From an uncultured Acidobacteriota bacterium (GTDB taxonomy: Bacteria > Acidobacteriota > Vicinamibacteria > Vicinamibacterales > JAKQTR01): DNA of 64,000 bases. This document shows positions 1-64,000 of the stretch, piece after piece; position 1 is the first letter of the stretch, and each line of letters begins with the position of its first letter. Location of the stretch: NCBI GenBank assembly GCA_963813325.1, contig CAWEYM010000001.1, positions 234,523 through 298,522 on the forward strand. The letters are read 5' to 3'. The position numbers were made by a program, and so were the translations under genes. The notes under the pieces are model-generated. The model was not told the origin of the DNA, made no database searches, and saw only the letters and a list, made by a program, of their open reading frames with translations.

Positions 1-163
1 GGTCAACGCGCTCGCCCAGTATCTCGATCTCGAGCCGGTCGAGCGACAGGCGCTGCTCGAATGCGAAGGCGTCGCGGCCCGGTGCCGCGCCCTGGTCGAG
101 CTGCTCGAGATGAAGGTCATCCTGGGCTCGGCGGCGCCCGGCGCGACCTGGTCGTCACACTGA
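1..163 (+). CDS. 3' end of a CDS cut by the window edge; the tail resembles the C-terminus of stand-alone LON N-terminal (substrate-binding) domain proteins
   Basis: Frame 2 is open from the window edge to TGA at 161-163. It reads VNALAQYLDLEPVERQALLECEGVAARCRALVELLEMKVILGSAAPGATWSSH*. The family call is from memory of similar tails and is weak. Confidence 0.4.
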   Translation, partial: VNALAQYLDLEPVERQALLECEGVAARCRALVELLEMKVILGSAAPGATWSSH

Positions 164-264
164 CCCCGGAGCTCTCTTGTGATGAGTACGGTCGGTCCGG
201 GCACGCGGGCTGAAGCCCGCGCGCGACGTTCCCGGTGAGTGCTCAACTCAACTGAGCGCCGGGC
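164..264 (+). repeat. Copy A of a ~100-bp MITE/REP-like intergenic element with imperfect terminal inverted repeats and a central GC hairpin
   Basis: The sequence runs CCCCGGAGCTC...GTGATGAGT...TCCGGGCACGCGGGCTGAAGCCCGCGCGCGAC...TTCCCGG...CTCAACTCAACTGAGCGCCGGG. It matches the reverse complements of 16919-17019 and 29760-29859 block for block. It starts on the base after the TGA at 161-163. Confidence 0.85.
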
Positions 265-302
265 CTGGCGCGGGCAGGCGCGTCATCGGCTACGATCACG
301 AC

Positions 303-1325
303 ATGACCCCACACGTGCACGACCTCCTCATCGTCGGCGCCGGCCCCGCCGGCCTCGCCACGGCCATCGCCGCCGGGCAGGCGGGCTTCGACCACCTCGT
401 CATCGACAAGGGCGGCGTCGTCGACGGCATCTTCCGGTTCCCACGGCACATGGTGTTCTTTACGACGCCGGAGCTGCTGGAAATCGGCGGCCTGCCGTTC
501 GTCAGCCCGTACGAGAAACCCACCCGGCTGGAGGCCCTGAAATACTACCGGCGCGTGGTCGACGCGTGGCGGATCCCGCTCGCGCTCGATGAGACCGTGA
601 TCGCCGTGCGGCCCGCGGCGGACGACGGGACTGCCCGATTCGCGGTGCGCACGCGCCCAGGCCTGGGCGATGAACGCGAACGCCTCGCCCGCGCGCTGGT
701 CCTGGCGACCGGCTACTACGATCATCCGAACCGGCTGGGCATCCCGGGTGAGGACCTCCCGCACGTGTCGCACTACTACACCGAGGCCCATCCCTACTAC
801 CGCCGCGCGGTGGTCGTGGTCGGCGGCAAGAACTCGGCGGCGGAAGCCGCACTCGAGTTGTACCGGTCCGGCGCGCGGGTCACGCTCGTGCACCGCGGCG
901 ATCGCCTCGGCGATTCGATCAAGTACTGGGTGAAGCCCGACATCGAGAATCGCATCGCCGAGGGTACGATCCCGGCCCGGTTCAACACGCGCGTCCGCGA
1001 GATCCGGCGCACGTCGATGGTCGTCGAGACCGAAGGGCGGGTCGACGAGATCCCGGCCGACGCCGTGCTGCTGCTGACCGGCTACCACCCCGACTTCGCG
1101 CTGCTCGAGGCAGCCGGCGTGCGCGTCGACGCCACGCGACGGCAGGCGCAGTACGATCCGGACACATTGGAGACGAACGTACCGGAGCTGTTCCTGGCCG
1201 GCGGGGTGATTTCGGGCCGGGACACGAGCCCGATCTTCATCGAGAACGGGCGCTATCACGGCGAACGGATCGTGCGGACGCTGGCCGCGCGCTGGGGTCG
1301 ACCGGCTCCGGCGGCCGGGGCCTGA
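303..1325 (+). CDS. FAD-dependent pyridine nucleotide-disulfide oxidoreductase, YpdA-family (putative bacillithiol disulfide reductase-like)
   Basis: 340-aa ORF. It has an N-terminal GAGPAG dinucleotide fold, a second VVVVGGKNSAAEAALEL fold, and a FFTTPELLEIGGLPF...KPTRLEALKYYRRV block that I recall from YpdA-type reductases. Confidence 0.75.
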   Translation: MTPHVHDLLIVGAGPAGLATAIAAGQAGFDHLVIDKGGVVDGIFRFPRHMVFFTTPELLEIGGLPFVSPYEKPTRLEALKYYRRVVDAWRIPLALDETVIAVRPAADDGTARFAVRTRPGLGDERERLARALVLATGYYDHPNRLGIPGEDLPHVSHYYTEAHPYYRRAVVVVGGKNSAAEAALELYRSGARVTLVHRGDRLGDSIKYWVKPDIENRIAEGTIPARFNTRVREIRRTSMVVETEGRVDEIPADAVLLLTGYHPDFALLEAAGVRVDATRRQAQYDPDTLETNVPELFLAGGVISGRDTSPIFIENGRYHGERIVRTLAARWGRPAPAAGA

Positions 1326-1569
1326 CCCCGGGCCGATCCAGGACCGCCAATTCCGACCATTTTGGACGGTGCTGACGGGATTCCCGTGCCCGGTCAGCCG
1401 GCCAGGCGCCCACTCAGTCCGCCTTGACGCCCGCCCGCTGAAAAATGCGAGGCGCCGGCGAACCGCCCACCTATCATGAAGTTACACGCGACAGGCAAGG
1501 CCCTCAGGCTCCCGGGCGGGAGCTCCAGTTGCGCCCTGTCGTGCCATCGATTGCAGCGAGGAGAGAGGC

Positions 1570-3663
<2,094 letters not shown>

Positions 3664-3754
3664 CCAGGGCGGCCGGGCGACGCGGGCGGGCCGGTCCCCG
3701 GTCCTCCCGCCTGCCTCGGCCGGGGCCGGCGTGGCCGCCGCACGCGCCACACGG

Positions 3755-4453
3755 TCAGCGGCGGACCGGGGCTCTCTTCGGCGCCTTGCGCGGCACCGGC
3801 TTCTTCGCCGGCGCCTTCTTCGGCTGCGGCTGGTACTCCACCTTGACGTCGCTGATCAGCGCGATCGGCCTCCCGGGCGCGACGAACAGCTCGTCGCCGT
3901 CCGCGCGGCGCACCGCGAGCTTCTCGCCCAGCAGGCACACCTCAGTCACGTTCTCCGGGATCTCCGCCCGCACCGGCTCGTCGCCCGTCGGCGCCACGGC
4001 CTTGACGCCGCTCGGTCCCGCGCCGCCCGACACCCGGTCGAACAGGTCCGCCGCCGTGCGGAACTCGTTCTGCACGACCTCCCGCGTCAGCAGCGTGTTG
4101 TCCATCGTGAGGATGCCGATCGTCGCGGTCAGGCGGGCGTAGGCCTTGCGGGCTCGCACCTGCTCCTCGGAGTAGGTGAACCGGTTGTGGAGATCGAAGG
4201 ACAGGATGGCTGGTCCCTTGTGCGGAGGGATCCGGATCAGGATGCCGTCGGCCGGCGTCCGCCCGATGGGCACGTCACAGAACAGCCGCTTGGTCGTGAC
4301 GCCTGTCCCGAGAGGAGACGGGCACTGGAGGTCGGCCGGCTCCACCTTCGGCGCCGGCGGCGCGGCCGGGCGCCTGGCCGGCTTCCGCGTCTGGGCCGCG
4401 GAAGTGACCAACCCCAAGCCGGTGAACAGGATGGCGGTGAGCAGTCGTCGCAC
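3755..4453 (-). CDS. Secreted hypothetical protein with a Lys/Pro-rich C-terminal tail
   Basis: 232-aa ORF. The N-terminus MRRLLTAILFTGLGLVTSAAQ looks like a signal peptide. There is a conserved Cys pair, and the tail is PKKAPAKKPVPRKAPKRAPVRR. I recognise no family. Confidence 0.6.
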   Translation of the reverse strand: MRRLLTAILFTGLGLVTSAAQTRKPARRPAAPPAPKVEPADLQCPSPLGTGVTTKRLFCDVPIGRTPADGILIRIPPHKGPAILSFDLHNRFTYSEEQVRARKAYARLTATIGILTMDNTLLTREVVQNEFRTAADLFDRVSGGAGPSGVKAVAPTGDEPVRAEIPENVTEVCLLGEKLAVRRADGDELFVAPGRPIALISDVKVEYQPQPKKAPAKKPVPRKAPKRAPVRR

Positions 4454-4545
4454 GTCGTCAGTATAACGCGTCTCGGGCGCGGGCCGGACCGGGTTGCCTC
4501 ACGGCGAACGGTCGTGGTAGCCTCTCGGGTCCGGATGGTATACAG

Positions 4546-5238
4546 ATGGTACGCAAGAACCGCCGCGCCGCCCGCCAGTCCCCGTCCCGCGTCGATCTCG
4601 TCCTCCGCGAACTGAAGCAGCGGATCGCCGACGGCCGGTATCCTCCGGGCACGCCCCTGTCGGAGTCGCAGCTCGCCCGCGACCACGACGCCAGCCGGAC
4701 GCCGGTGCGCGAAGCGTTGTCCCGCCTCGTGCAGGAAGGCTACGTGCAGCGCCTGCCGGGCCGCGGCTACCTCGTCACCCCGATCACCGTTCGCCTCATC
4801 CAGGACACCTTCGAAGTCCGCCGCGTGCTCGAGGGCGCGGCCGCCGCGCGTGCGGCCGCGGACGCCACCGAGGGCGAGATCGCGCAGTTGCGCCAGCTGG
4901 CAGAGTTCCGCTATGCCGTGGGCGACGCCGCCAGCTACCGTTCCGCGCAGACCTACAACCGCAACTTCCACATGGCGGTCGTCGCGGCCAGCCACAACGC
5001 GCTCATCGTGGACCTGGTCCGGCACTGCCTCACGCAGATGGAACGCTTCATGTCCCTGGGCGTGAACTTCGATGCGTTTCAGGGCGGCGCCAGCGTCGAG
5101 CACAACGAGATCGTCGACGCCATCGCCGCCCGCACGGCCGATGCCGCGCGGGCCGCCATGGAGCGGCATCTCGATCGGAGCACGACCCTGCTCATGCGCG
5201 CGCTGGTGCGCGGAGAAATCCCCGGCCTCACGGTGTAG
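4546..5238 (+). CDS. GntR-family transcriptional regulator (FadR/FCD subfamily)
   Basis: 230-aa ORF. The wHTH block is LSESQLARDHDASRTPVREALSRLVQEGYVQRLPGRGYLV, followed by an all-helical FCD-like C-terminal domain. Confidence 0.85.
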   Translation: MVRKNRRAARQSPSRVDLVLRELKQRIADGRYPPGTPLSESQLARDHDASRTPVREALSRLVQEGYVQRLPGRGYLVTPITVRLIQDTFEVRRVLEGAAAARAAADATEGEIAQLRQLAEFRYAVGDAASYRSAQTYNRNFHMAVVAASHNALIVDLVRHCLTQMERFMSLGVNFDAFQGGASVEHNEIVDAIAARTADAARAAMERHLDRSTTLLMRALVRGEIPGLTV

Positions 5239-5240
5239 CC

Positions 5241-6446
5241 TTACGACAGCCACCAGATGCCGAACGCCAGCGTGGCCGCGGTCACCGGAAGGCCGACCCG
5301 CAGGTAGGCCCAGAACGAGATCGCGATCCCCCGGCGGCGGGCGCCTTCGACGACGATCAGGTTCGCGATCGACCCGAGCAGCGTCAGGTTGCCGGCGAGC
5401 GTGCTCGCCATGGCCAGCGCCAGCCACGAGCTGGACGGATCGGGCAGCTGCGGCACGATCCGCGACAGGAGCATCACGGCCGGCACGTTGCTGGCCAGGT
5501 TCGACAACAGCGCCGTGACGATGCTCAGGCCCCAGATCGACTCGACCCCGACCGGCCGCAGGAGATCGAGGAACCGGCGGTCCAGCCCCGCCCGCTCGAT
5601 GCCGGCGATCACCACGAACAGGCCGACGAACAGCATCAGCAGGCCCCAGTCGATCCGCGCGTACACCTTCTGCGGGTTGATCCGCCGCGTCACGAGGAGG
5701 ACGGCGACCGCCGCCGCCGACACCAGCGTCGTATCGATGCCGGCGAGGAAGGCGACGAGCACACCGGCGGCCACGAGCAGCGTCTTGACCGCCACCGCCC
5801 GGTGCGCCGGACGCGTCTCCTCCCGATCCCCGGCCGGCGCCGCGGCCGCGAGCTCGCCCCGGTAGACATACCAGAGGATGCCGGCGTCGATCGCCAGCCC
5901 GACCAGGGCCACGGGGGCCAGGGCCGCCGCGAACGGGCGGTAGCCGATCTGCGACAGGCTGCCAATCAGCATGTTCTGGGGGTTGCCCGTGATCGCGGCC
6001 ACGCTGCCGATGTTCGAGGCGGTCGCAAGGGCCAGGAGGTACGGCTCCGGGCTCTGGCGCCGCGTGCGCGCCACCTCGATCAGGACGGGCGTGAAGACGA
6101 GGCAGATGGTGTCGTTCACGAAGAGCGCCGACAGCGCGCCGGAGGCGAAAACGATCGCGACGAGCAGGCCCGCCGGCTGCCGCACCCGGGACACCACCCA
6201 CGCGGCCGTCGTGCGGAAGAACCGGGCCAGCTGGAGATGGGCGACGAGCACCATCATCCCGAACAACAGGACGAGCGTGCGGTAGTCGATCGCGCGGTAG
6301 GCCTCCTCGAGCGGCAAGCCGCCGACGACCACCATCAGGATCGCCCCGATGATGGCCGCGCCGGTCCGGTCGATCCGGAACAGCGGCGGCTGGCCCAGCG
6401 CGAGCACGAGATAGGTGCCGACGAAGATCAGGGCCGGGGCGATCAT
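5241..6446 (-). CDS. ArsB/NhaD-superfamily anion permease (YbiR-like)
   Basis: 401-aa polytopic ORF. Blocks AIDYRTLVLLFGMMVL and NIGSVAAITGNPQNMLIG are typical of the YbiR/CitMHS-type permease fold. Confidence 0.75.
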   Translation of the reverse strand: MIAPALIFVGTYLVLALGQPPLFRIDRTGAAIIGAILMVVVGGLPLEEAYRAIDYRTLVLLFGMMVLVAHLQLARFFRTTAAWVVSRVRQPAGLLVAIVFASGALSALFVNDTICLVFTPVLIEVARTRRQSPEPYLLALATASNIGSVAAITGNPQNMLIGSLSQIGYRPFAAALAPVALVGLAIDAGILWYVYRGELAAAAPAGDREETRPAHRAVAVKTLLVAAGVLVAFLAGIDTTLVSAAAVAVLLVTRRINPQKVYARIDWGLLMLFVGLFVVIAGIERAGLDRRFLDLLRPVGVESIWGLSIVTALLSNLASNVPAVMLLSRIVPQLPDPSSSWLALAMASTLAGNLTLLGSIANLIVVEGARRRGIAISFWAYLRVGLPVTAATLAFGIWWLS

Positions 6447-6483
6447 GGGTGTGCGGCCGGGCGCCGGACCGGTCGGGCCGTGG

Positions 6484-7035
6484 CTACGACGCGTGCTGGC
6501 GGATCAGTTCCAGGAACTCCGCCCGGGTGCGATCCCGCTCGCGGAACGCGCCCAGCATGGCGCTGGTCACGCAGAACGACCGCTGCTTCTCCACGCCGCG
6601 CATGGCCATGCACAGGTGCGTCGCCTCCATGACGACGGCCACCCCGAGCGGATCGGTCTTCGCCCTGATGGTCTCGGCAATCTGGTTGGTGAGGCGCTCC
6701 TGCACCTGCAGGCGCCGCGCGAACACGTCGACCAGCCGCGGGATCTTGCTGAGGCCGATCACGCGGGTCTTCGGGATGTACGCCACGTGGCACTTCCCGA
6801 AGAACGGCAGCAGGTGGTGCTCGCACAGGCTGAAAAAGTCGATGTCCTTGACGATGACCATCTCGCTGTAGTCGACCGTGAACAGCGCATCGTTCAGGAC
6901 CTCGTCCACGTTGGCGTGGTACCCGCTGGTCAGGAATCCCATGGACTTCGCCACGCGTTGCGGCGTGTCGCGAAGGCCCTCGCGGTCGGGATCCTCGCCG
7001 AGTTCCTGCAGCAGTTGCCGGATGAGAGTCTGCAT
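6484..7035 (-). CDS. folE: GTP cyclohydrolase I
   Basis: The C-terminal 183 aa of ORF 6484..7440 read [31 protein letters not shown]...[18 protein letters not shown]...[18 protein letters not shown] is at 7035. The upstream 135 codons are low-GC and not protein-like. Confidence 0.9.
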
Positions 7036-7424
7036 CCGCGTAGTGTACCCCAGGACCTCCAGCCGGACGGGCGCCAGCGCCTCGCCGGCGACCGTCCGGA
7101 AGAAGAACCGCCGGGCAGCGTGCCGGGAGTCCCTCGCCGCCGGGCGGAACGATGGCAGCCGACCGACGTGGATGCAGAGGAGCAAATCCGACCGCATGGA
7201 TCCATATCGTTGGATCGACGATTCACCAATCCCTTGGATGATTGGCTGAACAGGTTGGTCATGGTCACGTAACATATTGAATCTAAAGAACGAACAGACC
7301 ATGCAAGGTTGGCATCGTGGATGCAATGAGGGGAGTGACTCGGGATCTGCTCTCTCCAGAGGGAAGGCAAGTCCCGAGCTTGTGTTTTGTTGTCTCGTTG
7401 GGTTGCCTGTTGAGGAGGATGGAT

Positions 7425-10422
7425 ATGCGATTTCGGACACTCGCCGTGTTGTTCCTGATGGTGCTGGCGGCGTTGCCGCTGGCCGCGCAGGAGCAGCGGG
7501 CGTCGATCGAGGGCGTCGTCAAGGACGCGTCGGGAGCGGTGCTCCCGGGCGTCACCGTCGAGGCCAAGAATCTCGAGGTCGGCTCGGTCGTCACGGCCGT
7601 CACGGACGGCAACGGGACGTTCCGGTTCCCGGCACTGGCGGCGGGCAACTACGAAGTCACTGCGAACCTGCAGGGCTTCAACACCGCCAAGTCTCAGACC
7701 GTGCCGCTGGCCCTCGGTCAGATCAAGAAAGTCGATCTGGCGTTGAGCGTAGCCGGCGTCGCCGAGAGCGTACAGGTGACGGCCGAGTCGCCGCTCATCG
7801 ACACGAAGCAGAGCGCGCGTGCCACGAGCATCCGCAGCGAGCAGATCGACCTGCTGCCGAAGGGCCGCGATTTCACGACCCTCGTCACGCAGGCCGCGGG
7901 CGCCAACCAGGAGACCAAGCTGGGCGGCATCTCGATTGACGGCGCGAGCGGCGGCGAGAACCGGTACATCGTGGACGGGGTCGAGACGACCAACCTGCAG
8001 AACGGCACGTCCGGCAAGGGCATCATCGCCGACTTCCTCGACGAGGTGCAGGTCAAGTCGAGCGGGTACACCGCCGAGTACGGCGGCGCCACGGGCGGCG
8101 TCATCAACGCGGTGACCAAGAGCGGCACGAACGCGTTCCGCGGCAGCGCGCGGTTCTACTGGACGGGTGACAAGCTCGAGGCCGGCTACAACAAGTCGCT
8201 CCGCCTCGCCCCGGCGAACAGCGATCTCGCCGAGTACCTGGACGTACCCGGAGGACAAGTACAACCGCGTGGAGCCGGGCTTCTCGATCGGCGGCCCGAT
8301 CTGGAAGGACAAGGCGTGGTTCTTCGCGGCGTACCAGCCGACGATGACCAAGACCATCCGCAACGTCTCCCCGGACACCGCGGGGACCACCACGGCGAGC
8401 ACCTTCAGCGACGTCACGCGGAAGGACCAGGCGCACAACTTCTCGGCCAACCAGACGGCGCAGATCGGCAACAGCCTGCGCACGCGCGTGGCCTACAACA
8501 ACAGCTGGGGCAAGCGGATCGGCCTGCTCCCGGCGCAGACGGGCGGAGACGCGGCCGGCACGAACTACGCCATCGACCGGACGTCCCCGAACTGGAGCCT
8601 CTCGGGCCAGGCCGACTGGGTGGTGAGGCCGAACCTGTTCGTCGGCGCGCGAGTCGGGTACTACTTCTCTGACTTCTTCGACGCCGGCGTGCCGGCCGAA
8701 CCGCGCTCGACGTTCTCGTTCAGCAACATCGACTTCGTCGGCACCAATGGCGTCGCCGTACCGGCGGCGTATCAGCACCCCACGGGGTACGCGAGCATCG
8801 CCCCCAACAGCTCGACCACGCGCGACCAGCAGACCCGCCTGAACTTCCAGGTCGATTCGACCCTGTATGTGAACGCGGGCGGCCAGCACACCATCAAGGG
8901 CGGCGTCCAGTTCGACCACGTCGGCAACAACGTGCTGTCGGGCGAACTGGGCAACCGCGTCACGATCCGCTGGGGCCAGCCCCTGCCAAATTACGGGACG
9001 GGGCCCTTCGGCTACTACTCGGTGCGCAGCAACGGCCCGTACCCGAAGCAGGGCTTCATTACGGAAGGCAACGTCACCACCAACAACATCGGCCTGTTCA
9101 TCCAGGACGCCTGGACCGTCAACAACAAGCTGACCGTCAACCTCGGCCTCCGGACCGAGAGTGAGAAGGTCCCGGCGTATTCCTCGGGGCCGGACATTCC
9201 CGCCTATGGCGTCGAATTCCCGTTCAGCGAGAAGCTGGCACCGCGCGTGGGCTTCGCCTATGACCTGAACGGCGACGGCAAGTGGAAGGCTTACGGGTCG
9301 TGGGGCATCTTCTACGACATCTTCAAGCTGGAGCTGCCGCGCGGGTCGTTCGGCGGTGACAAGTGGCTCGAGTACTACTACACGCTCGACACGTACGCGT
9401 GGGACACGCTGACCGCCGGGGCCAGCTGTCCTCCGGCCTGCTCGGGCACGCTCATCCGCGGCCCGATCGACTTCCGGCACCCGTCGTTCGGCTCGGACGC
9501 GATCGACCCGAACCTGAAGCCCATGAAGAGCGAAGAGATGTCGTTCGGCCTCGAGCACCAGCTCTCGCCGACGATGGCCCTCTCGGCCCGGTACGTCCGC
9601 AAGTGGCTGGACAGGGCCATCGAGGACACGGGGTCGCTCGACGCGGAAGGCAACGAGATTTACATCATCGCGAACCCGGGCTTCGGCCTGACCGAGTTGG
9701 CCTACGTCGACCCGAATGTCCCCATGCCGAAGGCGAAGCGGCAGTACGACAGCGTGGAGGTGGCCTTCACGAAGAACCTGTCGGACAGCTGGTACTTCCG
9801 GGGGAGCTACCTGTGGAGCCGTCTCTACGGGAACTACTCCGGCCTGTCGCAGTCCGATGAGAACGGCCGGACCAGCCCGAACGTCGGCCGCGCGTTCGAC
9901 TATCCGGCGATGATGTTCGATGGCAAGGGCCAGGCGGTTTACGGCCCGCTAGCCACTGACCGTCCGCACCAGGTCAAGGCGCAGTTCATCTACCAGCTGC
10001 CCTTCGGCACGTCGATCGGCCTCAACGAGTACATCGCGAGCGGCATCCCGGTGACTCGTGAAGTCGGCATCCTCCCGACGAGCAACTACCCGGTGCAGTA
10101 CCTGGGCCGTGGCAGCGACGGGCGGATGCCGGTCCTCTCACGGACCGACCTGAGCCTCCAGCACGCGTTCAAGGTGGGCGGCAACAAGCAGTTGCAGCTG
10201 GAGCTGAACGTGCTCAACCTGTTCAACCAGCGCATCGCGACCAACCGGTTCATCACCATGCAGAAGGCGGACGGCATCACCTTCGATGAGGCCGCCTTCT
10301 ACCAGGGCCAGGTCAACTTCGACCCATTGATCGCGGCGATGGCGAAGGATCCGCGCTTCCTGATGAACAACGGGTACCAGGATCCTCTGGCGGCCCGCTT
10401 CGGCGTGAGGTTCCTGTTCTAG
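7425..10422 (+). pseudogene. TonB-dependent receptor with N-terminal carboxypeptidase-regulatory-like domain, interrupted by a single frameshift near 8241-8245
   Basis: GGAGG RBS at 7414-7418 and signal peptide [22 protein letters not shown]. The CarboxypepD_reg-like block [18 protein letters not shown] and the plug region are in frame 0 up to ...NSDLAEYLD. The homologous sequence then continues in frame +1 as TYPEDKYNRVEPGFSIGGPIWKDKAWFF and runs to the terminal ...FGVRFLF. Confidence 0.7.
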
Positions 10423-10477
10423 TGTGAGTCGTCTCCGTCGCCGCGGGGCCGGTCCCGCGGCTGCGGATCGTGCTGAC

Positions 10478-10515
10478 GCCCCGCATGCCCTCTCGGCATG
10501 CGGGGCATTTTCTTG
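10478..10515 (+). terminator. Rho-independent terminator after the TonB-dependent receptor
   Basis: A 12-bp perfect stem, GCCCCGCATGCC / GGCATGCGGGGC, with a 5-nt loop, is followed by ATTTTCTTG. Confidence 0.8.
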
Positions 10516-10543
10516 TACGGGCCGCGCCGAGAGCGGACCGGCG

Positions 10544-12571
10544 CTATTGGCCCGCGACGCGCTCCACGACGATGGAGCGGCTGACCCGGCCGACGATCGC
10601 CCCGCCCCACAGGACGATGGCCCGCACCTGGTAGGCCCCGGGCGAGAGCGACGCCAGGTTGATCGTTCCTTCTGCGTACCATGCCCCGGCTGCCGCGTCG
10701 TCGGCCACCACCGGGACGACGCCGGCCAGCGTCGGGCCATCGGCTCGATCGACCACCTCGAATTGCACCACCGGACGTGCCGCGGCGGCCGCGGCGTCAC
10801 CTCCAGGCAGCAGGCGTCGCATTTCGACATAGGCGGCGACGCTTTGGCCGGTGATCCGCCCGTCGACCACCAGTTTCATCTTGCCGCCGACCCGGACGGC
10901 AGGGTCCGTCAGCACAAGGCTGCTGAGCCCGACGGGGCCTGCCGATGTCAGCCGGGCGTCGAGTTGGCGCTCGACGCCGCCGGCCCGGTTGCCCGAGTCC
11001 ATCGCGACCGCCCGGACGGCGTACTCGCCGGTCTTCACGCTGAAAGTCGAGGTGTAGTAGGCGCAGCGGGCGCCGTCGGGGCGGGACACGAGATCCGTCA
11101 GATGCCGGACGGGCGATCCGGAACCCTGCCCCGCCGCGTTCGTCACGATATGGCCGACGTCGAAGCCGGCTTCGGTCCGGGGGCCGCATCCGATCTCGGC
11201 AGCCAGCAGCACCCGCACGCCGCCGCTTTGGGGATCCGCGACGACGTAGGTGGTCATGTCGATGGGGATGGCGGACGGCAGCGAGGGCGAGTTCAGCGCG
11301 CGCGACAGGCGGTCCGCTACCGGGGCCGTCCGGGTGGCCGGGTCCACGAGGAACTGCTTGCGCGCCCGCACCTGCACGCCGGGCCGCGCCACCTTCACTC
11401 CGACGTTGTGCGTCTTACCGTCGCGGTCGGCGTCGTCAGGCTCGAACGTGAGCACGTAGGAAGCCGACGTCTCCCGCGCAATGCGCGCGAAAGTGGGATC
11501 GAGCGCGGTCGTCAGGTTGAAATACGCGCCTCCGGCCTGGCCCGCCATCTCGGCGAGGCCGTCGTTCAGGAGCCGCGCATCTTCGAGGGGCGTCCGGGTC
11601 GGGAATCGCTCCTTGACGTCGAAGGCCTCGAGAAACGCCCGGTCGATGTGCAGCACGTAGAGGTTGACGCGCGCGGCCTGAGTGAGTCCGCCCAGCCACG
11701 CCAGGTCCGCAATCCCGTCGAGATACCCGTAGGAGCTTCCAGTGACCAGGCTCTCGCCGATGAAGATCATGTACTTCGGGCCGTCGATGAGGCTCAGGCG
11801 GCGGATCAGGATCTCCAGGGACCGCTCGCTCGATTCCGCCGACGTGCGGGCGGCGTAGAACTTGGCGCGGGCATCGGCTTCGAGCGTCGCCCGGCAGTTT
11901 TCATATTCGCTATCCGAACGGGCCCAGATGCACTCCTCCCGGAGCGCCTGGTCCCAGAGGCGCTGCTGGCTGCCGGTGACGAGCGAGAAGGCTTCGCCGA
12001 GGCTGATGTTGGCGTTCGAGAGGTACCGGTGCGCGCCGCCGCCGACGATCTGGAGCAACGCGGCCCGAATCCTCGTCCGGTCGGCCGTGAAGTCCACGGT
12101 GACGCCGGCGGGCAGGGACACGAGGGCCACCAGGTCGTTCGGCGCCAGGTTCCTGACGAACAGCCCTGCTGCCTCCATCGCGCCGCGGCCGCCGCCGCGC
12201 GTCATGTTGCCCGAATCGACGACCAGCACGAACTGCCGTCCCAGGGCGGACGTCGTGTTCGAACTGTATTCCGCGCGCAGCATCACCCGGTCCTCCGGCC
12301 GGAGATTGGGGATGGCCGTGCGATCCGGAGGGGTGGCGGAACGGTCGTTGTGTGTCAGGAACTCGATCGACGCGATTCGCCGGGCTTTCCCGTCCACGGT
12401 GACGGCGAAGTCCTCCAGCCTGAGGTCGGGGATCGGATTCCCGGTCTTGTCCACGACCAGCACATCGACGGCGACCACGTCGATGCCCGAGCGGAAGACC
12501 GGCGGCTGGGGCGCCGCGCCGAGCGATGCCCCGAGGAGCGCAACGGCGAGCGTCAGGCGCAGACCGGACAT
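10544..12571 (-). CDS. Secreted VWA-domain protein (Acidobacterial VWFA-related type)
   Basis: The ORF is 10544..12709. The likely start is ATG at 12571 (MSGLRLTLAVALLGASLGAAPQPPVFRSGIDVVAVDVLVVDKTGNPI), the N-terminal block I recall from the acidobacterial VWFA-related family. A VWA-like core (FVLVVDSGNM) follows. Confidence 0.75.
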   Translation of the reverse strand: MSGLRLTLAVALLGASLGAAPQPPVFRSGIDVVAVDVLVVDKTGNPIPDLRLEDFAVTVDGKARRIASIEFLTHNDRSATPPDRTAIPNLRPEDRVMLRAEYSSNTTSALGRQFVLVVDSGNMTRGGGRGAMEAAGLFVRNLAPNDLVALVSLPAGVTVDFTADRTRIRAALLQIVGGGAHRYLSNANISLGEAFSLVTGSQQRLWDQALREECIWARSDSEYENCRATLEADARAKFYAARTSAESSERSLEILIRRLSLIDGPKYMIFIGESLVTGSSYGYLDGIADLAWLGGLTQAARVNLYVLHIDRAFLEAFDVKERFPTRTPLEDARLLNDGLAEMAGQAGGAYFNLTTALDPTFARIARETSASYVLTFEPDDADRDGKTHNVGVKVARPGVQVRARKQFLVDPATRTAPVADRLSRALNSPSLPSAIPIDMTTYVVADPQSGGVRVLLAAEIGCGPRTEAGFDVGHIVTNAAGQGSGSPVRHLTDLVSRPDGARCAYYTSTFSVKTGEYAVRAVAMDSGNRAGGVERQLDARLTSAGPVGLSSLVLTDPAVRVGGKMKLVVDGRITGQSVAAYVEMRRLLPGGDAAAAAARPVVQFEVVDRADGPTLAGVVPVVADDAAAGAWYAEGTINLASLSPGAYQVRAIVLWGGAIVGRVSRSIVVERVAGQ

Positions 12572-12777
12572 ATGGCCTCTATCTGGCATGGGTGTCGGAT
12601 TAGCATTCGTGGATTGGCGTCGGGCGCCACGGTTCAGTGTACACCGCGACCAGTCACTCCGCCCGGCACGCGCATCCCCCGCTGACCCGGCGGCGGCCGG
12701 CCGCCTCATGCGCTCCGGATCACTGACTCGGCGGCCCGCAGAGGTCGTCCGAGGCGTCTTTCTCAGGCCCGGGTGCT

Positions 12778-14826
12778 ATGCTGGCTGAGGTGGCTGGCCC
12801 GTGCACAGCGGACCGGCCATCGCCGAGCGCAGTCGTGCCAAGACCATCCCGACACCGATCCCGATCCCGCGCGCGCGCATTGCCCGCCGAGCCCCCGCAC
12901 CGAAGCCTGTCGGTCCTGGTGCTCGCGGCCGTGATCGTGGCCGCCGGCACGTGGGCGTACTGGCCGAGTTTCAACGGCGTCTTCGTCCTGGACGACGTGC
13001 GGGCGATTGTGCAGAACCCGACCATTCGAACGCTCTGGCCGCTCACGACCCCGTTGTCGCCTCCCTCGGCGTCCACCGTTGCGGGTCGGCCAGTCGCCAA
13101 TCTCTCCTTTGCTATCAGCTACGCACTTGGTCCGGCAGACGTATCGGGGGCGGCGAGCGGAACACCTGGAATGCCCGGCGTCCCCGGCACGCTGGATGCC
13201 ACCGCCTTTCACCTCGGAAACCTCCTCATTCACCTGGCCACCGCGCTGGTTCTCGCCGGCGTGGTCCGGCGGACGCTGTTGAGCCCGCCGCTCCGCCGCC
13301 GGTTCGAAGTTGTCGCGCCATGGCTCGCGCTGACGATTGCGCTCATCTGGGTGGTCCATCCCCTGCAGACGGCGGCGGTGACGTACCTCGTCCAGCGGGT
13401 CGAGTCCCTGATGGGGCTGTTCTACCTGCTGACGCTCTACTGCGCCATCCGGGCGAGCGGGACCTCGCACGTTCGTGTCTGGACGGCAGCGGCCGTGGTC
13501 AGTTGCGCCGCGGGCATGGCGACGAAGGAAGTGATGGTGACGGCGCCAATCATGGTGGCGCTCTGGGACCGGCTGTTCGGCGCGGCCGTCCCGAACGGGA
13601 CGAGCCGGACGCGATGGGGGCTGCTCGCGGGCCTCGCGGCGACGTGGCTTGTTCTGGGCATCCTGGTCCTGTCCGAGCATCGCGGCCCGTCGATCAGCCT
13701 GGCTCCGGGCATCGTCTGGACGTATCTCCTGACCCAGGCCGACGTCGTGGTGCACTACCTCCGGCTGGTCTTCATCCCCGCCCCGCTCGTGTTCCTGTAC
13801 GACTGGCCGCTCGCGCCCTCGCTCCTCGCGGTGGCGTGGCAGGCAGCATTGCTGACGGCGCTCGTCGTGCTGACGGCCATCGGGGTGGTGCGACGCCACC
13901 CCGCGGGATTCCTGGGAGCGTGGTTCTTTCTGATCCTGGCGCCTTCATCCAGCGTGCTGCCGATTGTGACCGAGGTCGCCGCGGAGCACCGGATGTACCT
14001 GCCGCTGGCTGCGATTGTCGCTGCCGTGGTCATGGGTCTGTTCCGTGCCGGCGGCCGGGTGTCGAAGAACTCGAGGACCGGTGCGGTGCTGGCCGTGGTG
14101 GCGGTCGTCGGGGCGGTCGGGGCGCTGGGCGTCGCGACGCGCGCGAGAAACCGGGTGTACGGGAGCGCCGAGGGCCTGTGGCAGGACACCGTGAGCAACC
14201 GGCCGGACGATGCCAGGCCACGGATTGCGTATGGCGAGGCCCTGGCCAGTGCGGGCCGACTGGCGGAGGCCGAGGCGCAGCTGCAAGTCGGAGTCGCGCT
14301 CGCGCCACAAGACCCGCTCGCGCGCGTGCGGCTCGCGGCGGTGCTCGCGCAGCGGCAGAAGCTCGACGCCGCGATACCGCACCTCGAGCAGGCGTTGACG
14401 CTCCGGCCGGGCGACGTCGATGCGCATCGCTATCTCGGCGAGATCTTCGCCATCCAGCGGCACGACCGCCTCGCGCTGTCGCATTACGAACAGGCGCTCG
14501 CCGCCGTTCCGAATGACGTGGAGGTGCTGGCGAAAATGGCGACGATTCTCGCGGATTCGCGCGACCTGTCGGTGCGTGACGCCGAGCGGGCCGTCGCGCT
14601 GGCCAGCCGGGCCGTGGGCCTGACATCCGGGCGGGAGCCCAGGTTGCTCGAAATCCTGTCGGCGGCGCAGGCGGCGTCCGGCCGGTTCTCCGCCGCCGCG
14701 GCGACGGCGCGAACCGCGCTGGAGCTGGCGCGCGCACGCGGCGACGGCGCGCTGGCGTCCGCGCTCGAGTACCGGGTGTCGGCCTACGAGTACCGGGCGA
14801 GCCAGGCCTCTGGCCCACGGCGCTGA
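12778..14826 (+). CDS. Polytopic membrane protein with C-terminal TPR repeats (TMTC/PMT-like, GT-C-type fold suspected)
   Basis: 682-aa ORF with about 10 hydrophobic segments. The first loop contains VLDDVRAIVQNP. The C-terminal ~200 aa are TPR-like (AYGEALASAGRLAEAEAQLQVGVALAP...). Confidence 0.7.
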   Translation: MLAEVAGPCTADRPSPSAVVPRPSRHRSRSRARALPAEPPHRSLSVLVLAAVIVAAGTWAYWPSFNGVFVLDDVRAIVQNPTIRTLWPLTTPLSPPSASTVAGRPVANLSFAISYALGPADVSGAASGTPGMPGVPGTLDATAFHLGNLLIHLATALVLAGVVRRTLLSPPLRRRFEVVAPWLALTIALIWVVHPLQTAAVTYLVQRVESLMGLFYLLTLYCAIRASGTSHVRVWTAAAVVSCAAGMATKEVMVTAPIMVALWDRLFGAAVPNGTSRTRWGLLAGLAATWLVLGILVLSEHRGPSISLAPGIVWTYLLTQADVVVHYLRLVFIPAPLVFLYDWPLAPSLLAVAWQAALLTALVVLTAIGVVRRHPAGFLGAWFFLILAPSSSVLPIVTEVAAEHRMYLPLAAIVAAVVMGLFRAGGRVSKNSRTGAVLAVVAVVGAVGALGVATRARNRVYGSAEGLWQDTVSNRPDDARPRIAYGEALASAGRLAEAEAQLQVGVALAPQDPLARVRLAAVLAQRQKLDAAIPHLEQALTLRPGDVDAHRYLGEIFAIQRHDRLALSHYEQALAAVPNDVEVLAKMATILADSRDLSVRDAERAVALASRAVGLTSGREPRLLEILSAAQAASGRFSAAAATARTALELARARGDGALASALEYRVSAYEYRASQASGPRR

Positions 14827-14884
14827 GCGGCGCGACCGCCGGCCGGGAACCCCGGCGTGGGGAAGGCAGACGGCCCGGTCCCGC

Positions 14885-16396
14885 TCAGATCTCCTCCACG
14901 TCGATCTGCGCCCGCTGCAGCCGGCCACTGAAGTCCACATAGACCGACTTCCACTCGGAGAACACGTCGAGCGCCGCCTCGCCGGCCTCGCGATGGCCGT
15001 TGCCGGTGTTCTTGGTCCCGCCGAACGGCAGGTGGATCTCGGCGCCGATCGTCGGCGCGTTCACGTAGAACAGCCCCGTGTGCAGGTCCCGCATCGCGCG
15101 GAACGCCGTGTTGATGTCCCTCGTGTAGATGGACGCCGACAGGCCGTACTCGACGCCGTTGGCAATCGCCACGGCTTCGTCGTACGTCTCGAAGGGCAGC
15201 ACCGATACGACCGGGCCGAAGATCTCCTCCTGCGCGATGCGCATGGCCGGCCGGACGTCGGTGAACACCGTCGGCTCGTGGAAGTGGCCCCGCGCGTGCC
15301 GGCCGCCGTCCAGCCGGTGCCCGCCGCACGCCAGCGTCGCCCCTTCGCCGAGGCCGATCGCCACGTACTTCATGACGGTCTCGAGCTGGCCCTGGCTGAT
15401 CGACGGCCCCATCTGGGTGGCCGGATCCAGGCCTGCCCCCACCTGGAGCGTCCTGGCACGGGCGACGTAGCGACGGACGAACTCTTCGTACACGGCCCGC
15501 TGCACCGCCACGCGGCTCGCCGCCGTGCAGCGCTGTCCCGTCGTCCCGAAGCCGCCCCACACGCACCCGTCCACCGCCAGGTCCAGGTCGGCATCGGCCA
15601 TGATGACGATGATGTTCTTGCCGCCCATTTCGAGGTGGACCTTCTTGAAGCTCGGCGCCGCCTTGATGCTGACCATGCGGCCGACGTCCGTGGAGCCGGT
15701 GAACGAGACCACGCTGACTTCCGGCGCCTCGAGAATGGCGTTCCCCACCTCGCCGCCGCCCCCGGTGACGAGGTTCACCACCCCGGGCGGCACGCCCGCG
15801 TCCACCAGCACCTGCACGAAATTCACGGCCGACAGGGGCGTCAGCGTCGCGGGCTTGAACACGACCGTGTTCCCGCAGATGAGCGCCGGCAGAATCTTCC
15901 ACGACGGGATCGCCATCGGGAAATTCCACGGCGTGATGATCCCGCACACGCCCAGCGGCTGCCTGACCGACATCGCGAACTTGTCGCGCAGCTCCGACGG
16001 CGCCGTCTGCCCGTGCTGCCGGCGCCCCTCGCCGGCCATGAAGAACGTCATGTCGATCGCTTCCTGGATATCGCCGCGCGTCTCCTCGAGGACCTTGCCC
16101 ATCTCGCGGGTCATGTCGCGGGCGAACGCCTCCTTGCGCTCGATCAGGAGCTGACCTGCGCGGAACAGGATGTCGGCCCGGCGCGGGGCCGGGACGGCGC
16201 GCCAGCGATCGTACGCGCGGGCCGCCGCGGCGATGGCCCGCCCGGCATCCGCGCGCCCCGATCGGGCGAACAGGCCGATCAGATCGTCCGTGTCGGCGGG
16301 ATTCCGATTCTCGAAAACCTCGCCCGCGGCGGCGGGCACCCACTGCCCGTCGATGAAGTTGCCGTAGGTCGCGACTGGAGCGGTGCTCATGTTCAT
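14885..16396 (-). CDS. NAD(P)-dependent aldehyde dehydrogenase family protein
   Basis: Motifs [22 protein letters not shown] and GQRCTAASR are present. The likely start is ATG at 16396 ([17 protein letters not shown]); the ORF extends to 16447. Confidence 0.9.
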
Positions 16397-16528
16397 GGTC
16401 ACGTACGTCCCATCTGGGGCGTTTCCGCGCACGCGGATACCCGCCAATCATGGCGATTCACGCCGAAAACGCCCGGTTCGTGGCTGGTGCAGTTCTTGAA
16501 TGATAGCAGGACAGGAAGGACGGACGCC

Positions 16529-16918
16529 ATGAACTCCACTCCCCTGCTCCACGTGCATCCCGCGGGCCGTCCGAGCCGCACCGTCATGGTGGTCGACGGC
16601 CCGGGCGCGATCCGGGAGCTGTTCGAGTCGATCATCGAACCGGGGCACTACGACGTGGTGACGGTGGAGTCGGGTGATCGCGCCTACTCCCTGATCAAGC
16701 GCGTCCGGCCCGACCTCGTCATCCTGTGTCTCGGGCTGCACGACACCTCGTCGCTGCAGGTCCTCTCGATGCTCAGGCTCGACCCGGACACGCAGGACAT
16801 CCCGGTCATCACTTACCCGGTCGGGGACGACGACCTGCCGCGCATGGACGACGCGGTCGACGTCCCGGACGACGACTTCTGGCGTCAGGCGCCCGGTCTC
16901 CCGGTCCGCATGCACTGA
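16529..16918 (+). CDS. Single-domain receiver-like (CheY-fold) protein lacking the canonical phospho-acceptor Asp
   Basis: This is the 129-aa tail of ORF 14993..16918 from ATG 16529, with an AGGAAGGA RBS. The REC-like pattern is TVMVVDG...PDLVILCLGL...IPVITY. The position normally occupied by the acceptor Asp reads Cys, and the acidic pair after beta-1 reads DG. Confidence 0.6.
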   Translation: MNSTPLLHVHPAGRPSRTVMVVDGPGAIRELFESIIEPGHYDVVTVESGDRAYSLIKRVRPDLVILCLGLHDTSSLQVLSMLRLDPDTQDIPVITYPVGDDDLPRMDDAVDVPDDDFWRQAPGLPVRMH

Positions 16919-17019
16919 GCCCGGCGCTCAGTTGAGTTGAGGACGCGCCGGGAATGTCGCGCACGGGCTTCAGCCCGCGTGCCCGGAGCGAACACACTCA
17001 TCACACGTGAGCTCCGGGG
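16919..17019 (-). repeat. Copy B of the ~100-bp MITE/REP-like element (inverted relative to copy A)
   Basis: Its reverse complement reads CCCCGGAGCTCACGTGTGATGAGTGTGTTCGCTCCGGGCACGCGGGCTGAAGCCCGTGCGCGACATTCCCGGCGCGTCCTCAACTCAACTGAGCGCCGGGC. It starts on the base after the TGA at 16916-16918. Confidence 0.85.
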
Positions 17020-17090
17020 GCGGTGCGCGCTTGCTGCCGCCCCGGGCCCCGCAGCCGCAGGGCGGCGGGGAGCGAGCCGGCGCGCGCTCG

Positions 17091-17099
17091 TGGTATAGT
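17091..17099 (+). promoter_or_regulatory. Possible extended -10 promoter (TGgTATAGT) giving a leaderless PilZ mRNA
   Basis: TGGTATAGT lies at 17091-17099 and the ATG at 17107, 7 nt after the -10 hexamer. There is no Shine-Dalgarno sequence and no good -35. Confidence 0.35.
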
Positions 17100-17106
17100 G
17101 CGGGCC

Positions 17107-17463
17107 ATGTCACAGGACACACGAGACTATCCCCGCCTGGACATATTGGGCGAATTGCAGGGCGAAGTCACCGTCCTCGCGCCGCTGACGATCAAGGAGA
17201 TCAGCCGGTCGGGCGCGCTGGTCGAGACGTCGTTTCCCCTTCAGCTGAACTCCCTGCACGAGTTCCGCCTCGAGCTCGGCGGCCGCCCCGTGATCGTCCG
17301 GGGCCGGATCGCGCACTGCCGTATCGTGGACGTGGACCAGGAGATGGTCGTCTACCGCGCGGGCGTGGAGTTCATCGAGCCCTCGGAACACGTGCTGGCC
17401 GCCGTGGCGGACTTCATGGAACTGGTCCAGCGCGAACGCGGCCTGCTGCCCCCGACGACCTGA
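17107..17463 (+). CDS. PilZ-domain protein (c-di-GMP receptor)
   Basis: 118 aa counted from ATG 17107. It has an RxxxR motif (TRDYPRL) and a D/NxSxxG-like motif (KEISRSGALV), then a beta-barrel-like remainder. Confidence 0.7.
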   Translation: MSQDTRDYPRLDILGELQGEVTVLAPLTIKEISRSGALVETSFPLQLNSLHEFRLELGGRPVIVRGRIAHCRIVDVDQEMVVYRAGVEFIEPSEHVLAAVADFMELVQRERGLLPPTT

Positions 17464-17517
17464 CCGAACCGGCGGTTCCCGCCGGCGGGGACGCAGCCGG
17501 GAAGAGTCCGGCTCGTC

Positions 17518-18918
17518 CTACTTCACCCTCACCGCCGACTCGGCGCGGGGCGGATTCACGTACGCGGACACGAGGCTCTCGTTCCCGTCGGGGCCCAGTG
17601 CCGCCACGCCGAACACGAAGTCGTCGATCGACACGTCCCGCAGGACGAAGTCCGTCACGTTGCCCAGCGTCACGACGTGCTGCCAGTCCGGCGTCCACGC
17701 CTCGCGCCAGTAGACGCGGTAGCCCGCCGCCCCTGGTGCGGCGGTCCACTTGAGCGCCGCGTCATAGCCGGACGGCTGCCGCCCGATCAGCGGCCGGCCC
17801 CGATCGTCGGCCGTCGCGGGCGCGGCCGGGGCGAGGGCCAGGCTGGCCAGCACGGCGGCGTTGACGCGGGCGTTCCTGAGCAGGTACCCGGGCGTGACCC
17901 CCGCCAACGTGTCCTCGACCGTGTGCTGCCGGCCGAAGTGCTCGTCGGCCTCCGTGATCCGCACACCGGCAAATCCATGCTGGTTGAAGGCCGTGTGATC
18001 GCCACCGCGCCCGAAGCGGTCGTGGCGAGCGATTAACACGATTCGCTGCGCCGGCACGTAGCGCGGCGCGACGCGGGCGATGTAGCGCGCCACCTGACGG
18101 GAGGGCGAGTCCTCGGGCCCCTCCGAGAAGATCCGCACGCTCTCCCCGTCCAGCGCGCCGGATCCGCCCTCGACGTTGCCGATCATGTCGTTGTTGAGGA
18201 CCGCGTCGATCCGGATCTTCTCCGCCTCGGCCTTCTGCGCGTGGAGCCTGGCGCCAATCAGCCCCTGCTCCTCCCCGACGAGCGCGATGAAGACGAGCGT
18301 CGCGTCGAACTCGAGCCCGCTCTGGCCGAAGACCCGCGCGAGTTCCATCACCGCCGCCGTGCCGCTGCCGTCGTCATTGATCCCCGGGGCGGGGTTGTCG
18401 GCGGCGCTCCAGTCGAACCCGCCCGACGCGCCCTGCCCGGCCGCGGTCCTGGCGGCGCTGCCGGCGCCGGCCTGCCCCGGCGACGGCCTGGCCTCGACCC
18501 GGCGCGCGAGCGAATCGTAGTGCGCACTGATGTAGAGGCGGCGCGGCGTCCGCCCGGGCAGCACCGCCATCACGTTGCGGACGTCCACGTCGCGCGTGAT
18601 GCGATCGCCCTGCGGCGGGATCACGTAGCTGTCGAAGCTGACCTGCAGCCGCGGGCTCGACCGCTTCATCTCGTCGAGGATCCACTGGCGTGCGGCGCCG
18701 ACGCCGCGGTCCGGCGCGTCGGTCGTGGACATCGTGTTGCGCGTCCCGAACGTGTTCAGCGTCGTCAGGGTCTGTATCATCCGGTCCTGCGACACCTGCT
18801 CGACCAGTTTCGCGATCCGCGGATCGAACTGGTCGGTCTGGTCGGTCTGCGCGAGCGCGGCCGGTGCCGTGCCCGCCAACACGCATGCGCACACCACAGC
18901 ACCCAGCGTAGTCTTCAT
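17518..18918 (-). CDS. Secreted M28-family aminopeptidase with a C-terminal FN3-like domain
   Basis: Signal peptide MKTTLGAVVCACVLAGTAPAALA. Metal-ligand blocks are ISAHYDS, GINDDGSGTAAVMELARV, GEEQGLIG and NNDMIG. The C-terminal stretch is AAPGAAGYRVYWREAWTPDWQ. Confidence 0.85.
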   Translation of the reverse strand: MKTTLGAVVCACVLAGTAPAALAQTDQTDQFDPRIAKLVEQVSQDRMIQTLTTLNTFGTRNTMSTTDAPDRGVGAARQWILDEMKRSSPRLQVSFDSYVIPPQGDRITRDVDVRNVMAVLPGRTPRRLYISAHYDSLARRVEARPSPGQAGAGSAARTAAGQGASGGFDWSAADNPAPGINDDGSGTAAVMELARVFGQSGLEFDATLVFIALVGEEQGLIGARLHAQKAEAEKIRIDAVLNNDMIGNVEGGSGALDGESVRIFSEGPEDSPSRQVARYIARVAPRYVPAQRIVLIARHDRFGRGGDHTAFNQHGFAGVRITEADEHFGRQHTVEDTLAGVTPGYLLRNARVNAAVLASLALAPAAPATADDRGRPLIGRQPSGYDAALKWTAAPGAAGYRVYWREAWTPDWQHVVTLGNVTDFVLRDVSIDDFVFGVAALGPDGNESLVSAYVNPPRAESAVRVK

Positions 18919-18975
18919 GGCATTTCCTGTCTGACGTTGGAGAACGACCCGGTGGCGGGCGTGCGCCGGCGGCGT

Positions 18976-19383
18976 CTACCGGACGCGCAGGTGCTCCAGG
19001 TAATCGCCGGAGGAAATCTGCTCGGCCCGACCCAAAGGAGCATTGTAGAAGTACACCCAGGCGGTGTCCACGGACCCGTCCTCGAGCGTGACCGGAACTT
19101 CAACCCGGGTGTAGAGACTCGTGTCGGGCTCGCTCGATCGGTAGCCTTCGATCTCGTCGAGCGTCGCGAGAACGTCCGACGGGGCTTCGACCTCGTAGAC
19201 CTCCCCCCAGACCCGCCCGCCCGGCGCCGGGACGGCCGCCGGGAAAATCCCCAGGTCGTACAGCGCGGCCTCGATCCATCCGCGGCCCGCGAACGCCATC
19301 TTGGTGTCGATCCCCGCCCGACGTCGCCGGTCGAAGCCCGCCATCAGGGTTCCGTAGACAAAGACCTTGTCACCCATGCTCAT
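18976..19383 (-). CDS. Gamma-glutamylcyclotransferase (AIG2/GGCT-like) family protein
   Basis: 135 aa with VFVYGTLM near the N-terminus and a later GEVYEV...LDEIEGY block. Confidence 0.8.
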   Translation of the reverse strand: MSMGDKVFVYGTLMAGFDRRRRAGIDTKMAFAGRGWIEAALYDLGIFPAAVPAPGGRVWGEVYEVEAPSDVLATLDEIEGYRSSEPDTSLYTRVEVPVTLEDGSVDTAWVYFYNAPLGRAEQISSGDYLEHLRVR

Positions 19384-19562
19384 TCACCCGCTGGCAGGAT
19401 ACGACCGGACCGACAAAACGTTTCACCTGGCGCCACCGGGATCCCCGGCCCGGCAAGAGCCGCGGCACCTGCCGCGTGAGCACTCCATCTGCGCCCGTGC
19501 GCGGCGCGGGCGCACCAGCAGCGAAATCGCGGGACCGGGGAGAGACTCGCAAGTATGCGTGC

Positions 19563-19591
19563 AGTGTAGGGAACTCGCCGGGGTTAGTCAA
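19563..19591 (-). promoter_or_regulatory. Sigma-70-like promoter upstream of the GGCT/M28 genes
   Basis: The minus strand reads TTGACT-(17 nt: AACCCCGGCGAGTTCCC)-TACACT. It lies just downstream of the hairpin at 19660-19691 and about 170 nt upstream of the ATG at 19383. Confidence 0.5.
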
Positions 19592-19659
19592 GCGCGCGGC
19601 CCGCCGCTGTCCCGCCGCGCGACCCGCCCCCTGGGAGCGATGCTGGCCCCAACGCAAAC

Positions 19660-19691
19660 GCGGCCCGCGGAGTGCTCACTCCACGGGCCGC
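19660..19691 (-). terminator. Hairpin terminator candidate after the 19727-20782 gene
   Basis: Outer stem GCGGCCCG / CGGGCCGC with inner stem GGAGT / ACTCC. On the minus strand it is followed by GTTTGCGTTGG. Confidence 0.45.
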
Positions 19692-19726
19692 GCTGGTCAG
19701 GTACCCGGAGTTCCAGGGCCGCGAAT

Positions 19727-20782
19727 CTAGCCGCCGACGCCCTTCTTGGGTTCGATGGTGATCTTTCTGGGCGCCTGCCGATGGGCGGACCCGATCGCGT
19801 CCAGCAGCGCCGACGAGACCGCGAAGGATATCGAGACCTCGGTGCCTGTCCCGCCCATTTCGATCGCCGGCCACAGCGCCGCGGCCTCGGGCTTGTTCCC
19901 GGTCTGCATTTTCGCCAGCGCGATAAACCCCCTCACGATGTCGCGGAGGTTGTTCGCGGCCTGCTCGTCCCGGGCCTCGGCCTTGATCACCGCGTGCATC
20001 CCGCCGTTCACGCGCCCGCTCGCCGCGAACCAGGTAATCGGGGGAATCCGCGACGTCACGTCCTCGGGCAGGTGCGCCTGCGAGGCAATGGCGTCGAACC
20101 GGCCGACCGCCCACACGCTGCCGTCATCCATCTCGGTGACGAACTTCATCATGTCCGCGTTGTCCGTCACGTTCTCCCCGCCCGACGCCAGATCCACCGC
20201 CCCGCGCACGGCCGCCACGCTCCCCAGGGCCACGAGGCCGGGCTCGATGAAGGCCACCGCCAGTTCCGGCTCCGGCTCGCCCTTCCGGGCCTGTTCCTCC
20301 GCGCTCTCGTGCTGCCGGTGGGCCACGTGCGTCATCAGGCGCTTGCCTTTGTAGGTCTCGATGGCGGCGCCGTTCTCACGCGCCAGCCCCTCGATGCGCG
20401 CCACGTCGAACCGCCCGCGCGCCACGACCAGCCCCTGCGCCGAATCGCCCTCGGCCGCATGCGGTTCCATGCACGCCACGACGCGGTCGATGTCCCGCTC
20501 GATGTCGATGCCGGTCTTGTCCCGGAATTCCTGGCGGCCTTCGTCCGACTGGCCGGGCATCTGCCGCAGCCGCTGCCGCAACTCGGACGTCATGACCTGG
20601 CGCACATCCGCGTAGGCCACGACGGCCGCGTCCCTGGGAATATAGCGAAGTTCGTCGGGCCCCGGCCCCGCGCCGAACAGCGTGCTGGCGCCTCCCCCGT
20701 AATAGGCCACCACCCCGATCGACAGCCCGACCACCAGCACCAGCGCCGAACCGAACAGAAAATAGCGAGTCTTTGCCGTCAT
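19727..20782 (-). CDS. Membrane-anchored hypothetical protein (single N-terminal TM, periplasmic body)
   Basis: 351-aa ORF with RBS GGGGG and N-terminal MTAKTRYFLFGSALVLVVGLSIGVVAYY. I recognise no family. It lies directly downstream of the ABC-2 operon. Confidence 0.6.
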   Translation of the reverse strand: MTAKTRYFLFGSALVLVVGLSIGVVAYYGGGASTLFGAGPGPDELRYIPRDAAVVAYADVRQVMTSELRQRLRQMPGQSDEGRQEFRDKTGIDIERDIDRVVACMEPHAAEGDSAQGLVVARGRFDVARIEGLARENGAAIETYKGKRLMTHVAHRQHESAEEQARKGEPEPELAVAFIEPGLVALGSVAAVRGAVDLASGGENVTDNADMMKFVTEMDDGSVWAVGRFDAIASQAHLPEDVTSRIPPITWFAASGRVNGGMHAVIKAEARDEQAANNLRDIVRGFIALAKMQTGNKPEAAALWPAIEMGGTGTEVSISFAVSSALLDAIGSAHRQAPRKITIEPKKGVGG

Positions 20783-20983
20783 CGCCGTTACCCCCTACTG
20801 CGATAGGACGAGACCGGGCTGAAATAGTTCCTGCACACTACAACTTACGGCGTTCAGGCCAGGCGCCGGCCGGCGGGGCTGGGTCCCGGAAACCCGCACG
20901 GAAGTCCAGGCTGGTGGAAGCACAACCAAACCCCTATTTTACAATGACTTAACAAATCACCTGACCGTCTGGCTCGGAGGCAA

Positions 20984-21877
20984 TCACTGCTCGAGCACAT
21001 ACTCCCGGCGCTCCACGATCCTCGCGGCCAGCGCCAGGAAGACGACGATGAAGACGAGCAGCCAGGCGGTGGCGGCCCACGGTGACGGAACGTCGCGGAA
21101 CAGGGACTGCAGGATGCCCCCTAGGCCCTCCTGCGGCATGGCATGGGGCACCAGGGCCTGCAGGTAGTAGGCGATGCTGGCGTGCCGCAGGTAGCCCGGC
21201 AGCACCAGGGCGATTTGCTCCCAGCCGAACGCAAACACGAGCCCGGTCACCAGCGGGTGCTTCAGCCCGGCGCCGATCAGGGCGAACAGGGCCCCGTATG
21301 CCGCCAGGCCGAGCGCCAGCAGGATCAGGTCTTTCAGCAGGGCCGGAAACGCCACGGCCAGCGACCCGTGGCCCAGGGGCACCACCAGGAAGAACAGGAT
21401 CGTGACCGACGGCAGCACGACGAACACGGTCGTGACCAGGTAGGCGAGGTACTTCCCGACCAGCACGGCGCCGCGCGGGATGGGCCGGACGAACAGGTAG
21501 GTCAGGGTCTTGTCGTCGACCTCGTCGGCGATGAGCGCGGTGCCGTAGAACACCCCGAGCACCGGCACCATGAACCGCAGGTAGAGCAGCCAGATCATCC
21601 CGCCGAAGATCGTCGGGCCTGGCACCTGCATGCCCTGGGCCTTGACGGATCCGAGCCCCAGCGCCTCGAGCACGCGGAACAGGACCCCCAGCGCGAGCGG
21701 CGACCCGACGACGAGCGCGAGGAAGATCGTGCGCCGCGACCAGAGCATCTGGCCGAGGGACAGATCGAAGATCCGCAGCGAGGCGGCAAGGAACGACGGC
21801 GCGCGCCTGACGGCGGCGGCGGCTCCGGGCGCGGGCGGCGGTGTTCCGGCGGTGGCGTCGGTCATCGTCGTGCTCAC
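20984..21877 (-). CDS. ABC-2-type transporter permease (second permease of the operon)
   Basis: 297-aa polytopic ORF. Its ATG overlaps the stop of the upstream ATPase gene (ATGA at 21874-21877). Confidence 0.75.
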   Translation of the reverse strand: MSTTMTDATAGTPPPAPGAAAAVRRAPSFLAASLRIFDLSLGQMLWSRRTIFLALVVGSPLALGVLFRVLEALGLGSVKAQGMQVPGPTIFGGMIWLLYLRFMVPVLGVFYGTALIADEVDDKTLTYLFVRPIPRGAVLVGKYLAYLVTTVFVVLPSVTILFFLVVPLGHGSLAVAFPALLKDLILLALGLAAYGALFALIGAGLKHPLVTGLVFAFGWEQIALVLPGYLRHASIAYYLQALVPHAMPQEGLGGILQSLFRDVPSPWAATAWLLVFIVVFLALAARIVERREYVLEQ

Positions 21878-22845
21878 TTGACGAGGTACTTGAAGACGGC
21901 CTGGAGATTGTCGTCGGGCGACGTCACCTCGGCGATGATGCCGGCCTCCCCGGAGGCGGCCAGTTCCGTCAGGTGGCGGTAGAAGGCGTCCGGCCGCGAC
22001 GTCTCGACGACCAGGGCGTCCTGCTCGAGCCGGAGGCTGAGGACATCGTCACGGGTGAGGAAATCGCGGGCGAGGGCCCGCGGCTGCGCGGCGCGGATGT
22101 GCACCGTGTGGGGGTGCTCGTCGATCAGGTCGCGGATGCTGTGCACGTCGCCCTCGGCGAGGATCCGCCCGTTGTTGATGAGCAGGATGTTCGAGGTCAT
22201 GGCCTCGATCTCGTAGAGGATGTGGCTCGAGACGACGATGCTCTTGCCGGCGCGTCCCCACTCCTTGATGAGGCGGATGGTCCGGCGCCGCCCGATGGGG
22301 TCCATCCCGGCGAGGGGCTCGTCGAAGATCAGGAGTTCGGGGTCGTGGACGATGGCCTGGGCCAGCTTCACGCGCTGGCGCATGCCCTTGCTGTAGCCGC
22401 CGATCTTCTTGTCGGCGGCGTCGAGGAGATCCACGCGGCGCAGCGCCTCGCGGGCGGCCCCGGTCGCCTCGCGATCGTCGAAGCCGTTGAGGCGGACCAG
22501 GCCCGCAACCCACTCGAGGCCGGTCATGCGGTCGTAGAAGGCGTCCTGCTCCGGGCAGAAGCCGAGGCGGTAGTACAGGCGGGGGTTGTTCCAGATCGGC
22601 TCGCCCAGGACGCGGATGGTCCCCTTGCTCGGCGTGAGCTGGCCGGTCAGCAGCTTCATCAGGGTGGACTTGCCGGCGCCGTTGGGGCCGAGCAGGCCGG
22701 TCACGCCGGCCGGGATCGCCACGCTGACGTCGTTGAGGCCGATGACCTGGCCGTACCACTTCGACACGTGGTCGGCGACCACGACCGGCGCGGGGCCGGC
22801 CGCGACGCCGGGCTCGGTGACCTGCGCGGCCGCTGGCGTGCTCAT
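21874..22845 (-). CDS. ABC transporter ATP-binding protein (second ATPase)
   Basis: Walker A is GPNGAGKST, the signature is YSKGMRQR and Walker B is LLIFDEP. The start at 22845 overlaps the upstream stop (ATGA). Confidence 0.9.
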   Translation of the reverse strand: MSTPAAAQVTEPGVAAGPAPVVVADHVSKWYGQVIGLNDVSVAIPAGVTGLLGPNGAGKSTLMKLLTGQLTPSKGTIRVLGEPIWNNPRLYYRLGFCPEQDAFYDRMTGLEWVAGLVRLNGFDDREATGAAREALRRVDLLDAADKKIGGYSKGMRQRVKLAQAIVHDPELLIFDEPLAGMDPIGRRRTIRLIKEWGRAGKSIVVSSHILYEIEAMTSNILLINNGRILAEGDVHSIRDLIDEHPHTVHIRAAQPRALARDFLTRDDVLSLRLEQDALVVETSRPDAFYRHLTELAASGEAGIIAEVTSPDDNLQAVFKYLVK

Positions 22846-23681
22846 GTCACCACCTCCACCCCGCGGACGCGCCGCTCCAGCACGAGGACCGACAGCCCGA
22901 CCAGCGCCGCGATGGCCAGCAACGTGACGAGCGTCGGCGTGTCGTAGCGCGGCGCGAGGCGGAAGATCACGTCGCCGATCTGGCGCAGGTTGCCGGGCAG
23001 CGAGATCCACGAGAAGGCCGTGTTGCGGGTCACCACGAAGACCACGCCGTAGAGGGCGTCGGTGAAGAAGATCAGGCCCGCGTACATGATGCCGACGAAG
23101 CGGGCGCTCTTGGACAGCGCCGACAGCGCCAGCATCGAGAACGACGCGACCAGCACCTGCAGCAGGGCGAACACCGTGATGGCCGGCAGCACGAAGAGGT
23201 TGGCCTTCAGGAACGCGAGGCTCCCGGCGAAGACCACCTGCAGGAACACCAGCAGGATCGCCGGCAGCCAGGTCACGAGCAGCAGGAAGAACGCCAGCAC
23301 CGAGAACTTCCCGGCGACGTATTCCACCCGGCTGAGCGGCTTGGACAGGTAGATCTGCAGGGCGTTGGCGCGCTGGTCGTTGGCGATCAGGCCCGCGCCG
23401 GTGAAGATCGTGATGAAGAACACGAAGACGTTCTGCTGGTCCAGGAATTCCCGGAAGGTCTCGGCGCTCGGCGCGATGATCGTCATCTGCGGGAAGTTCG
23501 CCACCAGGTAGAACTGGACCGCGCGGACGATGAAGGGCAGCCAGGCCAGGAGCAGGAGCCCGAGGAACTTCCGCTTGGCGAGCATCGTCCGGATGCCGGC
23601 CGTGGCGATCACGGCCCAGGCGCGGCCGTCCGGCGCCCGCGAGCCCTTGTACCGGCGGTAACTCTGGTCGTGGATGGGCAT
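22842..23681 (-). CDS. ABC-2-type transporter permease (first permease)
   Basis: 279-aa polytopic ORF starting MPIHDQSYRRYKG. Confidence 0.75.
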   Translation of the reverse strand: MPIHDQSYRRYKGSRAPDGRAWAVIATAGIRTMLAKRKFLGLLLLAWLPFIVRAVQFYLVANFPQMTIIAPSAETFREFLDQQNVFVFFITIFTGAGLIANDQRANALQIYLSKPLSRVEYVAGKFSVLAFFLLLVTWLPAILLVFLQVVFAGSLAFLKANLFVLPAITVFALLQVLVASFSMLALSALSKSARFVGIMYAGLIFFTDALYGVVFVVTRNTAFSWISLPGNLRQIGDVIFRLAPRYDTPTLVTLLAIAALVGLSVLVLERRVRGVEVVT

Positions 23682-23684
23682 GGC

Positions 23685-24617
<933 letters not shown>

Positions 24618-24685
24618 GTCTCATCCAGACAATACGGAGCGGGTGCGCGGCCAGTTCGCACGGGGTCCCGCCGTGGGGTCCGCCG

Positions 24686-25255
24686 TCAGAGGGTCCCCCG
24701 CAATCCCAGCTCGTCCGCGTGCTCGCGCATGAAGCCGATGACGCTGGCGACGTGCTCGTCGAAGGGCAGGCCGATCTCCTCGGCCCCACGCCGCAGGTCG
24801 TCCCGGTTCACGGCCCGGGCGAACGCCTTCTCCTTCATCCGCTTGACGACCGACTTCGCCTCGAGGTCGAGCACGCTCTTCGAAGGCCGGATGAGGGCGG
24901 CCGCGGTGACGAACCCGGCCATCTCGTCGCAGGCGAACAGGGTGTGCTCCAGCCGCGACTCGCGCGCGACCCTGGTGTGGTCCGCGTGCGACAGGACGGC
25001 GCGGACCACGACCTCCGGGTACCCGCGCTCCCGCAGGATCTCGGCGCCGCGGAACGGGTGGTCCGCCAGATCCGGCCAGCGATCGTAGTCGAAGTCGTGG
25101 AGCAACGCGGCGATCCCCCACAGGTCCTCGTCCTCGCCGAACCGCCGCGCGTACCCCCGGACCGCGCACTCGACGGCCAGCGCGTGCTTCCGCAGGTTCT
25201 CGTTCTGCGTGTATTCCGTCAGCAGCGCCCAGGCTGCGTCCCGCGACATCGTCAT
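24686..25255 (-). CDS. HD/HDIG-domain phosphohydrolase
   Basis: This is the 189-aa tail of ORF 24686..26662 from ATG 25255. It contains ...RKHALAVE...AALLHDFDY... Confidence 0.8.
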   Translation of the reverse strand: MTMSRDAAWALLTEYTQNENLRKHALAVECAVRGYARRFGEDEDLWGIAALLHDFDYDRWPDLADHPFRGAEILRERGYPEVVVRAVLSHADHTRVARESRLEHTLFACDEMAGFVTAAALIRPSKSVLDLEAKSVVKRMKEKAFARAVNRDDLRRGAEEIGLPFDEHVASVIGFMREHADELGLRGTL

Positions 25256-25275
25256 GGCATCCTCCCGCCGTCCCG

Positions 25276-26514
25276 TCAGGCCACGAGCTTGATATACACC
25301 GTGATGATCAGCGCGTTGGTGAAGTCGATGAAGAACGCCCCGACCATCGGCACCACGAGGAACGCGCGCGGCGCGGGGCCGAAGCGCTCGACGAGCGCCT
25401 CCATGTTCGCCACGGCGTTGGGCGTGGCGCCGAGACCGAACCCGCAGTGCCCGCCGGCCATGACCGCCGCGTCGTAGTCGCGCCCCATGACCCGGAACGT
25501 CACGAAATAGGCGAACAGGGCCATCATCGTCACCTGGGCCGCCAGGATGACCAGCATCGGGATGGCCAGGTCCAGCAGCTCCCACAACTTCAGCGACATG
25601 AGCGCCATCGACAGGAACAGGGACAGCGCGATCGTCCCGATGTCGTCCACCAGCCGCTGCTCCAGCCGGACGATCCTGACCAGCTCGTCGCCGTTGCGGA
25701 TGATGGCCGCGATGATCATCGCCCAGATGTAAGCCGGCAGCGTCACGTATTGCCCCAGCCGCTGGCTCAGCAGCGAGCCCGCCCACATCGCGACCAGCAC
25801 CACCGTCATGACCTTCAACAGCGTGTAGGCGGTCGGCGCTTCCCCGGCCGGCTCGGTGTCGATCTCGGCGTCGAGGGACGCGGCCTCGGCCGCCGCCGCG
25901 GTCGCGGCCGCCGAGCCCGGCGCCGGCGCATGCGGCGGGCTGTGGCGCCGCATCAGCCTCGTGGCGACCGGCCCCCCGATCAGGCCGCCGCTGACGAGGC
26001 CGAACGTCGCGGCCGCCATCGCCAGCGTCACGCCGCCGGGGAACGCGTACTGGTCCTGGAGCAGCTTGCCGAAGGCCGCCCCGGTGCCGTGCCCGCCGGT
26101 CATCGTGATCGACCCGGCGATCAGGCCGAGGAACGGCGACACGCCGAGCGCCTTGGCGATGAGCACGCCCATCCCGTCCTGGAGGACGGCCAGCAGGCTC
26201 GCCAGGCCCCAGAACAGCAGCACCTGCGGGCCGCCGATCTTCAGCAGGGCCAGGCTGGCGCCGAGGCCGATGGTCGTGAAAAACGCGATCATCAGGGGAA
26301 CTTGAAGCGTCGTGTCGAAGTCGACCGCCACGACGCCCTGCAGGCGCAGCACCGTCGCCACCGTCGCGAACAGGAAGCCCCCGACCACCGGGGCCGGAAT
26401 ATTGTACCGGTCCAGCACGCCGACGCGGCGCCGGATGCCGTACCCCACGAACAGGATCACGGCCGCCAGGGCCAGGGTCTGGATCATGTCGAGTTTCAGG
26501 ACGAGTTGCGTCAT
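25276..26514 (-). CDS. gltS: Sodium/glutamate symporter
   Basis: 412 aa from ATG 26514. It reads MTQLVLKLDMIQTLALAAVILFVGYGIRRRVGVLDRYNIPAPVVGGFLF...ITMTGGHGTGAAF, matching GltS family blocks. Confidence 0.85.
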   Translation of the reverse strand: MTQLVLKLDMIQTLALAAVILFVGYGIRRRVGVLDRYNIPAPVVGGFLFATVATVLRLQGVVAVDFDTTLQVPLMIAFFTTIGLGASLALLKIGGPQVLLFWGLASLLAVLQDGMGVLIAKALGVSPFLGLIAGSITMTGGHGTGAAFGKLLQDQYAFPGGVTLAMAAATFGLVSGGLIGGPVATRLMRRHSPPHAPAPGSAAATAAAAEAASLDAEIDTEPAGEAPTAYTLLKVMTVVLVAMWAGSLLSQRLGQYVTLPAYIWAMIIAAIIRNGDELVRIVRLEQRLVDDIGTIALSLFLSMALMSLKLWELLDLAIPMLVILAAQVTMMALFAYFVTFRVMGRDYDAAVMAGGHCGFGLGATPNAVANMEALVERFGPAPRAFLVVPMVGAFFIDFTNALIITVYIKLVA

Positions 26515-26600
26515 GGGCCTGTCCGAGTCCGCTGCATGATATATTCGGGCGCTGCCAAGCGCCAAACCGCGCCCCTGCGGGCGCGCGCAAAGGAGTCTCC

Positions 26601-28094
26601 ATGGCCGGCCCGTCGCGACAGTCCGCCACCGCATCCGCCACGACCCTCGACACGGAGTTCAACCGCGGGCTGGGTCTCTACGACTCGACGATGGTCGTCG
26701 TCGGGTCGATGATCGGCTCGGGCATCTTCATCGTGTCGGCCAGCATGGCCCGGAGCATCGGCAGCCCCGCCTGGCTGCTCGGGGCCTGGATCCTGACCGG
26801 GGTGCTGACCATCACCGGCGCGCTGTCCTACGGCGAGCTGGCGGCCATGATGCCCCGCGCGGGCGGCCAGTACGTCTACCTTCGCGAGGCTTACTCGCCG
26901 ATCTGGGGATTCCTCTACGGCTGGACGCTGTTCATGGTGATCCAGACGGGCACCATCGCCGCCGTCGCCATCGCGTTCGCGCGCTTCCTCGGCGTCCTCT
27001 GGCCGGCCATCGGCGAGGCCAGCTACATCGTCCCGCCCCTCCACCTCTCGCAGGGCTACGCGGTGTCGCTGTCCACGGCCCAGTTCGTGGGTATCCTCGT
27101 CATCGCCCTGCTGACGTGGACCAACACGCGCGGCCTGCAGTACGGACGGATCATCCAGAACGTGTTCACGACCGCCAAGACCGGCGCGCTGCTGGGCCTG
27201 ATCGCGGTCGGCCTGTTCCTCGGCTGGAACGCCAACGCCATCAGCCTGAACTTCGGGAACTTCTGGGCGCCGCGAAACCTGGAGCCGATCGCCACGGGCC
27301 TGACGGCCGCCAGCGCCTACGGGCTGTTCGTGGCGATCTGCGTCGCGCAGACCGGATCGCTGTTCTCGTCGGATGCCTGGAACAACATCACCTTCACGGC
27401 CGGCGAGGTCAAGGACCCCCGCCGCAACATCCCGCTCGCGCTGGCGCTCGGCACGATCGTCGTGATCGGCCTCTACCTGGCGGCGAACGTGGCCTACCTG
27501 GTGACGCTGCCGCTCGAGGCCATCCAGACGGCGCCCGCCGACCGCGTGGCCACCCGGACGCTCGAGGTGATCTTCCCGGGCCTGGGCGTGAGCATCATGG
27601 CCCTGGCCATCATGGTCTCGACCTTCGGGTGCATCAACGGTCTCGTGCTGGCCGGCGCGCGGCTCTACTACGCGATGGCCCGCGACCGCCTGTTCTTCGC
27701 CCCGGCCGGCAAGCTCAACCCGGCCAAGGTGCCCGCCTGGGGCCTCGTCGTGCAGGGCATCTGGGCGGCGCTGCTGGTGCTGCCGCGCACGTACGACCCG
27801 GCCGCGGGCACGTACGGCAACGTGTACAGCAACCTGCTCGACTATGTGATCGCGGCCGCCCTGATCTTCTACATTCTCACCATCATCGGCGTGTTCCGCC
27901 TGCGGGCGAAGCGGCCGGACGTCGAGCGGCCCTACAAGGCGTTCGGCTACCCCGTCATCCCGGCGTTGTACGTGGCGGGCGCCGCGACGATCCTGCTGGT
28001 CCTCTTCGTCTACCGCCCGGCCACGACCTGGCCCGGCCTCGTGATCGTGCTCCTGGGCCTGCCGGTGTACCTGATCTGGAAGCCCCGGACCTGA
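26601..28094 (+). CDS. APC-superfamily amino acid permease
   Basis: 497-aa ORF with 12 TM segments and an AAGGAG RBS. The blocks MVVVGSMIGSGIF and GELAAMMPRAGGQYVYL are present. Confidence 0.85.
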   Translation: MAGPSRQSATASATTLDTEFNRGLGLYDSTMVVVGSMIGSGIFIVSASMARSIGSPAWLLGAWILTGVLTITGALSYGELAAMMPRAGGQYVYLREAYSPIWGFLYGWTLFMVIQTGTIAAVAIAFARFLGVLWPAIGEASYIVPPLHLSQGYAVSLSTAQFVGILVIALLTWTNTRGLQYGRIIQNVFTTAKTGALLGLIAVGLFLGWNANAISLNFGNFWAPRNLEPIATGLTAASAYGLFVAICVAQTGSLFSSDAWNNITFTAGEVKDPRRNIPLALALGTIVVIGLYLAANVAYLVTLPLEAIQTAPADRVATRTLEVIFPGLGVSIMALAIMVSTFGCINGLVLAGARLYYAMARDRLFFAPAGKLNPAKVPAWGLVVQGIWAALLVLPRTYDPAAGTYGNVYSNLLDYVIAAALIFYILTIIGVFRLRAKRPDVERPYKAFGYPVIPALYVAGAATILLVLFVYRPATTWPGLVIVLLGLPVYLIWKPRT

Positions 28095-28224
28095 CGGCCG
28101 GTCGCGTGATCGGCACGGCGCGGTCGTCCGCGACGATCGCGCCCCTGACGCCGGCGATCGGCCGCGCGGGGTGCTGGCGGGCCGGCGCCTCGCGTTCCCG
28201 GCCGGCCCTGGCCATCGGGCCCCG

Positions 28225-28638
28225 TCAGATGCCCATCACCTTCACGATGACGCGCTTCCGGCGCTGGCCATCGAACTCCGCGTAGAAGATCTGCTCCCAC
28301 GGCCCGAGATCGGGCGCGCCCCTGGTGATGGGCACCATGACCTGGTGGCCCATGATGGTGCGCTTGAGGTGCGCGTCGCCGTTGTCCTCGCCGGTCTGGT
28401 GGTGCCGGTAGTCCGGCCCCGCGGGCGCCAGCTTCTCGAGCCAGTCCTGGAAGTCCTGGATGAGGCCGCCCTCCCAGTCGTTCACGTAGACGCCGGCCGT
28501 GATGTGCATGGCCGACACCAGGGCCACGCCCTCGGTCACGCCACTCGCCTTGACCACGGCCGCGACGTCGTCGGTGATGCGGATGAACTCGCGCCGCTGC
28601 TTCGTGTTGAACCAGAGGTAATCGGTGTGAACAATCAT
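28225..28638 (-). CDS. YjbQ/UPF0047-family protein (secondary thiamine-phosphate synthase-like)
   Basis: 137 aa from ATG 28638. Blocks include ITDDV..., [18 protein letters not shown] and GDAHLK. Confidence 0.8.
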
Positions 28639-28676
28639 GGACGACGATCTCCTCGTGTCGGGGCGCGCCCGGGCCG

Positions 28677-29729
28677 TCACAGCTTCAGCGACGGGTCCGC
28701 GTTGAGGTCCCAGCCCGCGCGGATGCCCGCGTGGAAGGCGCGCAGGCCGGCCGCCGCGATCATCGCGGCGTTGTCGGTGGACAGGGCCAGGCTCGGCACG
28801 AGCACGGGCACGCCGAGCTCGGCGCCGCGGACGGCCGCCTCGGCCCGGAGCCGGCTGTTGGCCGACACGCCGCCGGCGATGCCGATGCTGCGCGCGCCGA
28901 ACCACCACGCCGCGCCGAACGTGCGGCCCAGCAGCGCCCCGACGGCGGCCCGCTGAAAGCTCGCGCACACGTCGGCGATCTCGGCGTCGCCGGGCGTCCA
29001 CCCCGCAGGCCGCTCCCTCACGTAGCGCAGGACCGACGTCTTGAGCCCGCTGAAACTGAAGTCCCACTGGCCCTTCACGAGCGGCGCGTTGCGATCGGGA
29101 TGGGTCATCCGCGCCACGGGAAAGTCGATCGCGCGATCGTTGCCCGCCCGGGCCAGCCGGTCGATCACCGGCCCTCCCGGGTAGCCCAGGCCCAGCAGCT
29201 TGGCGACCTTGTCGTAGGCCTCCCCCGCCGCGTCATCGCGCGTGCGGCCGAGCAACCGGTAGTGCCCCGGCTCGCGCACCTCGTACAGGCTCGTGTGGCC
29301 TCCGGACACCACGAGGACGACGGCGGGCAGCGGGGCGACCCCGTTGTGCAGGCAGAGCGATTCGATGTGGCCCGCGAGGTGGTTCACCGGCACGAGCGGC
29401 AGCCGCCACGACGCGGCCAGAGACTTGGCGAACGACACGCCGACGAGGAGGGACCCCACGAGGCCCGGGCCCTGGGTCACGGCCACCGCGCCCAGGTCGC
29501 CCGGTTCCGCGCCCGCCTCGGCCAGCGCCCGCTCGGTCACGCCGCAGATGTCACGGACGTGCTGGCGGGACGCCAGCTCGGGCACCACGCCGCCCCACTC
29601 CCGGTGGATGTCCACCTGCGAGGCGACGACGCTGGACCTGATCGCCCAGGGACGCTGCGGATCGCCCGTCTCGGCCACGACGGCCGCGGCGGTCTCGTCG
29701 CAGGAGGTCTCGATGCCCAGGATCAGCAC
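28677..29729 (-). CDS. tsaD: tRNA N6-adenosine threonylcarbamoyltransferase
   Basis: The N-terminus is [18 protein letters not shown]. The blocks VNHLAGH and LVVSGGHT are present. Length is 350 aa. Confidence 0.95.
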
Positions 29730-29759
29730 GGGCCAGCCTCTGCGCCTAAGCCCGCCGCT

Positions 29760-29859
29760 CCCGGCGCTCGGTTGAGTTGAGGACTCGCCGGGACCGTGGC
29801 GCGCAGGCGTCAGCCCGCGTGCCCGAAGCGAACATACCCATCACCAGTGAGCTCCGGGG
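29760..29859 (-). repeat. Copy C of the ~100-bp MITE/REP-like element (more diverged)
   Basis: Its reverse complement reads CCCCGGAGCTCACTGGTGATGGGTATGTTCGCTTCGGGCACGCGGGCTGACGCCTGCGCGCCACGGTCCCGGCGAGTCCTCAACTCAACCGAGCGCCGGG. It abuts the mtnA stop codon (29860-29862) and lies 30 bp upstream of the tsaD start. Confidence 0.8.
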
Positions 29860-30927
29860 TCAACCGGCCGCCCTCGCCGGTTCGACGGCTTCAACCGCGT
29901 GGCGCAGCGACTCGGTGTAGGGCGCGCGGCACACGCCGTGCTCCGTCACGATGGCCGTGACGAGGCGGTTCGGCGTGACATCGAACGCCGGGTTCCTGAT
30001 GCGGGCACCCTCCGGCGTCAGGCGCGTGCCGCCGACGTGCGTCACCTCGCGGGGATTGCGCTCCTCGATCGGGATCCCCGATCCGTCGGCCGTCGCCAGG
30101 TCCACCGTCGAGACGGGCGCCGCGACGTAGAACGGCAGGTTGTGCGCGTGGGCCAGGACGGCCACCGAGTACGTCCCGATCTTGTTCGCGACGTCGCCAT
30201 TGGCGGCAATGCGGTCGGCCCCGACGACGACCAGGTCAATCAGGCCGGCCTGCATGAGGGCGCCCGCCATGTTGTCGGTGATGACCGTGGTCTCGATGCC
30301 GTCGCGCACCAGTTCCCAGGCCGTCAGGCGGGCGCCCTGGAGGAACGGGCGGGTCTCGTCCGCCAGCACGCTGATCCGCTTGCCCTGCTCGGCGGCCGCG
30401 CGAATGACGCCGAGCGCGGTGCCGTAGCCCGCGGTGGCCAGCGCACCGGCATTGCAGTGCGTCAGGATGCGCGCCCCTTCCGGCACCAGCGCCGCGCCGT
30501 GAGCGCCCATCGTGCGGCAGCTCTGGACGTCCTCGGCGTCGAGGGCCCGGGCCTCGGCCTCCAGCCTTGCCTTGATCTCCTCGACGGAGGCGCCTGCCTG
30601 GGCCGCGGCCGCGAAGGTGCGCTTCATCCGCTCGATGGCCCAGAACAGGTTGACCGCGGTCGGCCGGGTCGCGGCGAGCAGGTCGCAGGTCTTCTGGAAC
30701 TCGGCGGCGAACTTCGCGGTGCCCGTGGCCTTGCTGCGCCGCATCCCCAGCGCCACGCCCATCGCGGCGGCCACGCCGATCGCCGGGGCGCCGCGGATCA
30801 CCATCGTCTTGATGGCCCGCGCGACGTCCTGCGCGGTCCGGCACCGCACGTAGGTCTCGGTGCCGGGCAGTTTCCGTTGGTCGATCATGACGACGGCGTC
30901 GTCGTGCCAGTCGATAGTCGGCAGCAT
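29860..30927 (-). CDS. mtnA: S-methyl-5-thioribose-1-phosphate isomerase family (MtnA / e2b2-type sugar-phosphate isomerase)
   Basis: 355 aa. Family blocks are [12 protein letters not shown], the Cys in [12 protein letters not shown] and the Asp in [21 protein letters not shown]. Confidence 0.85.
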
Positions 30928-30941
30928 ATCCGTTCATGATA

Positions 30942-31334
30942 CTACCCGAGCAGCCGGGCGTCGAAGGGCAGCGGCAGGAGGTCGCGGAGCCGGTACCGGC
31001 CCGTCTCCTGCTGCAGGTTGGCAAGGATGACCTCGATGTCGCCGGCGAACTCCCACAGGATCTGGCGGCACGGTCCGCACGGCGGCGTCGGATCCCGGGT
31101 GTCGGCGACGACGGCGATCCGCCGGAACTGGCGGTGGCCGTCGGACACCGCCTTGAACACGGCGACCCGCTCGGCGCACATCGTAAGGCCGTAAGTCGAG
31201 TTCTCGATGTTGCAGCCGGTGATGACGGCGCCGTCGATCGTCTCGAGGGCGGCGCCGACCTTGAAGGTCGAGAAGGGCGCGAACGCGCGCTCGCGGGCCT
31301 GGCGGGCCGCGTCGATCAGCGTCTGGTCATCCAC
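30942..31334 (-). CDS. cdd: Cytidine deaminase
   Basis: 130 aa with zinc motifs CAERVA and PCGPCRQ. Confidence 0.9.
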   Translation of the reverse strand: MDDQTLIDAARQARERAFAPFSTFKVGAALETIDGAVITGCNIENSTYGLTMCAERVAVFKAVSDGHRQFRRIAVVADTRDPTPPCGPCRQILWEFAGDIEVILANLQQETGRYRLRDLLPLPFDARLLG

Positions 31335-31398
31335 GGAAACCTCGCGCGACGGGGAACGCCAGCGGGCGTCCTCCCGCGGTTGCGAAACCGGAAGGCGC

Positions 31399-32220
31399 TC
31401 ACGCCCGCTCGACGATGCCCTCGAGCAGCGCGATGAAGGCGCCGCGCACGCGCTGCGCGGTGGCCATGACCTCCGCGTGATTCAACGGCTGGGGCAGCAC
31501 GCCGGCCGCCATGTTCGTGATGCACGAGATGCCCAGCACCTCGACGCCCATGTGCCGGGCCGCGATCGCCTCCGGGACGGTCGACATCCCGACCGCGTCG
31601 GCGCCGATCGTCCGCAGATAGCGGATCTCGGCCGGCGTCTCGTAGCTCGGCCCGTGCAGCCCCGCGTAGATCCCGTGCACGAGCGGCAGGGACAGCTGCG
31701 CCGCGACCGCGTCGGCGATGCCGCGCAGCCGCGCCGAGTACACCCCGGTCATGTCCGGGAAGCGCGGCCCGAAGCGATCGTCGTTCGGCCCGACCAGCGG
31801 GTTCGTGCCCATCAGGTTGAGGTGGTCGTCGATCACCATCAGCACGCCCTGCGAGAAGGACGTGTTCACGCCGCCCGCGGCATTGGTGAGGATGAGCGAC
31901 TTCACGCCGAGGGCCCCCATGACGCGGGTGGCGAACACCACGACCGCCAGGGGATGCCCCTCGTAGAAGTGCGCCCGGCCCGCCAGCACGGCGACGCGCC
32001 GGCCGCGCACGGTCCCGACCACCAGCCGCCCGGCGTGCCCGACCACGCGGGAGGGCGGCCACCCCGGGATGGACTCGTACGGGAACGCGACGGCGTCCGC
32101 CACGCTGTCCGCGAAATCCCCGAGCCCCGACCCGAGCACGATGGCCGTCCCCGGCACCGCCGGGAAGCGGTCGCGCACGAACGTCGCGGCCTGCTGCACG
32201 CGGTCGAATTCGCTGGTCAC
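31399..32220 (-). CDS. punA: Purine nucleoside phosphorylase (trimeric PunA type)
   Basis: This is the 273-aa tail of ORF 31399..33240. The GTG at 32220 overlaps the nupC stop (GTGA). Blocks are IVLGSGLG, GRAHFYEG, LTNAAGG, GPSYETPAE and MSTVPE. Confidence 0.85.
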   Translation of the reverse strand: MTSEFDRVQQAATFVRDRFPAVPGTAIVLGSGLGDFADSVADAVAFPYESIPGWPPSRVVGHAGRLVVGTVRGRRVAVLAGRAHFYEGHPLAVVVFATRVMGALGVKSLILTNAAGGVNTSFSQGVLMVIDDHLNLMGTNPLVGPNDDRFGPRFPDMTGVYSARLRGIADAVAAQLSLPLVHGIYAGLHGPSYETPAEIRYLRTIGADAVGMSTVPEAIAARHMGVEVLGISCITNMAAGVLPQPLNHAEVMATAQRVRGAFIALLEGIVERA

Positions 32221-33626
32221 AGGAGGAACCCCGCGATGGTGGCCGTCATGAAGTTGGCGAGCGTCCCGGCGATCATGGCGCGCAGCCCGAGCCGCGCCAG
32301 GTCGTGGCGCCGGTTGGGAGCCAGGGACCCGATCCCGCCGATCTGCATCCCGATCGAGCTGAAGTTCGCGAACCCGCACAACGCGAAGGTCGCGATCGTG
32401 AACGCGCGCGGGTCGAGCGTGGCCTTCAGCGGCCCGAGCTGCGAGTACGCCACGAACTCGTTGAGGACCATGCGCGTCCCGAGCAGGTTGCCGATCGTCG
32501 GCGCGTCGTGCCACGGCACGCCCATGGCCCACGCGACCGGGGCGAACACCCAGCCGAAGACCTGCTGCAGGCTGAGGCCCTCCAGGCCCGTCGCGCCCAG
32601 GTACTGCGCGCCCAGCCCGCCGATCACGCCCAGCAGCGCGTTGACCAGCGCCACCAGGGCCAGGAACGAGATGAGCATCGCCCCGACGTTCAGCGCCAGG
32701 TGCAGTCCCTCGCCCGTGCCGCGGCCCGCCGCGTCGATCACGTTGACGTCGTTCTTCTCCACGTCGAGCCGGACAGTCCCCATCGTCTTGGGCGACTCCA
32801 CCTCGGGCACGAACATCTTGGCCATCATGATCGTGCCGGGCGCCGTCATGATCACCGCCGTCAGCAGGTGCTTGGCCTCGATGCCGAACAGGATGTAGGC
32901 CGCCATGATGCCGCCCGAGATGTGCGCCATCCCGGACGTCATGACCGTCATCAGCTCCGACTGCGTCATCTGCGGCAGGTAGGGCCGAATCGTCAGGGGC
33001 GCCTCGGTCTGGCCCATGAAGATGCTGGCCGCCACGTTCAGCGACTCCGCGCCGCTGGCCCGCATGACCTTGTGCATCGCCCACGCGAAGAACCGGACGA
33101 CGAACTGCATGATGCCGAAGTAGTACAGAATCGCGAACAGGGCGGCGATGAAGATGATCGTCGGCAGCACCTGGAACGCGAAGATCGTCCCGTAGCGCGC
33201 CCCGTCCGCGCCGAGCACCGCCGTCATGATCCGGGGCCACGCCTGCTTGTCGCCGAGCGGCCCGAACACGAACGCCGATCCCACGTCGGCAAACGACAGC
33301 ATCCGGGTGATCCCGGCCCCCAGCACCTGGAACACCTGCTGACCGGCGCTGGTCTTCAGCACGATCAGGGCGAACGCAATCTGCAGGCCCAGGCCCCAGG
33401 CCACGGTCTTGAGATCGATCGCCCGTCGATCGGTCGAAAAAGCATAGGCAATCGCCAGGATCATGACCGCGCCGGCCACCGGCTGCGCCTTCGGCATCCC
33501 GGCCGCCGCCAGGCCAATCGCCGCCAGCGCGAGCACCACCGCACCGCCGATGATGAACAGGTCCGTTCGCGCCCGTCGCCGCACCGGTCCGCCCGCCGGG
33601 GGCACCGTCTCAGGTGTCGCGTCCAT
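32217..33626 (-). CDS. nupC: NupC/CNT-family nucleoside transporter
   Basis: 469-aa polytopic ORF with typical CNT blocks (GTxFVFG-like FVFGPLG, IFMGQTEAPL, NEFVAY). Confidence 0.85.
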   Translation of the reverse strand: MDATPETVPPAGGPVRRRARTDLFIIGGAVVLALAAIGLAAAGMPKAQPVAGAVMILAIAYAFSTDRRAIDLKTVAWGLGLQIAFALIVLKTSAGQQVFQVLGAGITRMLSFADVGSAFVFGPLGDKQAWPRIMTAVLGADGARYGTIFAFQVLPTIIFIAALFAILYYFGIMQFVVRFFAWAMHKVMRASGAESLNVAASIFMGQTEAPLTIRPYLPQMTQSELMTVMTSGMAHISGGIMAAYILFGIEAKHLLTAVIMTAPGTIMMAKMFVPEVESPKTMGTVRLDVEKNDVNVIDAAGRGTGEGLHLALNVGAMLISFLALVALVNALLGVIGGLGAQYLGATGLEGLSLQQVFGWVFAPVAWAMGVPWHDAPTIGNLLGTRMVLNEFVAYSQLGPLKATLDPRAFTIATFALCGFANFSSIGMQIGGIGSLAPNRRHDLARLGLRAMIAGTLANFMTATIAGFLL

Positions 33627-33695
33627 TCAGGCTCCTTGATCTGTCCAGCCGCCCGCCTCCCGCCAGCCCGGTCAGCGCCCGGACCGGGTGGTCCC

Positions 33696-35000
33696 CTATG
33701 GCACCTCGCCCACCACCAGTGAACGCGGCGCGGGCGGCGACCCGCCGAGCTCGATGGCCTGCCCGGCCAGCGATGCCGCATCGACCAGGCCCCGGCCGTC
33801 CCGGTGGTACAGCTCCAGGATCGGATCCCCGGCACGGACCAGCATGCCGAGCGGGGCCACGACCGCGACCCCGACGCCCGGATCGATGCGGTCCTCGGCC
33901 GTCGCGCGACCGGCCCCCAGCGCGGCTGCCGCGCGCCCGATGAGCATCGCGTCCAGCCCCACGAGGTACCCCGCACGGGACGCGCGCACCCGCTCGCGGC
34001 CCGGCGCGAGCGCCAGCCGGCCTGGCTCCTCGACGACCCGCGCGTCGCCGCCCTGCCGGGCGACCATCATCGCGAAGCGTTCCAGCCCCGCGCCGGACGC
34101 GAGCGCCTCGTGCACTTTCCGCTCGGCCTCGGCGTGGCTGTCGGCCAGGCCAGCGAGAAGCACCAGGCGGGAGGCGAACAGGATCGAGAGCAGCGTGAGG
34201 TCCTGCGGCCCCTGGCCCTTCAAGGTCTCGATGGCCTCGATGACTTCCAGGGCGTTGCCGATCGCGCGGCCGAGCGGCGCGTCCATCCGCGTCAGCACCG
34301 CCTGGGTGTCCACGTTCGCCATCCGCCCCGCCGCGACCATCGACTGCGCCAGCTGCCGCGCGTCCTCCTCCGTCTTCATGAAGGCGCCGCGCCCCACCTT
34401 GACGTCCAGCACCAGGCCGTCGATCCCTTCTGCCAGCTTCTTGCTCATGATCGACGCGGTGATGAGCGGGATGCTCTCGACCGTGCCGGTCACGTCGCGC
34501 AGCCGGTAGAGCCGCCGGTCGGCCGGGGCGATGTCGCGCGTCTGGCCAACGATGACGAACCCGACGGAGGCCAGGGCGTCGAGGATGTCGGCCGGCGTGA
34601 AGTCCACGCGGAAGCCCGGAATCGCCTCCAGTTTGTCCAGCGTGCCGCCCGTGTGGCCGAGGCCGCGGCCCGACATCATCGGCACGATGACGCCGCACGC
34701 GGCGGCCAGCGGCGCCAGGATGAGCGACGTCTTGTCGCCCACCCCGCCGGTGCTGTGCTTGTCGATCTTCCTGCCGGGGATCCGCCGCAGGTCGAGCGTG
34801 GCGCCCGAACGGGCCATGGACTCGGTCAGCCAGGCGGTCTCCTGATCGGTCATGCCCCGGAGGACAATGGCCATCAGGAGCGCCGAGATCTGGTAATCCG
34901 GCCAGCTGCCATCGGTGACCCCGGTGACGAAGCTCTCGACTTCGTCGCGCGCCAGGGCCCCGCCGTCCCGTTTTTTCCGAATCAGGTCGACCGCGCGCAT
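33696..35000 (-). CDS. deoA: Thymidine / pyrimidine-nucleoside phosphorylase
   Basis: Blocks are DKHSTGGVGDK and SGRGLGHTGGTLDKLE. The likely start is ATG at 35000 (MRAVDLIRKKRDG); the ORF extends to 35024. Confidence 0.9.
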   Translation of the reverse strand: MRAVDLIRKKRDGGALARDEVESFVTGVTDGSWPDYQISALLMAIVLRGMTDQETAWLTESMARSGATLDLRRIPGRKIDKHSTGGVGDKTSLILAPLAAACGVIVPMMSGRGLGHTGGTLDKLEAIPGFRVDFTPADILDALASVGFVIVGQTRDIAPADRRLYRLRDVTGTVESIPLITASIMSKKLAEGIDGLVLDVKVGRGAFMKTEEDARQLAQSMVAAGRMANVDTQAVLTRMDAPLGRAIGNALEVIEAIETLKGQGPQDLTLLSILFASRLVLLAGLADSHAEAERKVHEALASGAGLERFAMMVARQGGDARVVEEPGRLALAPGRERVRASRAGYLVGLDAMLIGRAAAALGAGRATAEDRIDPGVGVAVVAPLGMLVRAGDPILELYHRDGRGLVDAASLAGQAIELGGSPPAPRSLVVGEVP

Positions 35001-35167
35001 GAGCCCCAAAGTATACCCCGCCATCGCGGGTTCGGAGATAATCGACCGATAAGCGGATCAGCCCGTACTGCGGGCTGGTTCGTTCCCTGTCTGCGGCAGC
35101 CCAGCCGCCCGACTCGGCCCTGCGCCCGGGGGTCGTCGGGGCTGCGCCGCCGGACGCCCTTGACACG

Positions 35168-37381
35168 ATGGGTGACCCGACCTCGGTTCAGATGCTGCCG
35201 CTCGACGCGGCCATGAGACTGGCCGCCTTCGCGCGGGCCTGCAAGTCCGCGGCCCGCACGGTGGGCCTCTACCCGCCGGAGCACCCATCGGTTGCGGCCG
35301 CGCTGGCATCGGTGGCCGCCGCCGCCCGCGTCGCCACCGAATCGGGCCCGCTGCGCGTCGGCGTCCTGCCCGACACGCTGGTCGTGGACGGCCGGCGCGC
35401 CGCCCAGGTCGATCAGGCCCTCGCCGAGCTCGCCGCCATCCTCCACGGCCACGTCGTCGGCCACCTCACCATCCACCCCGGCACCGGCGCGGAGGTATGG
35501 CGCCGGTTCCTGGCGCTGGTCGCCGTGCCGGCGGACCAGATGCGCGCCAGGGGCGGCCTGAAACGCGTCTGGATGGGGGAGGGCGAGGCCGGCATCGAAC
35601 TCAAGGAGATCGACTACAGCCTGCTGCTCCGGGACCGTGTCCGGGGCGACCGGGCCACGTGGGATGCGGTCGTCGCCAACTGCCTCGAAGGCGAAGCGGT
35701 CGAGATCGACGAAGCCACGCTCGACCTGATGTTGTCGATCCTCGACGATCCCTCCCGCCTGACCGACCTCAGCCACATGCTCGAGAAGCAGACCAACGAC
35801 CTCCGGAGCCCCGCTGTGCTGGCCAGCCTCTTGCGAGCCGTCGCGGAGTTCGTCGGCCGCACACAGCCCGACCGCGTCGAGCCGGTCCTGTCGGCGATGG
35901 CCGAAGCCACCGGTCAGCTCGAGCCCGGCCTGCTGCTCCCGATCGTCGGCCTCCGCCGGAGCCGCGAGCGGCCCGAGCTCGCGGGATTCGTGTCGAACCT
36001 GACCTCGCGCATGAACAACTCCACGGTCGCCCGGCTGGTCGCCCGGTCCCTGCTCGAGGGGGAAGGTGCGACGGCCCGGCTCGCAGAGGCATTCTCGGCC
36101 CTGGTCCCCAACGCGTCGCGCCGCGACACCGTCCTGGAACTGGCCCAGCAGGAGCTGACCGGCTCGGCCAAGACGCATGATCCCGGCTTCGCCGAGCTGT
36201 GGCAGCATGCCCGGGACCTGCTCGTGCGCTACTCGGACAAGGCGTACGTGGCCGAGGCGTACGCGGGCGAGCTGACCCGGGCGCACGACGAAGCGGTCGA
36301 GCTCGAGCGCCTGAACCCCAATCCGCCAGAGCGCGTCGCGGCCTGGATGGACACGGTCAACGACGCGGCCATGCGCGCGCTGGACGCGCACGTGGTCGTG
36401 GACCTGCTGGCGCTCGAACCGGACCCTATCCGCCGCAAGGACCTGGCCGACCTGGCCGTGGCACGGGTCAACGACCTGGTCATCCAGGGCGACTTCTCCA
36501 GCGCGGGCTACGTCGCGCAGGCGCTGGTCTGGCGGAACAGCCCGGGTGCGGGCGCCCAGCCCGACGCGACCGCCGGCGAGGCCCTGGCCCAGCTGCTCGG
36601 CGGGTCGCTGATGCGGCACGTGGCCACGCAGCTCGACTCGGCGAGCGACGACGCCGTGGCCGACGCGCGGCGGTTCTGCTACACACTCGGCACGGGCGTC
36701 ATCCGGCCGCTGGCCGAGGTGCTCGCCGCCGAGGAGCGACCGCGCACGCGCCAGCACCTGATCGACCTCCTGATCGGGTTCGGCGTGGACGGGCGGCAGG
36801 CGGTCGTTCGGCTGAAGCAGTCGCCCAACCCGGCGGTCCGCCGCACCGCCGTGTACCTGCTGCGCGAGTTCGGCGGCCAGGATGCGCTGCCCGAGCTCGA
36901 ATCGCTGCTGAACGACAATGAACCGCACGTCCAGCGCGAAGCGACGCGGGCCATCGCCCAGGTCGGGTCGGCGGCGGCGTACGACGTCCTGACGCGGGCG
37001 CTGTCCACCGGCAGCGAGCAGACCCGGAACGTCATCACGGGCACGATCTGGACCCTGAAGGACGACGGCGCCGCGCCGCTGCTCGGCCACATCCTCAGCC
37101 ATGTCCAGCCGAAGGGGGCGTTGCGGGCGGTGTACGAGCGGTCGCTCGATCGCCTGGGCGCCCTGGGCGGGGATCAGGCCGTCGACCTGCTCCGCGAGGC
37201 GCTGTACCGGGGCGAGTGGTGGACCCCGTTCAGGACCTCGGCCCTGCGCGCAGGCGCGGCCACCGCGCTGGCCCGGATTGGATCGGACGAGGCGGTACAG
37301 GTCCTCGAGGAGGCCTACACCCAGGGAACGGGAAGCGTGCGGCGCGCCGCTCGCGCGGCGCTGGCGAGAGTGCTACGCTGA
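35168..37381 (+). CDS. HEAT-repeat protein whose N-terminal domain is shared with the downstream HD-GYP protein
   Basis: 737-aa ORF. The C-terminal ~180 aa are PBS-lyase-type HEAT repeats (NPAVRRTAVYLLREFGGQDALPELESLLNDNEPHVQREATRAIAQVG). The N-terminal ~110 aa align to the N-terminus of 37403..38779. Confidence 0.7.
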   Translation: MGDPTSVQMLPLDAAMRLAAFARACKSAARTVGLYPPEHPSVAAALASVAAAARVATESGPLRVGVLPDTLVVDGRRAAQVDQALAELAAILHGHVVGHLTIHPGTGAEVWRRFLALVAVPADQMRARGGLKRVWMGEGEAGIELKEIDYSLLLRDRVRGDRATWDAVVANCLEGEAVEIDEATLDLMLSILDDPSRLTDLSHMLEKQTNDLRSPAVLASLLRAVAEFVGRTQPDRVEPVLSAMAEATGQLEPGLLLPIVGLRRSRERPELAGFVSNLTSRMNNSTVARLVARSLLEGEGATARLAEAFSALVPNASRRDTVLELAQQELTGSAKTHDPGFAELWQHARDLLVRYSDKAYVAEAYAGELTRAHDEAVELERLNPNPPERVAAWMDTVNDAAMRALDAHVVVDLLALEPDPIRRKDLADLAVARVNDLVIQGDFSSAGYVAQALVWRNSPGAGAQPDATAGEALAQLLGGSLMRHVATQLDSASDDAVADARRFCYTLGTGVIRPLAEVLAAEERPRTRQHLIDLLIGFGVDGRQAVVRLKQSPNPAVRRTAVYLLREFGGQDALPELESLLNDNEPHVQREATRAIAQVGSAAAYDVLTRALSTGSEQTRNVITGTIWTLKDDGAAPLLGHILSHVQPKGALRAVYERSLDRLGALGGDQAVDLLREALYRGEWWTPFRTSALRAGAATALARIGSDEAVQVLEEAYTQGTGSVRRAARAALARVLR

Positions 37382-37402
37382 GGGGAGAGGGCATCCAGCA
37401 CC

Positions 37403-38779
37403 ATGACCGAAGAGGCGCGCCACCTGCAGATGGCCGAGGACCTGCTCAAGCGGTTCGTGGCGGCCATGCGGTCCGTCCATCTCTACTCCGCGGACCACCC
37501 GCTCGTCGGGCGTGCCTTGGAGCACCTCATGGAGGCGCTCGACCGGCTCCACGCCTACGACTTCCGTGTCGTCATCGGGATCGTCGGGAACGACCTGGTG
37601 GTGGGCGCGACGCCGATCATGGGGCTCGCCGGCATCGCCGAGGCCATGCAGCGCCTGCGGGCCGCGGGGGTCGAGAAGATCACGATCGAGCGCGGGGCGG
37701 CCCTGGCCGAGATCCGCGAGCTGGTGCTGGGCCTTGGCGCGGTGCACGAATCGTCCGCGCCGCCCTTCAGCAGGATCGGACGGCACATCCGCGTCGGCCG
37801 GCTGCAGATACAACGGCGGATCGAGACGGAATTCGGCAACCACGCGAACGTCCAGCAGCTGTACGGCGACACCGTGGCCAGAGCCGAGGACCTCTGGAAC
37901 GAGACGGCCCTCGACGGGTCCCCCGATCCGGAGACCGCCCGGGGCATCGTCGAAGGCCTCGCGCAGGCGTTGGCGCAGAACCGGGCCGCCATGCTCGCGC
38001 TGACCGCGCTGCGCCGGTACGACAACTACACCTTCACCCACATGGTGAACGTCTGCATCCTGACGATGTCGCAGGCCCGGAGCCTGGGCATCGACGGGGC
38101 GCTCCTCCGGCAGTTCGGCCTGGCCGGGCTGATGCACGACATCGGGAAGATCCGCGTGCCGGCCGAGATCCTCACGAAAGGGGGGGACCTGACCGACCAG
38201 GAGTTCGGGATCATCAAGCGCCACCCGGTCGACGGCGCCGAGATCCTGCGCCGCCAGCAGGAACTGCCGCCCCTCACCGCGGCGGTCGCGCTGGAGCATC
38301 ACCTCCGCCTCGACGGCACCGGCTACCCGCGCGTCGCCACCCGGTCCGTCCTGAACATCGCCACGCAGCTCTGCACCATCGCCGACGTGTACGACGCGAT
38401 GCGGTCGAAGCGGTGCTACCAGGATGCGCAGCCGACCGAGCGGATCCTGGCCGTGCTGCAGCAGGCCGAGGGCCACCTCTTCGACCCGCACCTGGTCCGG
38501 CGGTTCTCGCAGCTCATGGGCATCTATCCGCCTGGCACGGTCGTGCGTGTGGACACGGGCGACATGGCCGTCGTCCTGCGCCCGCACGCGCCCGACCCCC
38601 GCCGGCCGACCGTGCGGGTGGTGGCGGACGCCGGCGGGGTGAGCCTCGCGGCGCCATACGACGTCGCGCTCTGGGCCCAGTTCGCCTCCGGCGCGACGCC
38701 GGCCAATGTCACTGCCGTGCTCGACCCGCAGGACATCGGCATCGACCCGTTCACCCTGCTGGACGCCCCGGCCGCCTGA
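37403..38779 (+). CDS. HD-GYP-domain c-di-GMP phosphodiesterase
   Basis: 458 aa with RBS AGGGGAGAGG. Motifs are HMVNV, GLMHDIGK and HHLRLDGTGYP. Confidence 0.85.
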   Translation: MTEEARHLQMAEDLLKRFVAAMRSVHLYSADHPLVGRALEHLMEALDRLHAYDFRVVIGIVGNDLVVGATPIMGLAGIAEAMQRLRAAGVEKITIERGAALAEIRELVLGLGAVHESSAPPFSRIGRHIRVGRLQIQRRIETEFGNHANVQQLYGDTVARAEDLWNETALDGSPDPETARGIVEGLAQALAQNRAAMLALTALRRYDNYTFTHMVNVCILTMSQARSLGIDGALLRQFGLAGLMHDIGKIRVPAEILTKGGDLTDQEFGIIKRHPVDGAEILRRQQELPPLTAAVALEHHLRLDGTGYPRVATRSVLNIATQLCTIADVYDAMRSKRCYQDAQPTERILAVLQQAEGHLFDPHLVRRFSQLMGIYPPGTVVRVDTGDMAVVLRPHAPDPRRPTVRVVADAGGVSLAAPYDVALWAQFASGATPANVTAVLDPQDIGIDPFTLLDAPAA

Positions 38780-38887
38780 CGCGGCGGCCGGCCCGGTCGT
38801 CCGCACTCCCCCGCCATCCCTGCCCCGAGGCAGGCTATACTCCCGTGACGCCCGGGCGGTGTCGTCCCCCACAAGGAGAGGTGTGCC

Positions 38888-41566
38888 ATGTCCGTGCTGC
38901 GGTCCTTCGTGCTTGCCGTTGCGGTCACCGCCGCCACTGCCGTGTCCGCGCTGGCGCAGGGCGTGCCCAGCCCGGACCAGTTCTTCGGGTTCCCCATGGG
39001 AACCGAGAAGAAACTGGCGGCGTGGGACCAGATCGTCGGGTACTTCAACGAAGTGGACCGTGCCTCGGACCGCGTCCTCGTCCAGGAACTGGGGAAGACG
39101 ACGATGGGCCGGCCCTACATCATGGCCATTGTGTCGTCCCCCGACACGCTGAAGGACCTGGCGAAATACCAGGAGGCACAGCGGAAGCTGGCCGACCCGC
39201 GGCGCACGCCGGCGGAGGAGGCCGGGCGGATCGCGCGGGAGGGCAAGGCGGTCCTGCTGATCGGGATGAACGTCCACTCGACCGAGATCGGCAACAGCCA
39301 GATGGTCAACAAGCTGCTCTACCGCCTGGCGACCGAGGACTCGCCGTGGGTCGAGCAGGTGCTGCGCAACGTCATCCTGCTGCTCATCCCGTCTGAGAAC
39401 CCGGACGGGCAGCAGATGGTCGTCGACTGGTACAACAAGACGGTCGGGACGCCGTTCGAGAACGCGCCCCTGCCGGAGCTGTACCAGAAGTACGCGGGGC
39501 ACGACGACAACCGCGATGCCTACATGCTGGCGCTGGTGGAGACGCGCTACCTGACGCGTGTGCTCTACAGGGACTGGCTGCCGGAGGTGTATCTCGACAA
39601 GCACCAGATGGGCAGCGCCCGCGCGCGCATCTTCGTGCCGCCGTTCAAGAACCCGCCGAACCCGAATGTCGATCCGATCGTGTGGAGCGAGGTCAACCTG
39701 CTCGGCCAGGCGATGGCCGCCAGGCTCGCGGAGGCCGGCAAGACCGGCGTGATCTGGGGTGAGCAGTACACGGGCTTCTGGCAGGGCGCCAACAACAACG
39801 GCCCGTGGTGGCACAACATGATCGGGCTGCTGACCGAGACGGCGAGTTCCCGGCTCGGCGGAACGCTCGACCAGGAGCGGGCCCGGCCGGCGCGGCCGGC
39901 CTCGGACACCCCGCGCGTCGCCGCGGGCGAGCGCGACCCCGACGCGCCGCTGCCGGCGCCCACCGACACGCAGTACCGCATGAACTACCTCCAGCCCTGG
40001 CTGGGCGGGCCCTGGAGCCTGGCGGACGTGGTGGACTACCAGTACACGTCGGCCCTGGGCCTGATCGAGGCCGTGGCGAACAACAAGGAGATGCTGAAGC
40101 GCAACTTCTACCTGATGAACCAGCGGACCATCGAGCGCTTCAAGCAGGGGTCGCCGTTCGCGTGGATCGTGCCGGCCGGCCAGCGTGACCCGGTCGCCAC
40201 GGCCCGTCTCCTGCAGCTGATCCAGGCGCAGGGCGGCGAGGTCCAGCGCAGCGCGCGGGATTTCACCGCCGACGGCCGGACGTACCGCGCCGGGGCCTAC
40301 GTCGTCGCGCTGGCGCAGCCGGCCGGACGCTGGATCAAGGATCTCCTCGAACCGCAGACCTACCCCGACATCCGCTGGCCCGTTCCGACCATGCCCGTCG
40401 ATCGCCCGTACGACGTCGCCGCGTGGTCGCTCGGCATGCTGATGGGCGTCGAGACAATCCTGGCCGACAAGCCGTTCGACGCCGAACTGGTGCGGGTCAC
40501 CGGCGACGTCGAGGCGCCGGCCGGCACGGTGCACGGGACCGGTCCGGTCCACGTGTTCGGCCACGAGAGCGTGGCCAGCGTCACGGCGACCAACCGCCTG
40601 CTCGCGGACGGGGCGCAGGTGAGCTGGGCGCGCGACCAGGTCGAGGTCAACGGCCGGACCTTTTCGCCGGGCGCGGTCGTCGTCCGCGGGGCGAAGGCGG
40701 CGCTCATCGAGAAGATCGCCCGGGATCTCGCGCTCGACGTCGAGGCCACGGCGCAATCTCCCGCGGGCGTCGGCCTGCTGGAGCTGAAGGCGCCGCGCGT
40801 CGCGATCTACGAGCCGTGGGGCGGCAACATGGACGCGGGGTGGACGCGCCTGATCTTCGAGCAGCACGAGTTGCCCTTCACGCAGGCGCGGCCGGCCGAC
40901 TTGAAGAAGCCCGGCCTGCTGGACCGCTTCGACGTCATCGTGTTCGCCGAGATGTCGCCGTCCCAGATCATGCGCGGCAGCCAGGCCCGCAACGTCCCGC
41001 CGGAGTACCGCGGCGGCATCGGCGACGAGGGGCTGCGGAACCTGAGGCAGTTCATCGAGGACGGGGGCGCGATCGTCACCCTGGGGAACGCGGCGCAGTT
41101 CGCGATCGAACAGCTGGGCGCGCCGGTGGAGAACGTGCTCAAGGACCTCGACCAGGACGCGTTCTTCTGCCCGGGGTCGATCCTCCGGCTCGAGGTGGAC
41201 ACCCGCCATCCGATCGGCTACGGCATGGCGTCCACCGCGGACGCGATGTTCATGAACAACGGCGGCTACCTCCCGGCGGCCGCCCTGTCGTCCACCAGGA
41301 CGGCGACCATCGCGCGCTATCCGCAGGCGTCGCTGCTGCGCAGCGGATGGATCATGGGCGAATCCCACCTGCAGGGAACGGGCGCCGTGCTCGAGACCTC
41401 GATCGGCAAGGGGCGCATCATCATGCACACCTTCCGCGTGCAGATCCGGGCCCAAAGCTGGAACACGTACCACCTGCTGTTCAACTCGATCTACTACGGC
41501 GCGGCGCCCGCATCCCGTGCGGCGTTGGCGCCGGCCAGGCCGCCGGGGACGGCCGCCGGCCGCTGA
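38888..41566 (+). CDS. Secreted M14-family metallocarboxypeptidase-like protein (large, multi-domain)
   Basis: 892 aa with AAGGAG RBS and signal peptide MSVLRSFVLAVAVTAATAVSALA. It carries the zinc motif HSTEIG, IPSENPDG, and a later H in the DKHQMG context. Confidence 0.75.
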   Translation: MSVLRSFVLAVAVTAATAVSALAQGVPSPDQFFGFPMGTEKKLAAWDQIVGYFNEVDRASDRVLVQELGKTTMGRPYIMAIVSSPDTLKDLAKYQEAQRKLADPRRTPAEEAGRIAREGKAVLLIGMNVHSTEIGNSQMVNKLLYRLATEDSPWVEQVLRNVILLLIPSENPDGQQMVVDWYNKTVGTPFENAPLPELYQKYAGHDDNRDAYMLALVETRYLTRVLYRDWLPEVYLDKHQMGSARARIFVPPFKNPPNPNVDPIVWSEVNLLGQAMAARLAEAGKTGVIWGEQYTGFWQGANNNGPWWHNMIGLLTETASSRLGGTLDQERARPARPASDTPRVAAGERDPDAPLPAPTDTQYRMNYLQPWLGGPWSLADVVDYQYTSALGLIEAVANNKEMLKRNFYLMNQRTIERFKQGSPFAWIVPAGQRDPVATARLLQLIQAQGGEVQRSARDFTADGRTYRAGAYVVALAQPAGRWIKDLLEPQTYPDIRWPVPTMPVDRPYDVAAWSLGMLMGVETILADKPFDAELVRVTGDVEAPAGTVHGTGPVHVFGHESVASVTATNRLLADGAQVSWARDQVEVNGRTFSPGAVVVRGAKAALIEKIARDLALDVEATAQSPAGVGLLELKAPRVAIYEPWGGNMDAGWTRLIFEQHELPFTQARPADLKKPGLLDRFDVIVFAEMSPSQIMRGSQARNVPPEYRGGIGDEGLRNLRQFIEDGGAIVTLGNAAQFAIEQLGAPVENVLKDLDQDAFFCPGSILRLEVDTRHPIGYGMASTADAMFMNNGGYLPAAALSSTRTATIARYPQASLLRSGWIMGESHLQGTGAVLETSIGKGRIIMHTFRVQIRAQSWNTYHLLFNSIYYGAAPASRAALAPARPPGTAAGR

Positions 41567-41578
41567 TCCGCCCCGCCC

Positions 41579-41610
41579 CGCGCGCGCATCGGCCCGGGCC
41601 GGCGCGCGCG
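41579..41610 (+). terminator. GC hairpin after the M14 peptidase gene
   Basis: CGCGCGCGC-(14 nt containing GGCCCGGGCC)-GCGCGCGCG, followed by GCGTTGCTTG. The U-tract is weak. Confidence 0.4.
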
Positions 41611-41617
41611 GCGTTGC

Positions 41618-41646
41618 TTGACAACCCCGGGGGGCTCGCCTACTGT
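41618..41646 (+). promoter_or_regulatory. Sigma-70-like promoter upstream of the M4 peptidase gene
   Basis: TTGACA-(17 nt: ACCCCGGGGGGCTCGCC)-TACTGT, about 100 nt upstream of the ATG at 41746. Confidence 0.55.
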
Positions 41647-41745
41647 CAATCGAGTTGCTCGTGCACGCACGGTCCGCGCTGATGACGGCGGCCGTGCGGC
41701 CCGCCGCGTCCCGCGCGCGGAGCGTCATGGGCCCCTGGAGACGAC

Positions 41746-43413
41746 ATGCGCCCGCTGCTGCGTCCGCGCCGCTTCATTCCTGCCCTGCTTGCCGTAGCCG
41801 TGGCGGTACCGTTCATTGGGATGGCGCAGGCCCCCGACGATCATGCCCGCCCGCTGAAGTGGGACCCCGCGACCCGGGGACGCCTGCTCGTGGCGCCGGC
41901 GTCGATCGGCGATCTGCGCGCCTGGGACGTGCAGGTCGGGCGGATGCTCCGCGACGGGTCCCTGCACGTTCGCGCCTCGGAGGACGACCCGATGTTGCCC
42001 GGGCGCACGCACGAGCACCTCGACCAGTACTTCGGCGGGGTGCGCGTGTTCGGCGCCAACCTCACGCGCCAGGCGGACCGCGGGCAGACCGTGTCGGTCT
42101 TCGGCGTGTTGTACGCGGGGATCGCGATCGACACCACGCCCACGCTGTCGAGTGACGACGCCGCCGCCGTCGTCGCGAAGGTCGCCGGCGCCGCGCCGGG
42201 CCCCGGCCGGGCGCCGGAACTGGTCGTGCTGCCGCGCGACGAAGGAGGCTACGTGCTCGCCTGGCGCGCCCGCGTGATGACGAGGGGCGACCTCCGCGTC
42301 TACTTCATCGACGCCCGGACCGGCGCGGTGGCCCTCGAGTACAGCGATCTCCAGACGGCGGTGGGCACGGGCACCGGCGTCCTGAACGACACGAAGAAGC
42401 TCAGCACCACCGAGCGGAACGGCCAGTACCTGGCGTGGGACCAGCTCCGGCCGGCGCGCCTGTACACCTTCGACATGAAGGGCAACCTGCAGCGCACCGA
42501 GGACTTCCTCGACGGCCGCCTCACCCTGTCGGAGAGCGACATCAGCGCGGACACCGACGACGAGTGGACCGACCCGGCGACGGTCGATGCCCACGCCTAC
42601 GCCGGCTGGACCTACGACTACTACTACAAGCGCTTTGACCGGCGGGGGCTCGACAACCGCAACCTGTCGATGTCGAGCCTGGTGCACCCGGTCCGCCGCG
42701 AGGACGCCGCCAGCGCGCCGAGCGACGTGCTCGGCCTCTACTACCTGAATGCCTTCTACGCAGGCTACGGGATCATGGTGTACGGCGAGGGCCTGCCAGC
42801 CAACCTGACTGCCGGCGGCCTGCACTGGAACTACTTCGCCGGCGCGCTCGACGTGGTGGCGCACGAACTGACCCACGGCGTCACCGACTACTCATCCAAC
42901 CTCATCTACCGGAACGAACCCGGCGCGCTGAACGAGGCGTTCTCCGACATGATGGGCACGAGCGTCGAGTTCTACTTCCAGGACGTCGGCGTCGGCTACA
43001 TGAAGGCCGACTACCTGCTCGGCGAGGATCTGACCAGCCCGATGTCGGCATTCAGGTCCATGGCCAACCCGCAGGCCTACGGCGACCCGGACCACTATTC
43101 GCGGCGGTACCTGGGCACCGCCGACAACGGCGGCGTCCACATCAACTCCGGCATCGCCAACAACGCCTTCTACCTCGCGATCGAGGGCGGCACCAATCGC
43201 ACCTCGGGCCTGCCGGTCCAGGGCGTGGGCAGCGCCAACCGCGAGCAGATCGAAAAGGTCTTCTACCGCGCCTTCACCCAGCTGCTGCCGTCGAACGCGT
43301 CGTTCTCGGTCGCCCGCGCCGCCTGCATCCAGGCTGCCCGCGACCTGTACGGCGCCGGCAGCGCGCCCGAACGGTCCATCGTCCAGGCGTGGACGGCGGT
43401 GGGCGTCAACTGA
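41746..43413 (+). CDS. Secreted M4-family (thermolysin-like) metalloprotease
   Basis: 555 aa with a signal peptide. Motifs are VVAHELTHGVTD (HEXXH) and GALNEAFSD. A propeptide-like region precedes the catalytic domain. Confidence 0.9.
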   Translation: MRPLLRPRRFIPALLAVAVAVPFIGMAQAPDDHARPLKWDPATRGRLLVAPASIGDLRAWDVQVGRMLRDGSLHVRASEDDPMLPGRTHEHLDQYFGGVRVFGANLTRQADRGQTVSVFGVLYAGIAIDTTPTLSSDDAAAVVAKVAGAAPGPGRAPELVVLPRDEGGYVLAWRARVMTRGDLRVYFIDARTGAVALEYSDLQTAVGTGTGVLNDTKKLSTTERNGQYLAWDQLRPARLYTFDMKGNLQRTEDFLDGRLTLSESDISADTDDEWTDPATVDAHAYAGWTYDYYYKRFDRRGLDNRNLSMSSLVHPVRREDAASAPSDVLGLYYLNAFYAGYGIMVYGEGLPANLTAGGLHWNYFAGALDVVAHELTHGVTDYSSNLIYRNEPGALNEAFSDMMGTSVEFYFQDVGVGYMKADYLLGEDLTSPMSAFRSMANPQAYGDPDHYSRRYLGTADNGGVHINSGIANNAFYLAIEGGTNRTSGLPVQGVGSANREQIEKVFYRAFTQLLPSNASFSVARAACIQAARDLYGAGSAPERSIVQAWTAVGVN

Positions 43414-43445
43414 GCCGGCCGCGGCGACCTCCCGAGGACGAACGC

Positions 43446-44219
43446 ATGACCCGACACCCGGTAATCCCTCTCGTGGTGGCGGCTTCGCTCGCCATCGGCG
43501 TCGCGCACGCGGCCGCGCAGGCGCCGCTGTCCCCGGCCGGACCGGGCTGGGAGGCCCGCGGCTTCGTCAGCATCGACGCGGGCGCACAGGTGACGGCGTC
43601 GACGTTCACCTCGACCGTGCCGTTCGACCTGTACGCCGAATCGACGACCTTCGACGCCACGTACGACGTCCGGCCCGGCGCCTTCGTCAGCGGGCGGGCC
43701 GGCATCCGCCTGTGGCGGAACGTCGCGGTCGGCGTCGGCGTGTCGGGCTACAGCAGGTCCGGCGCGGCCGCGGTCAGCGCGCAACTGCCCCACCCGTTCC
43801 ACTTCAACCGCCGCCGCGCGATCAGCGGATCGGCCGACGGCCTCGCGCGAAGCGAGGTCGGGCTGCATGTCGAGGTCAGCTATGTCCTCCCGCTCGGCGA
43901 CAAGCTGGACGTGATGGTCTTCGGGGGGCCGAGCGTCATCACCGTGTCGCAGCAGCTCGCCACGCGCGTGACGTTCTCCGAGAGCTACCCCTTCGACACG
44001 GCCTCCTACACGGGCGTCGATTCGAGGTCCTTCAGCAAGGCGGCCACGGGCTTCAACGCCGGCGCCGACGTCGGTTACATGCTGTCGAAGTCGTTCGGCG
44101 TCGGCGGGCTGATCCGCTACAGCCGCGCCAGCGTCACCTTCGAGCCCGTCGCCGGACAGAAGACGACCGCCACGGCGGGCGGCCTGCAGCTTGGAGGGGG
44201 CGTCCGCCTCCGGTTCTGA
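43446..44219 (+). CDS. Outer-membrane beta-barrel protein (hypothetical)
   Basis: 257 aa from ATG 43446 with signal peptide MTRHPVIPLVVAASLAIGVAHAAAQA. It shows an alternating beta-strand pattern and ends in ...GGGVRLRF (terminal aromatic). Confidence 0.65.
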   Translation: MTRHPVIPLVVAASLAIGVAHAAAQAPLSPAGPGWEARGFVSIDAGAQVTASTFTSTVPFDLYAESTTFDATYDVRPGAFVSGRAGIRLWRNVAVGVGVSGYSRSGAAAVSAQLPHPFHFNRRRAISGSADGLARSEVGLHVEVSYVLPLGDKLDVMVFGGPSVITVSQQLATRVTFSESYPFDTASYTGVDSRSFSKAATGFNAGADVGYMLSKSFGVGGLIRYSRASVTFEPVAGQKTTATAGGLQLGGGVRLRF

Positions 44220-44222
44220 GCC

Positions 44223-44594
44223 GTGCCCGCCCGCTTCGCGTCCCGCGTGCTGGCCGTCGTCCGGCGCATCCCGCCGGGCCGTCTGGCCACCTACGGGGAC
44301 GTCGCCGCCCTGGCCGGACGCCCGCGCGCCGCGCGCGCGGTGGGCAATGTCATGCGGGGGTGCGCAGACGCCTCGGTGCCCTGCCACCGGGTGGTGGCCG
44401 CTGGCGGCCGTCTGGGCGGATTCGGCGGCAATCCGGCCCTCAAGCGCAGCCTGCTGCGCGCCGAAGGCCTGATCGTGGTGGGCGCCCGTATCAGGCGCTG
44501 GACCGACCACCGGTGGCCAGAGGCCGGGCTTTCGTCCGCGCGAGGGGGGCGCCGGCGGGGGAACAACGGCCCTCGGGCGAACGTATCCCGGTAG
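44223..44594 (+). CDS. MGMT-family DNA-binding-domain protein that retains the PCHRV active-site motif
   Basis: GTG start, 3 nt after the upstream stop. Blocks are IPPGRLATYGDVAALAG and VPCHRVV. The Arg/Gly-rich tail may overextend the true C-terminus. Confidence 0.7.
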   Translation: MPARFASRVLAVVRRIPPGRLATYGDVAALAGRPRAARAVGNVMRGCADASVPCHRVVAAGGRLGGFGGNPALKRSLLRAEGLIVVGARIRRWTDHRWPEAGLSSARGGRRRGNNGPRANVSR

Positions 44595-44650
44595 CAGAAA
44601 GCAGAACGTCTTCACCGCCAGTCGCTGTGCGCGGGCAACCCCAGGCACCC

Positions 44651-45295
44651 ATGATCTCGTCTGAAAGACAGCAGGCCGTCCGGACCGAGCGGGATGTGGT
44701 CGACGGATGCCGCCGCGGCGAGCTCCCCGCGTTCGAGGATCTCTACCGCGAGCACGGCAGCCGGCTCTACAACCTGGCGTACCGGATGACCGGCAGTTCG
44801 GCCGACGCGGAGGACCTGTTGCAGGAGATCTTCCTGCAGGTGTACCGCCGGCTGGACAGCTTCCGGGGCGAGTCGGCGCTGGGCACGTGGCTCTACCGCC
44901 TGGCGACGAACCACTGCCTGGACTGGCTCCGGAGCAAGCAGGGGAAGCAGCAGCACGCCACCGCGTCGATCGAGGATCTCGAAGGGTTCGAGCCGGCCGC
45001 CAGCGGGGCGTGGCGGCCCGATACGGCGCTGGACCGGCTGGATCTCGAGCGAGCCATCCAGCAACTGCCGCCGAGCTACCGGTCGGCCTTCGTGCTGCAC
45101 GACGTGGAAGGGTTCGAGCACGGCGAAGTGGGACGCCTGCTGGGAATCGCCGAGGGCACGTCGAAGTCCCTCGTGCACAAGGCGCGGCGGCGGCTGCGGG
45201 TGCTGCTGCGCGGGGCGGCGGCGGGGCCGGCGGTCGCGCCGGCCGACGTCGTCACCTTTCCCGGCAGGACCCGGACGCCTGAAGACGTACCATGA
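44651..45295 (+). CDS. ECF (sigma-70 family, group IV) RNA polymerase sigma factor
   Basis: 214 aa from ATG 44651. Region 2 is DAEDLLQEIFLQVYRRLDSFRGESALGTWLYRLATNHCLDWLR and region 4 is LPPSYRSAFVLHDVEGFEHGEVGRLLGIAEGTSKSLVHKARRRL. Confidence 0.9.
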   Translation: MISSERQQAVRTERDVVDGCRRGELPAFEDLYREHGSRLYNLAYRMTGSSADAEDLLQEIFLQVYRRLDSFRGESALGTWLYRLATNHCLDWLRSKQGKQQHATASIEDLEGFEPAASGAWRPDTALDRLDLERAIQQLPPSYRSAFVLHDVEGFEHGEVGRLLGIAEGTSKSLVHKARRRLRVLLRGAAAGPAVAPADVVTFPGRTRTPEDVP

Positions 45296-46065
45296 GCGAC
45301 GCGCCAACGACCAATCGCGACTGTGAGATCTACCGCGCGTGGGCCGACGCCGCCCTCGATGGCGATCTGACGCCGGAGGAGCAGGCTGAGCTCGAGCGGC
45401 ACCTCGCGGCCTGCCCCGCGTGCCGGGGCTACACGGCCGACATGCGGCAGATCCGCCAGGCGGCGGCCCGGCTGCCCCGCATGGCGCCCGGGCCTGAGGC
45501 CTGGGCCGGGATTGCCGCGCGCCTCGAGCAGGAGCGCGACGCGGGCCGGGCCCGGGGATGGCGCGCGCCGCTGATGATCCTCGCGGTCGCGGCGCTGCTC
45601 GTGCTGGCGGTGGCGTCGAGCCTGCTGCTGTTGCGCGGACCGGCCGCCCCCTCGCAGCCGGCCCCACGCACCGCGGGCGCCGGGGCGCCGGCCGCGGGCA
45701 GCCCAGTGCACGCGCCGGACAGTGATCTCGTCAAAAGCGTGGACGAGGAGCTGAGGCTGGCCGAAGCGCACTACGACAAAGCCATCGCCGGGCTCGAACA
45801 GATCGCCAAGGCCGGGCAGTCGTCGCTCGATCCCCAGGTGGCCGCGACGCTGCAGAAGAACCTGGGCATCATCGACCAGGCGATCCAGGAGAGCCGGGTC
45901 GCGTTGAAGAGCCAGCCCAACAGCCAACTCGCCCAGGAGAGCCTGTTCGAGGCCCTCCGTCGCAAGGTGGCGCTGCTCGAGGACACCGTCTCGCTCATCA
46001 ACGAGATGCGCAAGGGAAACCAGGCCGGGGCGGCGCGCGTGATCCAGGGATTCAACAAGTCATGA
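45292..46065 (+). CDS. Anti-sigma factor (zf-HC2 type, single TM)
   Basis: ATGA overlap with the sigma-factor gene. It has an H-x3-C-x2-C motif (HLAACPACRG) and a central TM segment (LMILAVAALLVLAVASSLLLL). Confidence 0.8.
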   Translation: MSDAPTTNRDCEIYRAWADAALDGDLTPEEQAELERHLAACPACRGYTADMRQIRQAAARLPRMAPGPEAWAGIAARLEQERDAGRARGWRAPLMILAVAALLVLAVASSLLLLRGPAAPSQPAPRTAGAGAPAAGSPVHAPDSDLVKSVDEELRLAEAHYDKAIAGLEQIAKAGQSSLDPQVAATLQKNLGIIDQAIQESRVALKSQPNSQLAQESLFEALRRKVALLEDTVSLINEMRKGNQAGAARVIQGFNKS

Positions 46066-47042
46066 GCACATCGATCATGAAGACCAAGGCACTCCTCGCC
46101 CCATCGCTGGCTCTCGGGCTCGCTCTCGCGGCGATCCCCCTTCGTGCGGCGCCGGCGGACCCAGGCTGGTCCGATCAGCAGCAGACCGAGCGGTTCTCCA
46201 AGTCCGTCACCCTCGGCGCCACCGGCTCGTTCCTGCTCGCCAACATCTCGGGCGACATCGTGGTCACCGGAGGCGCGGGCACCCAGATCCAGATCGAGGC
46301 CATCAAGAAGGGCCGCACCACCACGGATCTCCAGAATGCCAGGATCGACGTCACGGAGAGCGCCGGGCGCGTCGAGGTCCGGGTCGAGTACCCGCGCGAC
46401 ACGCGGAACGCGGCGGCGGTGGATTTCACCGTCACGGTGCCGAAGGGCGCCGAGGTCTCGCTGAAGTCCGTGTCGGGCGACATCAAGGTGAGCGGCATCG
46501 ACGGTGATCTCCGGGCTGAAACCGTGAGCGGCGACGTGACCGTGGACGCCTCAGCCCGCCTGGACACGGCCAAGACCGTGTCCGGGAACGTGACCGTCCA
46601 GTCGGCCTCCTCGCCCGACACGCTGACGGCCGGGTCGGTGAGCGGCGACGTGTCCCTGCGGGGCGTCAAGGCGCGGAGCCTCGAGGCCGGGAGCGTGAGC
46701 GGCGAGATCCGGCTCATCGACGTGACCTGCGAGCGGGCGACCGCCAAGTCGGTGAGCGGCGACCTGACCTTCGAGGGTCCGCTCGCCAAGGGAGGCCGCT
46801 ACGAGCTGACGTCGCACTCCGGCGATGTCGTCGTGCGGACGGGCGACACGGTCGGGTTCGAGCTGAGCGCCAACACGTTCAGCGGCGACATCAACAGCGA
46901 CCTGCCGATCAACATGCGGTTCGGCGGCGACGAGGGCCGGCGGTCGCGCCGCCGCCAGGAGATCCGCGGGACCTACGGCGACGGGTCGGCCATGCTGACG
47001 GTGACCAGCTTCAGCGGGAACATCCGGATCGTGAAGCGGTAG
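46062..47042 (+). CDS. DUF4097-type beta-strand-repeat (putative adhesin) lipoprotein/secreted protein
   Basis: ATGA overlap with the anti-sigma gene. The unit SVSGD(I/V)x(V/L) recurs about 8 times. Confidence 0.8.
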   Translation: MSTSIMKTKALLAPSLALGLALAAIPLRAAPADPGWSDQQQTERFSKSVTLGATGSFLLANISGDIVVTGGAGTQIQIEAIKKGRTTTDLQNARIDVTESAGRVEVRVEYPRDTRNAAAVDFTVTVPKGAEVSLKSVSGDIKVSGIDGDLRAETVSGDVTVDASARLDTAKTVSGNVTVQSASSPDTLTAGSVSGDVSLRGVKARSLEAGSVSGEIRLIDVTCERATAKSVSGDLTFEGPLAKGGRYELTSHSGDVVVRTGDTVGFELSANTFSGDINSDLPINMRFGGDEGRRSRRRQEIRGTYGDGSAMLTVTSFSGNIRIVKR

Positions 47043-47093
47043 CTGGTCGCTGCGTGGCGTGCCGCAAGCCGCACGTCGCGAGCCGGTGCAAGG

Positions 47094-47121
47094 CCGTGCG
47101 CCGTGCGCCGTTCGCCGTTCA
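47094..47121. repeat. Heptamer tandem repeat (CCGTGCG CCGTGCG CCGTTCG CCGTTCA)
   Basis: Four contiguous 7-nt units. The last unit contains the stop codon (47119-47121, minus strand) of the ABC gene. The same CCGTTCG heptamer is tandemly repeated at 61377-61397. Confidence 0.8.
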
Positions 47122-48948
47122 GATTGGAGAGCCGGCACCAGCCGGCTCTCCGTGCGTACGGGCCGCCGGGGCGGCCGCCACGGCGGCGCCTTCCTGGTCC
47201 TTGTACTGGAGCTGGTAGAGGCGGTAGTAGATTCCCCGCGCGGCGAGCAGTTCCTGGTGCGAACCGGCCTCGCGGAGCTGCCCCTTGTGCAGCACCAGGA
47301 TCTTGTCCATGTCCTGGATGGTCGACAGCCGGTGGGCGATGGCGATCGTCGTCCGGCCCTGCATGAGCACGTGCAGGGCGTCGCGGATGAGCAACTCGGT
47401 TTCCGTGTCGACGCTCGAGGTCGCCTCGTCGAGGATCAGGACGCGGGGATCGAACGCGAGCGCGCGGGCGAACGACAGGAGCTGCTTCTGGCCCACCGAG
47501 AGCGTGGCCCCGCGCTCGGCGACAGGCGTGTCGAGCCCCTGCGGCAGGCGATCCACGAACCGATCGGCGTGCACGGCCTCCACCGCGGCCCGCAGCCGCG
47601 CGGCGCCGATCCCGTCGTCGCCGAGCCGCACGTTGCTCGCGATGGTCCCGGAGAACAGGTGCACGTCCTGCAGGACGAGGCTGAAGTGCCGGCGCAGGGC
47701 CGCGAGATCCATGGAGCGGACGTCGACGCCGTCCACCAGGATCCGGCCCCGGCCGACGTCGTAGAAGCGCATCAGCAGGTTGATCAGCGTCGACTTGCCG
47801 GCGCCGGTCGCGCCCACGATGCCGACCCGCTCGCCCGGGCGCACCTCGAACGACACGTCCCGCAGCACGAAGTCCTCGCCGGCGTAGGCGAACCACACGC
47901 CGTCGAACACCACGTGCCCGCGGCCCGGGGCCGGGGTCGGCGCCGCGGGACTCACGATCGCGACGGGCGTGTCGAGCAGCGTGAAGATGCGCTCGGAGGA
48001 CGCCATCGCCGCCTGGAGCACGTTGAACTTCTCGGACATGTCCGAGATGGGGCGGAAGAAGCGCTGGGAGTACTGAAGGAAGGCCACCAGCGAACCCAGC
48101 GTGAGCGTGCCCCGGAGCACCCACCCGCCGCCCCACCAGATGATCAGGGCCGAGGCCAGCGCGCCGACGATCTCGACGGCCGGGTAGAACACGGCATAGT
48201 AGAAGATCGAGTCGATGTTGGCGTCCCGGTGCGCGCGGTTGATCCCGTCGAAGGCGGCGAAGTTGCGCGCCTGGCGCCCGAACAGCTGCACGGTCGCCAT
48301 GCCCGTGATGTTCTCCTGCAGGAAGGCATTGATCCGGGCGATCCACGTGCGGACCGTCCGGTACGAGTCGCGCACGTTGCGGCGGAACCACTGCGTGATG
48401 GCCACGATCAGCGGCAGCACCGAAAAGGCCACCAGCGCCAGCCGCCAGTCCATCGCCAGCAGCACGACCATGATCCCGACCAGCGTGAACACGTCGCCGA
48501 ACACCGACACGACGCCCGACGTGAACAGGTCGTTGAGGACGTCGACGTCCGTCGTGACGCGCGTCATCAGGCGCCCGACCGGGTTACGATCGTAAAAGGC
48601 CACGTCCAGCCGCTGCAGGTGCCGGTAGACCTGCATGCGCAGATCGAACATGATCCGCTGGCCGGTCATCTGCAGGATCCAGGTCTGCGCGAACTCGAGC
48701 ACGAAGGAGGACACGAGGATGAGCAGAAACCACAGGGCGATGCGGTTCAGGCCCTGCAGGTCGCCGGTCGCAATGTACCGGTCGATCGCCAGCTTCATCA
48801 GGTAGGGCTGCGCCAGCTGCAGCACCGAGCCGCCGATGATCGCCGCGAGCGCGACCAGCGCCTGCAGCCAGTACGGTCGCAGGTAGCCCATCAGCCGCCG
48901 CATCAGGGCGGCGTCGTAGGCCTGGCCGAGAACTTCTTCTTCCTGCAC
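47119..48948 (-). CDS. ABC exporter, fused permease/ATPase half-transporter (MdlB-like)
   Basis: 609 aa with a GTG start. It has six N-terminal TM segments, Walker A GATGAGKST, signature LSVGQKQ and Walker B ILILDEAT. Confidence 0.9.
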   Translation of the reverse strand: MQEEEVLGQAYDAALMRRLMGYLRPYWLQALVALAAIIGGSVLQLAQPYLMKLAIDRYIATGDLQGLNRIALWFLLILVSSFVLEFAQTWILQMTGQRIMFDLRMQVYRHLQRLDVAFYDRNPVGRLMTRVTTDVDVLNDLFTSGVVSVFGDVFTLVGIMVVLLAMDWRLALVAFSVLPLIVAITQWFRRNVRDSYRTVRTWIARINAFLQENITGMATVQLFGRQARNFAAFDGINRAHRDANIDSIFYYAVFYPAVEIVGALASALIIWWGGGWVLRGTLTLGSLVAFLQYSQRFFRPISDMSEKFNVLQAAMASSERIFTLLDTPVAIVSPAAPTPAPGRGHVVFDGVWFAYAGEDFVLRDVSFEVRPGERVGIVGATGAGKSTLINLLMRFYDVGRGRILVDGVDVRSMDLAALRRHFSLVLQDVHLFSGTIASNVRLGDDGIGAARLRAAVEAVHADRFVDRLPQGLDTPVAERGATLSVGQKQLLSFARALAFDPRVLILDEATSSVDTETELLIRDALHVLMQGRTTIAIAHRLSTIQDMDKILVLHKGQLREAGSHQELLAARGIYYRLYQLQYKDQEGAAVAAAPAARTHGEPAGAGSPI

Positions 48949-48955
48949 GGGGATC

Positions 48956-48999
48956 TCAGTTGTCAGCGGTCAGTCTTCAGTTATCAGGTATCAGCTCTC
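48956..48999. repeat. Heptad array, TCAGNNN x 6-7
   Basis: TCAG recurs at 48956, 48964, 48971, 48978, 48985, 48992 and 48999. The spacing is 8 nt once and then 7 nt. Confidence 0.85.
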
Positions 49000-50323
49000 A
49001 GTAGTGTCCGGTTAGAAGTCGAACAGAATCAATTGGTTGGGGTGGTTGGGTGGTTCTGATTGGGATCGATCGGTCTGCAAGGCGCATGAAACCTCGGTTT
49101 TCTCGAAGATCGAGACCGACAAGATCTGTAGACAGGTGTAGAGCGACGCATCGAGATGGCATTCCTTCTTGACGATGGCGATCAGCACGTAGGTGGCGAC
49201 GGCGCACCAGATCTGCGTCTTGACGGCGTTCTCGCTGGTGCCCAGGAATCGCTTGATGCGGAGGTGCTGCTTGATCCATTTGAAGAAAAGCTCCACCTGC
49301 CAGCGGCTCTTGTAGAGCGCGCAGATTGTGAGCGCCGGCAGCACGGTGTTGTTGGTCAGGAACACCAGGGTTTTGCCCGACGCACGATCCGTGAAACGGA
49401 TGCGCCGCAGATGCTCCGGGTAGTGCTTGGCCGAGTAGAATCCATTGAGCATGACGCGCTGATCGCAGATCACGCCGCTGGTCCGATCCGTGGGTGCCGA
49501 ATACACGCGCCGCGCGTCCAGTCCCACCCTGGCGCGGGTGACAAAGAACGCCGCGGCTTGGTGCATCGCGTACAACCGCTCGAAGTCCAGGTAGCCGCGG
49601 TCCATCACGTAGAAGGCGCCCGCTTCGACGGGCAGGATGTCCAGGACATTGACATCGTGCAGCTTGCCGTCGCTGATGTGGATAAACGCGGGAATCGACC
49701 CTCGCAGATCGAGCAGCGTGTGGACCTTCACCGCCGCTTTGGTCGAGCGAAACGGCGCCCAGTCGAACAAGCTCAGACACAGATCGATGGTGGTCGAATC
49801 CAACGCGTAGATGGTCGTGTCGAGATCCACCAGCGACGGCTCCTGGGCGTACAGCATTCTGGCCCGGGCGATCAGGCGCTGCGCCAGCGCATGGTAGATG
49901 CGCCAGTCGCGCAGATTCAGGGCATCGGCCAGTGTCGATCGCGCCGGCGGCCCCTTCAACCCCATGTGGAACAGCTTCGTCTGATTGGCGGCCAGGCAGG
50001 CTTCGATATCTCGCAGCGATTCGCGCCACGTGAGCTGCGCGAACGCCATCACGCGAAACAAGTCGGCGCAGCCCAACGTCCGGACGCTCGCATCGCCCTG
50101 GTGACGGTCGATGATGCGTCCGAAGGTCTTCCACGGCACGAACTCCATCACCTGCGCGAACAGCGTCTTGCCCAGATTCATGCGTCACCCCAGGTCGTTC
50201 CGACCCGTGAGCATCGCAAACACGCCGGGCGCACTTCAAATCGTGGACACCCATGTAACGCTCGAACACCGCATCACCATTGGTGTTGCGGTCGGTCGCA
50301 GTCAGATGAACCGGACACTACTG
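49000..50323 (-). mobile_element. Intact IS4-family insertion sequence (1324 bp) with 15-bp perfect terminal inverted repeats and a 9-bp target-site duplication
   Basis: The left inverted repeat is CAGTAGTGTCCGGTT at 49000-49014 and the right is AACCGGACACTACTG at 50309-50323. They are flanked by the direct repeat ATCAGCTCT at 48991-48999 and 50324-50332. The element is visibly less GC-rich than its surroundings. Confidence 0.9.
49012..50181 (-). CDS. IS4-family DDE transposase (DUF4372 N-terminal domain)
   Basis: 389 aa. The N-terminus is MNLGKTLFAQVMEFVPWKTFGRIIDRHQGD...MAFAQLTWRESLRDIE. The C-terminal block is YKSRWQVELFFKWIKQHLRIKRFLGTSENAVKTQIW. Confidence 0.9.
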   Translation of the reverse strand: MNLGKTLFAQVMEFVPWKTFGRIIDRHQGDASVRTLGCADLFRVMAFAQLTWRESLRDIEACLAANQTKLFHMGLKGPPARSTLADALNLRDWRIYHALAQRLIARARMLYAQEPSLVDLDTTIYALDSTTIDLCLSLFDWAPFRSTKAAVKVHTLLDLRGSIPAFIHISDGKLHDVNVLDILPVEAGAFYVMDRGYLDFERLYAMHQAAAFFVTRARVGLDARRVYSAPTDRTSGVICDQRVMLNGFYSAKHYPEHLRRIRFTDRASGKTLVFLTNNTVLPALTICALYKSRWQVELFFKWIKQHLRIKRFLGTSENAVKTQIWCAVATYVLIAIVKKECHLDASLYTCLQILSVSIFEKTEVSCALQTDRSQSEPPNHPNQLILFDF

Positions 50324-50332
50324 ATCAGCTCT

Positions 50333-50390
50333 GAGTCTTGAGTTCCGAGTCTCGAGTGCCGATCGTCGCCGATCGTCGCCGATCGCGGCC
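50333..50390. repeat. Heptad array GAGTNNN x4 followed by a 10-mer array GATCGYSGCC x3
   Basis: The heptads are GAGTCTT GAGTTCC GAGTCTC GAGTGCC (50333-50360). They are followed by GATCGTCGCC GATCGTCGCC GATCGCGGCC (50361-50390). Confidence 0.85.
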
Positions 50391-50428
50391 GTGCGCCGCT
50401 CGCCGTGGGCCGTCCGCCGGTCGTCGCC

Positions 50429-52195
50429 CTACACCCCCGCCAGCTCCTCTTCCAGCAACTGCCGCCGGTGCAGCTCCGCGTACCGGCCGTTGACCGCCAG
50501 CAGCTCCTCGTGGGTGCCGCGCTCGACGATGCGCCCGGTCTCGAGCACGACGATCTGGTCCGCGTCGCGCACGGTGGAGACCCGGTGCGACACGATGATC
50601 GACGTCCGCTGCCGCATCACGCCGCGCAGGCGCGAGAGGATTTCCTCCTCGGTGTAGGTGTCCACCGCCGAGAGCGCGTCGTCCAGCACGAGCACGCGCG
50701 GATCGGTCATCACGGCGCGCGCAATGGCCGTCCGCTGCTTCTGGCCGCCCGACAGCGTGATCCCGCGCTCGCCCAGCACCGTGTCGTACCCGTGCGGGAA
50801 GTCGGTCACGTCCTTGTCGAGGCGCGCGACCTCCGCGGCCCGCCGCACCGCGTCGATGTCCGGAGGCGCGCCGTTCCCGCCTCCCGCGCCGAACGCCACG
50901 TTCTCCGCGATGGTGTCGGAGAACAGGAACGGCTCCTGCGGGACGAACCCGATGGAGCCGCGCAGCGTCGCCAGGGGCATCTCGCGGACATCCACCCCGT
51001 CGAGGAACACGGTGCCCGGCGGCGGGTCGTAGAGCCGGGGCAGCAGGTTGATCAGCGTCGACTTGCCGGATCCGGTGTGGCCGACAATGGCCAGTGTCTG
51101 CCCGGGTTCGACCCGGATCGACACGTCGGACAGCACCTCCCGGCCGTCGTAGGCGAACGACAGGCGGCGGTACTCGATCGCGCCGCGGATCGCGCCGGGC
51201 GGGAAGGCGGACGCCGGGCGCGGCCCGTCCACGATGGCGGGCTCGGCGGCCATCACGTCCAGCATGCGCTTCCACGACGCCGTCCCGCGCTGGAGCATGT
51301 TGGTGACCCACCCGAACGCGATCATGGGCCAGCTCAGCATCGTCAGGTACGCGTTGAAGGCGACGAACTCCCCGACGGTCATGCGGCCGCGGATGACCTC
51401 CCGGCTGCCGAGCCACAGGACGAGCAGGCCGCCCAGCCCGAGGAACAGCCCCATGCTCGGGAAGAACATCCCCTGCAGCCGGATCAGCACGGCGTTGCGC
51501 GCCACGTACTCGCGGTTGGCCGCCTCGAAGCGATCCAGCTCGGCCGCCTCCTGCCGGTAGGCGCGCACCACGCGCACGCCCGACAGGGCCTCCTGCACCA
51601 CCGCGCTCAGGTCCGACAGCTGCGCCTGGATGCGCTCGAACCGGCGGTGGATCGCGCCCCCGAAGTACTTCACCGAGATCGACACGAACGGCATCGGGAT
51701 GAGGGCGACCAGCGTCAGCCAGGCGTCCAGCCTGAGCATCAACGCCAGCGCCACGACGAAGATGATGATGGTGCTGGCCGAGTACATCACCGCCGGCCCG
51801 ATCATCATGCGGACCGCGTTGAGGTCGTTGGTCGCCCGCGACATCAGGTCGCCGGTGCGGTGGGCGTGGAAGTACCCCGGCGGCAACAGCTCCAGCCGGG
51901 CGAAAAAGTCGTTCCGCAGGTCGTACTCGAGGTGGCGCGAGAGCCCGACGAGGATCCGCCGCATGAGGAAGCGGAACACGCCGCCGACGACCGCGATGCC
52001 GAGCAGCAGGCCGGCGTAGCGCAGCAGCTTGGTGCCCGTGACCGCGCCCGCCAGATCGTCCACCGCGATCTTCAGGACCCACGGCGCCATCAGGCCGACG
52101 GCCGTCGACACGAAGACGCAGGCCAGCCCGAGGAGAAAGCCGCCCCGGTAGCGAAGGACGTACTTCAGCAAGCGACGCGCCGGCGACACCGTCAT
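50429..52195 (-). CDS. ABC exporter, fused permease/ATPase half-transporter (MdlA-like)
   Basis: 588 aa. Walker A is GHTGSGKST, the signature is LSGGQKQR and Walker B is VLVLDDALS. Confidence 0.9.
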
Positions 52196-52311
52196 GGCAG
52201 GCTACCAGCATACAGGACCGGAATCGGATTCGCGAAATCCCGCACGGCGCGGGCCGCCGTCTCGGCTACAATGGCCCGGATTCGCGTCCCCGTTCACCGA
52301 TAGAGAGGCCT

Positions 52312-54114
52312 ATGCACGCACTCTACGTCCTGATCCCCGTGCTCTGCATCCTGGTGATCGCGTATCGCTACTACAGCGCATTCATCGCCGCCAGGCTGCT
52401 CGTCCTGGACGACTCGCGGCCGACCCCGGCCCACACGAACTACGACGGGCACAACTACTACCCCACGTCGAAGTGGGTCCTCTTCGGCCACCACTTCGCC
52501 GCCATCGCCGGCGCCGGCCCGCTGATCGGGCCGGTCCTCGCGGCGCAGTTCGGCTACGCCCCGGGCCTGATCTGGCTCGTCGCCGGCGTCACGCTGGCGG
52601 GCGCGGTCCATGACCTGATCATCCTCTGGGCGTCCACGCGCCGCGGCGGCCGGTCGCTCGCCGACATCGCCCGCACCGAGATCGGCCCCGTCGCGGGCGT
52701 CACCGCCGCGATCGCGATCCTGTTCATCGTCATCATCGCCCTCGCCGGCCTCGGCCTCGTCGTCGTGAACGCGCTCAGCGAAAGCGCCTGGGGCACGTTC
52801 ACGATCGGGACCACCATCCCGCTGGCGATCTTCATGGGCCTCTACATGTACCGCTTCCGCAAGGGGCACATCGTCGAGGCCACCGTCATCGGCGTCATCG
52901 GCCTGCTCCTGGCGGTCATCCTCGGCAAGCCGCTGGCGGCGACGGCCTTCGGCCAGGCGTTCCTGCTGACGAAGCACCAGTTGATCGTCGCGATGGCCAT
53001 CTACGGGTTCTTCGCCTCGGTGCTGCCCGTGTGGCTGCTGCTGGCGCCCCGCGACTACCTGAGTTCGTTCATGAAGATCGGGACCATCGCGCTGCTCGTG
53101 TTCGGCGTGATCGTGGTCAACCCCGAACTCAAGATGCCCGCCCTGACGAGGTTCGCCTCCGGCGGCGGGCCGATCATCCCGGGCCCGCTGTTCCCGTTCG
53201 TCTTCATCACGATCGCGTGTGGCGCCATCTCCGGCTTCCACGCGCTGATCGGGTCCGGCACCACGCCGAAGATGATCGACAAGGAGTCGGACATCCGGCC
53301 GATCGGCTACGGCGCCATGCTCATCGAGGGGCTGGTCGGCGTCGTCGCGCTCATCGCGGCGAGCGCGCTCTCCCCGGGCGACTACTTCGCCATCAACACG
53401 CCGCCGGCCGTGTTCCAGACGCTCGGGATTCCGATCGAGAACCTCCACGCGCTCGAGGCGGAAGTCGGGGAACTGGTCGCGGGCCGCACCGGCGGCGCCG
53501 TGTCGCTCGCCGTCGGAATGGCGCAGGTCTTCGGCAAGCTCCCGGGCATGACCGGCCTGATGGACTACTGGTACCACTTCGCCATCATGTTCGAGGCCCT
53601 ATTCATCCTGACGACGATCGACGCGGGGACGCGGGTCGCGCGCTTCCTCGTGCAGGAGTTCGGCGGCCGCTTCTACGAGCCGTTCGGACGCCAGAGCTGG
53701 ATGCCCGGCACGATCGTGTCCACCGCGCTGGTCGTCGTGAGCTGGGCCTACTTCATCTGGACCGGCGGCATCGACACCATCTGGCCGATGTTCGGCATCG
53801 CCAACCAGCTGCTTGCGGTCGTGGCGCTGGCGATCGGCACGACGATCCTGGTCAACCTCGGCCGCGCGAAGTACGCATGGGTCACCGCGGTGCCCATGGC
53901 GTTCCTCGCCACGACGACGCTGACGGGCGGGTTCATGAGCGTGCGTGACAATTTCTGGCCCAAGGCTGTCGGCCCGAACCCCGCCCTGCACGTCCAGGGC
54001 TACATCAACTCGGTCCTGACCGTCACGATGATGGTCTGTGTCCTGATCATCCTGGGGGCGGCGTTCCGCCGCTGGTTCGGCAAGCGGGCCGCGCCGGCGG
54101 CGGCGGCCGGCTGA
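52312..54114 (+). CDS. cstA: Carbon starvation protein A (peptide/pyruvate transporter family)
   Basis: 600 aa. The blocks [13 protein letters not shown] and [26 protein letters not shown] are characteristic. Confidence 0.9.
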
Positions 54115-54370
54115 CGTGGTCCGCCACGTGCTCGCGGGATTGTGGCGCTTCCTGCGGCTGCTCTACCGGCAGCCCCCGGGGTGTTGAGGCATCGACGCGC
54201 GGTCCCTGGAACGGGACCGGAACCGCTCCTGACCACCCCGGGGCGCCCCGGCGCGGGACGCTGCCGGCGATGACCGGCGGCAGCCTCTTGTGCTATCCTG
54301 CGGGTGCCTCTCCCAGCGGGCACCCGGGCATCGCTTCGTACACGCAACATCTGGAACCGGGGACTCAATC

Positions 54371-55195
54371 ATGAAAGCAGTCATGCGCGTGCTCACGGTT
54401 GCGGTCTGCCTGCTGGGGCTGATCGCTCTTGCGTCGCCTGCGTCCGCCCAGTACCGCCCGCTCAGTACCCAGAGCCCGTCAACGGGCGAGACGTATCACG
54501 TCGAGGCCGGCTTCCTGATCACCAACCCGCCGCTCGACGCGCAGTTCTCCAGCGAGAACTTCGGCATTCCCGGGACGCTGATCGACTTCTCCTCCGACTT
54601 CGGCATGGCCGACAAGGCGCTCTACGGCTTCCGCGTGGTCCTCAGCCCGTCCCTGAAGCAGAAGTTCCGCATCGCGTACCTGCCGCAGAGCTACGAGGGC
54701 GACCAGCCGCTGCCGCGCAACATCGTGTTCAACGGGATCCTGTTCCCGGCCGGCATCCCCGTGAAGAGCACGTACCAGTGGAAGGGCTGGCGGTTCGGCT
54801 ACGAGTACGATTTCGTGTCGAACGACCGCGGGTTCTTCGGGGTCGTGCTGGAAGCGAAATACACCGACGTCCAGGTCCAGCTTGACAGCATCGTCGGCAC
54901 CGAGTACGCGCGCGCCCGGGCGCCCATCCCGGCGATCGGCGGGATCGGCCGCGTCTACATCATCCCGGCGCTGTCGGTCACCGCCGAGCTGACCGGGTTC
55001 AAGCTGCCCGACAGCGTCGGCAAGGACTACTACGCGAAGTACATCGAGTTCGACATCTACGGGACGTACTACATCATCAAGAACCTCGGGGTGATGGCCG
55101 GTTACCGGTCGAACGACGTGGAATTCCGCGCGACCGGCGATCTGGGCCAGGCCAAGACGAAGGGGCTCTACTTCGGCGGCGTCGCCCGGTTCTGA
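54371..55195 (+). CDS. Outer-membrane beta-barrel protein (hypothetical)
   Basis: 274 aa from ATG 54371 with signal peptide MKAVMRVLTVAVCLLGLIALASPASAQ. It shows alternating strands and a terminal ...GGVARF. Confidence 0.65.
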   Translation: MKAVMRVLTVAVCLLGLIALASPASAQYRPLSTQSPSTGETYHVEAGFLITNPPLDAQFSSENFGIPGTLIDFSSDFGMADKALYGFRVVLSPSLKQKFRIAYLPQSYEGDQPLPRNIVFNGILFPAGIPVKSTYQWKGWRFGYEYDFVSNDRGFFGVVLEAKYTDVQVQLDSIVGTEYARARAPIPAIGGIGRVYIIPALSVTAELTGFKLPDSVGKDYYAKYIEFDIYGTYYIIKNLGVMAGYRSNDVEFRATGDLGQAKTKGLYFGGVARF

Positions 55196-57879
55196 ACGGC
55201 AGGCTGTCCCGGTTCCACCCACACGCCGAGATACCGCGTGTCGGTGCTGCGGGCGTTGCTATCGGCGGGCCGGAATCCCGTTCCGGCCCGAACGGCGAGC
55301 GGCGTCGCGTGCCCATCAGGTTGACGTGGCACCAGCACCTCGCGTGTCCCGCCGGGCGCCAGGTCCAGTTCTTCCGCCCACGTTCCCGACGTGAGCGTCA
55401 CCCGCGTCGCCACGGGCCCGGCCCGCAGCAGCAGGCGCTGCTCCGCGCCCGGGGCGTCCGACACGATGAACAGCCCCGCGCCCGACTCGGCCCCGACCCA
55501 CAAACCCGACGGCTCCAGGTACACGTCGTCGCCCAGCCCGTAGACGACGGCATCACCGTAGCGCCGCGCCGCGGTGGCGCGGGTGAAGCCGTTCACCGGG
55601 GTGCCGCGGCGGACATCGACCGGCTCGAGCCACAACGCGCGCAGCGCCTGGGGAGGTACGATCTGCCCGCGGACGGCGATCGAGTGGACTTCGACCGGAA
55701 GGTCGAGATCGATCGCCGCTCGTCCAGCGGCGAGGTGGCGCAGAGCCCATGTCGTGACCGGCGAATCCGTGCGGCCGATGCTCACGCCGATGTCCACGGC
55801 CGCATCGCGTTCGCGGTTGTCGAGCCGCAGCCTGTAGTGTCCGGCCGGCACGTTCGGAAACCACAGCAGCGTTCCGGCGGGCACCCCGGTCGCCGCGAGC
55901 CTCAACAGGCCCGGCACCCGTGACGGGGTCTCGAACCTGAACGGGTCGTAGGCCACGGCCACCGGGTGGCGCCCGGCGGCAGCCGCGCGCAGCAACTGCA
56001 GCTGCGCCGGCGCCGGCGCGAGTCCTGGCGAGCCCTCGACGTGCCACGACCACGCCATCGAGAGCGAGACCGCGATCGCCAGCGCCGCCGGCACCAGCAG
56101 CGCGACGACGCCGTTCGAGAGGCGGGCGCGGCGCTCGAGCGTCCGGCTCGCCAGCCAGGCGCCGGCCGGCAGCGCGAGCCAGATCGCGATCTCCGCGAAC
56201 GCCACGGGCAGCTGGTTCCGGAACAGGCTGGGCAATCCGCGCGCGGCGCTGACGATGGGGCTGGCCCAGAGCAGCCAGAGGGCGAAGCCGTCGCGGACGT
56301 TGTAGGCGAGGCGCCCCCGGTCCACCACGACGAACACCGCGGCGAGGGCCACGCTGCCGGCCAGCAGCAGGAGATTGAGTGTACGAGTCGCGCGCGTCCG
56401 CGTGGCGGTCCAGGCCGCGGCGATCGGCAACGCCAGCGCGAGGAGAATCGGGCCGAGGAACCGCGCGGGTGAACTGTGGCCGCCCCACCACATCTGGTAC
56501 GACGCCGTGACCAGGGTGTAGGGCACGATGACGAGCGCGAGTTCGGCCGCGAGGCGCGGGCGTCGGCGGGCGAGCGGAACGAAGCCGGCGATCGCCAGCG
56601 CGTATACCGGGGCGTTGGCGATCAGACCGAACTGCTGGTCGAACAGCAGGCCTGTCAGGCCCCTGGCGATCTGCGCCGCCGCCATCTGGGTGTAGTGCCC
56701 GTACGCGCTCGACGGATTGACGCTGCCGTACAGCAGGTAGAAGTAGCCGAACCAGGCGACCGCGCTTCCGACAGGCGCGGCGAGGAACGCGACCGCCGCC
56801 GCGAGCGATCGGCCGCGGCCCGCGATCCGCGCGAGCACGGCCAGGCCGAGCGATGCCGCCAGCACGGCGTAGCGCGGGTGCAGCCACGGCAGCGCCGCGC
56901 AGGCCGCGCCGAGCCCGGCCCACCACCAGAGCGGGCGCGCGCGCGCGGCTCCCCCGCCCGGAGCCGCCGCGCCCGCGGCGACGGGGCTGTCGAGGGTCAC
57001 GAGCGCCGCGACCGCGGTCATCACGAGCGCGGCGCCGACGCCGTCCGGATACACGGTGAACGCGAGAAACAGGAACGGCGTCGTCAGCGCGACCGCGGCC
57101 CAGGCGAACCAGGCCGCTCCAGGGCTCCCCGTGACCGACCGCGCGGCGCGCCAGGCCAGCGTCGTCGCCGCGGCGGCGATGAGGATCAGGAAGATCTTGA
57201 CCGCGGGATAGCCGCCGAGCGCAAACGCCGGCAGCACGAGCACCGCGAGACCTGGCGCGTGGATCGAGTAGATCTGGCCGTTGGTGCCGCGGCGCAGGTA
57301 GTCGGGGCGCAGATCGCCGCTGAAGTAGGTCCGGTAGTCGCGTTGTCGATGGTTGTTCTCGATCTGAAGATCCCCGTCGCGCAGCAGGCTTTGCGCGATG
57401 ATCAGGTAGTGCGGCTCGTCGCCGCCCGGGAGCATCGGCGCGACCCGCCACCCCGCTGCCGCGAACACGATCACCGCGGCCAGAAAAGGGGCCAGGCCCC
57501 TGTTCCCGGCGCGCCATGCCGTCTGGGTGTGTGTCGATCCGGCCGCCACGCCGATGATCGCGGCGGCGAGGACGAACCAGCCCGCGGGCCCCGCCCACAC
57601 GAGGACCACGTCGGGCAGCGGCGCGGGCAGCCACGGCAGGACCACCACGCCGGCCAAGAACAGCGGGAGGGATCGCTGGGTCGAGAGGCGCGCCCCGATG
57701 GCGAGCGCCATCGCCCCGAGCACGCAGGCGGCCAGCAGCCACCAGGGCGGCAGCAGGCCGACGCGCGCCGCGCGCGGCCCGGCTCCCGTGACCGCGAGGG
57801 CGCCCATCGAGAGCCAGCACGCAGCGCCTGCGCACCCGGCTGCGAGCGCGGCCACCGCTGAAGGCCGGTCAGGACGCAT
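55168..57879 (-). CDS. Large polytopic membrane protein, GT-C-like putative glycosyltransferase with a C-terminal periplasmic domain
   Basis: 903-aa ORF with more than 12 hydrophobic segments. An early loop contains GGDEPHYLIIAQSLLRDGD (acidic DE motif). The start is uncertain because only 9 bp separate it from the divergent gene. Confidence 0.6.
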   Translation of the reverse strand: MRPDRPSAVAALAAGCAGAACWLSMGALAVTGAGPRAARVGLLPPWWLLAACVLGAMALAIGARLSTQRSLPLFLAGVVVLPWLPAPLPDVVLVWAGPAGWFVLAAAIIGVAAGSTHTQTAWRAGNRGLAPFLAAVIVFAAAGWRVAPMLPGGDEPHYLIIAQSLLRDGDLQIENNHRQRDYRTYFSGDLRPDYLRRGTNGQIYSIHAPGLAVLVLPAFALGGYPAVKIFLILIAAAATTLAWRAARSVTGSPGAAWFAWAAVALTTPFLFLAFTVYPDGVGAALVMTAVAALVTLDSPVAAGAAAPGGGAARARPLWWWAGLGAACAALPWLHPRYAVLAASLGLAVLARIAGRGRSLAAAVAFLAAPVGSAVAWFGYFYLLYGSVNPSSAYGHYTQMAAAQIARGLTGLLFDQQFGLIANAPVYALAIAGFVPLARRRPRLAAELALVIVPYTLVTASYQMWWGGHSSPARFLGPILLALALPIAAAWTATRTRATRTLNLLLLAGSVALAAVFVVVDRGRLAYNVRDGFALWLLWASPIVSAARGLPSLFRNQLPVAFAEIAIWLALPAGAWLASRTLERRARLSNGVVALLVPAALAIAVSLSMAWSWHVEGSPGLAPAPAQLQLLRAAAAGRHPVAVAYDPFRFETPSRVPGLLRLAATGVPAGTLLWFPNVPAGHYRLRLDNRERDAAVDIGVSIGRTDSPVTTWALRHLAAGRAAIDLDLPVEVHSIAVRGQIVPPQALRALWLEPVDVRRGTPVNGFTRATAARRYGDAVVYGLGDDVYLEPSGLWVGAESGAGLFIVSDAPGAEQRLLLRAGPVATRVTLTSGTWAEELDLAPGGTREVLVPRQPDGHATPLAVRAGTGFRPADSNARSTDTRYLGVWVEPGQPAVQNRATPPK

Positions 57880-57888
57880 CGGGCGTTC

Positions 57889-59559
57889 ATGCTACCATAC
57901 CGCGCGATGCGGGCCCGCGCCCTCGAAGCCCTTCTCGTCGTCTTCCTCGCCTCCGCCATCACCGTCATCATGACGTGGCCGCTGGCCTGGAAGGCCGGCC
58001 ACGCGGGGCGCATCGACACGAACGACGGGCGCTTCTCCATCTGGAACGTGGCGTGGGTGGCGCGGGCGCTGGTCGAGCAGCCGTCCGGCCTGTACGACGC
58101 GAACATCTTCTACCCCCACCGCAACACGCTGGCCTACTCGGAAGCGAACCTCGTGGCCGGCGCGATGGCCGCGCCGGTGTGGGCGGCCACGCGCAACCCG
58201 TACCTCTCGCACAACGTCGTCGTGCTGCTCGGATTCGTGCTGGCACAGGTCGGCACGTACCTCCTCGTGCGCCGCCTGACGGGCCGGCGCGGCGCGGCCG
58301 CGGTATCGGCCGTGGCATTTGCCTTCTGCCCGTTCGTCTTCTCGCACATCCCGCACATCCAGTTGCTGATGACGGCAGGTCTGCCGTTCTCGCTGCTGGC
58401 GCTCCACCGCTTCATTGAGCGCCGGAGCGTGGGGCGTGCCGTGACGCTCGGCGTGACGCTCGCCGTCACCGCGCTGGCGTGCGGCTACTACGGCATCTTC
58501 GCGGGCCTGATCGCGGGTGCCGGCATCCTCTTCTATGCGGTCTCGCGAGGCCTGTGGCGCGAGCCGCGCTACTGGATCGGCGGGCTCGGTGCCGGGCTGC
58601 TCTCGATCGCGCTCGTCACGCCGTTCTTCCTGCCCTACGTGGACCTGCAGAGCGGCAGCGGCTTCGCGCGCTCGCTGGACGATGCGCGCCGGTGGTCGGC
58701 GGATTGGGCGTCCTACGCCGCGTCGGCCGCGTGGGCCCACCGGTGGATCCACCCGTTGATCGGCAGATGGAGCGAGGTGCTCTACCCGGGCACCATCGCG
58801 GTCGTCTTCGGGCTGGCCGGCCTGGTCATCGGGCTGTCGTCTCCGGCGCCCGCGCCCGGGGGGCGCGGCCGCGACGACGTCGTGTTCTACGGCGGCCTTG
58901 CGGGCCTCGCGCTGTGGGCCTCGTTCGGCCCGAAAGCGGGGCTCTACGCCGTGCTGCACGTGACCATCCCGCTGTTCGCGTGGCTCCGCGCCCCTTCGAG
59001 GATGGGTCTGGTGGTGACCCTCGCACTGTGCGTGCTGGCGGGGTTCGCGATCACGCGGCTGATCGACAGGATGCGCCGGGCACCGTGGCTCGCGGCGGGT
59101 CTCGTGATCCTGACGATGGCCGACCTGGCGGTCGTGCCGCTGTTCATGGTGGAGGCGCGGCCCCTGCCGGAGGCGTACGCGACGCTGGCCCGGTGGCCCT
59201 ACGCACCGGTCGCGGAGTTCCCGTTCTTCTACCGGCGCATCGACTTCCCGCGCCACGCCGAGTACATGCTGCCGTCCACGTTCCACTGGCGGCCGCTCAT
59301 CAACGGCTACAGCGACTACATCCCGCCCGACTTTCGTGAGATGGTGATCCCGGTCAGCTCGTTCCCGAACCCGGAGTCGTTCAAGATCCTCCAGCAGCAC
59401 CGCGTCCGCTACGTGCTGTTCCATATCGACCTGTACGCGCGGAGCGCCTGGCGCGACGTCAGCCAGCGGATCGAGCGGTACAACGAGTATCTCAGGCCTA
59501 TTCGCACCGAAGGTTCCGTGTGGCTCTACGAGATCGTCGCCTGGCCGCCGCAAGGCTAG
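57889..59559 (+). CDS. Polytopic membrane protein, GT-C-like (paralogue 1 of a tandem pair)
   Basis: 556 aa. The first loop is GRIDTNDGRF (DxxD). Conserved blocks are ANIFYP and HWRPLINGYS. It aligns along its full length with the next gene. Confidence 0.6.
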   Translation: MLPYRAMRARALEALLVVFLASAITVIMTWPLAWKAGHAGRIDTNDGRFSIWNVAWVARALVEQPSGLYDANIFYPHRNTLAYSEANLVAGAMAAPVWAATRNPYLSHNVVVLLGFVLAQVGTYLLVRRLTGRRGAAAVSAVAFAFCPFVFSHIPHIQLLMTAGLPFSLLALHRFIERRSVGRAVTLGVTLAVTALACGYYGIFAGLIAGAGILFYAVSRGLWREPRYWIGGLGAGLLSIALVTPFFLPYVDLQSGSGFARSLDDARRWSADWASYAASAAWAHRWIHPLIGRWSEVLYPGTIAVVFGLAGLVIGLSSPAPAPGGRGRDDVVFYGGLAGLALWASFGPKAGLYAVLHVTIPLFAWLRAPSRMGLVVTLALCVLAGFAITRLIDRMRRAPWLAAGLVILTMADLAVVPLFMVEARPLPEAYATLARWPYAPVAEFPFFYRRIDFPRHAEYMLPSTFHWRPLINGYSDYIPPDFREMVIPVSSFPNPESFKILQQHRVRYVLFHIDLYARSAWRDVSQRIERYNEYLRPIRTEGSVWLYEIVAWPPQG

Positions 59560-61139
59560 CCGTCTGCGTCGCGCTCGCGATCGCGCACACGTGGCCGCTG
59601 GCCACCGCGCCGGGCCGCCTGTCGCGGCACGACAACGCGGACACCATGCTGAACGAGTGGATCGTGGCGTGGGTGGCCCACGAGGCCCCGCGCGATCCCC
59701 TGCACCTGTTCGACGCCAACATCTTCTACCCCGAGCGCCGCACGCTGGCCTTCTCGGAGCACCTGTTCGTGCCGGCGATGATGGCCGCGCCGCTGCGCTG
59801 GGCGGGCGCCTCGCCCGTGACCGCGTACAACCTGCTCGTGTTGGCCGGCCTGGCGTTGTCGGCCTGGGCGATGTGGACCGTCGTCTGGAGGTGGACTGGA
59901 AGCGAGGCGGCCGGCGCGATCGCCGGGTCGCTGCTGGCCTTCAACGCGCATACCCTCACGCGGCTGCCCCACGTCCAGGCCCTGCACCTGGAGTTCCTGC
60001 CGTTCGCCTTGCTGCTCCTCGATCGGCTGCTCGCGGCGCCGCGTCTGCGAACCGCGATCGGCCTCGCGCTGGTCGCCGCCCTCGAGGCCCTGACGTCCAA
60101 CTACCTGCTCGTGTTCACGGCCCTGGTGCTGGCCGTGTCGACGCTGGTGCGGCCCGAGGACTGGCTGCGACGCGATCGCGTCCGCACGCCGATCTACCTG
60201 GGGGTGGCCGCGGTCGGCTTCGGCGCGCTCGTCGCACCTTTCTTGTGGCCGTACTACCTGGCGCAGCAGGAACAGGGCCTCACCCGTTCGCTGGACGAGG
60301 TGGCCCGGTACTCGTCGACGTGGCGCGACTACGTGGCGACCGCGGGGCGCATCCATTTCGCGGCCTGGAGTCACCGGTTCCTGGATGGCGCGACGGCCCT
60401 GTTTCCCGGCGTCGTCGCCATCCTGCTGGCGGCCGTGTCGTGTGCCGGCTGGCGGTGCGTGAAGGACCCGCGCTCGAGGATGTGCCTGGCGTTCGGCCTG
60501 ACGGGCCTGGTGCTGTCGTTTGGCCCGGCCGTGCCCGGGTATGCCTGGCTCTACAGCACCGTTCCGCTGCTGCAGGGCGTGCGTGGCGCCGCGCGCTTCG
60601 GGTTCCTGCTGCTCGTCGCCATCGCCGTCCTGGCCGGCTTCGGCCTGGCGCGGCTGCGGGAGCAATGGCAGGCCCGGCGCTGGTGGCCGGCGCTCGCCGT
60701 CGGCCTGGTGGTCGTCGCGAATCTCGAAGCGCTGCGCGCCCCGATTTCCTATCGCCCGTTCGAGGGCATCCCTGGCGTCTACCGGCTGATCGCGGACGAC
60801 CCGCGCGCGATCGTCGCCGAGTTCCCGTTCTACTCGCCGCTCGCCATCTTCCGCAACGCGCCGTACGTGCTGAATTCGACCGCGCACTGGCGGCCGATCG
60901 TGAACGGCTATAGCGGGTTCATGCCGGAAAGCTACGCCCGCCACGCCGAGGTGTTGCAGGGCTTCCCGGACGGCCCGTCGCGCGACATGCTGCGGTCGCT
61001 GGGCGTCACGCATGTCGTCGTGCACGCGGGCGCGTTCGGGGACCGGGCGGCCGAGGTCCGCGCCGTCGTCGACGCCGCCCCCTGGCTGCGGCTGGTGGCG
61101 ACGGAGGGGGACGTGCGGATCTACCGGACGGACTACTGA
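59520..61139 (+). CDS. Polytopic membrane protein, GT-C-like (paralogue 2 of a tandem pair)
   Basis: 539 aa. The GTG start overlaps the previous gene by 40 nt. Blocks are RHDNADTML (DxxD), ANIFYP and HWRPIVNGYS. Confidence 0.6.
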   Translation: MALRDRRLAAARLAVCVALAIAHTWPLATAPGRLSRHDNADTMLNEWIVAWVAHEAPRDPLHLFDANIFYPERRTLAFSEHLFVPAMMAAPLRWAGASPVTAYNLLVLAGLALSAWAMWTVVWRWTGSEAAGAIAGSLLAFNAHTLTRLPHVQALHLEFLPFALLLLDRLLAAPRLRTAIGLALVAALEALTSNYLLVFTALVLAVSTLVRPEDWLRRDRVRTPIYLGVAAVGFGALVAPFLWPYYLAQQEQGLTRSLDEVARYSSTWRDYVATAGRIHFAAWSHRFLDGATALFPGVVAILLAAVSCAGWRCVKDPRSRMCLAFGLTGLVLSFGPAVPGYAWLYSTVPLLQGVRGAARFGFLLLVAIAVLAGFGLARLREQWQARRWWPALAVGLVVVANLEALRAPISYRPFEGIPGVYRLIADDPRAIVAEFPFYSPLAIFRNAPYVLNSTAHWRPIVNGYSGFMPESYARHAEVLQGFPDGPSRDMLRSLGVTHVVVHAGAFGDRAAEVRAVVDAAPWLRLVATEGDVRIYRTDY

Positions 61140-61166
61140 CGGGGACGAGGGGCCACGCTGAGCACA

Positions 61167-61349
61167 ACCCCGCGGCTGAAGCCGCGGGGCTACGTGAGTT
61201 GCGCCGAGAGCCGCGTTGGCCCGGATCACGCAGATGTGGCCCCCGGGCTTCAGCCCGGGGGTCCCTGGCCGCACCGCCTTGGGGGATCTCGGCGATCGCC
61301 ACCCCGCTGCTGAAAGCCGCGGGGCTACGTGTGCTGCGCCGAGGGCCGC
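61167..61349. repeat. Cluster of three REP-like GC hairpins with TGAA/TTCA loops, including two ~48-bp direct repeats
   Basis: Hairpins: CCCCGCGGC-TGAA-GCCGCGGGG (61168-61189), CCCCCGGGC-TTCA-GCCCGGGGG (61240-61261) and CCCCGCTGC-TGAAA-GCCGCGGGG (61302-61324). Units 61167-61214 and 61301-61349 are near-identical (ACCCCGC.GCTGAA.GCCGCGGGGCTACGTG..TGCGCCGAG.GCCGC). Confidence 0.85.
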
Positions 61350-61363
61350 CAGCGGCGGACCAA

Positions 61364-63586
61364 TCACGGCCTGTAGTCGTTCGCCGTTCGCCGTTCGCCT
61401 GCCTGTCGCCCGTACAGCCAGCGGTAGTCTTCCGCCGTGCCGAGGATCCGCTTGAGATAGTTCTGCGTCTCGGGAAACGGGATGTCGTCGATGAACTCGT
61501 CGCGATCGAGCCCCGGCCGCTCCGCCATCCACTGCGCCACGCGGTACTCGCCCGCGTTGTAGCTCGCGAGCGCGTAGTGCACGCCGCCGAAGCGGCGCAC
61601 GAGGTCCGCGAAGAAGGCGGTGCCGATCCGGATGTTCACCTCCGGCACCGTCAGCCGGTTCGTCGAGAAACCGCGGATGCCGAGCTTGCGGGCGTAGCGC
61701 CGCCCCGTTGACGGCAGGATCTGCATGATCCCGATCGCGTTCGCGCCCGATTTCGCGTTGGTGTCGAAGGTGGATTCCTGCGCCGCCAGCGCCGTCACCA
61801 GGTACGGGTCGAGCCGGTGCGCGTCGGCGTACTTCTTGAGCAGCGTCCAGTAGTCCACCGGGAAGATGACCGCAAGCAGCTCGCGCGGCAGCTTTTCTCC
61901 GCCTGCTGCCATGAACTGCGGGTACGCCCGCCGCATCGCGGTGATGCCCGGCCGCAGGTCGCCGGTCCTGTTGAGGAGCCACGCGCGGGTGGCCAGCAGC
62001 GCGGACGACTCGCCCCACGATCGCTCGGCGTACCGCACCTCGTCCAGGGCTTGGGCATACAGCTTGAGCGAGATCAGGAGACGGATGAGGTGCCCGGTCG
62101 GCACCGGCGTGTCCGTGTCCAGCCCGCTTGGCTCCGCAATGGATGGCCGTGGATCGCCCGGCAGCTCCAGCGGCGCTTTCTTCGCGCGCAGGATGCCCGC
62201 CGCGAGGCGGCCGTAGTAGGAGTTCGCATAGTCCGCGACCACGACCCGGTAGCGGGCCATCGCGGTCTCGGCGTCCTTGAGGCGCTCGCGGGACTTCGCC
62301 GCCCAGTAGAGGCATGGGGGCCGGTAGTCGGACCGCGGGAACGCCGCCGCCGTCTGCTCGAAGTGCGTCGCCGCCGCCTCGTACCGGCTGTGCTTGTAGG
62401 CCCACCACCCGATCTTCCAGCCCGCCCGCGCGGCATAGCGGCCCGAGGGGAACTTCGCGACCAACTCGTGGAACACGTCGTCTGCGCGGTCATCCTCGTC
62501 CTCGATGATGAAGTGGGAGGCGAGATTGTTGAGCGCTTCCTCGGCCCACGAACTGTCGGGGTAGTCGTCGATCAACCGCCGCGCCATGCGCACGTACTCG
62601 TCGTGCGCCCCGAGCTCGCGGGTCGCGGTGAGGTGGAAGAAGAACGCCTCCACGCGCCGCGAGGCCGAGTCGATGAACGGCCGCGTGCCGTCCCGCGCCT
62701 GCTGGTATCGGCGCAGGTACTGGTCGCACTCCGCGATGCGCAGCGGGACCAGCTCGCCATCGTCGCCCGCCGCCCAGGGCCGGAGCGCCTCGAAGGCGTC
62801 GCGCGCCCGGGGCCATCGCCGGTTCGAGAACAGCAGCTCGGCCCGCGCGAGATCGGCCTTGTAGCGGGCGTTGCCCGCTCCGAGCGGCCCGAGGTCGGCG
62901 TCCGACAAGCCGGCGGGCGGCTGCGACGCCAGGTCGCTCAGCGGATACTGGTAGAACAACCGGCTGTAGGCGGCCACGGCCCGCGCCCGGTCGCCGGCAT
63001 TCACCGCGGCCGCGGCCAGACGCGCCAGCACGGTGTCGGTGGCGACCGCCTTCTCCGACGCCAGCGTCTCGTAGAGCGCGACCGCCGCCGCGTAGTCGCC
63101 CGCGGCTTCCGCGGCCTCGGCCTCGCGCAGCGGCGCGTCCTGCGCGAGCGCTCCGACCGGCTTCCGCGCCCGGATCGCCGCGAAGGTTTCGCGCGCCTGC
63201 GCCGTGCGTCCGAGGCCCTGCTCGGCGAGCCCGCGAAGGTACAGCGCGTAGTCGGCCAGTGGCGTCGAGGCCAGGCCTGGTCTGCCGGCGATCGGCAGGG
63301 CCTGCGCCCACTTCTGCCGGGCGATCAGGTCTGCCGCGTCCGTCAGGGCGCGCAGGGCGATCCCCCCGTCGGCGGGCGACGGCCGCCAGGCGGCATCGGG
63401 CACGAGCCACAGCGTCGCGGGATCCGCCGGCAGCGGCGGATGGGCCGTCGGCAGGAGATCGACCGGCCTGGGCGCCGGCGGCGGTGCTTGCCGCGGAAAT
63501 TCGGCGTGCGTCGCACGCAGGGCTCCGCCCGCGAGCAGCAGGCAGACACATCCCCCCAGGAGGGCTGACCGGAGGCGTGAAGTCAT
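61364..63586 (-). CDS. Soluble lytic murein transglycosylase (Slt70-like: superhelical N-terminal domain plus SLT domain)
   Basis: 740 aa with a signal peptide. The SLT catalytic block is ALAAQESTFDTNAKSGANAIGIMQILPSTG...YNAGEYRV. The last codons overlap a CCGTTCG heptamer repeat (61377-61397). Confidence 0.85.
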   Translation of the reverse strand: MTSRLRSALLGGCVCLLLAGGALRATHAEFPRQAPPPAPRPVDLLPTAHPPLPADPATLWLVPDAAWRPSPADGGIALRALTDAADLIARQKWAQALPIAGRPGLASTPLADYALYLRGLAEQGLGRTAQARETFAAIRARKPVGALAQDAPLREAEAAEAAGDYAAAVALYETLASEKAVATDTVLARLAAAAVNAGDRARAVAAYSRLFYQYPLSDLASQPPAGLSDADLGPLGAGNARYKADLARAELLFSNRRWPRARDAFEALRPWAAGDDGELVPLRIAECDQYLRRYQQARDGTRPFIDSASRRVEAFFFHLTATRELGAHDEYVRMARRLIDDYPDSSWAEEALNNLASHFIIEDEDDRADDVFHELVAKFPSGRYAARAGWKIGWWAYKHSRYEAAATHFEQTAAAFPRSDYRPPCLYWAAKSRERLKDAETAMARYRVVVADYANSYYGRLAAGILRAKKAPLELPGDPRPSIAEPSGLDTDTPVPTGHLIRLLISLKLYAQALDEVRYAERSWGESSALLATRAWLLNRTGDLRPGITAMRRAYPQFMAAGGEKLPRELLAVIFPVDYWTLLKKYADAHRLDPYLVTALAAQESTFDTNAKSGANAIGIMQILPSTGRRYARKLGIRGFSTNRLTVPEVNIRIGTAFFADLVRRFGGVHYALASYNAGEYRVAQWMAERPGLDRDEFIDDIPFPETQNYLKRILGTAEDYRWLYGRQAGERRTANDYRP

Positions 63587-63610
63587 TGACTCCGACGAAC
63601 GTGCACGCGA

Positions 63611-64000
63611 TCAGCGGGCGCCGAGCAGCGTCGCGTCGCCGCTGGCCAACGTGCGGACAAGTTCCAGGCTGAAGTAGTCGGACCGCGCCCGGACCGTCGA
63701 CGGCACCCGCTCTTCGTAGAGGTTGCGGGCCCGATCGATTTCCTGGCGCAGCACATCCAACAGGTTGCGATTGAGGCGGCCCTGGTTCACGGCGGCCTCG
63801 TGATAGAGCTTGATCTCCGAGACGAGCAGGCGTGCGTACCGGCGCGCCGCATCGTCATCCTCGCTGCCGGTCGGCTGGACCGAACGCGTGTGCGGCGCGT
63901 AGCGCGGGCCGGGCGTCGCCAGGTCCGGAGGCGGCGCGGGACGCGTGGCCTTGGCGACCGTCAGCACCTCGAGGCAGCGGGCCGCATGGCGCGCGAGCAT
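63611..64000 (-). CDS. 3' part of a hypothetical protein gene that continues beyond the window edge
   Basis: The frame is open to the window edge. The tail reads ...ARRYARLLVSEIKLYHEAAVNQGRLNRNLLDVLRQEIDRARNLYEERV... It is on the same strand as, and 24 nt upstream of, the transglycosylase gene. Confidence 0.5.
   Translation of the reverse strand: MLARHAARCLEVLTVAKATRPAPPPDLATPGPRYAPHTRSVQPTGSEDDDAARRYARLLVSEIKLYHEAAVNQGRLNRNLLDVLRQEIDRARNLYEERVPSTVRARSDYFSLELVRTLASGDATLLGAR

Follow-up and report, generated by a model that had tools for sequence, protein, structure and literature searches.

A 105-bp three-hairpin repeat lying on gene stop codons in Acidobacteriota, very probably a small mobile element

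The window, by which we mean the whole 64-kb stretch of DNA analysed here, contains three copies of a repeat of about 105 bp that is built of three hairpins and whose tips coincide with the stop codons of neighbouring genes. The repeat is very probably a small non-autonomous mobile element; it forms a family that has no match in Rfam and no description in the literature searched, belongs to a known class of small palindromic mobile repeats and adds a new example to that class, without amounting to a new type of system. The reading we favour, at a probability of roughly 0.55, is that of a MITE/REP-class element that inserts at the TA within CTAG. Its preference for stops is best explained by this target choice in genomes with GC-rich third codon positions (GC3), not by recognition of gene ends as such.

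One of the three copies lies in the plus orientation and two are inverted (Table 1), and all three are found where they had been predicted. When they are aligned in one orientation their mean column identity is 85% over ~105 nt, and the blocks CCCCGGAGCTC, GTGATG, CGGGCACGCGGGCTGA, TCCCGG, CTCAACTCAAC and GAGCGCCGGG are invariant across them. The 21-mer core occurs three times in the window at three or fewer mismatches, compared with 0.02 occurrences expected from shuffles, and a search of the 64 kb with the family HMM found no fourth copy. The window has a GC content of 69.8%, and the MtnA protein encoded next to copy C is 80–86% identical to proteins labelled Acidobacteria or Vicinamibacterales. 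The copies all lie between same-strand genes, and their far tips are separated from the next same-strand start by 34 nt in copy A (ATG 303), 83 nt in copy B (the ATG at 17107 of a PilZ gene) and 25 nt in copy C (the GTG at 29729 of tsaD). The used stop of copy B is at the opposite arm of the element from those of copies A and C. The ORF fragment that ends on copy A has GC contents of 0.77/0.45/0.89 at the three codon positions; its 53 amino acids have no match in Pfam.

Table 1. Features of the repeat copies, the genes that stop on them and related hairpins in the window
Feature	Position	Strand	Details or evidence
Copy A, whole element with both tips	160..268	+	Alignment, family HMM
Copy A, left tip	160-164	+	C160-TGA(161-163)-C164, stop of upstream gene
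Copy A, right tip	264-268	+	CCTGG, degenerate
Copy A, hairpin H1	165..201	+	Arms 165-176 and 190-201; ~8 bp paired in copy A
Copy A, hairpin H2	202..227	-	Arms 202-210 and 215-223, loop TGAA, tag 224-227
Copy A, hairpin H3	231..263	+	Arms 231-238 and 256-263
Copy B, whole element, inverted	16915..17023	-	
Copy B, right tip	16915-16919		Plus-strand C16915-TGA(16916-16918)-G16919, stop of response-regulator gene
Copy B, left tip	17019-17023		Degenerate
Copy B, hairpin H3	16920-16952		
Copy B, hairpin H2	16960-16981		
Copy B, hairpin H1	16982-17018		
Copy C, whole element, inverted	29755..29863	-	
Copy C, left tip			Holds minus-strand TGA 29860-29862, stop of mtnA
Copy C, right tip	29755-29759		Degenerate
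Copy C, hairpin H1	29822-29858		
Copy C, hairpin H2	29800-29821		
Copy C, hairpin H3	29760-29792		
3' end of gene stopping on copy A left tip	2..163	+	Cut by window edge; coding GC signature
Single-domain response-regulator gene, 127 aa	16535..16918	+	Stops on copy B tip; PF00072
mtnA, methylthioribose-1-phosphate isomerase	29860..30927	-	Stops on copy C tip; Pfam IF-2B
tsaD	28677..29729	-	Downstream of copy C
Cluster of three canonical GTAG-type REP hairpins	61168..61330	.	Same loop, not element copies; between convergent genes

The three TGA triplets that the original prediction placed beside the copies are indeed stops, each of them ending a gene or an ORF with a coding signature, but they do not lie one base outside the element as had been thought: the stop triplet falls within a conserved terminal motif, C-T-R-R-Y-CCCGG ... 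CCGGG-R-Y-Y-A-G. With the flanks aligned, the left end reads CT(A/G)(A/G)(T/C)-CCCGG(G/A)GCTC and the right end GAGCGCCGGG-(A/C/G)-T(T/C)AG. The suspicion that the termini are inverted repeats proved right, the ends forming a 15-nt inverted repeat in which the left end, CTAATCCCGG(G/A)GCTC, agrees with the right end, CTAATCCCGGCGCTC, in reverse complement. The outermost bases are C-TA ... TA-G in the best-preserved copies and in most copies of the youngest subfamily, and many other tips have TG or CA; altogether the tips vary at A/G positions far more than does the interior of the element.

Coding ORFs were called from the strong GC1/GC2/GC3 pattern of these genomes, and among the matches listed a tip is the in-frame stop of such an ORF in 27 of 39 non-redundant copies (~70%), whereas random placement in the same loci achieves this in 25 of 40000 cases (0.06%). 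Nearly all ORFs that reach a tip (29 of 30, or 27 of 28 non-redundant) stop in exactly the tip triplet, and none does so in the other two frames. Ten of ten tip-ending ORFs checked against Pfam contain full-length domains, including rpsB, prfB, argG, dinB and arginase, indicating that the ORF calls are sound and that the genes are not truncated. At two loci, L027 and L069/L066, convergent genes use both tips at once. The stops at tips are TAA in 12 cases, TAG in 5 and TGA in 11, against a background of ~10% TAA among ordinary stops, and in the metagenome-assembled genome (MAG) CAWFQE four of the six used left tips are TAG and five of the six used right tips are TAA. The identity of the stop follows the tip that is used, which indicates that at least its last (third) base is supplied by the element. 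Tips in use are always stops; those not in use drift, as illustrated by four CAWFQE copies in which they read TGG. In all used copies hairpin H1 begins 2 nt past the stop, and the orientation of the element relative to the adjoining gene is about 13:11. About 30% of the copies adjoin no gene end and yet keep the same tips.

Comparison of the copies supports three local hairpins, side by side, as the structure of the family in place of end-to-end pairing. In the alignment H1 comprises columns 7-18/32-43, H2 columns 44-52/57-65 and H3 columns 73-80/98-105; 88.9% of the cells pair in this model, and its covariation score is above all 500 shuffles, the copies being related and the changes few. Compensatory pairs include col12-col38 in H1 (GC in 14 copies and AU in 6) and col76-col102 in H3 (GC in 21 copies and AU in 3), and RNAalifold independently gives three local hairpins. 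The minimum-free-energy fold of a single sequence is one long hairpin with long-range pairing of the termini, and it was rejected: column 12 never pairs with column 100, the pairing is lost in the three copies with A76, and the covariation score does not stand out from that of shuffles (90/500). A search for covariation, which had been proposed together with the original prediction, therefore does find compensatory changes, but they favour three adjacent hairpins over a nested arrangement in which the termini close a CCGGG/CCCGG stem around the central hairpin.

H1 and H3 are mutually inverted copies, and neither is a GTAG REP. The mismatches of H2 are A-C on the plus strand of the element and G-U on the other strand, and those of H3 are the reverse, H2 pairing better on one strand and H3 on the other; together with the orientation ratio of about 13:11, this contrast indicates that neither strand is consistently "the" RNA. 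An Rfam scan of the window and of L027/L034 at gathering scores gave no match except one tRNA elsewhere, and a scan of copy A at E<=10 gave chance-level matches only. Two apparent RNA motifs, a C/D-box k-turn (GTGATGA ... CTGA) and a hammerhead core (CTGATGA-like), were rejected, since in both cases the motifs lie in hairpin loops and have no Rfam match, and the putative "D box" is CCGA or another sequence in most copies. The element is non-coding: in the family consensus every entering frame meets a stop within 17 codons.

On its reverse strand, H2 has the sequence of a canonical GTAG-type REP, GTAG-CGCGCGGGC-TTCA-GCCCGCGTG. The initial remark that this is not a named repeat thus holds as far as Rfam is concerned and fails for the central hairpin. 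The GTAG tag of H2 is intact in loci L027, L029, L033, L041, L042 and L054 and degenerate elsewhere, being GTCG or GTGG in the window (copy A reads GTCG-CGCGCGGGC-TTCA-GCCCGCGTG on the minus strand) and GGAG in CAWFQE. The tags of the outer hairpins are CTAR; each unit contains a single GTAG REP, and the REPIN doublet of two inverted REPs is absent. The window genome also carries ordinary REPs of the kind that forms H2, as shown by the cluster at 61168-61330 of the window (Table 1), an example of which is GTAG-CCCCGCGGC-TTCA-GCCGCGGGG.

The three window copies are not the only ones, as they might have been. At least 43 copies, at least 39 of them non-redundant, were found with nhmmer in several acidobacterial genomes (the window and three acidobacterial Microflora-Danica MAGs) and also in contigs of JGI metagenomes. 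When species-representative genomes were scanned with a core 20-mer, at least 58 loci matched, about half of those listed being full-length copies in the acidobacterial MAGs CAWFQE01, CAWJJY01 and CAVOHU01, and a metagenome scan gave 13 further loci. Most non-acidobacterial 20-mer matches (one in a planctomycete excepted) lie inside coding sequence in other phyla and were rejected as copies. An apparent spread across phyla by way of the "Ignavibacteriota" locus L055 was likewise rejected, its contig being chimeric with a change in GC from 68% to 40% at ~1.9 kb. Among the matches listed, the family so far appears confined to Acidobacteriota (Vicinamibacteria-like). The viral contigs and plasmids searched contain no copy. 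In ~400 kb of acidobacterial sequence no half-unit was seen on its own, a result that speaks for an element with two ends and against a set of independent REP monomers.

Mobility is best illustrated by copy C. The mtnA-tsaD junction has no element in the four closest relatives fetched (L059, L062, L080 and L081), in which the two genes overlap or are at most 21 nt apart, and in L060 it contains an unrelated low-complexity spacer. The window MtnA protein is 355 aa long, compared with 353–355 aa in orthologues without the element; this conservation of length indicates that the stop in the copy C tip is at about the ancestral stop position. Judged from relatives with ~85% protein identity, in which the junction is not readable to the base, copy C is an insertion between mtnA and tsaD. 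Recurrent C-terminal tails of MtnA proteins (HADPGHRDVV and similar) were considered as element-encoded peptides and rejected, as they are the mtnA frame overlapping the tsaD start.

An all-against-all comparison of the flanks of the copies gave no filled/empty pair. In the 660 kb examined we found no autonomous element and no long-spaced pairs of matching ends, nor did a full-length IS with the same terminal repeats, which the original prediction had proposed to look for, turn up there. Locus L075, where two partial copies flank a gene, was rejected as an autonomous element; the gene encodes a TPR protein and there is no transposase. A DDE_Tnp_1 IS beside copies in L006 and L004 was rejected as a partner because its ends are unrelated and it has a 9-bp duplication; it is inserted into the element, twice at the same spot. 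Repeated insertion at one spot is a known habit of REP-targeting ISs. The proposal of a non-autonomous mobile element that strongly prefers the 3' ends of genes has thus broadly stood, given the dispersed family, the inverted ends, the absence from the mtnA-tsaD junction of relatives and the ~70% of copies on stops; the preference is better explained by TA/CTAG target choice.

We suggest that the element integrates at the dinucleotide TA, preferentially inside the palindrome CTAG, as do IS630/Tc1-mariner-type elements. IS630-family elements insert into TA and duplicate it (PMC2170065), and a preference of IS630 for TA within CTAG is given in the title of Tenzen & Ohtsubo 1991 (cited in PMC2170065); for the present element we infer both the TA duplication and the type of transposase. 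CTAG and CTAA are extremely rare in these genomes of 65–70% GC and ~90% GC3, and a large share of the sites that survive are C+TAG stops on either strand. The window has five CTAG sites against ~176 expected from base composition, a ~35-fold depletion, and three of these five are gene stops; in other loci gene stops make up 10 of 41 and 5 of 15 CTAG sites. At ~90% GC3 an in-frame T-A-R can only be a stop and an out-of-frame TA is rare. Insertions on stops would be harmless and persist, and those inside genes would be lost; the scarcity of CTAG and this purge of intragenic insertions would together leave a TA-within-CTAG inserter on stops or in spacers.

The same model may explain the frame. 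A purine follows the TA at both ends of the element, giving a junction C-TA-R at which the split stop would be rebuilt in the same frame and at the same position. Such rebuilding would account for stops that fall exactly in frame, for the surplus of TAA, for a stop codon that varies with the tip, and for convergent genes that had one CTAG in common and now end on the two tips. Thereafter a tip serving as a stop would be held by selection, as TAA, TAG, or TGA after an A-to-G change, and an unused tip would decay, for example to TGG. The element would be co-transcribed with the gene, and its GC-rich hairpin 2 nt past the stop may affect termination or mRNA stability; by analogy with stop-proximal REPs in E. 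coli such an RNA-level effect is possible, and it is not needed to explain the pattern.

Several observations run against TA insertion by a DDE enzyme. None of the six window tips still has TA, and four unused left tips in the single MAG CAWFQE are all CTGGT, so that the TA model requires frequent decay of TA to TG. An interior TA at alignment columns 23-24 has changed to TG in about one third of the copies, which makes fast decay of TA at the tips plausible, not proven. The window copies are, to judge from their 85% identity, old, with all their TAs decayed, to TGA at the three used tips; TGA there fits a genome in which TAA makes up 5% of stops. In addition, the centre of the element is a GTAG REP, and REPs are linked to RAYT (Y1) transposases, not to DDE enzymes; the ends of GTAG REPs are already known to supply TAG stops (PMC3733652).

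These last points belong to the chief alternative, according to which the repeat is a REP-type composite, made up of a GTAG REP at the centre and two CTAR-tagged inverted stem-loops, that a RAYT (Y1/HUH) transposase copies as single-stranded DNA with no target duplication, a tag supplying the stop. We consider this possible, though rather doubtful. The intact GTAG tag of H2 in the six loci named above, the canonical GTAG REPs in the window, the variation of the tips at A/G positions and the two insertions of an IS at the same spot of the element, a habit of REP-targeting ISs, all agree with it. Di Nocera et al. 2013 reported that GTAG REP termini often provide the TAG stop of flanking ORFs, that the tags are degenerate at the second and third positions, and that composites of REPs and unrelated stem-loops occur in hundreds of copies, also as RAYT-flanking inverted repeats (PMC3733652), so the phenomenon has precedent in stop-supplying termini, degenerate tags and composites alike.

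The search for a RAYT gives this alternative mixed support. All ORFs of the examined loci were searched with phmmer using 13 RAYT/TIRYT sequences from the supplement of PMC3733652, and the one match is a 141-aa Y1 transposase in the planctomycete Urbifossiella (L007). Its gene is flanked by H2-type REPs, GTAG-CCGCGGGC-TTCA-GCCCGCGTGCCC, which share a 23-nt run with H2, 19 bases of that run being fixed by the search pattern; a compensated variant of the H2-type REP flanks the RAYT P0167 in L076. By contrast, neither the window nor any other locus with the element yielded a RAYT, and the loci of the RAYT homologues P0167 and P0226 have GTAG REPs of their own and no copy of the 105-bp element. 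The outer tags are CTAR and not GTAG; the single GTAG REP per unit means that there is no REP doublet (REPIN), and no singleton units were found, unlike in most REP families. Finally, a TA duplication would naturally give symmetric flanks of the form C-TA ... TA-G and tips that can both serve convergent genes, features with no stated basis in Y1 transposition.

A more speculative and improbable proposal is that this is a "stop-codon-homing" repeat whose tips have evolved to encode stops on both strands, so as to replace the stop of any gene or of two convergent genes, and whose hairpin 2 nt past the stop regulates termination, trans-translation or mRNA stability generally across Vicinamibacteria. 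In such an element a TA insertion module of the DDE style may be joined to a REP core that a RAYT recognises.

We find it quite unlikely that the repeat is mainly a selected cis-acting RNA module, in which a hairpin at the stop tunes termination, trans-translation or 3'-end stability of the upstream cistron and the position results from selection and not from target choice. With H1 fixed 2 nt after every used stop a ribosome must melt it to terminate, and in E. coli ribosomes stall and expression falls where a REP lies within 15 nt of a stop (Liang et al. 2015, as cited in PMC12306157). The hairpins are kept by compensatory changes and contain G-U pairs, and copies are present inside operons (mtnA-tsaD) and behind the housekeeping genes rpsB, prfB and argG. 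However, either strand may be the one transcribed, at about 50:50, although the strands differ, the ~30% of copies that touch no gene end keep their tips, the host genes are functionally unrelated, and Rfam has no match; selection by itself does not account for frames distributed 29:1:0 or for a stop whose identity depends on the tip. Least likely is a bidirectional intrinsic transcription terminator copied around the genome, one version of the structured 3'-UTR/terminator module of the original prediction: GC-rich hairpins do lie downstream of genes in either orientation, but no T-run (U-tract) follows any of the three window copies in the direction of transcription, the orientation relative to the gene is about 50:50, copies A and C are only 34 and 25 nt upstream of the next same-strand gene, and copy C sits in the conserved operon junction of mtnA and tsaD, two genes whose overlap in relatives makes their joint transcription probable.

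The element, inserting at TA within CTAG as we favour, would be a clear natural example of target choice and genome composition steering a mobile element onto stop codons without harm to genes. It matters for the annotation of MAGs of Acidobacteriota, which in soil are an abundant but poorly studied phylum: ~70% of the copies mark where a real gene ends, and gene calling across the element will yield spurious ORFs and "intergenic RNAs". A strong hairpin fixed 2 nt behind the stops of rpsB, prfB and argG offers a convenient test system for effects of stop-proximal hairpins such as those reported for E. coli REPs, and a REP core inside inverted-repeat arms bears on the relationship between REPs and MITEs.

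Among known repeats, the MITEs derived from IS630/Tc1-mariner elements, such as RUP of Streptococcus pneumoniae and Correia/NEMIS of Neisseria, are similar in being ~100–150 bp long, non-coding and multi-copy with terminal inverted repeats (PMC2229807, PMC2170065); they are also TA-flanked and co-transcribed with neighbouring genes, as we propose for the acidobacterial element. Unlike them, the latter has no cognate IS630-family element in the 660 kb examined and no sequence similarity to them, its centre is a GTAG REP, its hosts are high-GC Acidobacteriota, and ~70% of its copies are on a stop codon, for which PMC2229807 contains no parallel report for RUP or Correia.

The second group of relatives comprises GTAG REPs, head-to-head REP dimers, REP and stem-loop composites (PMC3733652) and REPINs, which resemble the element in being GC-rich tagged hairpins downstream of ORFs, between unidirectional or convergent genes. 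GTAG REPs further share with it tags that are degenerate at A/G positions and termini that supply stops to flanking ORFs (PMC3733652), and its H2 is nearly identical to the RAYT-flanking REPs of one planctomycete. It differs from GTAG REPs and REPINs in the lack of singletons and of a linked RAYT in the loci examined, and in that its unit is a fixed 105-bp module of three hairpins with CTAR outer tags and one REP. With the stop-proximal REPs of E. coli (Liang, Rudd & Deutscher 2015, as cited in PMC12306157) it has in common a stable hairpin within 15 nt of the stop of the upstream gene; the acidobacterial arrangement differs in its constant 2-nt spacing and in a stop that belongs to the repeat itself.

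One comparison locus, L075, carries two 5'-partial copies of the element in the same orientation (7925-7979 and 8994-9065) with a gene for a 303-amino acid TPR protein on the opposite strand between them, and further copies that end after the central hairpin H2 are found in L029, L054 and the second copy of L041; no 3'-only partial copies were seen among the copies examined. The orthologous genes at L015 3057-3705 and L020 3465-4248 belong to two different MAGs and each has an element copy nearby, but the two copies lie in opposite orientation and abut different neighbouring genes; the element was inserted into this neighbourhood independently in each MAG.

In two loci the element is itself interrupted by an IS with inverted ends CTCATGAT..CACATCTCC and a gene for a DDE_Tnp_1 transposase; the L006 insertion is bordered by the 9-bp direct repeat GAGCGCCGG. 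The two insertions, oppositely oriented, hit the identical right-arm position of separate copies, which suggests that the IS targets the element. REPs are targets of some ISs.

Mobile elements and REP clusters in the window and comparison loci
Feature	Locus	Position
~1.5-kb IS within element copy	L006	3198-4691
~1.5-kb IS within element copy	L004	from 6998
Three canonical GTAG-type REP hairpins, clustered	window	61168-61330
REPtron, Urbifossiella sp. MAG	L007	2790-3680
REPtron, Urbifossiella sp. MAG	L039	60-165

In the related locus L060, spacers matching those of window copies C and B hold short tandem repeats in place of the element (11048-11151 and 20970-21047), built of GGAGCAA and ATCCCGA units and of GGGAACA and GGGGACA heptamers. 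Near-identical MtnA C-terminal tails (HADPGH, HAHPGHRNVV and similar) are encoded at L059 11037-11068 and L062 11070-11089, and such tails also occur in the orthologues P0002, P0007, P0010, P0030, P0054 and P0099. Rather than a repeat-encoded peptide, these shared tails reflect the overlap of mtnA, in another frame, with the conserved tsaD 5' end (MLILGIE...).

The 641-amino acid ORF at window 14993-16918 is a high-GC artefact that lies mostly opposite the ORF at 14784-16451(-), and the true response-regulator gene is its last 127 codons (16535-16918). In contig CAVZMI010000029.1, labelled Ignavibacteriota (L055 1-8000), GC content falls abruptly near position 1900, from about 68% to about 40%. 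The contig is apparently mis-joined, with an acidobacterial fragment that carries one copy of the element and an era-like gene attached to a low-GC genome.

CTAG occurs only five times in the 64-kb window, three of these sites being gene stop codons, and CTAA/TTAG likewise occurs five times; each is about 30-35-fold below the expectation from base composition, whereas TA overall is depleted just about 2-fold.

The window also contains ordinary GTAG-type REPs, clustered between convergent genes whose ends, at 61139 (+) and 61364 (-), leave a spacer of 225 nt. The first is GTAG-CCCCGCGGC-TTCA-GCCGCGGGG, the second GTGG-CCCCCGGGC-TTCA-GCCCGGGGG and the third a variant with a TTTCA loop; two of the three have the longer flank CTACGTG.GTTGCGCCGAG in common. 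At L029 7234-7270 a REP of another GTAG family, GTAGGGGCGACCCGGCGGGTCGCCC, directly follows the truncated element copy, and it is similar to the GTAG-GGGCGGAG...CTCCGCCC REP that flanks the RAYT P0226 in L079. The Urbifossiella L007 arrangement is a textbook REPtron, with four GTAG REPs upstream of a 141-amino acid RAYT gene (3086-3511) and two downstream of it. Despite the different phyla, its REP, GTAGCCGCGGGCTTCAGCCCGCGTGCCC, and the central part of the acidobacterial element have a 23-nt run in common, 19 bases of which were preset by the search pattern.
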